Virus record (IMG/VR): IMGVR_UViG_3300025528_000019
Span: 1-35,591 of that record
Source: a virus
Lineage: Duplodnaviria; Caudoviricetes
DNA: 35,591 bases
Reading direction: 5' to 3' (one strand)
Made by a program: the position numbers and the translations under genes. How positions within the stretch are numbered: position 1 is the first letter of the stretch; every line of letters begins with the position of its first letter. Below, piece by piece: positions 1 through 35,591 of this stretch. The notes below the pieces were generated by a model. That model saw only the letters and a program-made list of their open reading frames with translations. It was not told where the DNA came from and searched no databases.

Positions 1-349
1 CGAGGATGGGCAGCCCGATAGACTGCCGAATGTAGTCGCTGACGCTCAGACCGGCCTCATCGGCGGCTTGCTGGACATCGCATTTTTCGCTGGCGTTGAC
101 CCTGATCCGAATGTCCAGCGTGCGCGGCGCGCCGCCCTGGCTGCCTGCCCCCAGCAGTTCAGCCAGGGCGGCGCGCTCGGCAGGCGTCCAGTTCGCCGCT
201 CCGTCCTCCAGGGCCAGCGAGGCGGCGCGCTCGGCGCGGCGGGCGGCCATTGGCGAACCGGACTGCTGCGCCTTGATGGCCCCAAGGGCTTCGCGCATAG
301 CATCAGGCGAACGGGCGACAATGAGTTTGAGCGTGCTAACCGTGTCCAT
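1..349 (-). CDS. Ribbon-helix-helix (CopG/MobC-like) DNA-binding protein; runs off the left edge and is completed by the window end if circular
   Basis: Not in the ORF track. ATG at 349 after GAGGA; open to base 1: MDTVSTLKLIVARSPDAMRE...RTLDIRIRVNASEKCDVQQAADEAGLSVSDYIRQSIGLPIL. The C-terminal IRV-x3-E...A-x2-AGLSVSDYIR pattern is typical of RHH proteins. Confidence 0.7.
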   Translation of the reverse strand, partial: MDTVSTLKLIVARSPDAMREALGAIKAQQSGSPMAARRAERAASLALEDGAANWTPAERAALAELLGAGSQGGAPRTLDIRIRVNASEKCDVQQAADEAGLSVSDYIRQSIGLPIL

Positions 350-605
350 AGTGGTCCTCGTCTAATCCGCTCTGGCCGAACGGCGCAGGCTCGGGCTTGC
401 CCGTCGTTTCTAACACCATCAGGGCGTCGTCGTCGCATACCGAACAGTAGGCCCGGCTGGCTGTCACGCCGCACCCCTGGCAACGGTAGCGGGCTGTAGT
501 GCCCGAACACCACTTACCGTCTACCTTGTTGGGGCAGTACCAGCCGCTTGTGTAGCGGCTGGGTTTCATCTCGCACTTGTGGACGGGGCAGCGGGGGGCG
601 TTCAC
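336..605 (-). CDS. Small Cys-rich zinc-finger protein
   Basis: CPVHKCEMK...GWYC...WC plus CQGC/CSVC; its GTG start overlaps the upstream stop (GTGA). Confidence 0.6.
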   Translation of the reverse strand: MNAPRCPVHKCEMKPSRYTSGWYCPNKVDGKWCSGTTARYRCQGCGVTASRAYCSVCDDDALMVLETTGKPEPAPFGQSGLDEDHYGHG

Positions 606-946
606 TTGCGACCTGCCTTCTTCTCGCTAATGATGCGCTCGGCGGCCTCGTGCCCGTACTTCTGTTCCAGAGCGCGCTTGGCGGCCTTACCGCCCGCGCT
701 GCGCTTGGCCTGGGCGACCCGAGCATCAACCAGGGCAGCAATCTGCTCGTCTGTCTTGCCGCCGAGCTGCTGCCAGTTGATGTTGACCGGATAGGAGAAG
801 CTGATCCGCAGGGCGATAGCGTAGCAGCGGCGGGCCTCATCCATCCGGTCAGCAGGGACGCCGCGAGCGAGCTGGGCGAACTGCTGGGCCTCACGCTCGT
901 TCAGGCTCAGGTTGAGGGCGGCGATGGTGTCAGCAGTAATGGTCAT
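602..946 (-). CDS. Hypothetical protein, first gene of the leftward operon
   Basis: ATG after AAAGGA, directly downstream of a consensus promoter; coupled to 336..605. Confidence 0.65.
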   Translation of the reverse strand: MTITADTIAALNLSLNEREAQQFAQLARGVPADRMDEARRCYAIALRISFSYPVNINWQQLGGKTDEQIAALVDARVAQAKRSAGGKAAKRALEQKYGHEAAERIISEKKAGRK

Positions 947-971
947 TGCCTTGTCCTTTCGCGTGGCGTCG

Positions 972-1013
972 TGTAGCTACGCTGATTGTAGCACAACGTA
1001 GCTACGCTGTCAA
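972..1013 (-). promoter_or_regulatory. Sigma70-type promoter with palindromic operators
   Basis: Minus strand TTGACA(1013-1008)-17 nt-TACAAT(990-985). Perfect palindrome CGTAGCTACG (997-1006) in the spacer and a near copy TGTAGCTACG (972-981) at the start site. Confidence 0.75.
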
Positions 1014-1100
1014 GACTGATCTGCTGCGCCTTGTGCCACAGCTCCAGCTCCTGCTCTTTGCGCAGCCGCTCCAGCTCCAGCGCGTCGCGGTAGTGGATAC

Positions 1101-1166
1101 GTCCATAAAAGGTATTGACAAGTGTCCACCATAGTGGTATAGTGTCTCTGCCGTGAGGGACACGGC
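1101..1166 (+). promoter_or_regulatory. Sigma70-type early promoter with GTCCAY boxes and a 5' hairpin
   Basis: GTCCATAAA (1101), TTGACA(1115)-17 nt-TATAGT(1138-1143), then GCCGTG-AGGGA-CACGGC. Closely similar to the promoter at 11363-11428. Confidence 0.75.
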
Positions 1167-1246
1167 CCGGGGTGGGCTACTAGCCCAGCAGCCGGCCTGG
1201 GCCCCGGTGGGGAAGCCGGGGCCCTCGAGCATAGCAGGGGGACACA

Positions 1247-1534
1247 ATGAACTACATGGACAGGACAGGCCGGGTGACGGACGGGGTGGACCAGGTGGAC
1301 CTGGGCCGGTTCGGGCCGGACCTACGGTTCCACGCCTACCGGGTGGATGTCCAGCTACGGGACGGACGGACCCTCCCGGCCTGGGTGGTGGAGGATACCC
1401 ACCAGCCGGACCCCCACTGGCCGGACATGGCCACAATCGTGGCTATAAGCCTGGACAACCTGGGGGACGCCAAGGCCCAGGCCATGCGGGTGGCCGGGCT
1501 TGGGGAAGCCCAGCTGGTGGAGGTGGCCGCATGA
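1247..1534 (+). CDS. Hypothetical protein
   Basis: AGGGGGA Shine-Dalgarno, first ORF after the promoter, ATGA overlap with the methyltransferase. Confidence 0.65.
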   Translation: MNYMDRTGRVTDGVDQVDLGRFGPDLRFHAYRVDVQLRDGRTLPAWVVEDTHQPDPHWPDMATIVAISLDNLGDAKAQAMRVAGLGEAQLVEVAA

Positions 1535-2340
1535 CCGCCGCCGCCATCAAACCGATCCTGAAGTATCCCGGCGCGAAGTGGGCGTTGGCGTCGTGGATTG
1601 TGAGCCACTTCCCGGCGCACAACCACTACGTCGAGCCCTACTTTGGCTCGGGCGCTGTGTTCTTCAATAAGAGCAAGGCGCCACACGAGGTGATCAACGA
1701 CCTCGACGGGCGCGTGATGCAGCTGTTTCGCGTGGTGCGTGACCGAGGCGAGGAACTGGCGCGAGCTGTGAGCCTGACGCCGTACGCGCGGGGCGAGTAT
1801 TACGAGAGCTACACCAGCACGGGCGATGACCTGGAGGACGCGCGGCGGTTCCTCGTGCGCTGCTGGATGGCGCACGGGTTTACGCCCGTCTGCCGCACGG
1901 GTTGGCGCCACAACGGCAGCAAGGGCCTCCAGCCCATCACGAACCTGTGGAACGACCTGCCGGCGCGCATCCTCGCCACGGTGGCTCGGCTAAAGGATGC
2001 CGAGATCGAGAGCGTGCCGGCGTTGGCAATCGTGGAACGCTACAACACCGCCGATACGCTGCTGTACGTAGACCCGCCCTATGTGCTCAGTACCCGCTCG
2101 CATAAGAGACTCTACCGCCACGAGATGACCGACGCCGACCATCTCGCGCTGCTGGACGCGCTCGACGCCCACCCCGGCCCGGTGGTGCTCTCCGGCTACC
2201 GCTGCGCGCTCTACGACGACCGCCTGCCGCACTGGCACACCGTCTCCATACGCGCCCAGGCGGAGCATGGCAACACACGCACCGAGGTGCTGTGGCTGAA
2301 CGACAAGGCCGCCAGCGCGCGGCAGTTGAGGCTCTTATGA
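1531..2340 (+). CDS. DNA adenine methyltransferase (Dam/D12 class)
   Basis: LKYPGAKW, YVEPYFGSGAV (SAM-binding), INDLD and catalytic DPPY. Start taken at ATG 1531. Confidence 0.9.
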   Translation: MTAAAIKPILKYPGAKWALASWIVSHFPAHNHYVEPYFGSGAVFFNKSKAPHEVINDLDGRVMQLFRVVRDRGEELARAVSLTPYARGEYYESYTSTGDDLEDARRFLVRCWMAHGFTPVCRTGWRHNGSKGLQPITNLWNDLPARILATVARLKDAEIESVPALAIVERYNTADTLLYVDPPYVLSTRSHKRLYRHEMTDADHLALLDALDAHPGPVVLSGYRCALYDDRLPHWHTVSIRAQAEHGNTRTEVLWLNDKAASARQLRLL

Positions 2341-2531
2341 CCGCCGCCACCACCGCGACCCCTGACACCGCCCGCCGCCTCGCCGCGGCCTGTCCGGGCT
2401 GGACACTGACCAGAAACGACGCCGGCTGGTGGCTCACGCCGCCCGACGGCGACGCGGCGCTGATTGAGACGGAGGCCGCCTTGCTGGCGTGGCAGGAGCG
2501 GTGGAAGGAGAGACACGATGCAGCAGCCTAG
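2337..2531 (+). CDS. Small hypothetical protein
   Basis: ATGA overlap with the MTase stop; carries the GGAAGGAG RBS of the next gene. Confidence 0.5.
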   Translation: MTAATTATPDTARRLAAACPGWTLTRNDAGWWLTPPDGDAALIETEAALLAWQERWKERHDAAA

Positions 2532-3288
2532 ACACATCGCATGGTTTTCCTGTGGCGCGGCCAGCGCCGTCGCCGCCAAGCTGGTGCTCGCGCAGCAGCC
2601 CGATGCGCTGGTTGTGCGCATCGTGATTGATAACGAGCATCCCGACAACGACCGTTTCACCGCCGACTGTGAGCGCTGGTACGGCCGCGAGATTGTGCGC
2701 TTGCGCTCCACCGAGTACCGCGACGTAGACGACGTGATCGAGCGGCGGCGGTTCCTCGTCAGTCCCTACGGCGCGCCGTGCAGCACCGAGCTGAAGAAGC
2801 GGGTGCGAGAGCAGTTCCAACGCCCGTTCGTGGACATCCAGTACTTCGGCTTTGACCTGACCGAGCAGGACCGTGCGCAGCGGTTCAGCGAGGCGAACCC
2901 CGAGGCCAACGCGCGCTACCCGCTGATTGAGGCAAGTCTGACCAAGGACGACTGCTTCGGCCTGCTGACGCGCGCCGGCATCGCGCTGCCCGCGATGTAC
3001 GAGCTGGGCTACCGCAACAACAACTGCATTGGCTGTGTGAAAGCGAACAGCCTGCACTACTGGCGGCGCATCCGGCGCGACTTCCCCGAGGTGTACGAGC
3101 GCCGGGCGCGCCAGGAGCGGATGGTGGGTGCGAGCATCAACCGCGACCGCGAGACGGGCGAGCGCTGGTGGCTTGATGAGTTGGGGCCGCGCCTCGACAC
3201 GCTGCCCCTGACATCGGACGAGCCAAACATCAGCTGCGGCATCCTGTGCGAGATTACCTATCAGGAGGTATCCGATGCCGCAGCCTGA
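2518..3288 (+). CDS. PAPS-reductase/PP-loop (adenine nucleotide alpha hydrolase) family phage protein with Cys motifs
   Basis: AWFSCGAASAVA PP-loop-like start, PCSTELKK, YPLIE, MYELGYRNNNCIGCVK, C-terminal SCGILC. Confidence 0.7.
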   Translation: MQQPRHIAWFSCGAASAVAAKLVLAQQPDALVVRIVIDNEHPDNDRFTADCERWYGREIVRLRSTEYRDVDDVIERRRFLVSPYGAPCSTELKKRVREQFQRPFVDIQYFGFDLTEQDRAQRFSEANPEANARYPLIEASLTKDDCFGLLTRAGIALPAMYELGYRNNNCIGCVKANSLHYWRRIRRDFPEVYERRARQERMVGASINRDRETGERWWLDELGPRLDTLPLTSDEPNISCGILCEITYQEVSDAAA

Positions 3289-3361
3289 GACCGACCCGCC
3301 CACCCAGCCTACGTCTACGGGAACCAGCGGCTGTCCTGGTGAAACGGAGGCTTAGCAGCAC

Positions 3362-4009
3362 ATGAGGCCAAGGCTACTCGATTTGTTCTGCGGTGCAGGC
3401 GGTGCGGGCATGGGCTACTACCGCGCTGGCTTTGACGTAACAGGTGTCGATATCGCAGCTCAACCGCGCTACCCGTTCGCTTTCGTGCAGGCAGACGCGC
3501 TCGAATATGCCGCCGCGCATGGGCATGAATACGACATGATACACGCAAGCCCGCCGTGCCAGCGGTACAGCAGCATCACAAAAGCCGCCGGTACAAGCGA
3601 CAACCACCCCGATTTGGTTGCGCCTACGCGCGAGTTGCTTAAGCGTCTTGGCAAGCCCTACGTTATCGAAAACGTACCGGGCGCTCCGCTTGACAACCCG
3701 CTGATGCTTTGCGGCACGATGTTCGGGTTGCTGGTGGTACGCCACCGGCTGTTTGAGACAAACCCAGCGCTATGGTGGCCTCCGCAACCCTGCCAGCACG
3801 AGCGCAAGGTGGTGAAGCATGGCCGGCGTCCTGACCGCCGCATACACTATGCGGCGGTTACGGGTCACTTTAGCGATGTTGAGTTTGCGCGAGAGGCGAT
3901 GGGCATCGACTGGATGACGACAACGGAATTGGCAGAGGCCATCCCGCCGGTATACACCGAGTTCATAGGCAAGCAGTTGAGGCAGTACGTATGTGTGAAG
4001 GCGACTTAG
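3362..4009 (+). CDS. Compact C5-cytosine DNA methyltransferase
   Basis: LLDLFCGAGG (motif I), ASPPCQ (catalytic PC), IENV (motif VI), RHRLF, C-terminal EAIPP. Confidence 0.85.
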   Translation: MRPRLLDLFCGAGGAGMGYYRAGFDVTGVDIAAQPRYPFAFVQADALEYAAAHGHEYDMIHASPPCQRYSSITKAAGTSDNHPDLVAPTRELLKRLGKPYVIENVPGAPLDNPLMLCGTMFGLLVVRHRLFETNPALWWPPQPCQHERKVVKHGRRPDRRIHYAAVTGHFSDVEFAREAMGIDWMTTTELAEAIPPVYTEFIGKQLRQYVCVKAT

Positions 4010-4083
4010 TTGGCCGCTAACCCGACGATGGAGGCTTATCAAACGATGGACAATGGGGAGAGTCGTCACAACAGGGGGATGTA

Positions 4084-4320
4084 ATGCACGCACAAATCAC
4101 AATCCGGTGGGCCGATGGGTCCACCACGGACTACCAGGTCCGGCAGGAGGACGCTGTGGACCTGGCCGTGTTCGCGGGGATTGGCCAGGGCCGCGTCCAG
4201 GACGTGGTCCAGGGTGGGTCCGGCGGGTTCCGGTGGTCCCTGGCCACGGACCCGGCCATGGTGGATGACCAGCCCACCCTGGTGGTGGACTGGTTCGAGC
4301 AGCGACCCCTGGCCGCATAG
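4084..4320 (+). CDS. Hypothetical protein
   Basis: AGGGGGA RBS before ATG; core-like codon usage. Confidence 0.55.
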   Translation: MHAQITIRWADGSTTDYQVRQEDAVDLAVFAGIGQGRVQDVVQGGSGGFRWSLATDPAMVDDQPTLVVDWFEQRPLAA

Positions 4321-4333
4321 GAAGGAACGGACC

Positions 4334-4519
4334 GTGGAACAGCGCCTTTGTTCCTGGTGTGGGAAGCCGATTAAGGATGGGGAGCGGACCATCAGCGCCG
4401 CCCACCAGGGCTGTTACCAGAAAGCCTATCGGCTGGGGCGGCATCATGAACTGCCCAAGGGGACCCCGGGGCCCAAGCCCTGGTCCGGGCTGGGGAGGCC
4501 GGGCTATGACAGACGATGA
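4334..4519 (+). CDS. Small zinc-finger-like protein
   Basis: GTG after AGGAAGGA; CSWCGKP...HQGC. Confidence 0.45.
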   Translation: MEQRLCSWCGKPIKDGERTISAAHQGCYQKAYRLGRHHELPKGTPGPKPWSGLGRPGYDRR

Positions 4520-4733
4520 CCGGGCCCTCGAGGCCAAGGCGTTCATAGCCCGGGGCCAGCTGTCCCTGGCCTGGGCCACGGTGGCCCTGATGGACGATGT
4601 GGCCCGGCGCCGCCGGGCCACCACCAAGATTGAACAGCTGTGCAAGGACCAGGTGGCCTCGAGGCCCAGTCGTGGTGGCGGCCGCGTGCGGGTCCCTGAG
4701 GGGGGGGAGAAAGAATGGCGAACATCAACGTAA
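4506..4733 (+). CDS. Hypothetical protein
   Basis: ATG after GGGGAGG; overlaps the ATPase start; its 3' end crosses a compositional junction. Confidence 0.45.
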   Translation: MTDDDRALEAKAFIARGQLSLAWATVALMDDVARRRRATTKIEQLCKDQVASRPSRGGGRVRVPEGGEKEWRTST

Positions 4734-6253
4734 CGCGCCAGGGGCCGGAAGTCCAGTGGGACGACACCGACCGAGGCGACTACATCCGGCTCTCGCAGCG
4801 GGACATCGACCCCGCCCTGCGGAGCCGAGCGAACGGTGATGTCATCCGCTCCTGGGGGCTGGTGCTTGGGGCGTTTGCGCTCCTGCTGCTCCTGGTGCTG
4901 TACGGCCTCGCGGGATGGCAGTGTAGGCCCGAGGCGAACGTCTTCGAGACGAGCGTAGCCTGCTACGCCGCCCAGACCTTTTTCTGGCTGTACCTCGCGG
5001 GCCTGGTGGTGGCGCCCCTCGCTGGAGCCGCAACGATGCTGTGGAGCTACCGTCGCAGGACGCTGGCAGAGACCGAGCGGGCGCTCATCACGCGGGACGC
5101 CTGGAGTAACCCCGTCCACGCTGACGTGCTCCGCCAGATGGGTGCTGGGTGGGCTGTGTACCAGTTCAATCAGCGGCAGGCCCACGAGCAGGCGGTCGCC
5201 CCCTACAAGGTGCTCCCCGGCGGGTTAGAGAACCTCTCGCTGCATAACAGCGTTTCGGGTGGAAAGACCGTTGAGCAGCTTCCTGAGCCAGAGGACGCCC
5301 CGAGGGTGATGACTGCGCGTGAAGTGTACGACCGTCTGAATAACCTGCCCGACGACGACCCGCACTGTTTCGTCTACGGGTCGAGCGGCACGGGGAAGAC
5401 GACTTTCGTGCGCGGGCTGCTCGCTGACCGTGACGGCTTCCTCCTGGTCATCGACCCGAAGCCGGAAGGCGCGATGAAGTGGGGAGGCATCCCCTATGTG
5501 ACTATCGACGACGACGGTGACTACGGACCTATCCGGGATGCAATATCGGCGGTGCTGGCCGAGTTCCGCGAGCGTCAGGCTGTGGGCCGCATCAAGCCAC
5601 AGGAGTTCCCTACCATTACGGTGGTCGTGGATGAGTTCTTCCTCGCGCTTCAGAACGTCCCTGAGTTGGGCACGCTCGTGAAGCTGGTGTCCTCGGTCGG
5701 ACGGTCCCTGCGTGTTCGTCTCGTTCTGATGAGCCAGTCGAGCCGGGTGAAGTCCCTCGGTTTGGAGGGCCTCGGGGACCTGCTGGAGAACTTCACGAAG
5801 GTTTACCTCGGCAGGTACGCGACCGACAAGGTGCCCGACGCCGCCAAGTACGCCTCCAGCGCGAAGAAGGCCGGCGTTGTGATGGACGGCGAGGAGCCGG
5901 TCGTCATCGACACAAGGGATGTGCCCGACCTGGCCCAGCGCCCCCTGACGGTGGTACCTTGGACTCCCGAGGACCGGACCCTGGTGACGCTGGGTCCTGA
6001 GACGGAGGAGCTCCTGGAGCGATTGCTCGCCGGAACCGCTGGAACTGGTTCCGGTGTGATAAATACCAGCGCAGGACGCGACACCGAGGAACTGGTTCCG
6101 CTGGTTCCCGGTGGTTCCGACGAGGATCGGCTGGCCCAGGCACGAACGTTGGCCCGCCATACGGAGATGTCCGCGAATGAGATTGCACGCAAGGTCGGCG
6201 GGCGTAAAGAGGCGGTGCTGGCGGCGGTGCGAGAGGTTCGAGGGGTGAAGTAG
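4715..6253 (+). CDS. Membrane-anchored FtsK/HerA-superfamily (TraB/VirD4-like) P-loop ATPase with C-terminal HTH
   Basis: Two N-terminal hydrophobic helices; Walker A GSSGTGKT; VIDPK; Walker B VVVDE; GRSLRVRLVLMSQ motif; C-terminal MSANEIARKVGGRKEAVLAAVREV HTH. Confidence 0.8.
   Translation: MANINVTRQGPEVQWDDTDRGDYIRLSQRDIDPALRSRANGDVIRSWGLVLGAFALLLLLVLYGLAGWQCRPEANVFETSVACYAAQTFFWLYLAGLVVAPLAGAATMLWSYRRRTLAETERALITRDAWSNPVHADVLRQMGAGWAVYQFNQRQAHEQAVAPYKVLPGGLENLSLHNSVSGGKTVEQLPEPEDAPRVMTAREVYDRLNNLPDDDPHCFVYGSSGTGKTTFVRGLLADRDGFLLVIDPKPEGAMKWGGIPYVTIDDDGDYGPIRDAISAVLAEFRERQAVGRIKPQEFPTITVVVDEFFLALQNVPELGTLVKLVSSVGRSLRVRLVLMSQSSRVKSLGLEGLGDLLENFTKVYLGRYATDKVPDAAKYASSAKKAGVVMDGEEPVVIDTRDVPDLAQRPLTVVPWTPEDRTLVTLGPETEELLERLLAGTAGTGSGVINTSAGRDTEELVPLVPGGSDEDRLAQARTLARHTEMSANEIARKVGGRKEAVLAAVREVRGVK
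6032..6118 (+). repeat. GGAAC/TGGTTCC repeat cluster in the ATPase linker
   Basis: GGAACTGGTTCCG at 6041 and 6088; TGGTTCC at 6046, 6093, 6102, 6112; GGAACC at 6032. Confidence 0.7.
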
Positions 6254-6282
6254 TCAGCGGGGGCGGGTTCAACGCTCGCCCC

Positions 6283-6715
6283 TGCACCATTTGAGGAGGC
6301 AAAAGATGGAGTGGTGCAATCAGTGTGGCGAGGGGCTGCACGAGGGTGCAGCCTACTGCGTCTGGTGCGGTGCGGGGGTGCAGTCCGGTGCGGTGACAGG
6401 TGCAACGGTGCAACTTCACGGTGCGGGTGAAACCGAGCGGGTGATGCACCTCGGTGCAGGCAGCACCATCCCGCAGGTGGACACCTACGCTTGGGTCGCG
6501 GCCCGGCGCGGGCAGATGTTCGGGGTGCTGAACGCCCCTGCGGAGTTGCACCCGATGTGGCGAGGTGCAAACCAGGTGCAGGAGCAGGTGCATACGGTGA
6601 TGCACCCGGTGCATCACGGTGCAAGCCAGGTGCATCACCCGGTGATCGACTGGCTGCTGTGGGACAACCCCGTGGACAGGATGCGTGCGCGGGTGCAGAA
6701 CTCCTGGCTGGTGCA
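6283..6715 (+). repeat. GGTGCA repeat array
   Basis: 14 GGTGCA (6313, 6345, 6377, 6399, 6407, 6453, 6564, 6575, 6587, 6608, 6618, 6629, 6692, 6710), 4 reverse TGCACC and several GGTGCG, falling in all three codon frames. Confidence 0.9.
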
Positions 6716-6794
6716 GACCGAGGCAGGCACCATCGCGGTTGGCCTGTTCCTGCTGGTGCTGTTCCTGGTGTTCATCCCGATGCTGCTGGTGTAG
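6306..6794 (+). CDS. Zinc-ribbon protein with a C-terminal transmembrane anchor
   Basis: GAGGAGG RBS; CNQCG...AYCVWCG zinc ribbon; C-terminal IAVGLFLLVLFLVFIPMLLV. Confidence 0.7.
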   Translation: MEWCNQCGEGLHEGAAYCVWCGAGVQSGAVTGATVQLHGAGETERVMHLGAGSTIPQVDTYAWVAARRGQMFGVLNAPAELHPMWRGANQVQEQVHTVMHPVHHGASQVHHPVIDWLLWDNPVDRMRARVQNSWLVQTEAGTIAVGLFLLVLFLVFIPMLLV

Positions 6795-6860
6795 GGAACT
6801 GAAGAACGAATATGGCCGCATCCTACGGGCCCACGGCATACGTGATTAGGACGGCCTAAA

Positions 6861-6912
6861 CAGGCCCTGGCCAGGGTCTGGTCAGGGTCAGCCCAGGGGG
6901 TGGTCAGGGTCT
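6861..6912 (+). repeat. 11-bp-period CAGG(GTC) array
   Basis: CAGG at 6861, 6872, 6883, 6894, 6905; three copies are CAGGGTC. Confidence 0.65.
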
Positions 6913-6933
6913 GAGTAGGCCCAGGCCACCCCC

Positions 6934-6962
6934 TAGACGTGGTCCATAAACTATGTTAGAAT
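6934..6962 (+). promoter_or_regulatory. Sigma70-like promoter with a GTCCATAAA box
   Basis: TAGACG-17 nt-TAGAAT; the spacer GTCCATAAACTATG nearly matches the spacer at 8181. Confidence 0.55.
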
Positions 6963-7013
6963 AGGTCCACCGGCCCAGGGGAGGGGCCGGCCTAGTAATG
7001 GGGGATACATTTG

Positions 7014-7661
7014 ATGACCCTACAGACGATGAACAAGGCCGGCGGGCTCGAGCCCTGGGGCTGGGTCCAGGCCGTGGACCGGGCCCTTGGCAATGGCCGC
7101 CTGGTGTGGACCTGGGTTCAGGTCCCCCTACAGGGCGCCCTGAAATACGGCCCGTCCGTCCTGCTGGCCCTGCCGGCGGCCTACGCGTCGGCCCAGTTCA
7201 GCACCCACCACGACATGTTCCCCCAGGGCCTGGGCTGGGCCATTGGGGTGGGGTTCGAATGGCTCTACCTGGGGACCCTGGCCATGTCCGGGTCCCTGAG
7301 GGACAGCCGCTACTTCCGGCTGGTGAACCTGCTGGCCGTCCTGACCAGTATCACCTATGTGACCCTGTGGGGCCTGGTCAAGTATGGGGTGCTGGGGGAC
7401 CTGGACCCCAGCTGGGGCTGGTCGTTCTATGCGGTGGCCACCCTGCTGGCCGTGGTCCATGCGGCGCCGCTGGCCGGCCTGAACTTCCTCTATAACTCGC
7501 TCATCCACCAGCATGACCGAGAACAGGCCCAGGACCAGCAGGCCCAGGCCGCCCAGCAGGCCCACAGCTGCCCTGACTGTGGCTGGGCCCCACCGCTGGG
7601 CCACCGGGACCCAGCAGCGGCCCTGAACGGCCATAAGCGGCATTGCAAGGGGGGTGTCTGA
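7014..7661 (+). CDS. Multi-pass membrane protein with a C-terminal C2H2-like zinc finger (Spd/DUF2637-like architecture)
   Basis: About four hydrophobic segments, AIGVGFEWLYL, a Q/A linker, then CPDCG...ALNGHKRHC. Confidence 0.7.
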   Translation: MTLQTMNKAGGLEPWGWVQAVDRALGNGRLVWTWVQVPLQGALKYGPSVLLALPAAYASAQFSTHHDMFPQGLGWAIGVGFEWLYLGTLAMSGSLRDSRYFRLVNLLAVLTSITYVTLWGLVKYGVLGDLDPSWGWSFYAVATLLAVVHAAPLAGLNFLYNSLIHQHDREQAQDQQAQAAQQAHSCPDCGWAPPLGHRDPAAALNGHKRHCKGGV

Positions 7662-7689
7662 CCCGGACGGCCCCCCAGGAACCACAGAG

Positions 7690-7830
7690 ATGCTGGCCAT
7701 GAACGTGAAAGAACTGTCCGAGACAACAGAACGGGTGGGCCTGGAAGTTGCACAAGCCATTAATGCGGTGGCTGATGCCCTAAGCCGCATAGCGGCGGCC
7801 CTCGAAAGACAGGGGGCGCCCAATGCTTAG
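7690..7830 (+). CDS. Small helical peptide (46 aa)
   Basis: MLAMNVKELSETTERVGLEVAQAINAVADALSRIAAALERQGAPNA; AGGA RBS; overlaps the next start. Confidence 0.45.
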   Translation: MLAMNVKELSETTERVGLEVAQAINAVADALSRIAAALERQGAPNA

Positions 7831-8176
7831 GGTGGCCATTGTGGGGTCCCGGGACTACCCAGACCGGCTGGATGTGGAACAGCTGGTCCACCAGCTGGTG
7901 GAAGCCCACGGGCCGGGGGTGGTCATCATCAGCGGTGGGGCTCGAGGCCCAGACAGCTGGGCCGTGGAAGTGGCCAAGGACCTGGGCCTGGACACGGTGG
8001 TCCACCGGCCCGATTGGTCCCAGGGGAAGGGGGCTTGGTTCGACCGGGACGTGGCCATAGTCCGGGACGCTGACCTGGTCTATGCGTTCTGGGACGGGGT
8101 CAGCGATGGGACCCGGAACACCATTCACCTGGCCCGCTGGGCCGGATGCCTGGCCTACGTGTTCACCCCGGCTTGA
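7823..8176 (+). CDS. SLOG-family (YspA/DUF2493-like) nucleotide-binding protein
   Basis: VAIVGSRDY, IISGGARGPD, PDW...GKGA...R, AFWDGVSDGT. Confidence 0.8.
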   Translation: MLRVAIVGSRDYPDRLDVEQLVHQLVEAHGPGVVIISGGARGPDSWAVEVAKDLGLDTVVHRPDWSQGKGAWFDRDVAIVRDADLVYAFWDGVSDGTRNTIHLARWAGCLAYVFTPA

Positions 8177-8201
8177 CCCCGTCCACAAACTATGGTACAA
8201 T
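8173..8201 (+). promoter_or_regulatory. Sigma70-like promoter with a GTCCACAAA box and no downstream ORF
   Basis: TTGACC-17 nt-TACAAT with an extended -10 TG. Confidence 0.65.
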
Positions 8202-8349
8202 CGTTCTAGACGGACTGGGATGGCCGTCCCGGCCCGTTCCGCCCCCACCAGCTGGTCCCTGGTGGGGGCATTCCTATTTAACATTCTCCCACATAATGTT
8301 CAATTGGCCCGGCCATAAACCGTCCATCAAGGCCTCAGTGTAAAGCGAT

Positions 8350-8389
8350 GACCCCCGGAGCCGGCCTGTGCAGGCTGACACCGGGGGTC
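8350..8389. terminator. Hairpin between convergent transcription units
   Basis: GACCCCCGG...CCGGGGGTC stem, enclosed by TGTAAAGCG/CGCTTTACA; no clear U-tract. Confidence 0.4.
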
Positions 8390-8420
8390 TGACTGTGTAA
8401 ACCGGGAACGCTTTACAGGT

Positions 8421-8954
8421 CTACCGGGTCACCAGCGGCGCCACCACCACCGGGACCAGGACCCGGGTAAGGGGACCGTTCGGGACGTCCGGGGCGGTCA
8501 GCTCGAGGGTCCCCAGGCTGGTCCGCCGGTCAGCGGCGGTGTAGAACGTGATGCGGTAGCGGTCCCCCACCTGGGGGGCCAGGACGGCGTCCCGCGGGCC
8601 GGGCCCCGGGAACTCGATGAACCGCTGGCCCAGACCTGTCCCCCCGCAGCCGAGGAACCGCCAGGCGGACCAGCTCAGGGCCAGCTTGTCTACACACATA
8701 TAGGCGGCCTGGGGATTGTTCTGGGTCCAGACCAGCTTCAGGGTCCACTGGGCATAGGCGGGCTGAACGTCCGCAGCGGCCTTGTCCCCCTCGAGCGGCG
8801 GGACCTGGCCCGGGATGGCGTAGTCCAGGTGGTCCTGGGTGACCTGGCCGGGGGTGGGGGCTTCCTGGGCGGCGGCCGGGAGCTGGGCGGCCATCAGGGC
8901 CACCAGGAAGGCCAGGCCCGCAGCTGCTGTGAGCATGAACGTAGAAGCCTTCAT
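8421..8954 (-). CDS. Secreted or surface protein with a signal peptide
   Basis: AAGGAG RBS; MKAST...hydrophobic...AAAQ signal peptide; C-terminal TRVLVPVVV motif. Confidence 0.65.
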   Translation of the reverse strand: MKASTFMLTAAAGLAFLVALMAAQLPAAAQEAPTPGQVTQDHLDYAIPGQVPPLEGDKAAADVQPAYAQWTLKLVWTQNNPQAAYMCVDKLALSWSAWRFLGCGGTGLGQRFIEFPGPGPRDAVLAPQVGDRYRITFYTAADRRTSLGTLELTAPDVPNGPLTRVLVPVVVAPLVTR

Positions 8955-9014
8955 GTCGACACTCCTTGATCAGAGCGCCAGGCCTGGCGACCTGGCGCTG
9001 CGGTGGCTGCGGGC

Positions 9015-9368
9015 TCAGTACGCGAGCCCCGCCTCAATGAGCTGCTGCCTGACCTGCACGAGCAGGCGGGCGACGTCGGGCGCCTCGACGTTGAGCTCGC
9101 GCGCCGCGTCGCAGCCCGCGACAGCCTCGGCGAGCTTGCGGAGCGAGGCCCTCGCTTTCGCCTCGCTGTCGGCCAGCATGAGGATGAGCCCGTCGCTCGC
9201 CCTCACGACTTGCCAGGCCCCGCGGGCGATGTATGGCGCCCGCACGACTGCCGCGTTGAGGCGCTCGCCCTCGAGCATCCACCCGTCGACGACGAGCACA
9301 TCGGTCGTGCGGGCGCCGCGGAGCTGGATGGGCACCTTCACCCGCTTGAACCGCTTGAAGTTCGCCAT
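9015..9368 (-). CDS. Hypothetical protein on a small compositional island
   Basis: 117-aa ORF, GCGC/CGCG-rich, followed by the hairpin AGCGCCAGG...CCTGGCGCT (8973-8999). Confidence 0.55.
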   Translation of the reverse strand: MANFKRFKRVKVPIQLRGARTTDVLVVDGWMLEGERLNAAVVRAPYIARGAWQVVRASDGLILMLADSEAKARASLRKLAEAVAGCDAARELNVEAPDVARLLVQVRQQLIEAGLAY

Positions 9369-9384
9369 GCGAGAACCTGCCCTT

Positions 9385-9780
9385 CTACAGCAATCCCCCG
9401 CGTCTCAGCTCAGCTTCGACCACCGGGACCAGGTCCCGCTGGACATCCCCACACACCACGAAAAGCCCCCCCGCTGCCTGGACCCGGGCCCCGTAGGCCA
9501 GCTGGTCCGTGCTGGCCCGGCCACCGGGGGCCTTGATCTCGAGGGCCAGAAATCGGCCGGTGGGGAGGCATACCTGCCAGTCACTGGTCCCCTTCGGGGC
9601 CCCGTGAATGATGCCCTCCCCGTAGTAGTTGCGGAACACCCCCACGTTGGTCCTGACCACAACAGCCCCCAGGCCCTCGAGATACGCGATGGCCGCTTTG
9701 GTAACCTTGCTTTCGGGGGTTTGCTTGGACGTCTTGCGGGCCGGCTTTTTGTACTTGGGGTTGGGGTCAAACAGGCTCAC
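9385..9780 (-). CDS. VRR-NUC (PD-(D/E)xK) nuclease, possible Holliday junction resolvase
   Basis: PESKVTKAAIAYL, KGTSDW, FLALEIKAPGGRASTDQ. Confidence 0.85.
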   Translation of the reverse strand: MSLFDPNPKYKKPARKTSKQTPESKVTKAAIAYLEGLGAVVVRTNVGVFRNYYGEGIIHGAPKGTSDWQVCLPTGRFLALEIKAPGGRASTDQLAYGARVQAAGGLFVVCGDVQRDLVPVVEAELRRGGLL

Positions 9781-10313
9781 GCCACACCCCCCTCATCCTC
9801 GAGGGCGGGCTGGCCACCCAGCTGCTGGGCCTCTGGCAGCATAGGCGCCACCTGGACGGTCACCAGGGACATGTGGTCCTGGATTGCGGCCAGGCTGGAC
9901 TGAAGGGCCACGAACCGGTTGCGCCAGATGTGGGCCTGCTGGACCCAGTAGGCCACATCGTCCGTGACCAGGAAGTCCGGGGCCGCCCGGGTCCCCACCC
10001 GGTCAGCCAGGGCCTGGACCCGCTGGCGGAACGTGGCGTCCGTCTGGACCAGCTGGGACCCCTGCCGGATGGCGTTCATGGCCGTGGTGTGGTCCGTCCG
10101 GTACACGGCCCGGGCCAGCTGCTCGTAGGTGATGCTGGGGTCCCAGGTTCGTAGGACCAGGATGACGGCCCAGCGGGCCTGGGTAATTGCACGGGTCCGG
10201 CTGTCCCCCTCGAGCTGGCGCTGGGTGACCCCGAACAGGTCCTGGACCCCACTATAGAGGGCGTCCTGAACGCCCGGGGGGACGTTCAATTCTCGGTTGA
10301 ATGATGCGCTCAT
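9777..10313 (-). CDS. DnaA domain-IV-like HTH protein
   Basis: FGVTQRQLEGDSRTRAITQARWAVILVLR...TYEQLARAVYRTDHTTAMNA matches the DnaA C-terminal RDHTTV signature. Start at ATG 10313 after GGGGGA. Confidence 0.75.
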   Translation of the reverse strand: MSASFNRELNVPPGVQDALYSGVQDLFGVTQRQLEGDSRTRAITQARWAVILVLRTWDPSITYEQLARAVYRTDHTTAMNAIRQGSQLVQTDATFRQRVQALADRVGTRAAPDFLVTDDVAYWVQQAHIWRNRFVALQSSLAAIQDHMSLVTVQVAPMLPEAQQLGGQPALEDEGGVA

Positions 10314-10396
10314 GGGCGGTCCCCCGTCTAGGGCTGGGGGCGGGCCCATTTTGAACCTGGATTATACCAGGGATGAGCCCACCCCACCAGCCGGTG

Positions 10397-11236
10397 TTAC
10401 CTCTTCCGGCTCAGGATGCCGTTCGCGTCAACCTTCCATGGGCAGTAGCCGGACGGGTGAGCGTCATCCTTGGCCGTGCAGAAGGCGCCGCCCTTACCCT
10501 CTTTCATCGTCCGGGGCTGGCCGTCCCGGCCCTTGTGCTTGGGGCAGCAGGGCAAGCCCTCAGTGGGGTGGATGTAGGCCTGGGTCCCCACCAGGTGGTC
10601 CAGGGGGTCCTGGCCACCACCCTGCCCCCAGCGGCGGGCCGGGGCGGCCGGCTGGGCCGGCTGGGTGGCCACCACGTCAAACACCCCGGTGGCCGGTTCG
10701 ATCCCCCGCTGGGCCAGGACCTGGGTGATTTTCTCGAGCCGGTCCAGCTCGCTGTTCAGTAGCCGGAGGGTGGCTAACCCCTTGGTGTGGAGTTCCACCC
10801 GGTAGCCGTTCATCAGGATGGGGATGACGGCCCCCTCTGGGTAGCCCACGTTGTCAAAGTCCAGCGGTTCAGCGGCCTCGACCTGTTCCTTGGTTGGGAT
10901 GCCGTTGACGGCCATGTCTGTGTCCTTTCGTTTGGCCCCACAGGGCCGTTGACCTACCGGGACTGGGCCACCCCGCTGGTGGCCCGCTGTCCTACGCGTC
11001 AGGGCCGCGTATACCTCGAGCCGGGCCCGCCGGGCTTCCTCGAGCCGGGCCGGGTTCTCGCCGGCCTCTGCCCTCAGGTGGGTCCACAGGGTCCGGGCCC
11101 ACTCCACATCCCCATCCTGCCCGGCTTGCCGAAACTGGGCCAGCAGGCTGGCCCACTGCCGGTCCACCTGGTCCACCAGCCGGTCACTGGGCTGGTAGTA
11201 GCTGGACAGGTTCTGGGCTACGGTTGTAGTAGTCAT
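10397..11236 (-). CDS. Hypothetical protein with a C-terminal zinc finger; strong internal start at 10915
   Basis: First ORF after the leftward promoter; internal AAAGGA-ATG (MAVNGIPT); C-terminal CPKH...MKEGKGGAFC...GYC. Confidence 0.55.
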   Translation of the reverse strand: MTTTTVAQNLSSYYQPSDRLVDQVDRQWASLLAQFRQAGQDGDVEWARTLWTHLRAEAGENPARLEEARRARLEVYAALTRRTAGHQRGGPVPVGQRPCGAKRKDTDMAVNGIPTKEQVEAAEPLDFDNVGYPEGAVIPILMNGYRVELHTKGLATLRLLNSELDRLEKITQVLAQRGIEPATGVFDVVATQPAQPAAPARRWGQGGGQDPLDHLVGTQAYIHPTEGLPCCPKHKGRDGQPRTMKEGKGGAFCTAKDDAHPSGYCPWKVDANGILSRKR

Positions 11237-11276
11237 CGGTGGTCCCCCTCGAGCGTGTCACGTCCTGACACCACAG

Positions 11277-11319
11277 AGTATACACCCATTGTGGACGGAT
11301 GTCAACACCCAATGTGGAC
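11277..11319 (-). promoter_or_regulatory. Leftward sigma70 promoter of a divergent pair
   Basis: Minus strand TTGACA-TCCGTCCACAATGGGTG-TATACT, upstream GTCCACATT, 5' hairpin GTGTCA-GGACG-TGACAC. Confidence 0.8.
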
Positions 11320-11362
11320 TACGTGTGGGCCTGGTACCCGCCCCCTATAGTCCCCCTTGCAC

Positions 11363-11428
11363 GTCCACAAACCCTGTTGACAACAGTCCGCAATGGGTGT
11401 ATACTGTCTCTGCCGTGAGAGACACGGC
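11363..11428 (+). promoter_or_regulatory. Rightward sigma70 promoter of a divergent pair
   Basis: GTCCACAAA, TTGACA(11377)-ACAGTCCGCAATGGGTG-TATACT(11400-11405), then a GCCGTG-AGAGA-CACGGC hairpin. Confidence 0.8.
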
Positions 11429-11471
11429 GGGCCGGTGGGGGAACCGGCCCCTAGTGACCAAGGGGGACGAT

Positions 11472-11729
11472 ATGCGCTACCAGGACGGGGAAAGCGGGGC
11501 CTGGTTTGACCCGGACCACCGCTGTGCGGCCTGCCTGACGGGCCAGGCCCACAGCTTCCGGGTCCACCTGGGCAACATCGCTGCCACGGTGGCTAGCGAG
11601 GCCGTAGGGGGTGACCTGTGGGCCACCCGGGGCCAGCTGGACGTGGACCGCTGGGACCGAGTCCGGCGGGAAACGCTGGACCAGCTGTGGGGGTCCATCC
11701 CCACATACCGGACCCGTGACGGACGGTAG
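11472..11729 (+). CDS. Hypothetical protein with a CxxC/His motif
   Basis: AGGGGGA RBS; HRCAACLTGQAHSFRVH. Confidence 0.55.
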   Translation: MRYQDGESGAWFDPDHRCAACLTGQAHSFRVHLGNIAATVASEAVGGDLWATRGQLDVDRWDRVRRETLDQLWGSIPTYRTRDGR

Positions 11730-11743
11730 GCAGCCGGCCGTAG

Positions 11744-11761
11744 TGCAACCGTAGCTATAGG
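11744..11761 (+). promoter_or_regulatory. TGCAA-N6-CTATAGG motif (candidate phage-activated promoter)
   Basis: TGCAACCGTAGCTATAGG, intergenic and pointing at gene 11811. Confidence 0.45.
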
Positions 11762-11810
11762 ACAGGGGCCGGGAAGAGGAAGGCCGGCCCACTAACTCGA
11801 GGGGGACACG

Positions 11811-12308
11811 ATGACCGCTGATGACCTGATGATTGACGCCAACCAGGGGACCGTGGGGTTCAAGGCGTGGAGGCCGCTCCCGGCTGGGGGGTCGGTGACG
11901 ATTGACCTGACCCTCCCGGTGGGCTTTACGGACGATGACCTGGCCCGGGCCCTCGAGGATTGGCGCCGTATGCAGGGTCCGGCCCTGGCCGCCCTGGACA
12001 GCGTGGTGGGGAACATCTCCACCCCGGCGGCCTCGAGGGGGAACCCGGACCAGGTGGCCAGCTATGACCCCGGCTCGTTCGTGTTCCCGTTCGGGAAACA
12101 CAAGGGACAGACCGTGGCCGATGTCCACCAGCGTGGGCCCCGGGGCCGGGATGGTCGCAGCTATGTGGAGTGGGCCGCAGAGGCCATCCAGGACCCAGCG
12201 GTCCGGGACGCCTGCCGGGCCTACCTGGCCGCTCTGCCGGCCAAGGCCCGGCCGGCTGGGGACCCCGGCCCCCAGGACCCCGGCCAGGACGCTGACATCC
12301 CGTTCTAG
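11811..12308 (+). CDS. Protein with an FPFGKHKG (DUF3820/exonuclease-X C-terminal-like) domain and an SSB-like acidic tail
   Basis: FVFPFGKHKGQTVADV...SYVEWA; ends QDADIPF. Confidence 0.65.
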   Translation: MTADDLMIDANQGTVGFKAWRPLPAGGSVTIDLTLPVGFTDDDLARALEDWRRMQGPALAALDSVVGNISTPAASRGNPDQVASYDPGSFVFPFGKHKGQTVADVHQRGPRGRDGRSYVEWAAEAIQDPAVRDACRAYLAALPAKARPAGDPGPQDPGQDADIPF

Positions 12309-12334
12309 CCTGCCCCCGCAGCAGAGACAGGGCA

Positions 12335-12376
12335 AAACAGGACCCCCCAGCCCTTCACACGGGCCGGGGGGTTTCT
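12335..12376. terminator. Probable bidirectional intrinsic terminator
   Basis: ACCCCCCAGCCC...GGGCCGGGGGGT stem between convergent genes, with short T-runs on both strands. Confidence 0.6.
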
Positions 12377-12411
12377 GCATGGCCGGGGCCGGCTGGGGTG
12401 GCCCAGCGGCC

Positions 12412-13107
12412 CTATTTTGCGGGGGCCAGCTGGTCCAGGTGGATGAACCCCAGGTCCCACTGGTCCGGGGGCCGCCGGGCCATGTGGACCCATCCGCCCG
12501 GCTTGTGGACGTCCACCAGGACGCGGGTCCCCCTCGGCAGGGTCCCGGCCAGGGGGAACGAACAGTCCGGGCCCTGGTAGACCGGGGCGGCATCGGTGAT
12601 GACCACGTATTCATCCAGGCCGTCCCCGGGGTCCAGCTGGGCCAGGAACCATGTCATGGGGAACCCCCTGGGGTCGGACTTTCGGCCCCGGGGGACGGCC
12701 ACCTGGGCGTGGGTCAGGTAGTGCTGGATGGGCCACCGGGTCCGCAGGTCCCGGGCCAGGTCCACCAGGCTGTCCAGCTGGGCCTGTGGGTAGGGGTCCC
12801 TCCCGTCGTTCCGGTTTTCCAGCTCGACGCCAATGCTACAGGCGTTCAGGTTCGTCCGGCCCTGCCAGCTGGCCCGGCCCGCGTGCCAGGCCGTCAGGCT
12901 CTCTGGGGTCAGGGCATAGACCCGGCCCTGCTTGTCCACCAGGTAGTGGATTGACACCCGGCTGGTGGGGTTGCGGAACCAGGACAGGCTGGCCGCCGCT
13001 GACCCCACCGTGGCGTGTAGCAGCAGCACATCCACCGCGACCCCAGGCCGGCGGGGCTCGTGGTGGGCCACCCCCTTCAGGTTGAATGGTATGGCGCGGC
13101 TATACAT
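12412..13107 (-). CDS. Endolysin, N-acetylmuramoyl-L-alanine amidase (Amidase_2) with an SH3-like C-terminus
   Basis: LLLHATVG, SIHYLVDKQG, AWHAG, NACSIGVELEN, THAQVA...RKSDP. Start at ATG 13107 after GAAGGGGG. Confidence 0.9.
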   Translation of the reverse strand: MYSRAIPFNLKGVAHHEPRRPGVAVDVLLLHATVGSAAASLSWFRNPTSRVSIHYLVDKQGRVYALTPESLTAWHAGRASWQGRTNLNACSIGVELENRNDGRDPYPQAQLDSLVDLARDLRTRWPIQHYLTHAQVAVPRGRKSDPRGFPMTWFLAQLDPGDGLDEYVVITDAAPVYQGPDCSFPLAGTLPRGTRVLVDVHKPGGWVHMARRPPDQWDLGFIHLDQLAPAK

Positions 13108-13474
13108 CGGCGCCCCCTTCCCGGGGTCCCGCCCCATACAGTAGGACCGTCTCGAGACAGCCCCTGCTGCAGCAGATGACCAGGTCATCGTCTGGGCCAC
13201 CGTGGGCTGACCACCAGGCCCGCTGGGCGGCCAGACTGTCCGGCCAGGGCTTCCCGCAGCCGGTACATCTGTCCGGGGGCAGGACCAGGGCCAGGGCCGC
13301 CGGCTCTGCCGGCGGGAGCGTGGGGCCGTCCCCCTCCCCCTCGAGGGTCACCCCGTAGACCGGTTCCCCGGCCAGGCCCACAGCCCGGTCCACCAGGCGG
13401 GCCGTGGCCTCCACCAGCCGGGTGGCCAGGGCCAGGGCCACCAGGCTGGCCGCCATCCGCATTGCATCATTCAT
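13100..13474 (-). CDS. Hypothetical protein with a hydrophobic N-terminus and Cys pairs
   Basis: AASLVALALA..., CTGCG, CCSRGC; its stop overlaps the endolysin start. Start position uncertain. Confidence 0.5.
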   Translation of the reverse strand: MNDAMRMAASLVALALATRLVEATARLVDRAVGLAGEPVYGVTLEGEGDGPTLPPAEPAALALVLPPDRCTGCGKPWPDSLAAQRAWWSAHGGPDDDLVICCSRGCLETVLLYGAGPREGGADV

Positions 13475-13478
13475 CGCT

Positions 13479-13827
13479 TTACACTCCCGGCCAAAATCAT
13501 GACGGGCACGTTTATGGCAGTAGGATGCCACAAACCCCGTAATTCATGACGGGCATGTCGGGGGCATGTCGGGGGAATGACGCCCCCTGTCACGGCTGTT
13601 TATGGCTTTGATATGCCGTATAAAACGCTTTACATGACGGGCATGACGGGCAGTTCCACAAACTTTCCCCATGTATGTTTTTCCATACCCTCATAAGGGC
13701 TACTTTATGGAAACCCCGTCATGCCCGTCATGTAAAGAATATATAAGGCATACTAAAGGCTTAACCCCCCGTGACAGGGGACTGTCATGGCCCCGACATG
13801 CCCGACATTTTTTTAGGGGTTTAGGGC
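13479..13827 (+). repeat. Origin-like iteron element, copy A (inverted relative to 29851-30200)
   Basis: CATGACGGG at 13498, 13545, 13633, 13642; reverse copies at 13715, 13724; CATGTCGGG variants. Perfect 23-bp inverted repeat 13628-13650/13715-13737. AT-rich core. Confidence 0.9.
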
Positions 13828-13866
13828 ATTGGGACGGGCGATGTTGCCCCGTCATGCCCGGCCCGT

Positions 13867-14178
13867 CTACTGTAAGGGGTTTTTGCGCCCCTTCAGCCGG
13901 CCCTCGTACCAGGCCACGCTGGCGGCAGCCACCAGGCCGGCGGCCTGGACCACGCTGACGGGCCCCCGGGACAGGTCCCCGGTGGCGTACACGGTCAGGA
14001 AGCCGGCCGCCAGGCTGACCAGGACCACCAGGCCGTAGCGGGCCACGCTGGCCCACTGGCGCTGGTCCCCCTCGAGCCGGGACAGCAGGGCCGCCACCAG
14101 GTGGGGGACCAGGAAGCCCTCGAGCAGGGCCAGGGCCGCGGTGGCGTCCGCCGGGGTGAAGCTGAACTGGATGTCCAT
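13867..14178 (-). CDS. Putative holin
   Basis: AAAGGA RBS; three hydrophobic segments and a basic C-terminus; lies between the tail genes and the endolysin. Confidence 0.65.
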   Translation of the reverse strand: MDIQFSFTPADATAALALLEGFLVPHLVAALLSRLEGDQRQWASVARYGLVVLVSLAAGFLTVYATGDLSRGPVSVVQAAGLVAAASVAWYEGRLKGRKNPLQ

Positions 14179-14191
14179 GTGGTGGTCCTTT

Positions 14192-15004
14192 CTACTGGAA
14201 TAGCGGGGCGCCATATTCGTACAGCTCGGCGGCCAGCTCGTCCGGGAACGAAGCCCCAGCCGCACACACAAAGGCCATCGCTATGTCCCCATCGAGAAAA
14301 CCGAACGCTGTGCCCCCGCCTATTTCAAAGTCCCCGCTACTGTTGAAAATCGCGGCGGGGATGCCGGTGGTGTTTGTTGCTTTGACCCCATTGACGTGTA
14401 TAGACAATTCAACACTGGGGGTATAGCGGGCCAGGGCCAGGGTCCAGGCGCCGGGGACGGGTTCCGCTCCCGTTACGGATACGGCGGCGCCGCTGGTCCC
14501 GTCTGGGGTTACAAAGAACCGCCATGTGTCCGGGGTTCCGCTGACCACCCCCAGCGCGTAGGACCGCTGGTTACCGATCAGGTTCCACTTCCCTACTGCT
14601 AACCCGTTCGCTGTGACCCCATTCAGCCGGACCCAGGCCCCCAGGGTCAAACCGCCCGTAATGTTTAGCGGCGCTGCGTTTCCGCCAGCACGTGACAGCC
14701 GGCTGGTGGTCCCGTTCATAGTGCGGTAGGGGATGCGGTTGTTATGCAGACCGAGCGATGCGTTCGTATTTGCCAGCGTCATCCCGTTTCCGCTGTTGTC
14801 CAGGATGCCGATACTGGCGTCTGTAGCGGCCATCAGCCACAGCCCGCGCAGAGACGGCAAGGCCAGCAAGCGGGCCACATAGGCCCCAAACTGATTTATT
14901 GCTCGCTCGGGGGCGGCATGTTGCGGGCGCCGGTTCAGCTCCCCTACCTGGTTTCGTAGGCTGGCCAGCTCGGCGGCTATCTTGTCCAGATAGGGGTCTC
15001 TCAT
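14192..15004 (-). CDS. Tail/receptor-binding protein with a LamG/ConA-like domain
   Basis: N-terminal coiled coil; GLWLM, LDNSGNG, GLTLGAWVR, W...LARY...IHVNG, IGG...FLDGDI. Confidence 0.7.
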   Translation of the reverse strand: MRDPYLDKIAAELASLRNQVGELNRRPQHAAPERAINQFGAYVARLLALPSLRGLWLMAATDASIGILDNSGNGMTLANTNASLGLHNNRIPYRTMNGTTSRLSRAGGNAAPLNITGGLTLGAWVRLNGVTANGLAVGKWNLIGNQRSYALGVVSGTPDTWRFFVTPDGTSGAAVSVTGAEPVPGAWTLALARYTPSVELSIHVNGVKATNTTGIPAAIFNSSGDFEIGGGTAFGFLDGDIAMAFVCAAGASFPDELAAELYEYGAPLFQ

Positions 15005-16128
15005 GCCAGTGTCTGTAACTCGGCTTCGATGCTTTCGGCGCCCTGCTGGGGGTCCGCGCTGACGGTCACCCCCACCACCCGCTGGGTAGCTTCCACCGTC
15101 CGGAACTTAGACCGGACCAGGTCCCCCAGGACCCCACCCACGCAGTAGTCCAGGCCGTAGTAGGCCCCGCGGGTCTGGCGGGGTTCGTAGCTGAAGGTTT
15201 CCCGGGTCCGGGTTTCCTCGAGGGCGCGGGCGCCGGCCGCGTCCAGGGTACTGTTTGGGTTGATGCCGTCCGGGTAGTTCGTTTCGGCCACAAAGATTTC
15301 ACTGTCGTTGTCCGCCGCGTAGTCCGGGCCGGTCACCACCCGAATCGCCCGCAGATTGTTGTCACCCTTCCCGCCCACAATGGCCACCGTGGCTTCCTCG
15401 GTGCGGTCTCGCTCATAGACCGGGTTCACCACGTTGTCCCGCTCGAGGCTGAAGGACAGGACCGCGGTCCGGTCCACTCCCAGGGCCGGGTAGTACTCAA
15501 ACTCCCAGCTGTTCGGCCCGCTCTTGTTCAGTTCGAAATCAAAGCCCGCCGCGGTGGACAGCTTCTGCAGGGTGGTCAGCAGGTTGTCCCAGGCACAATA
15601 CCAGTCCAGGTTCGTCCCCCGGGCCAGGTCTGGCGCGGTGGTGACCGTGGTCCAGCTCGGGGTCCCGGTCCGGACCCGTCCGTTCCCGGTGGTGGCCGCT
15701 GACCCCAGGTTATAGTTGACCAGCGTCTTAGCGATGGTTTCCGGTTTGGCGTTCGAGAACGCGGACCGGCCGGCGGTGTTTGCATACCAGGCCACAATCC
15801 GGGTCCCCAGTATCCATTTCGCCCCGGGGATAGTCAGGGTGGCCAGGTCCCGGGTGGTCCGCTCGAGGCGCTGGGCCAGGAACAGGCCGCGGAAGTCACA
15901 GTACCAGTCCAGCCCGATGGCCTTATTGGAGCGCCAGATTTCCACCTGGCCCCGGTCCGCCCAGCGGGCCAGCCGGGGGTTCAGGCCGTGGAGGACCACC
16001 TTTGCCTGGCCTGGCTCGTTCAGGCGCTTGGAATAGGCCAGGCCCAGGAAGCCCCAGCCCCCGCTGGTGAATTCGGCCACCTTGATGCCAGCGGGGGTCA
16101 GCACGTCTATGCGGTAGGCTGGGGCCAT
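15001..16128 (-). CDS. Minor tail/baseplate protein (ReqiPepy6 Gp37-like)
   Basis: Position in the tail module; LNEPG, GFDFEL, FSLERDNV, TVAIVGGKG, LGDLV motifs. Confidence 0.65.
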   Translation of the reverse strand: MAPAYRIDVLTPAGIKVAEFTSGGWGFLGLAYSKRLNEPGQAKVVLHGLNPRLARWADRGQVEIWRSNKAIGLDWYCDFRGLFLAQRLERTTRDLATLTIPGAKWILGTRIVAWYANTAGRSAFSNAKPETIAKTLVNYNLGSAATTGNGRVRTGTPSWTTVTTAPDLARGTNLDWYCAWDNLLTTLQKLSTAAGFDFELNKSGPNSWEFEYYPALGVDRTAVLSFSLERDNVVNPVYERDRTEEATVAIVGGKGDNNLRAIRVVTGPDYAADNDSEIFVAETNYPDGINPNSTLDAAGARALEETRTRETFSYEPRQTRGAYYGLDYCVGGVLGDLVRSKFRTVEATQRVVGVTVSADPQQGAESIEAELQTLA

Positions 16129-16130
16129 GT

Positions 16131-17291
16131 CTACTCCGGGCCGATGGCCAGCCAGTACAGGCGGATGGTAGATGCATCCCCGCTGGTGTAGGTGTTTCTG
16201 TAGTCGTAATTGAAGCCGCTGGCGGTCACGCTGTTGAGCTTGGTTTCAAACCATCGCGGGTTATTCGACACCAGAAACACGATAGGCGGCGCGCTGAAGG
16301 CCTGGGGGAATGTCATGGTCTGACTGGGGGCGCCAGTTCCCGGGGCGGCGGTCACTTCCCGGACCCCGGCCTGGATGCGGACCGCTCCAGGCGTGTAGTC
16401 GTTCAGACCGCCAACGGACCAGTCTGTGGCGTGCCCGCCCTTCCGGCGGTAGAACTGGGGGACCCGGCTCCCCACCTTCGTGTCATCTACCGCGTCATTC
16501 GCCAGCTGGGCGGTCCCTACTCCACCGTTTGCAATCCCTACCGTGTCCGCAGCCACGCTGATACCCGTCCCAGCCCCTACGGCCAGGGGGGAACCGGCCC
16601 CGCCGGTCAGGCCGGCCCCGGCCACCGCAGCGGCCAGTTTTGCCGCGGTCACGGCGCCGTCCGCCAGCTGGGTGGTCCCCACCGCCCCGGCGGCCAGCTT
16701 GGCCTGGGTGACCGCCCCGGCGGCCAGTTTTGCCGCGGTCACGGCGCCGTCCGCCAGCTGGGCGGTGGAAACCGCCCCATTGACAATCTGGTTTGCCGTG
16801 ATGGCCAGGTTCGGCTGGGCAAACCCGCGCATGTCCGTCAGGGTGATGGTCCCGGCGGTGGTACAGGTGAAGGTAGCCACCGTCATGTCCCAGATGGTCC
16901 CGGCGGACTGGGTGGCCGCCGGAATGGCACTGACCCCGTCATTACTCGAGAGCAACACCAGCCGGACGGTCCGGGCGGCCACGTCCAGGCGCAACACCAC
17001 CCGGTAGCCCGTGGTCCCAAGCGTGGGCCGGGTGAAGGGGATGTTCTTGGTTGCGTCGTTTTCGTAGGGGTGGCCGTAGACCACGGCGGCCCCGGAGGCC
17101 ACGTCAATGGACGGATTGGCCCCGCTGTTCGCGGTGGGCGCCAGCTCCCCCCCGTAGCCCCGAAGGACGAACTGGGTGGCCGGGTCCCGCAGGAAGGTCC
17201 GGCGCAGCCACGCGATGACCTGCGCGCTGGTGTAGGGGCTGGCCCCGTCCCCGACGCCATCAGTGGTATGAAAGATTGAAAATTCGGCCAT
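16131..17291 (-). CDS. Tail fibre/baseplate protein with LAxGAVT repeats and a C-terminal beta-rich domain
   Basis: VASGAAVVYG N-terminal region; repeated QLADGAVTAAKLA; C-terminal TFPQAFSAPPIV...LYWLAIG. Confidence 0.7.
   Translation of the reverse strand: MAEFSIFHTTDGVGDGASPYTSAQVIAWLRRTFLRDPATQFVLRGYGGELAPTANSGANPSIDVASGAAVVYGHPYENDATKNIPFTRPTLGTTGYRVVLRLDVAARTVRLVLLSSNDGVSAIPAATQSAGTIWDMTVATFTCTTAGTITLTDMRGFAQPNLAITANQIVNGAVSTAQLADGAVTAAKLAAGAVTQAKLAAGAVGTTQLADGAVTAAKLAAAVAGAGLTGGAGSPLAVGAGTGISVAADTVGIANGGVGTAQLANDAVDDTKVGSRVPQFYRRKGGHATDWSVGGLNDYTPGAVRIQAGVREVTAAPGTGAPSQTMTFPQAFSAPPIVFLVSNNPRWFETKLNSVTASGFNYDYRNTYTSGDASTIRLYWLAIGPE
16631..16762. repeat. Direct repeat inside the tail fibre gene
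   Basis: CGGCCAGTTTTGCCGCGGTCACGGCGCCGTCCGCCAGCTGGG at 16631 and 16721, 90 bp apart. Confidence 0.8.
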
Positions 17292-17317
17292 GTGGGGGTC
17301 CCTCGTCTGGTGGTCTA

Positions 17318-17338
17318 TCCCTATAGGGGTGGCTGCAG
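17318..17338 (-). promoter_or_regulatory. Candidate late-promoter motif
   Basis: Minus strand CTGCAGCCACCCCTATAGGGA, intergenic upstream of the tail fibre gene. Confidence 0.55.
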
Positions 17339-18241
17339 TTACAGGCCCAGGTAGCGGGTGTTGTACGCCAGATAGACCTGGGTGGTGGTGTTGACGTTCG
17401 TCCCGGTGACCCGGATGGTGTTGACCCCGCCGGGCGCGTCCGGCCTCCGGGCCAGCCGGAAGGTGGACAGGTCACTGTCCTGGGTCAGCTCGTGAATGCG
17501 GTTGTCCTCGGGGTTCCCGCCAGCGTAGACCTCTTTGTAGCCGTAGCGGGTGTCTATCGTGTAGACATCGCTCCCGGACAGGGCCACCCCGGTAAAGTCC
17601 AGGACATCCCCGGTGGCCTCGTTCGTAATCACCGGGTTAGTGATGGGACCCCGAATGGTGATGACCGGGAAGGCGTCCCAGGTCCCCTGGTAGGCTATGG
17701 CCGTGGCCTGGTTCAGTACGCTGGTTCCCACATTCCAGGGGATGGCCAGCGGGACTTCCATCGCCCCGCCACCGCCCGAAATGCCGAAATTGACGGTCAC
17801 CACTTCCGGGTCATACCAGGTCGGGTCCGGGGCGCGCAGATTGACGATGACCCGCTGGGTGTCACCCCCATAGCGTTCGCTCGAGGGGAACGGGACCGGG
17901 GCGGCCAGGTAACAGTCAATCTGACGGACCCGCGGGCTGGCCTCGTCCCCGAAGGTCCACCGTAGGGACAGCGGCTGGTCCCGGGGCGCGAAAATATAGA
18001 CCAGCTCTTCCCGGGTGGTCCAGTAGTCATCCGCGTCCCCACCGGCCACCAGCAGGTCCAGCCGGATGAGCCGGGGGTCCAGTCGGAACCCGGTGTCCGT
18101 CACCCCATGCTGGTAGGGTCCGCGTTCCTCAAACCGGGTCACCGGGGGGAGGCCGAACCCCTCGTTTCCTAGATGCCACCGGCGGACCCGGTCCGATAGG
18201 TTAAAGACTTCCCCGGCCACGATGGCTTCGAGGGTGGTCAT
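17339..18241 (-). CDS. Distal tail protein (Dit)
   Basis: Directly after the tape measure gene; GPYQHG, PRLIRL, LRAPDPTWY, FPVITIRGPITNP, GVNTIRV, YNTRYLG. Confidence 0.8.
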   Translation of the reverse strand: MTTLEAIVAGEVFNLSDRVRRWHLGNEGFGLPPVTRFEERGPYQHGVTDTGFRLDPRLIRLDLLVAGGDADDYWTTREELVYIFAPRDQPLSLRWTFGDEASPRVRQIDCYLAAPVPFPSSERYGGDTQRVIVNLRAPDPTWYDPEVVTVNFGISGGGGAMEVPLAIPWNVGTSVLNQATAIAYQGTWDAFPVITIRGPITNPVITNEATGDVLDFTGVALSGSDVYTIDTRYGYKEVYAGGNPEDNRIHELTQDSDLSTFRLARRPDAPGGVNTIRVTGTNVNTTTQVYLAYNTRYLGL

Positions 18242-20376
18242 ATCCGCCCTCCCAGGCGCTGGGCCAGCGCGACTTCATCAGCCAGGGACCGGGCCTGGGT
18301 CCCTGGCGGGTAGTAGTAGTTGAACGTCCAGCTGTCCCGGCTCGAGCGGACTGTACTGGCCCCACTGCCCTGGGTCGTCGGGGCCGCGGTGGACTTCAGG
18401 GCCGCGTCCAGGGCCGGTATTTCCACCCGGGCCAGCTCGCCCATGTGGGTCCGAACCCCGCGCAGGCCCCATTCCCAGGGGGTGGGGGACCCGGGGGTCA
18501 TCCAGTCCGGGAGTGACATGCTGTCCAACTTGCGCTGCAGGTCCCGCAGCCGGTCCAGGACCCAGCCCACCGCGCTGGCCACCCCGTCCAGGCCGCCGGC
18601 CGCGCCATCCACCAGGCTCTTGAAGCTGTCCAGGGCGGACCGTATCGGCCCCTCGAGCTGGCGGCCCAGCTCCTCCAGGACCGGCTTGACCGCGGTGGTG
18701 ATGGCCTGGCCGATGGCCTCCAGGACCGGGATGACATTGTCCTGAATGAAGGCCCAGACTTTTTGCAGGGCCGGCTGCAGGGTCTGGGTCCACAGCTGGG
18801 CCAGCAGCCGGACCGCAGCCATCAGGGCGGCGATGTAGACCTGGACGAGTGCCACCAGGATGGGGATAATGTAAGCGTCCAGGAAGCCCCAGACCGCCTG
18901 CAGGGCCGGCTGCAGCGTTCCCGTCCAGAATTGGGCCAGCGTCGTCAGGGCGCCGGTCAGCGTGGTGGCCAGCCAGGTCATCAGGACCTGTAGGGTGGGG
19001 AACAGCGGATTGTTCAGCCAGGCCCAGACCCGCTGAATGGCCGGCTGCAGGGTGGTGGTCCAGAACGTGGCCAGGGTGGTCAGGGCCTGGGTCAGCGTGG
19101 CCTGTAGCCAGGAGGCCAGCTGCTGGAAGGTCGGCTGGAGGTAGGCCCAGACCGCGGCAACCTTTTCCTGAATGCCCCCCCAGTTATTGTCCCAGGCGGC
19201 CTTCAGTAAGGCCACCGCGGCCCCGATGGCCAGGACCGGGAGAATGACCGGGGCCAGGGCCGTGATGGTCGCGGTGGCGCTGGCATAGGCGGCCGTAGCC
19301 CAGGCCCAGAACGCAGGGACCACCACCGCCAGCAGCATGGCGGCCAGCCCTGCCATGATGGGCTGAATGTTCGCCACCACCAGGGCCACCAGCGGCTGGG
19401 CCTGGACCCAGATGTCCTGGAAGGCCTGACCCGCGGCGGCCAGGGCCGCCTGGACGGTGGCCAGGGTGGGCTGCAGGCTGACCCAGGCCGCCATCATGGC
19501 CGGGATGGCCGTGGTGGCCAGCCAGGTGATGGCCCCGCCTATTTGGGCCGCTAGGGTATCCGCCAGGCGCTGCAGGAGGGGCTGGTTCGCCTCGAGCCAG
19601 GTATTAACCTGGGCGATGCCCGCGCTGAAGGCGTCAAACACTGGCTTGCTGGCCTGGGCGGCCAGGTTGACCAGCGTGTCCTGCAGGGTGGACAGGCGGC
19701 CGGACGCGGTTCCGGCCAGGCCGGTGACCAGGTCACTGTCCAGGCCCAGCTCGAGCATGGCCGTTCGGACGGCCTCGAGGGCTGGGACCCCCTGCTCTTT
19801 GAGCTCGTTGAGCCTTTGCCGTGGCAAGTTGAAGCGCTCTATGATGCTAGTGAAATCCCCGCTCAAAGCCTCCTTGAGCGAGAATGCCGCGCCGGCCAGG
19901 CCCTCGGCGGGGTTCGATGCGCCCAGGATTTCGGCCAGCTCGATTAGTTCCTCGAGCCCCTTCCCGCTGGCCTTGCTGGCCGGTAGCAGGGCGGTGGCCG
20001 CCTGGGCCATGTCCTCGAATGCGAACGGTGTTTCAGCCGCCCGCCGCTTAATCATCTCGAGGATTTCAGCTGACTTGTTCCCGTCCTTCGTGAAGGCGTT
20101 CAGCTGCGCCGTCACGATTTCCATGCTGTCGTTGAACTTAAACCCAGCGGTAGCCCCTTCCCAGAGGCTTCCGCCAAGTTTGGTCAACAGGTTCCCAGCG
20201 ATGTAGCCAGCAGCGGTCCCCAGGGCCGTGCTGACCCCCTTCCCCAGCGCCTCAAACCGGGACTGTATAGACGCAGCGGACCGGTCCCCGGCCTTCTCGG
20301 CCTGGCCCAGCCGCTGGTTATACTCGCTGTCATCCAGCTTCAGGCGTGCCAGGAGTTCGCCTACTACCAAAGCCAT
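18238..20376 (-). CDS. Tape measure protein
   Basis: VVGELLARLKLDDSEY N-terminus, AAETPF...SGRLSTL tape-measure domain, Trp/Leu-rich helical repeats, LPDWMTPGSP. Confidence 0.9.
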   Translation of the reverse strand: MALVVGELLARLKLDDSEYNQRLGQAEKAGDRSAASIQSRFEALGKGVSTALGTAAGYIAGNLLTKLGGSLWEGATAGFKFNDSMEIVTAQLNAFTKDGNKSAEILEMIKRRAAETPFAFEDMAQAATALLPASKASGKGLEELIELAEILGASNPAEGLAGAAFSLKEALSGDFTSIIERFNLPRQRLNELKEQGVPALEAVRTAMLELGLDSDLVTGLAGTASGRLSTLQDTLVNLAAQASKPVFDAFSAGIAQVNTWLEANQPLLQRLADTLAAQIGGAITWLATTAIPAMMAAWVSLQPTLATVQAALAAAGQAFQDIWVQAQPLVALVVANIQPIMAGLAAMLLAVVVPAFWAWATAAYASATATITALAPVILPVLAIGAAVALLKAAWDNNWGGIQEKVAAVWAYLQPTFQQLASWLQATLTQALTTLATFWTTTLQPAIQRVWAWLNNPLFPTLQVLMTWLATTLTGALTTLAQFWTGTLQPALQAVWGFLDAYIIPILVALVQVYIAALMAAVRLLAQLWTQTLQPALQKVWAFIQDNVIPVLEAIGQAITTAVKPVLEELGRQLEGPIRSALDSFKSLVDGAAGGLDGVASAVGWVLDRLRDLQRKLDSMSLPDWMTPGSPTPWEWGLRGVRTHMGELARVEIPALDAALKSTAAPTTQGSGASTVRSSRDSWTFNYYYPPGTQARSLADEVALAQRLGGRI

Positions 20377-20396
20377 AGGGGTGGCCTCGAGGGGTG

Positions 20397-20642
20397 TCAG
20401 CGTTTACCACGGAACCGGGCCTTGATGGCCTCGGCTATTTCCTTGGGGTCAGACAGGACGGGCCCAGAGGAACGGGCCCGCTTGCCGTCCTTGGCCATGC
20501 GGTGGATGAATACAGCCTCTGGGGACAGACCAGCCAGTAGGGTGGAGAACCGGCGCCAGGTCATGGACCACAGGGCCCGGGACAGGTCCAGGCCGTATTC
20601 CCGTTGAAAGTCGGCCTCTACCAGGGCCCAGTGGTCCAGCAC
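20397..20642 (-). CDS. Tail assembly chaperone, second (T) segment
   Basis: WALVEADFQREYGLDL...MTWRRFSTLLAGL; in the -1 frame relative to the upstream chaperone and just before the tape measure gene. Confidence 0.7.
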   Translation of the reverse strand: MLDHWALVEADFQREYGLDLSRALWSMTWRRFSTLLAGLSPEAVFIHRMAKDGKRARSSGPVLSDPKEIAEAIKARFRGKR

Positions 20643-20653
20643 ATCCTCAACAG

Positions 20654-21031
20654 TTACGCCTGGGCCGGAGTCTGAGGGTCCACCGGGGCCTCGCCGTCCG
20701 GTGGGGCCTCGCCGTAGGCCTGCATGGCCCAGCCAATCAGGTCAATCATCTGTTCGATGTCCAGGGGCTTGTAGCCACTGCCCGGGGGCGGGTTCAGCCA
20801 CTGGGTGTAGCGGTGCTGGCCGAACAGGGCCAGGAACAGCTTGACAATGACCCCCTCATCCAAGGCCGCGTTGGCGTCCATCCCCCTCAGCCGCTCCACC
20901 ATGAGCAGGACCGGGGCCGGCAGGCTGGCCGGCAGGTGGTGTTCCTGGCCGTGGAACCTGAGGATAACGGCCCGCTCTTGCTTCTCCTGGAAGAACTGGT
21001 CAAAGTCCTTATAGATGACCTTCCGCGCCAT
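20654..21031 (-). CDS. Tail assembly chaperone (G)
   Basis: Between tail tube and tape measure; KDFDQFFQE...LPASLP; AGGGGGG RBS. Confidence 0.7.
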   Translation of the reverse strand: MARKVIYKDFDQFFQEKQERAVILRFHGQEHHLPASLPAPVLLMVERLRGMDANAALDEGVIVKLFLALFGQHRYTQWLNPPPGSGYKPLDIEQMIDLIGWAMQAYGEAPPDGEAPVDPQTPAQA

Positions 21032-21365
21032 TTTTCCCCCCTGGTGTCCTGCTGGGCCTGGGCCGGTTCAGGCTCCCATACAGTCCGGCCACGTCCGCCT
21101 CGAGCCGGACCAGCGTTTCAGCTTGCTGGGCCAGCTGGGTGTTCACTCCCTGTAGGGTTCCTTGCAGGGCTGTCAGGGCCTGGGTGTTGTTGGTCAGGGC
21201 CTGGATGACCCGGTCCTCTCGAGCGTAGGCCGCGTCCCGCTGGGCCCGCCGCTCTTCCACGTAGGCCGGCCACACCTTGTCCCGGACCCACGGGGCCAGG
21301 AAGGCGACCACCGTGGCCAGCCAGGGGGAGAGGCCCACCAGGGCGTCATACAGCTGTTTGTCCAT
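21009..21365 (-). CDS. Single-TM coiled-coil protein (BhlA/UviB holin-like architecture)
   Basis: N-terminal hydrophobic helix, then AREDRVIQALTNNTQAL coiled coil. Confidence 0.5.
   Translation of the reverse strand: MDKQLYDALVGLSPWLATVVAFLAPWVRDKVWPAYVEERRAQRDAAYAREDRVIQALTNNTQALTALQGTLQGVNTQLAQQAETLVRLEADVAGLYGSLNRPRPSRTPGGKNGAEGHL
21147..21167 (-). promoter_or_regulatory. Candidate late-promoter motif (intragenic)
   Basis: Minus strand CTGCAAGGAACCCTACAGGGA with the same spacing as the other copies; upstream of the chaperone and tape measure genes. Confidence 0.4.
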
Positions 21366-21381
21366 GGTCGTTTCAGTGCGA

Positions 21382-21412
21382 AGGGCCTGGCCCGGTGGTC
21401 AGGCCAGGCCCT
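21382..21412 (-). terminator. Hairpin after the tail tube gene
   Basis: AGGGCCTGGCC/GGCCAGGCCCT stem with a weak U-tract. Confidence 0.5.
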
Positions 21413-21440
21413 CGAGGGCTACAATGTGATGGTCCGGGGA

Positions 21441-21917
21441 TCAGGGGGAAACAGCGTCCGGGTCAAACATGCCGGTCAACGTGGGCTTCCCCTTGAAGGT
21501 CAGCGCATACGAGTGCGACAGCTTATCGTTGTTGCCGCCCCCCTTTTCGCCCCGCTTGACGGTCACCCGGCCCTGGATTGCCCCAGACAGGGCGGGGTCC
21601 CGCGGCTCGACTTTGAACAGGACGTAACCCCGGACCCCCGGGGTCCGGGCCGCGCTGTCCAGGATTTTCTGGCCCGGGTCCGGGGCGCCGGTGTCCGGGT
21701 CCACCAGGCTATTGACGTCCAGGGACAGGCCGGCCTTGATGCTGGCAATGATGCTATTCTCCCACCCCGCATCATCAAAGTCCGTCACGTCCGTGTCCGT
21801 GCCCTCCTCGGTCCAGCTCCAGGAAGTGATGCCGCCCACTTCCACGTACGTGGGGGTCTCGGCGGGGACGGCGACGCTGAACTTGAAGTCTCGCGCCAGG
21901 TATTCCTCAGCTGCCAT
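21441..21917 (-). CDS. Major tail tube protein
   Basis: YVEVGGITSWS, DVTDFDDAGWE, DPGQ, C-terminal YALTFKGKP. Confidence 0.8.
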   Translation of the reverse strand: MAAEEYLARDFKFSVAVPAETPTYVEVGGITSWSWTEEGTDTDVTDFDDAGWENSIIASIKAGLSLDVNSLVDPDTGAPDPGQKILDSAARTPGVRGYVLFKVEPRDPALSGAIQGRVTVKRGEKGGGNNDKLSHSYALTFKGKPTLTGMFDPDAVSP

Positions 21918-21922
21918 GGTGG

Positions 21923-22318
21923 CTACTCCCTATGGGTGGTCTGGTTGCGGATGGTCAAGGCCAGGTTCAGGGTGTACTCTTGGCGCCCGGCCTGGTCGCG
22001 CCCGATGTTGACGGGGGCTGGCTGGATGGCATTGCAGCCCACCAGGTAGTAGCCCCCCAGCTGGTAGTGGTCCAGCCCGTGTAGCCGGCTATAGGCGGCC
22101 AGCAGCCAGTCATAGGCGGCCTGTGGGTCCATGTCCCGGGACCGCAGCTGGACGGTCAGGGTGTCCCACCCCAGGCGTCCGTCTGGGGCCACCCCACCCG
22201 TGTGGAACACGGCCCGGGCCGCGTCCGGCTGGCTGGGTAGGTAGTCCACGAACAGGTCCCCTCCCACGGTCCCCAGCCCCTGGGCCACCAGGTAGTCAGC
22301 TACCGCTCGAGCCAGCAT
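21923..22318 (-). CDS. Tail terminator/completion protein
   Basis: AVADYL...GLG...LFVDYLP.QPD, VQLRSR, IGRDQAGRQEYTLN; located before the tail tube gene. Confidence 0.7.
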   Translation of the reverse strand: MLARAVADYLVAQGLGTVGGDLFVDYLPSQPDAARAVFHTGGVAPDGRLGWDTLTVQLRSRDMDPQAAYDWLLAAYSRLHGLDHYQLGGYYLVGCNAIQPAPVNIGRDQAGRQEYTLNLALTIRNQTTHRE

Positions 22319-22665
22319 TAGGACAGCCTCCGTTTGACCCCAGCCGCTATGACCTTGAGCAGGTCCTGTCCGTGGGCCTTCAGGGGGTCCTCCAAATACT
22401 TGGCCTTCCCCCCATTGGGGTGTTGGTAGCTCAGTTCCTCGTGCTGGCGGACCGCGTAGTCCGTGTCATACGCCACCCCGGCCTCGAGGGCCCCCGGGTC
22501 CACCATGGCCACCCCGGTGGATTTCAGGGCCCCGGTGTCCACCGGGACCTCTGGCTGGGACCAGACCAGCAGCCGGTCCGCCGCGTCCCCCAGACCATCC
22601 ACGGCCCCGGCCCTGGCCCGGGCCTTGGCTTCCTGGGTGTTCCACTTAGAGAGGGGCTTGGTCAT
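22318..22665 (-). CDS. HK97 gp10-like neck/tail-completion protein
   Basis: VPVDTGALKST, YDTDYAVRQHE, GGKAKYLEDP. Confidence 0.8.
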   Translation of the reverse strand: MTKPLSKWNTQEAKARARAGAVDGLGDAADRLLVWSQPEVPVDTGALKSTGVAMVDPGALEAGVAYDTDYAVRQHEELSYQHPNGGKAKYLEDPLKAHGQDLLKVIAAGVKRRLS

Positions 22666-23047
22666 CCGGGGTCACCTTCCGCCGGGTGATGATGGCCTTG
22701 ACGCTGGCCGCCAAAGATGTGTCAGCGTCCACCCAGGCCACGTTCCACACCACCCCCGCTATCCTGACCACCTGGGTGTCCACCAGGGCTGTCCCCCACG
22801 GCAGGGACAGGACAGCGGTCAGTTCCCCCAGCCGGCCCGCGTTGGCCAGGGCCTGGACCAGGGCCTGGTCCCGGCCTGTCACCTGGCTGACCTGGCCCTT
22901 GACCGTGGCCACCACTGTCAGGGTGGTGGTGGGGCGCCCAAAGGCGTCAAGGACCCGGGCCTGGTTGCAGATGTCCACCGGGGTGGGGAAGTAGCCGGCG
23001 GTGGCCTGCCGGATGGTGGCCAGGGTCAGCAGGTCTACGGGGTCCAT
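22646..23047 (-). CDS. Head-closure/head-tail joining protein
   Basis: Gene order; DAFGRP, LSLPWGT...DTQVVRIAG. Start at ATG 23047. Confidence 0.55.
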   Translation of the reverse strand: MDPVDLLTLATIRQATAGYFPTPVDICNQARVLDAFGRPTTTLTVVATVKGQVSQVTGRDQALVQALANAGRLGELTAVLSLPWGTALVDTQVVRIAGVVWNVAWVDADTSLAASVKAIITRRKVTPDDQAPL

Positions 23048-23475
23048 GCGGGGTCCACCAGTCCGTCCCACTGGTCCATGTGGTGGGTGGTCTGGTCCCG
23101 GCCAGCCCCCACCACCACACCCCAGCTGGGGTCGTCGCCGTCAGCGGTTTCAGCCAGGATGGCCTGGGTGGCCAGGTCCTGGGCCACCCGGGCCCAGGCC
23201 TCAGCCCGGCCCTTCAGGTCCACCTGGGTCCCGCCGCTCGAGAAGGACGCCTGTTTCCGATAGCGGCGCTCGAGGGCCACGGCCACCTGGTGGGCTGTCC
23301 GGTACACCCTGACCAGCTGGGACAGGCTGTCGTCCTGTAGGTCATACAGGGCCTGGATTTCCTCGTCCTGGACTTCGGCGGTGGACGCTTGGATGTCCTG
23401 GACCAGCCACCGGACCGCGCTGGTCACATCTCCACTGGCTGGGTTGATTTGGGTGGGCGTGTAGGTAAAGGCCAT
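23035..23475 (-). CDS. Head-tail adaptor protein
   Basis: Directly after the capsid gene; MAFTY, VRWLVQD...DEEI; GAGGGA RBS. Confidence 0.65.
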   Translation of the reverse strand: MAFTYTPTQINPASGDVTSAVRWLVQDIQASTAEVQDEEIQALYDLQDDSLSQLVRVYRTAHQVAVALERRYRKQASFSSGGTQVDLKGRAEAWARVAQDLATQAILAETADGDDPSWGVVVGAGRDQTTHHMDQWDGLVDPAWTP

Positions 23476-23501
23476 GGGTCCCTCGAGGGGTGAATGGGGG
23501 A

Positions 23502-23536
23502 CGGGGTCCAGGGCGAAGGCGCCACCCTGGACCCCG
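23502..23536 (-). terminator. Hairpin after the major capsid gene
   Basis: CGGGGTCCAGGG/CCCTGGACCCCG 12-bp stem just past the capsid stop; no strong U-tract. Confidence 0.5.
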
Positions 23537-23540
23537 GGGA

Positions 23541-24458
23541 CTACGCCGGCTGGGCCGTCTGGACCTGGACAGCGTGGTCACCCCGCAGCTTGGCCACACC
23601 ATAGAGCATGTCCAGGGTCACCTGGTAGCCCAGGTGGTCCGGGCTGTAGCTCATGGTGATGCGGATGCCCACCCCGTCCTCACTCATCACCCGCTGGGTG
23701 ACGCCAAGGCCGTCCGGGGCCACCGGCAGGGGCCGGGTCACCAGGGTGATGGCGTCCCGGTGGAGGAAGAGATTCCGGTCCTTGTTCGGGGTGCCGGCCA
23801 GGACCGGGACCTGCTGGGACATGACCACGTTGAAGCCCCGGTACTGGCCGGCGAAGCCCTGGCGAACGGCCTGCTCGGCCTGGTCGCCCGTGTAGTCCCG
23901 GCTCTTGACCTCGCTGAACTGGAGGAACGCGGCCTCCGCGTCCGGGCTCAGGATTGCCCAGCGGCCACTGGTGGGGACCTTGGCCTTGTTCATCTTCGTG
24001 CGGACGGCGATGAACGTGGAGTCGTCGAACGTGCTGGTGGCGTCCACCAGCTGGGCGCCCGTGAAGCTCGCGGCCAGGGCCAGGATGTCCGCGTCCAGCT
24101 GCTCGGCCAGCTTGGCCATGCCATCGTCCATGTAGCCCTGAAGGAGCGCAGGACGGGCCAGAATGCGCCCCACATCCTCGAGCAAGAACGACACTTCCTT
24201 GTGCTTGTTCAGGGTGACGCTGACCTTGGTCGTGCTGGGGTTCTGGAGCGTCACCGCCGTGTTCTCTGCCTTGTCGTTGACGGTCAGAGCGCCACGGATG
24301 GGGATGTCCACGGTCTTTCCGTGGGTGGCCACTTCGTTCTCGTAGTCGCGGTTGACCAGCCGGGCCGCGACGGTCGTCGCCTTCAGGTAGCCAAGGGCCC
24401 GGGCCGCCACCAGGGTGGCAATGGCATTGGCCGTCTCGGTTGACGTGATGTTCGGCAC
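23541..24458 (-). CDS. Major capsid protein (HK97 fold, P22-coat-like family)
   Basis: LVNRDYENEV..GKTVDIP, VTLNKHK, LAEQLDADIL, GQYRGFNVVMSQ, FLHRDAITLVTRPL, DMLYGV. Confidence 0.9.
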   Translation of the reverse strand: MPNITSTETANAIATLVAARALGYLKATTVAARLVNRDYENEVATHGKTVDIPIRGALTVNDKAENTAVTLQNPSTTKVSVTLNKHKEVSFLLEDVGRILARPALLQGYMDDGMAKLAEQLDADILALAASFTGAQLVDATSTFDDSTFIAVRTKMNKAKVPTSGRWAILSPDAEAAFLQFSEVKSRDYTGDQAEQAVRQGFAGQYRGFNVVMSQQVPVLAGTPNKDRNLFLHRDAITLVTRPLPVAPDGLGVTQRVMSEDGVGIRITMSYSPDHLGYQVTLDMLYGVAKLRGDHAVQVQTAQPA

Positions 24459-24506
24459 AGTAGGTTCCTCTGTGTGGGTCAGGGCCGCTGGGCTACCAGG
24501 CCGGGG

Positions 24507-25136
24507 TCATCCCCCCAGCTTGGCCCACAATTCGGCCTCTTTCTGCCGGATTTCCTCAGGGGTCATGGTGGACAGGTCTGGGAAGCCACCAGCCGGCGCC
24601 GCCGGAGCCTGGCCGCCGGTTGGGACCACCGGGGGCCGGTCCTTTAGCAGCGGCCCGTAGATGGTTGCGGCGTCCTGCTCCAGGGCGTCCGGGGTGTCAC
24701 CCCTCAGCCGCGCCACCTGGTCATCTGACAGGCCGTAGCGCGACTTGAGGGCCACCCGGGTGGCCTCGAGGGCACGCTGGGCCAGGGCCTGCTCCACCCG
24801 CTCCTGGACCAGCTTTTCCACCTGGGTGTCCTTGGCGGCCAGGGCATCGGCCAAGTCCTTCTCAAACTTGGCTTGGCGCCGTGCGTCGGCTTCCCTCAGA
24901 CGCTCCTGGACGATGCGGTCCACATCGGCCTGCGTGAACGTCCGGCCCTGCTGCTGCTGGCCACCCTTCTGGTCCCCAGTGTTGCCCGGCTGGGTTCCGG
25001 GGGTCTGCTGCTGTTGCTGACCCGCGTCCTGGCCCTGGTTGTTGCCCTGCCCGTCAGGTGCGGAGCCAGTGGACCCGGTGGACCCACCACCCCCGGCCCC
25101 ATCGGCCTGGTAGTAGGTCAGGAATGGTGTACGCAT
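24507..25136 (-). CDS. Capsid scaffolding protein
   Basis: G/Q-rich N-terminus, TFTQADVDRIVQERL, RLRGDTPDALEQDA; directly upstream of the capsid gene. Confidence 0.8.
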   Translation of the reverse strand: MRTPFLTYYQADGAGGGGSTGSTGSAPDGQGNNQGQDAGQQQQQTPGTQPGNTGDQKGGQQQQGRTFTQADVDRIVQERLREADARRQAKFEKDLADALAAKDTQVEKLVQERVEQALAQRALEATRVALKSRYGLSDDQVARLRGDTPDALEQDAATIYGPLLKDRPPVVPTGGQAPAAPAGGFPDLSTMTPEEIRQKEAELWAKLGG

Positions 25137-25166
25137 ATGTCTCCCTGGGGTGTGTACCCGTGCCAT

Positions 25167-25187
25167 TCCCTATAGGGATGTTTGCAG
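25167..25187 (-). promoter_or_regulatory. Candidate late-promoter motif
   Basis: Minus strand CTGCAAACATCCCTATAGGGA, intergenic upstream of scaffold and capsid. Confidence 0.6.
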
Positions 25188-25205
25188 GGTGTCAGGGGGG
25201 GCAGG

Positions 25206-25763
25206 TCATCGGACGGGCCGGCCCCCTCGGATGCGGAGTGGGTAATAGCGGGCTCCATACTCCCGGCAGCTGTCGCAGCTGTCATTGGCGTGGCGCTCCC
25301 AATAGGCGTCAGCGTCCCCCCGTGATGCGTCAATGACCACCAGGTCCCACTCACATTTACAGTTGGACAGGCAATCTGTGTCCTGGCCGGGGTGGACCGG
25401 CAGGGGCCAGCCGTTGGTAGCCCCCATGCTGTAGCTGGTGGTGACCGCTCGAGCATACATCCGGGCTCGAGGGGCCCAGCTGGGGTCACCCGGGTCCCCA
25501 GCCTCCACGTCCTGGTAGAACCCGTCCAGGTAGTCCAGCTGGGTGGCGATGAACCGGCCCAGGTCACTGTCCCGTAGGTCCGGGGGGACCGGGTTCGGGT
25601 TGGCCAGCAGGTAGGCGGCCACATGGGCCTCTGTGATGGTATCTTCCATCCGCTGGGCCCACTCGAGGGGGGACAGCTGGCCGCCGGCCAGGCCGTCCAT
25701 CAGGTGGTCAATGTCCTGGACGACCTGGTCCTGTAGCCGGGTCAGGCGTGCGTCTCGAGCCAC
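25206..25763 (-). CDS. Minor head/head-morphogenesis protein
   Basis: Between portal and scaffold; QLDYLDGF, RARMYA, PG..TDCLSNCKC, CDSC. Confidence 0.6.
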   Translation of the reverse strand: MARDARLTRLQDQVVQDIDHLMDGLAGGQLSPLEWAQRMEDTITEAHVAAYLLANPNPVPPDLRDSDLGRFIATQLDYLDGFYQDVEAGDPGDPSWAPRARMYARAVTTSYSMGATNGWPLPVHPGQDTDCLSNCKCEWDLVVIDASRGDADAYWERHANDSCDSCREYGARYYPLRIRGGRPVR

Positions 25764-25769
25764 TACTGG

Positions 25770-27188
25770 TCACCCCCCGTTCCTGGCCCGCTGGGCGCGT
25801 TCAGCGGCCCGCTGGGCGATAGGCTGGGCCCCGCCGGGGCCCAGGGCCTGGACCTGTGGGGCCAGGCTGGCCCGTTCGGCCTTCTCTGCCTTCAGGGCCT
25901 CCACTTCCTTCTGGACCTGGTCATCCGTCCAGTCCGGGTGGATGCGTTTGACCGCTTCTGCCAGCGTAATCAGGCCCCTTTCATACAGCTGGGCCGTCTG
26001 GTTCTCGCGCTCTCTCAGTAGGTCCTCTGTGATGACCTGGACGGGCTCCCAGGTGATGTCCACGGCCTGGACCTCTGCCACGCTGGGCCCGAACGCTCGA
26101 GCCATGGCCAGGATGGTCTGGACCAGGGTGGCCAGCTGGCCCGTCAGGCCGGCCTGGTGGCTCTCTGCCTTCTCGTTCAGCCTGGCCTCTGCCTGTAGCA
26201 AGGCCACCCCGCTGGGCCACTCCCCGGTGAAGTAGTGGGACGGAACCGTGGTCACCCAGGTCAGTAGCCGCAGGTAGGTATCCACCAGGGTGGGGTCCAG
26301 GCTTGCGCTGGCCAGCTGGGCCAGCTCGGCCTCTGAGCCCTGGAGGACCAGGACAGACCCGGGGGCCAGCTTAATCTGGCGTCGAATGGGGGTCCCATCC
26401 TGCCGGCGGATGGGTTGGCCATTGATGTTGGTCACGAACCCGCTGTTGTGGTCACCCCTCAGCCACCGCTGGGGCCAGCCCTGGGACCGGCTGACCGCTT
26501 GCAGGTCCACCAGGGCGTCATTCAGGTCCCTGGCCAGCTGGAGGGCGCCGTCAATGTCGCTGACCCCGTCCCCGAATTCCACCAGGGGGATGACCCCGGG
26601 GGACCAGGGGACCGGCCAGGCCGCGTCCCCCTCGTCCAGCCGGGCCGCCCACCCGGACTTGTCATCCTTCCGGAACTTGTAGATGGCCTCTGGGTAGAAC
26701 ACATCACAGAACAGGTCCTTGTCCCGGCGGTAGACATTGACCCCATAGGCCGGCTGGCCCGTGTCTGGGTCACTGACCACCATGGCCCCGTCCTGGCCGT
26801 CATACAGGGCCCGCCGGGTCAGCCGGGGCCGGTTGGCCAGGGGGTCCCAGGTGACCAGGACATAGCCTCTGCCGTCCCGGACCACGCTTTCCCACAGCCG
26901 GCGCTCGAGCGTGGCCCAGCCGGCCTGGTTCAGCCAGGTGGTGACCACTTTCTTGGGGGTGGCCGGGGCGATGTTCCAGTCCTTGACGTACAGCTTGCTG
27001 GCGATGGCCTCCACCACCACCCCAAGGACTGGGATGGCCCGCCGCTGGGGGGTCCCCAGGATAGCGGCCATGTCATCCGGCAGGGTGATGATGTGGCCAT
27101 GGGCGGCCCGGCGGTAGTCCAGGACCCGGGCCGTGTGCGTGGACAATTCCGCCAGTAGGTTTGTCAGCTGCGTGGGGTCTATGGCCAT
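25770..27188 (-). CDS. Portal protein (SPP1 gp6-like)
   Basis: Directly after terL; RDGRGYVLV, PGVIPLVEF, GWPQRW, PSGVAL...EARL. Start at ATG 27188. Confidence 0.8.
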   Translation of the reverse strand: MAIDPTQLTNLLAELSTHTARVLDYRRAAHGHIITLPDDMAAILGTPQRRAIPVLGVVVEAIASKLYVKDWNIAPATPKKVVTTWLNQAGWATLERRLWESVVRDGRGYVLVTWDPLANRPRLTRRALYDGQDGAMVVSDPDTGQPAYGVNVYRRDKDLFCDVFYPEAIYKFRKDDKSGWAARLDEGDAAWPVPWSPGVIPLVEFGDGVSDIDGALQLARDLNDALVDLQAVSRSQGWPQRWLRGDHNSGFVTNINGQPIRRQDGTPIRRQIKLAPGSVLVLQGSEAELAQLASASLDPTLVDTYLRLLTWVTTVPSHYFTGEWPSGVALLQAEARLNEKAESHQAGLTGQLATLVQTILAMARAFGPSVAEVQAVDITWEPVQVITEDLLRERENQTAQLYERGLITLAEAVKRIHPDWTDDQVQKEVEALKAEKAERASLAPQVQALGPGGAQPIAQRAAERAQRARNGG

Positions 27189-27195
27189 AGGTGCC

Positions 27196-28833
27196 TCATC
27201 CAATCGCCCACGGCCCGGTGGGGGCCACCAGGTCCAGCCGGCCCTGGTCCTTCAGCTGCATGACCACGGTCCCCACCGCGTCCAGCGTGTCATCATTGCG
27301 GCCATGCGGCCAGGCTTCCCACTCGGTGGCCAGCTGGGCGGCCACATCTTCCACCACGAACAGCTGGCCCCGGTCCGTGTACTCTGCCAGGGCCTCTATC
27401 TTCTCCGCCTTGGGCCGGCTCGAGTAGAACTTGGTCGGGACCGTGTGGACCCCGGCGGCCCCCAGCCGCTCGTTCAGCAGGTCGGCCTGGATGCCCCCAG
27501 CCGCGTTTTCCTCGACCCAAAACCCGTCCAGGTAGACCCCGGCGGCCCGGTGGACCTTCAGCCGCTTGACGATGGCTGCGATGGTGTCCTTGTAGCTGCG
27601 GCGCTGGCTGTCCACGTAGTCCACGAACAGGCGCCGCGTCCGGGGGTGGAACAGGACTTCCACATAGGCGGCCAGGTCATTCCTGGCCCCACCCTTCTCG
27701 GTCGGGTCCAGGGCGGCCAGGCGCTCGAGCTCGCCCGGGGGTGGCAGGTCAGCCCGGCGGATGTAGGCTGGCCGGCCCAGGGCCCCGCCGGCCTCGTCCG
27801 GGGCGTTCTGAATTTCCGATTGGAACGCAGCCTTGCCGGCGGCCAGCCGGTAGACCATCAGGTAGTAGTAGGCGTCCGGACGGTCCCACAGGACCTGGGT
27901 CCCCTCGAGCATCTCGGCCTTGTGCGCCTGGTAGAATTCGTCCGCTTCAGCGTCCGTGGGCTGGGCCCCGTCCCGGGCCCGCTCCAGGAACCAGGCCTCC
28001 CACTCGGCCCACAGGTCCTGACGGTCGGCAAACCGCTTGACCCCGGCCTCCACCAGGCGGTCAAAGTCCGGCCTGGCCAGCAGATGGCCCATGATGCTGG
28101 TCCGGCGGATGACCGTCCCCACGAACACAAAGCTGCTGGTGAACCGGACGTTGTCCCCCAGCTGCAGGACCGACTTGTTCAGCCACTCAACGGCCGCGTC
28201 CAGCTGGACCTGGGACCGGACGAGCTGGTCATCGTCCAGGTCATCCCCAATAATCAGCCGGGGCCGGACGGGATTAGACACACCACGGATGGCCCCATTC
28301 CCCACCCCAAAGGCCACAATGGTCCGGCCAGCGTAATCAATGCGGTCACTGCCCCAGCTGGCGCCGCCGGCTATCTCGGGGAAATCCTCACACCAAGCCG
28401 GGCTGGCCAGGGCCGTTTCCTTGATGTTCTTGTTCAGGCGCTCGGCTGCGGTCTGGGTGTTGCCCAGCAGGACCGTCAGGGGGGACCAGCCGTAGGACAG
28501 GCCGTGCAAGGGCATGATGCGGCTATAGAAGGTGGACTTGGCGTGGCCTCGAGGGATGGCCCGGGCCAGCTTGACCCCCCGCTGGCCGCTGACCGCCCGG
28601 GTCCGGATGTCGTCTATGTCAGCCAGGAACCGGCGGTGGACCGGGGCAAAGTCCAGGACGAACTCATCCGGGAAGTACAGCTTGACAAATGCCCCAGCGT
28701 CCTGCTGGCCCAGCCAGCGGCGCAGGCCCCGGGGGCCGGTCAGCGGGGCATCCAGGCTGGCCAGGTAGGCCAGCTGGTCCCGGGACCAGTGGCGGCCCAG
28801 GTAGTGGGTCAGGGTGGACAGGCCGCCGGTCAT
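27196..28833 (-). CDS. terL: Terminase large subunit
   Basis: Walker A PRGHAKST, Walker B IIGDD, FVGT coupling motif, nuclease AALDP and NDDTLDA. Confidence 0.92.
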   Translation of the reverse strand: MTGGLSTLTHYLGRHWSRDQLAYLASLDAPLTGPRGLRRWLGQQDAGAFVKLYFPDEFVLDFAPVHRRFLADIDDIRTRAVSGQRGVKLARAIPRGHAKSTFYSRIMPLHGLSYGWSPLTVLLGNTQTAAERLNKNIKETALASPAWCEDFPEIAGGASWGSDRIDYAGRTIVAFGVGNGAIRGVSNPVRPRLIIGDDLDDDQLVRSQVQLDAAVEWLNKSVLQLGDNVRFTSSFVFVGTVIRRTSIMGHLLARPDFDRLVEAGVKRFADRQDLWAEWEAWFLERARDGAQPTDAEADEFYQAHKAEMLEGTQVLWDRPDAYYYLMVYRLAAGKAAFQSEIQNAPDEAGGALGRPAYIRRADLPPPGELERLAALDPTEKGGARNDLAAYVEVLFHPRTRRLFVDYVDSQRRSYKDTIAAIVKRLKVHRAAGVYLDGFWVEENAAGGIQADLLNERLGAAGVHTVPTKFYSSRPKAEKIEALAEYTDRGQLFVVEDVAAQLATEWEAWPHGRNDDTLDAVGTVVMQLKDQGRLDLVAPTGPWAIG

Positions 28834-28973
28834 CGCACTACCACCCAGACTTCAATGTGAGCATAGCCCCGGTGGGGGATGGCATGAGCCCGGACGCTCG
28901 TCCAGGGCGCCAGCAGGGCCAGCGTCAGGACCAGGGCCGCCAGACAGACGAGCATGGCCAGGCTAGTGGTCAT
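28830..28973 (-). CDS. Small membrane peptide (47 aa)
   Basis: Not in the ORF track: MTTSLAMLVCLAALVLTLALLAPW...; its stop overlaps the terL start (ATGA). Confidence 0.45.
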   Translation of the reverse strand: MTTSLAMLVCLAALVLTLALLAPWTSVRAHAIPHRGYAHIEVWVVVR

Positions 28974-29238
28974 CGGGGGCTGTCTCTGGGGCCGGCCGGG
29001 CCAGGACGTCCAGCAGCAGGCCCAGGACCGCCACCAGGTCCATCAGGTTCCGCCCCGGCAGGGCAGCGTCCATGTGGCTGTTGACCTGGCATGCGGCGAA
29101 CAGGCGCCGCTGGTCATCGGTCAGCCAGTCCGCCCAGCCGTCCGGAGTGAATTCACCCCTGGTCATCTGGCTGATGCGGCCCATCACCTGGGCCTGGGCC
29201 GGGGTCATCAGCCCGGGGTCCATTGTCGGTCTGTCCAT
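28963..29238 (-). CDS. Hypothetical protein
   Basis: GAGGGG RBS; lies within the terS-terL operon. Confidence 0.5.
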   Translation of the reverse strand: MDRPTMDPGLMTPAQAQVMGRISQMTRGEFTPDGWADWLTDDQRRLFAACQVNSHMDAALPGRNLMDLVAVLGLLLDVLARPAPETAPDDH

Positions 29239-29581
29239 CGTTCCCCCTCGTTCCCATCAGGGCCAGCAGGTCCGCCAGCGTCGGGCCGGCCTGGCCGCCC
29301 TCGTCCCCGGCCAGCATCCCCAGGACCACGTCCGGGTTTTTCCCCCAGTAGCGCTCAAAAATCCACTGGATGGCCCCCAGCCGGGTATCGTCCGGGGACC
29401 GGCTGTATATCTTGCGGCGGCCCAGGGCGATGTCCAGGTAGGCTTCCACCAGCTGGTCAAATTCCGGGTCTACCAGGTCCATGAACCTGGTCAGCCGCTC
29501 GAGGGACCGGACCGGGGGCTTGTTCGGCTGGCCCCGGGGCCTCCCGGCCCCAGGCCGCCGGCCACCATGTCCGTTCGCCAT
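29153..29581 (-). CDS. terS: Terminase small subunit (putative)
   Basis: GGRRPGAGRPRGQPNK N-terminus and AIQWIFERYWGK; upstream of terL. Start at ATG 29581. Confidence 0.65.
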   Translation of the reverse strand: MANGHGGRRPGAGRPRGQPNKPPVRSLERLTRFMDLVDPEFDQLVEAYLDIALGRRKIYSRSPDDTRLGAIQWIFERYWGKNPDVVLGMLAGDEGGQAGPTLADLLALMGTRGNDGQTDNGPRADDPGPGPGDGPHQPDDQG

Positions 29582-29721
29582 GTTTATGTCCACTCCCATG
29601 CCCCTGGTATCAAGCGGGGTGGCCGGCTGACCCAGGGGGACAAGCCAGCCGGCCCGGACCAGGGTGGGGCCCCCAGCAGGTGGCGGCGCCGCATTGTGCG
29701 GAGTGGGGTTACCCGGTCCAC

Positions 29722-29742
29722 TCCCTATAGGGATGGTTGCAG
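29722..29742 (-). promoter_or_regulatory. Candidate late-promoter motif heading the virion operon
   Basis: Minus strand CTGCAACCATCCCTATAGGGA, about 140 nt upstream of terS. Confidence 0.6.
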
Positions 29743-29850
29743 GCCCGGGCCCGTCCTGGGCCCTGTGGGCCCCTCGAGGCCAGCTGGTGGGGCGGGAAGT
29801 CTTTACACTGTCAGCAGCGAAAATGTCAGGGACGAACAGCGCAACAGGAA

Positions 29851-30200
29851 GCCCTAAACCCCTAAAAAAATGTCGGGGATGTCGGGGGCATGACAGCCCC
29901 CTGTCATGGGGGTTTAAGCCTTTAGTATGCCTTATATATTCTTTACATGACGGGCATGACGGGGTTTCCATAAAGTAGCCTCATGGAGGGTATGAAAAAA
30001 CATACATGGAGAAAGTTTGTGGAACTGCCCGTCATGCCCGTCATGTAAACACTTTCGCAGCCGATTAGGACGCCCAGAATGGACGATGACAGGGGGCATG
30101 ACAGGGCCCGTCATGCCCCGACATGCCCGGCACGAATTACGGGGTTTGTGGCATCCTACTGCCCTAAACGTGCCCGTCATGATTTTTGGAAAGTGTGTAA
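29851..30200 (-). repeat. Origin-like iteron element, copy B (reverse complement of 13479-13827)
   Basis: 29914-29980 is an exact 67-bp reverse complement of 13698-13764; same iteron layout with one diverged internal segment. Confidence 0.9.
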
Positions 30201-30270
30201 GGGGTTTCTCGAGGGGAACCTGGTGTGGGCCTGATAGCTGGCTTACGGGGCCACATAGTGGCCACACAAG

Positions 30271-30279
30271 TTATCCACA
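30271..30279 (+). promoter_or_regulatory. Consensus DnaA box
   Basis: TTATCCACA about 70 bp from repeat copy B, in AT-rich intergenic DNA. Confidence 0.45.
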
Positions 30280-30394
30280 TAAAGTGTTTACACAAGGCAT
30301 TGCAAAAAGTGTGCCATGATGCGTATCTTTTAAGGGGGGGTGGAAGTTCTTTTATGCAGGGTGACAACTCTGCAATACATCGGGGGACCACGTT

Positions 30395-30880
30395 ATGGAG
30401 TGCTGCTTCTGCGGCCGCGCCATTGCCACGAGCGTGGGGGATGGCCGGACGTTCCAGCCGGACTACTGCCGGGACTGTGGGGACATGTACACCAGGGAGT
30501 TGGGCTCTGGGTGGGAACGGGCCGAATGGGCCCAGGAAGTGTTCCGGGCCCACCGCCGGCTCATGTACGTGGAGGGTCAGGAGGCCGGGTGGGTTCGGCT
30601 GGACAGCGGCCAGTCCGGCTGGGCGAATGGTCGGGACATCCTCGAGGCTGGGGCTGGTCCTATTGTGGGCCGGCCTGGGGCGGGGGACCTGGTCCTGGAC
30701 GATGTCCTGGCCGAGCTGATGGGCCGGGGGTGGGGCGGGGACCGTATCCACCGGGAGCTGGTGGCCCGGGGCTGGGATATATCCCAGCGGACGGTCTACT
30801 ACCGCCTGGCCAGGCTGCGGGCCCCCGTGGTAGACGGGGACGCCCAGGACCCCCTCGAGGGGGGCCGGAAGGCTGCATAA
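30395..30880 (+). CDS. Zinc-finger plus C-terminal HTH protein (candidate transcription regulator)
   Basis: CCFCG...YCRDCG; GWGGDRIHRELVARGWDISQRTVYYRL. Confidence 0.65.
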   Translation: MECCFCGRAIATSVGDGRTFQPDYCRDCGDMYTRELGSGWERAEWAQEVFRAHRRLMYVEGQEAGWVRLDSGQSGWANGRDILEAGAGPIVGRPGAGDLVLDDVLAELMGRGWGGDRIHRELVARGWDISQRTVYYRLARLRAPVVDGDAQDPLEGGRKAA

Positions 30881-30889
30881 CGCACATGC

Positions 30890-30932
30890 GTCCATAAAGT
30901 GTGTTGACAAACATTCGCAAATCGGCTACAAT
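30890..30932 (+). promoter_or_regulatory. Sigma70 promoter with an upstream GTCCATAAA box
   Basis: GTCCATAAA, TTGACA-AACATTCGCAAATCGGC-TACAAT; upstream of the HTH and primase genes. Confidence 0.7.
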
Positions 30933-31072
30933 CCCCTTGCTGGTACGTTAACAACCCAGCACGCCGGGCCCATGCTGTCCTGGCGTGCCGCAAACTATCT
31001 CGCATACCGTGTTACAATCGGGTGTGTGGCCCAGTGGGCCACGCCCGCAATGATAGCAAGGGGAGCAACGCC

Positions 31073-31354
31073 ATGCCGAGACTACCACGGCCCAGAACGG
31101 GCCGCCCACCCATCACACAATACAATCGTCGTATTGTTGAGCTGATGATGCTGGGCTGGGGCCTGGACCGCATCCTCGCCCAGCTGAACAGCGAGGGGGC
31201 CAATATTAAGCGTTCGGCCCTCCACAAGCGGATGAAAGAGATCAGGGACGCTGACAACGCTGGCCGGCTAGAGGAATTTCTGGCTGAACAGGACCGGGCC
31301 ACGGTGCCACCGCCGGAACGGGGCCACGGCCCTCTTAGACTAGCCCTGGCCTAA
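31073..31354 (+). CDS. Small HTH DNA-binding protein
   Basis: GGGGAG RBS; GRPP...LMMLGWGLDRILAQLNSEGANIKRSALHKRMKE. Confidence 0.6.
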   Translation: MPRLPRPRTGRPPITQYNRRIVELMMLGWGLDRILAQLNSEGANIKRSALHKRMKEIRDADNAGRLEEFLAEQDRATVPPPERGHGPLRLALA

Positions 31355-31436
31355 CACGCGCCAATCTGTTAGGCCGGGGCATACGACGAACCGGGTCGGG
31401 GAAGGAAGGGCCCGGGTCTGTCATAGCGGGGGATGT

Positions 31437-34274
31437 ATGCAACTAACCCACAGCGGGCCAACCCGGCCCGTCCTGAACAACTACCACCAGACTGGCCGCT
31501 GGCTGGCCAGCCTGGGCGCCACGGTGACCTGTATTGGGGCCGGCGACAAGCGGCCCATCCACAAGTGGAAGCACTACTACGAGGGCCACCCCCAGGACGT
31601 GGACCAGCTCCCCTGGCGTGGGTACACCAGCCAGGATGGCCGGCTGGTCCAGTGTGGTGGTGTGGGGATTTGCAGCGGCCTGGGTGGCTGGCGGGCCTTT
31701 GACCTGGATAGCTGTGACACCACTGACCCGGTCCTGGCTATCCTCGAGGCCCTGGGCCTGGACGCCAACTACCCGTGGGTGGTCCGGTCCGGGTCGGGCC
31801 GGGGGTGGACCATCTGGATCCTCTGTGATGAGGACCTGCCGGCGGGGGCCCTGCCACTGCCGCCCGGGAAGGATGACAAGGCTACCTACTGGGGGTCCCC
31901 CAGGGTGGCCGGGGACTTTGACCACCTTGAGCTCCGGTGGTCCGGCTGTCAGACGCTGGTCCCGCCATCCACCCATCCCACCGGACCAGGCTACCGCTGG
32001 TGGCTGGGGGACCGGCCCTCGAACCCACCGGCCCGGGTGAAGGCCCACCAGGTCCTGGCCGCGTTCTTCGCAGTGGCCGCCCCGGTCCTGCCGAAGGTCC
32101 AGGGCCGTCCCCAGCGTGAGAGACGCACTAGCTCCGAAGGACAGGTCCAGGCCCAGACCCGGCTCGAGCGGTCCAGCGCGGTGGACGCCATCCGGGACCG
32201 GCTGGACATCCTCGAGCTGGCCCAGGACCAGTGGTCAGGCCAGGTGGTCCGGGAGCGGGACGGCCAGTATAGGGTCCTGGGGCACGGCGGGGTCCTGGTG
32301 GACGTGGACAAGGGGGTGTGGTATCAGTTCAGCGGGGAACTGGGTGGGGATGTGCTGGACCTGCTGGGCCTCATCATGTTCGGGTCCTGGGACCCGGCCA
32401 CGGACCGCACGGACCGGGTCAAGTGGCCGGCGGTTCTGCACAGGGCCAGCCAGCTGACCGGGGTTCCGCTCGAGGAAAGCCGAACCCCCCGGGGCGCCTT
32501 CCCAGGGGGTTCGTCGGGGGACGGTCCGAACCGGGGGGCCGGGGTGGGGAAGGACCCGTCCGGTTCACCTGATGCGTACAATACCACGCCCGGACAAAAT
32601 CTGTCAAGCGGCGGTGTGGACAATTCCGGTGGCCCGGTGGTGGATAAGTCTCTGGAACCGGACCAGGCCCTGGCCTACATCAGCCGCGCTGAAGTGGGTG
32701 ACGCCGAGGCCATCCATCACCTGGTGGGGGACAGTGTGGCCTGGGACCCGGTGGTGGGGGCCTGGTATATCTGGGACGGCCACCGCTGGGAGCGGGATAC
32801 GGCAGGGACCATCCCCCAAATTGTCTACCTGAAGCTGGTCCCGGCCTACGCGGACGTGGTCCGGCGCCTGGCCGATGAATACGCCCAGCTGGTGGCCCAG
32901 GGGAGGGGCGTAGACCGGGACCGGCTAAAGGCGGTACAGGACGCCCAAAAGGCCATCCAGGACCGCATAGGCCGGCTGCTGACAGCAAAGCGAATTGACA
33001 ATACGCTGAAGCTCCTGAAGGCCATGACCGGGGTCCCCGCTGGCCGGTGGGACGCCCACCCCTACCTGCTGGCGGTGGCCAATGGGGTGGTAGACCTACG
33101 GACCGGGGCCCTGCTTCCGCCGGACCCCACCCTGTACCTGCGGACCACCAGCCCGGTCCGCTGGGACGGCCTGGACGCCCAGGCCCCCCGGTGGGAGCGT
33201 TTCCTGGATGAAATCTTCCAGGATAAGGACCCCACGGACCGGGCTGCTATCATCGGCTACCTTCAGCGCCTCCTGGGCTACAGCCTGACAGGGGACACGT
33301 CGGACCACCACTTCTCCGTCTGGTGGGGGGCCGCCGGCCGCAATGGCAAGGGGACCATCTTGACAGTCATGGGCTGGGTCCTGGGCCCCCTGGCTGGCAA
33401 GGTGGAAAAGGATGTGCTGGTGCGGCGCCACAACGCAGCCAGCGGCGCCGCCAGCCCCCACCTGTTTGACCTGAAGGGTAAGCGGTTTGCGTTTGTGGAT
33501 GAGCTGTCGGACGGGGAGAAGTTGAACGTGGGCCAGGTCCAGGAGCTGACTGGTGGGGGTGTCCTGAAGGCCCGCCCCCTGTATGGCCAGCCGGACGAAT
33601 GGACCATGACCCACCACCTGGTCCTGTCCACGAACCATCGGCCCCACGTCGCGGCAGAGGAAGAGGCATTCTGGCAGCGGGCCAGCCTGGTCCAATTCGG
33701 GATGCGCTTCTTAAAGAACCCCGACCCGAATGACCCCTGTCAGCGGCCGCAGGACCCCAACCTGCTGGATGCCCTACGGGCCGAGCTGCCAGGTATCCTG
33801 GCCTGGCTGGTCCGGGGCTGCCTGCTGTGGCAGCAAGAGGGGCGCCGCATCCGGGTCCCCGAGTGTATCCAGGCCTACACGGCCAGCTACCGTGAGGATG
33901 AGGACACCCTCGGGAACTTCCTGGCCGATGAATGTGTCCTTGACCGGCGGTTTGCGGTCAAGGCCAAGGAGCTGTACCAGGCCTATGTGGACTGGGCCGG
34001 GACCCAGGGCATCAGGCGGCCCCTGGCAGCATCCGAGTTTGGGATGCAGATGAAAATGCGGCCAGGGATTGACTACCACCGGACGGGGTCCGGCAGGGTG
34101 TATGTGGGGTTGGCGCTCCGGGGCAACACCCCCGGGACGGTCCGGGGTGAGGATGCCCCGGTGGCCGCCCCGGCGGCCGCCCCGGCGGCCACCAACGGGT
34201 CCACGGACGCCAAGGGCCTGGTGGAACGTCTCAAATCCCGAAAGGTTAGCCACGCCGACCTGCTCGAGCTGTAG
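31437..34274 (+). CDS. Bifunctional primase-polymerase fused to a P4/D5-family SF3 helicase
   Basis: N-terminal Prim-Pol (DKRP..KW, GVGICSG, FDLD, RSGSGRG, LVPPSTHPTG.GYRW); D5_N (WYIWDGHRW, VANGVVDLRTG); Walker A GAAGRNGKGT, Walker B FVDE, TGGGVLKARPLY, STNHRP; C-terminal winged helix. Confidence 0.92.
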   Translation: MQLTHSGPTRPVLNNYHQTGRWLASLGATVTCIGAGDKRPIHKWKHYYEGHPQDVDQLPWRGYTSQDGRLVQCGGVGICSGLGGWRAFDLDSCDTTDPVLAILEALGLDANYPWVVRSGSGRGWTIWILCDEDLPAGALPLPPGKDDKATYWGSPRVAGDFDHLELRWSGCQTLVPPSTHPTGPGYRWWLGDRPSNPPARVKAHQVLAAFFAVAAPVLPKVQGRPQRERRTSSEGQVQAQTRLERSSAVDAIRDRLDILELAQDQWSGQVVRERDGQYRVLGHGGVLVDVDKGVWYQFSGELGGDVLDLLGLIMFGSWDPATDRTDRVKWPAVLHRASQLTGVPLEESRTPRGAFPGGSSGDGPNRGAGVGKDPSGSPDAYNTTPGQNLSSGGVDNSGGPVVDKSLEPDQALAYISRAEVGDAEAIHHLVGDSVAWDPVVGAWYIWDGHRWERDTAGTIPQIVYLKLVPAYADVVRRLADEYAQLVAQGRGVDRDRLKAVQDAQKAIQDRIGRLLTAKRIDNTLKLLKAMTGVPAGRWDAHPYLLAVANGVVDLRTGALLPPDPTLYLRTTSPVRWDGLDAQAPRWERFLDEIFQDKDPTDRAAIIGYLQRLLGYSLTGDTSDHHFSVWWGAAGRNGKGTILTVMGWVLGPLAGKVEKDVLVRRHNAASGAASPHLFDLKGKRFAFVDELSDGEKLNVGQVQELTGGGVLKARPLYGQPDEWTMTHHLVLSTNHRPHVAAEEEAFWQRASLVQFGMRFLKNPDPNDPCQRPQDPNLLDALRAELPGILAWLVRGCLLWQQEGRRIRVPECIQAYTASYREDEDTLGNFLADECVLDRRFAVKAKELYQAYVDWAGTQGIRRPLAASEFGMQMKMRPGIDYHRTGSGRVYVGLALRGNTPGTVRGEDAPVAAPAAAPAATNGSTDAKGLVERLKSRKVSHADLLEL

Positions 34275-34286
34275 GCCACGGCGGCC

Positions 34287-34319
34287 GGCCCGGGTGGGGG
34301 CGCCTTCCCCACCCGGGCC
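34287..34319 (+). terminator. Hairpin after the primase-helicase gene
   Basis: GGCCCGGGTGGGG/CCCCACCCGGGCC stem; no U-tract. Confidence 0.4.
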
Positions 34320-34339
34320 CACCATAGCAAGGGAAGGAC

Positions 34340-35341
34340 ATGACAGCACAACAACGGGGGACGGTTACCCAGCTGGCCCGCCAGCTGGCCGGCCAGCAGC
34401 TGGGGTGGGGGGAAGTCCAGCGCCTGGCCGACGAACACGGGGTCCTGGCCCACAGCCTGAGGGCGGCCATCAGCCGAGCCAGGGCAGAGGCCCTAGCCCG
34501 GGGGTGGGACATCCTCGAGGGCGGCCAGGCTGACCCGGGCGGACCGGGGGGTGGGGACCCCCTGGACCCCCCAGCGGCCCTGGCCCCGGCGATGGACCAG
34601 CCACTGGACCTGGACCTGGCCTGCTGGGCCTACGCCAGCGATTTCCACAGCCCACACCACAATGTCGCCTGGACCAAGCGGCTGGCCTACACGCTGGACC
34701 AGCGGGGGGTGGATACCCTGGTCATCGGCGGGGACTTCTTCGACTTTGCGGTCCCCAGCCGCCACCCCAGGACGGTACCGGCGGTCCCCCTCGAGGACGG
34801 GCTGGCCGTCGCGGGGAAGCTGCTCCGCTGGCTGGCGGCCCTGGTGGATCGGGTGGTTATTATCCCGGGGAACCACTGTCTTAGGATAACAGCGGCCCTG
34901 GGGGAGCCTGTGGAGTTCCGCCGAGTGGTGGGTATGGCCCTGTGCGATGACTGGCCCAGGGACAGCCTGGGACGGTCCAAGCTGACTATCACCAGCCTGG
35001 ACTATGTCCACATCACCAGTGGTGGCCAGCCCTGGACCGTAGGCCACCCCCGGTGGTTTTCGGCCCAGCCGGGGAAGGGGGTCAGCCAGGTGGCCACCCT
35101 CAAACAGCGGCACATCATCGGCGCCCATAACCACATTGTAGGGATGGTCCGGTCAGCCTGTGGCCGCTACTGGGCCATAGACCCGGGCCATATGACGGAC
35201 CCAAGCCTACACGCCTACCACCGCCAGTCCGATGGGCTGTCCAAATACCCGGCCTGGTCTAACGGGTTCGTGGTGGTGGAGGATGGCCGCCCTACGCTGT
35301 ATGCGGACGGCCTGGTGGACTGGCCGGACCGGCTGCGCTAA
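34340..35341 (+). CDS. Calcineurin-like metallophosphoesterase with an N-terminal HTH-like region
   Basis: SDFH, GGDFFD, PGNH, VGHP, GAHNH motifs. Confidence 0.85.
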   Translation: MTAQQRGTVTQLARQLAGQQLGWGEVQRLADEHGVLAHSLRAAISRARAEALARGWDILEGGQADPGGPGGGDPLDPPAALAPAMDQPLDLDLACWAYASDFHSPHHNVAWTKRLAYTLDQRGVDTLVIGGDFFDFAVPSRHPRTVPAVPLEDGLAVAGKLLRWLAALVDRVVIIPGNHCLRITAALGEPVEFRRVVGMALCDDWPRDSLGRSKLTITSLDYVHITSGGQPWTVGHPRWFSAQPGKGVSQVATLKQRHIIGAHNHIVGMVRSACGRYWAIDPGHMTDPSLHAYHRQSDGLSKYPAWSNGFVVVEDGRPTLYADGLVDWPDRLR

Positions 35342-35356
35342 CTGACTGACGGGGAT

Positions 35357-35543
35357 GGGCGGCGGTGGAGGGTGTGGGCGCCGTGGGTGGCGAGATAGCA
35401 ACGCCCCGGCCGGGGAGGGCCGGGGCGCGTGAATGAGTGAGGGCCGGGGAGACACTCCCCGGCCCTGGTGGTGCGGGTGGTTATTGCACCACCTCGCGGA
35501 GCAGCTCGCGGGCGGCGGTGGAGGGTGTGGGCGCCATGGGTGG
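35357..35543. repeat. 34-bp direct repeat pair enclosing two GC hairpins
   Basis: GGGCGGCGGTGGAGGGTGTGGGCGCCRTGGGTGG at 35357 and 35510; hairpins at about 35402-35428 and 35440-35466. Confidence 0.75.
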
Positions 35544-35591
35544 GGCGGGATTAGTCCGCTGTGGAGCGGGTCGCTCCGTCAGCGTGTTAGT

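Follow-up and report, generated by a model that had tools for sequence, protein, structure and literature searches.

The phage DNA analysed here (the window, the whole 35,591-nucleotide stretch of a tailed-phage record) encodes a membrane-anchored ATPase, ORF A, of a family in which a short repeat array within the gene is paired with the C-terminal tail of the protein. The motif of the array follows the type of tail, not the lineage of the ATPase, and linker and tail are swapped together between lineages. Our reading, which we consider about evenly balanced between right and wrong, is that ORF A pumps double-stranded DNA in the manner of TraB, recognising the array in its own gene (array 1) and moving the DNA of the element along the host filament. 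The features, by position in the window, are:

4715..6253, plus strand: ORF A, 512 aa, membrane-anchored ATPase of the FtsK/TcpA branch with a C-terminal three-helix (HTH-like) tail
4856..5011, plus strand: the two membrane helices predicted in ORF A, residues 48-66 and 81-99
5306..5944, plus strand: RecA-like motor of ORF A, residues about 198-410
6032..6118, no strand: array 1, three GGAAC and four GTTCC, in the coding linker of ORF A just ahead of the tail
6119..6241, plus strand: three-helix tail of type S-x-N-x-I...GG-x-R/K, without wing strands in the model
6283..6715, no strand: array 2, 18 copies of GGTGCA/TGCACC
6306..6794, plus strand: ORF B, 162 aa, with a CxxC/CxxC zinc ribbon at the N-terminus, a middle part encoded by repeats and a membrane helix at the C-terminus
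6867..6913, plus strand: array 3, a degenerate direct repeat of an 11-mer with a CAGGGT core, 4.3 copies, intergenic and weak
6933..6967, plus strand: promoter-like stretch ahead of ORF C, sigma-70-like boxes by eye
7014..7661, plus strand: ORF C, a multi-membrane protein of 215 aa with a C-terminal CxxC...H..H zinc finger

Terminase, portal, capsid and tail genes are all present in the window, and the expectation that the phage has a terminase of its own was borne out, that gene lying at 27196-28833. As the record is linear and 54% complete, the missing integrase is not countable as a finding. The host is probably a member of the filamentous Chloroflexales; the named relatives of the ATPase family are from Kouleothrix and Roseiflexaceae, that is, not from actinomycetes.

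The motor motifs of ORF A are intact. They comprise a Walker A motif (GSSGTGKT, residues 222-229, 5378-5401), a Walker B motif (VVVDE, residues 303-307, 5621-5635) and a GR motif (residues 329-330), which we take to provide the arginine finger as in FtsK/HerA enzymes; in the family alignment G227 and K228 are found in 101 of 101 rows and R330 in 96 of 101. The best Foldseek match was the FtsK motor 6t8g (E 2.1e-8), and the VIA Z scores were 16.4 for TcpA (rmsd 5.2, 209 aligned), 15.7 for EccC, 14.5 for FtsK, 12.9 for HerA and 12.7 for TrwB. ORF A belongs to the FtsK-TcpA-EccC branch of the FtsK/HerA superfamily. The two membrane helices, the Walker motifs and the FtsK fold match thus confirm the membrane-anchored FtsK/HerA-type ATPase of the original prediction, and no grouping with non-translocating ATPases was seen, given this branch and a profile match to the Tra protein of plasmid pIJ101. 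The fold does not fix the substrate, since the top matches include a type IV secretion coupling protein and a protein-secretion ATPase. A match of ORF A to a terminase large subunit (PHROG 2666, E 1.9e-6) was rejected because the phage has its terminase elsewhere and the fold is FtsK-like. The HTH that had been predicted at the C-terminus stands as a three-helix HTH-like domain (residues 469-509), but the wing is absent in the model, which contains no strands there and ends three residues past helix 3. Fold searches with the tail were uninformative (best Z 5.0, to unrelated proteins, with HTH domains at 4.1-4.4), and a PDB profile search returned designed helical repeats.

Array 1 contains GGAACTGGTTCC twice and two near-palindromes of the form GGAAC-TG-GTTCC (6041-6052 and 6088-6099). 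Given the protein sequence and codon usage, 0.5-1.0 motifs would be expected; seven are present, a count reached in none of 5000 draws. Of 57 homologous genes, 25 have an array at p<=1e-6 within their last 390 nt, versus 0 of 57 motor control stretches (Wilcoxon p 3e-9); the remaining 32 loci have no array reaching that threshold, and the ATPase genes of PaV-LD and ABRG53g likewise gave none at p<=1e-6. The repeat array foreseen for homologues is thus present in part of the family, as an array of the array 1 type. The family arrays have motifs of 5-7 bases, lie on both strands in 26 of 31 cases and occupy more than one reading frame in 29 of 31.

The prediction that the repeat sequence would co-vary with the HTH also held for arrays of this type. 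Motif similarity tracked tail similarity when ATPase similarity was held constant (partial rho 0.15, 5 of 2000 permutations), a small correlation from a test in which the locus of the window itself fell under the threshold, whereas with the tail held constant motif similarity did not track ATPase similarity (partial rho 0.02, 665 of 2000 permutations). In the 52 proteins with an assigned tail type, linker dipeptides went with that type (p 2e-6 for type I and 7e-7 for type V), using dipeptide sets picked after overlapping data had been seen. The tail type changes 21 times on the ATPase tree, and the nearest relative of the window ATPase (66% in the motor) carries a tail of a different type. Part of the co-variation of array and tail could come from the physical linkage of the two. 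Array 1 is a candidate site for ORF A's own tail, and it is the only one of the three arrays that is tied to the ATPase.

Array 2 belongs to ORF B rather than to the ATPase. It holds 18 of the window's 20 GGTGCA/TGCACC sequences, and 17 of these fall within ORF B, spread over three reading frames and both strands (6.3 expected; 0 of 5000 draws). Its length differs between close relatives. Frames, strands and the codon-usage null rule out low-complexity protein as the source of arrays 1 and 2. Both of these arrays lie within coding sequence, a point absent from the first reading of this DNA. GGTGCA was rejected as the pump motif, as at most two copies occur, in 1 of 55 homologous tails. The zinc-ribbon/membrane protein that had been proposed is a real gene with a C-terminal hydrophobic segment, but its zinc ribbon is a weak match (DZR, E 0.002, under the cut-off), and the fetched loci contained no ORF B relatives besides the window's own copies. 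The copies of array 3 match the 11-mer at 69%, and the array is the sole 52-nt stretch of the window with three CAGGGT; it is nonetheless weak, because CAGGG/CCCTG occurs 248 times in the window and p<1e-8 was not reached in the array scan. Hence, of the three short-repeat arrays originally noticed, arrays 1 and 2 exceed the codon-usage null and array 3 is weak. Arrays 2 and 3 are kept in close relatives in which the ATPase is swapped or absent, so the three do not together make up a single loading site, and the pump probably does not use array 2 or array 3 as its site. The ATPase itself is accessory, since close relatives of the window have another ATPase, or unrelated sequence, at the ORF A slot.

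Downstream, ORF C fits the multi-membrane protein with a C2H2-like finger that had been expected: about four hydrophobic segments are seen by eye (two by hydropathy script), and C2H2 matches were found in 16 of 32 members of its family. DUF2637 was matched in 2 of the 32 (E 0.013). The promoter-like stretch ahead of the gene is 74% like a second copy at 8172-8206. Conserved membrane partners, another expectation, were found in that 48 of 54 loci have a co-oriented gene with two or more membrane helices next to the ATPase, versus 14 of 184 background genes; the ORF C family itself is beside the ATPase in 12 of 54. An ORF C profile gave no match among ten Spd-region proteins of three plasmids (best E 0.23), and a complex prediction for ORF A (30-445) with ORF C gave no answer (score 0.08). 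Related-locus searches found nothing with ORF A alone, nor with the ORF C alignment in viral contigs.

The ATPase family was found in 47 of 167 Chloroflexales genomes. A survey of 251 Chloroflexota genomes gave 11 matches, all in Chloroflexales, although other classes of the phylum also include filamentous members, and the link to filaments may therefore be partly one of ancestry. At a cut-off of 1e-25, with 7-13 candidates scored per genome, the ATPase gave no match in 251 genomes of the phylum of the Symbiobacteriaceae genome or in 151 genomes of the Streptomyces order. Plasmid matches came from filamentous cyanobacteria in 14 of 14 and 12 of 12 records, pDU1 included, versus at least 38 of 82 records from unicellular genera for a replication protein of the same plasmid, used as a control, where the cell form of each genus is our assignment. 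The plasmid records with the family are all typed as non-mobilizable and are relaxase-free; some of the plasmids are 5-6 kb, and pDU1 and pCC7120zeta, from Nostoc/Anabaena strains in laboratory use, are among the carriers. An integrase gene is present in 33 of 54 homologous loci, and six Chloroflexales loci have a Replic_Relax gene in the vicinity of the ATPase. No type IV secretion families were seen among the recurring neighbour clusters (54 proteins, about 10 kb on each side). Other viral contigs also carry ATPase relatives; one of these, L021, has tape-measure and tail genes, and a search of INPHARED matched neither its ATPase nor the membrane protein beside it. Two phage genes matched the family profile, Mischief19 gp79 (E 3.8e-17) and PaV-LD ORF127L (E 7.8e-14). 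These annotated genes, together with that of the Chloroflexus vOTU vO23, are phage-borne and FtsK-like, as is ORF A. A literature search, mostly of open-access main texts without supplements, found no description of the family or of its intragenic arrays.

The closest known systems are those of Streptomyces plasmids (TraB/Tra with clt and Spd; pIJ101, pSVH1, pJV1, pSG5) and the AICEs, which likewise use a single membrane-anchored FtsK-type ATPase. In a ten-protein set the family profile matched the pIJ101 coding sequence that we take to be Tra, from its position beside spdA/spdB, over both motor and tail (E 8.5e-15); pJV1 TraB gave E 8.5e-4 and pSG5 TraB 0.13. The resemblance extends to a C-terminal DNA-binding domain (DNA binding being presumed for the ORF A tail), absence of a relaxase in the plasmid records, membrane-protein neighbours, filamentous hosts, and integrase and replication genes carried along. 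The C-terminal domain of TraB is a winged helix, unlike the wingless three helices modelled for ORF A, and TraB hosts are actinomycetes whereas those of this family are Chloroflexales and cyanobacteria. According to the available text of PMC4447253, clt consists of direct 8-bp repeats; the family sites are intragenic, of 5-7 bases and in two orientations, while array 3, which is direct, is weak and not tied to the ATPase. The last 400 nt of three TraB genes contained no array. ORF C shares about four membrane helices and a C-terminal DNA-binding part with SpdB2/DUF2637-like proteins, but has a zinc finger, not an HTH. Of the TraB/clt/Spd-like module originally proposed, the ATPase, the array co-variation and the membrane partners stand, whereas a single site and clt-type direct repeats do not; ORF C matched none of the Spd-region proteins compared. 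TcpA (the pCW3 coupling protein), EccC/EssC and chromosomal FtsK share the motor fold; the family differs from them in its relaxase-free plasmids, one motor domain rather than three, and a model lacking alpha and winged gamma domains. SpdB2 homologues on actinophages phiC31 and VWB are likewise phage-borne, and the available text of PMC4447253 proposes that phage SpdB2 might aid spread of phage DNA. In the texts available, such accounts of phage Spd- or FtsK-like genes consist of annotation or a proposal of a single line; they contain no cis array, reader-address cassette or test.

In the mechanism we favour, the ORF A motor would form a ring and the tail would bind the array of its own gene, and each pump would thereby be addressed to the DNA that encodes it. 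Swapping linker plus tail would change reader and address at once. As the sites point both ways, they would mark the molecule to be loaded and set no direction. ORF C-like proteins would assist at the septum in the manner of Spd proteins, and the DNA of the element would be pumped into the next cell of the filament, giving the phage a second, virion-free route of spread. The supports for this are the fold, the intact motifs, the linker array, the tail-motif co-variation, the cassette swaps, the membrane neighbour and the carriage of the family, in filament-forming hosts, by phage contigs, plasmids without a relaxase and elements with an integrase.

A rather unlikely alternative, though the best of the others, is that, with the tail bound to its own array, the ATPase secures inheritance by keeping the DNA of the element at the membrane or the closing septum, or by clearing it there, and nothing enters a finished neighbour cell. 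Two-way, near-palindromic intragenic sites resemble the SpdA2/sps system of pIJ101, in which a palindromic site lies within the coding region of its own reader and which, in the available text of PMC4170104, had an effect on segregational stability but none on transfer; the removal of DNA from septa is also a function of FtsK itself (PMC3429521, available text). However, SpdA2 is small and motorless, with sps conserved across plasmids, whereas in the present family reader and ATPase are one fused protein and each element has a motif of its own. ParA, ParB and ParM-like genes are frequent neighbours of the ATPase, which suits a role in inheritance, yet many loci thus already have such a system or an integrase and would have less need of an extra stability device. 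Unicellular hosts should also profit from a tether, but none of the 14 plasmid matches is from one.

We consider it improbable that the array is solely an autoregulatory operator (a roadblock in the gene) and that the ATPase moves cargo other than the element, such as proteins, or blocks incoming phage DNA. No more than about 1 Z separates the protein-secretion ATPases EccC/EssC from TcpA and FtsK, the model has a disordered stretch as the only join between membrane part and motor, where no FtsK alpha domain is seen, and some motor relatives sit within proteins of 1000-2800 aa. Against this, repeated swapping of reader and array across lineages fits the addressing of cargo, the 5-6 kb family plasmids have little else to export, and the closest characterised relative by profile is a DNA-transfer protein. 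Least probable is that the family acts as a pump where plasmids and integrative elements carry it but, in the window phage, is a recent and unused passenger, as might be read from GGNCC densities (9.7 per kb in ORF A and 2.0 in ORF B versus 12-49 in virion genes and 40 in ORF C), the variable content of the ORF A slot and six window virion proteins without a BLAST match in the fetched homologous loci, since ORF A keeps its motifs, in relatives the membrane part is retained while motor and tail alone are exchanged (joint 5253 to 6260, two runs), and ATPase relatives occur on other viral contigs, L021 among them, and in PaV-LD and Mischief19.

Judged from sequence, the family may be kin to single-protein double-stranded DNA transfer, to which it would add intragenic two-way arrays, a swappable reader-address cassette and Chloroflexales and cyanobacterial hosts; the available text of PMC3429521 calls that strategy unique to Actinomycetales. 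More tentatively, a one-gene, self-addressed pump with reader and address in a swappable 3' cassette may possibly be common to the tailed phages, plasmids and integrative elements that are found in filamentous Chloroflexales and cyanobacteria. It would move whole phage genomes through septa, infection then running along the filament without virions and bypassing receptor-level defence. The tail types paired with motifs form a natural series for protein-DNA recognition, and the carriage of the family by pDU1 and pCC7120zeta opens the question to direct test. If the pump reading is true, a related system outside the actinomycetes would explain the movement of small 'non-mobilizable' plasmids, and DNA would pass between the cells of a filament, which on a phage would be a second route of infection.

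ORF A gave only sub-threshold matches in Pfam (FtsK_SpoIIIE, E 0.006), and a search of 1.84 billion representatives returned 1191 relatives at E ≤ 0.001; the literature searched held no description of this ATPase family. The features considered here are as follows.

4715-6253, + strand: ORF A, the ATPase gene, encoding a motor preceded by two hydrophobic helices and followed by a short tail
6306-6794, + strand: ORF B, a zinc ribbon with one C-terminal membrane segment
7014-7661, + strand: ORF C, a multi-membrane protein with a zinc finger
6032-6118: array 1, three GGAAC and four GTTCC in the ORF A linker, stopping where the tail starts
6283-6715: array 2, holding 18 of the 20 GGTGCA/TGCACC copies in the window, with 17 within ORF B
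6867-6913: array 3, an intergenic degenerate 11-mer repeat (69% match)

The best Foldseek match of the ORF A structure model (mean pLDDT 81) was an FtsK motor (E 2.1e-8), and the VIA ranking of the model ran TcpA (16.4), EccC (15.7), FtsK (14.5), HerA (12.9) and TrwB (12.7). Among the 101 of the best 150 relatives taken into the alignment, G227 and K228 of Walker A were invariant, whereas D306 was conserved in 94 rows and R330 in 96. The tail was modeled as three helices without strands; as a fold search with it was uninformative, the putative "HTH" label derives from the predicted helix pattern. The same motor domain lies inside proteins of 1277-2833 aa (P0041, P0057, P0062, P0107, P0111 and P0148). 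Two PHROG labels look misleading here: that of PHROG 2666 (terminase large subunit), which matches the FtsK-like ORF A family, and that of PHROG 733 (excisionase), which matches the membrane part of a neighbor in locus L021.

Gene neighborhoods were compared in 54 homologous loci that were 6 kb or longer (window excluded, genes called by a custom script). A co-oriented adjacent gene with at least two membrane helices was present in 48 of them versus 14 of 184 background genes. An integrase was found in 33 of the 54, and frequent neighbors included tyrosine and serine recombinases, primases, ParA, ParB, a ParM-like protein and Replic_Relax, a gene content that appears AICE-like. Loci L098-L101 and L104 are related elements with a primase, a ParM-like gene, the ATPase, membrane genes and Replic_Relax; the GTGTCA array about 4.4-4.7 kb upstream in L098-L101 is possibly an origin. 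The ATPase profile matched 47 of 167 Chloroflexales genomes, and its 11 matches in a 251-genome Chloroflexota sample all came from the Chloroflexales set. At 1e-25 it matched none of 251 genomes of another phylum and none of 151 genomes of the Streptomyces order. The family also occurs on viral contigs, one with tail genes. Plasmid records matched by cyanobacterial queries, which are not independent, all belonged to genera that we take to be filamentous (14/14 and 12/12), and every one was typed non-mobilizable; they include pDU1 (two records) and pCC7120zeta. As a control, a replication protein of the same plasmid matched at least 38 presumably unicellular forms among 82 records, again not independent. 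We give about an even chance that ORF A is a pump for spread along filaments. A tether or segregation aid is the leading alternative, although we consider it unlikely.

Arrays 1 and 2 are DNA-level features, because their copy numbers exceed those expected from protein sequence and codon usage: seven motif copies versus 0.5-1.0 for array 1 and, for the copies inside ORF B, which fall on both strands and in three frames, 17 versus 6.3 (0 of 5000 draws in each case). Array 3 fell short of p < 1e-8 in the array scan. It is the densest spot in the window of a motif that is common genome-wide (248 CAGGG/CCCTG in the window) and, lying directly upstream of a promoter-like stretch read by eye, could be an operator.

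Of 72 distinct homologous reading frames collected by DNA patterns and genome searches, 57 were tested (locus of at least 3.5 kb, complete end and Walker A), among them the window and some of its close relatives. An array at p ≤ 1e-6 occupied the last 390 nt of 25 of the 57 genes but none of the equal-length motor stretches (0/57); 600 nt downstream and upstream gave seven and three, respectively. The 31 arrays at p ≤ 1e-5 used both strands in 26 cases and more than one frame in 29. Three of six cyanobacterial genes had a tail array at p < 1e-6, with pDU1 weaker and none in the PaV-LD or ABRG53g genes. In the 29 of 55 loci having a strong 5-mer, motif similarity tracked that of the tail once ATPase similarity was controlled for (partial rho 0.15, 5/2000); with tail similarity controlled for, it was not associated with ATPase similarity (665/2000). 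Some of this co-variation is expected from linkage alone, since the array adjoins the tail. GGAAC is frequent in the window, which for that reason fell below the 5-mer threshold. One tail type (type I for the window) could be assigned by pattern to 52 of the 150 best representatives, and their linkers hold the dipeptides that the matching motif dictates (type I, p 2e-6; type V, p 7e-7; more weakly type II, p 0.011, and type III, p 9e-4), in a test made partly circular by motif sets drawn from overlapping data. A FastTree tree of the motor shows 21 changes of tail type; the relative closest to the window, at 66% in the motor, differs from it in type. These patterns suggest that the tail binds its own array. 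That the ATPase handles some other substrate, with autoregulation, seems to us improbable.

Close relatives replace the ATPase yet keep ORF B, whose array loses and gains units. A contig in sequencing runs X3 and X4 (same year, two studies, perhaps one campaign) retains the membrane part of ORF A, departs at 5253 and rejoins at 6260, with motor, linker and tail all replaced; in X4 and X12 the sequence after 4658 and before 6258 is unrelated. In GGNCC density ORFs A and B are unlike the phage backbone, whereas ORF C resembles it. The ATPase gene is thus accessory and exchangeable, and neither array 2 nor array 3 is tied to the window's allele. Of the single loading site originally proposed for all three arrays, array 1 survives as a family trait of the ATPase gene; arrays 2 and 3 probably drop out. 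An unused passenger in the phage is the least probable reading of the gene, and we favor the pump.

The window (linear record, CheckV completeness 54%) is a tailed phage, given its terminase, portal, capsid, tape measure, tail and endolysin genes. As the named sources of ATPase relatives are Kouleothrix aurantiaca and Roseiflexaceae assemblies, its host is probably a filamentous Chloroflexales bacterium. The backbone is unusually high in GGNCC and CCWGG; adenine methylase, PAPS-reductase-like and cytosine methylase genes at 1531-4009 (GGNCC 0-2.6 per kb, unlike the backbone) form a second cassette of foreign appearance, which may serve DNA modification. Two intergenic inverted copies (13479-13827 and 29851-30200; arms of 199 nt, 94%, and 85 nt, 89%), rich in CATGAC/GTCATG palindromes, bracket the entire 16-kb virion gene block and could be either replication origins that were duplicated or the boundaries of an invertible segment. 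A 43-nt inverted repeat (81%, 43-nt spacer) between divergent genes at 11277-11405 is a possible operator or origin. The 945-aa protein of 31437-34274 is kin to Prim-Pol/DUF3987 replication proteins in loci L127 and L109, and a SLOG/YspA-family gene (7823-8176) directly follows ORF C.

ORF B had just three database matches and ORF C 39. Among 32 aligned ORF C family members the C2H2 finger was matched in 16 and DUF2637, weakly, in two; the family lies within three genes of the ATPase in 12 of the 54 loci. Coding arrays of their own are frequent in ORF C relatives adjoining the ATPase, upstream of a C-terminal HTH or zinc finger (GAACA x16, L110:8458-9348; AGCGA x15, L008:10579-11217; ATGCCCA x7, L115:8339-8905), and ATGCC x13 lies downstream of the L070 ATPase (L070:750-1424). 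Partners of the ATPase may therefore also be self-addressed.

The original prediction of a TraB/clt/Spd-like module is partly supported: anatomy and distribution are TraB/clt-like, and the family profile matches pIJ101 Tra (E 8.5e-15), pJV1 TraB barely and pSG5 TraB not at all. The TraB C-terminal domain is a winged helix, whereas the modeled ORF A tail lacks strands. According to PMC4447253, TraB pumps dsDNA and binds direct 8-bp clt repeats, whereas the family's arrays are intragenic and mostly on both strands; the inferred Chloroflexales host also differs. By analogy the module would work like TraB/clt, yet it falls outside that group on wing, repeat geometry and host. The ORF C profile matched none of the Spd-region proteins searched. 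PMC4447253 also proposes SpdB2 homologues on actinophages as aids to phage DNA spread, and PMC4170104 describes SpdA2 as targeting a palindrome within its own gene and affecting stability, not transfer. The module is a genuine and widely distributed version of the transfer design built on a single ATPase, in which the address would be written inside the pump's own gene and read by its tail.
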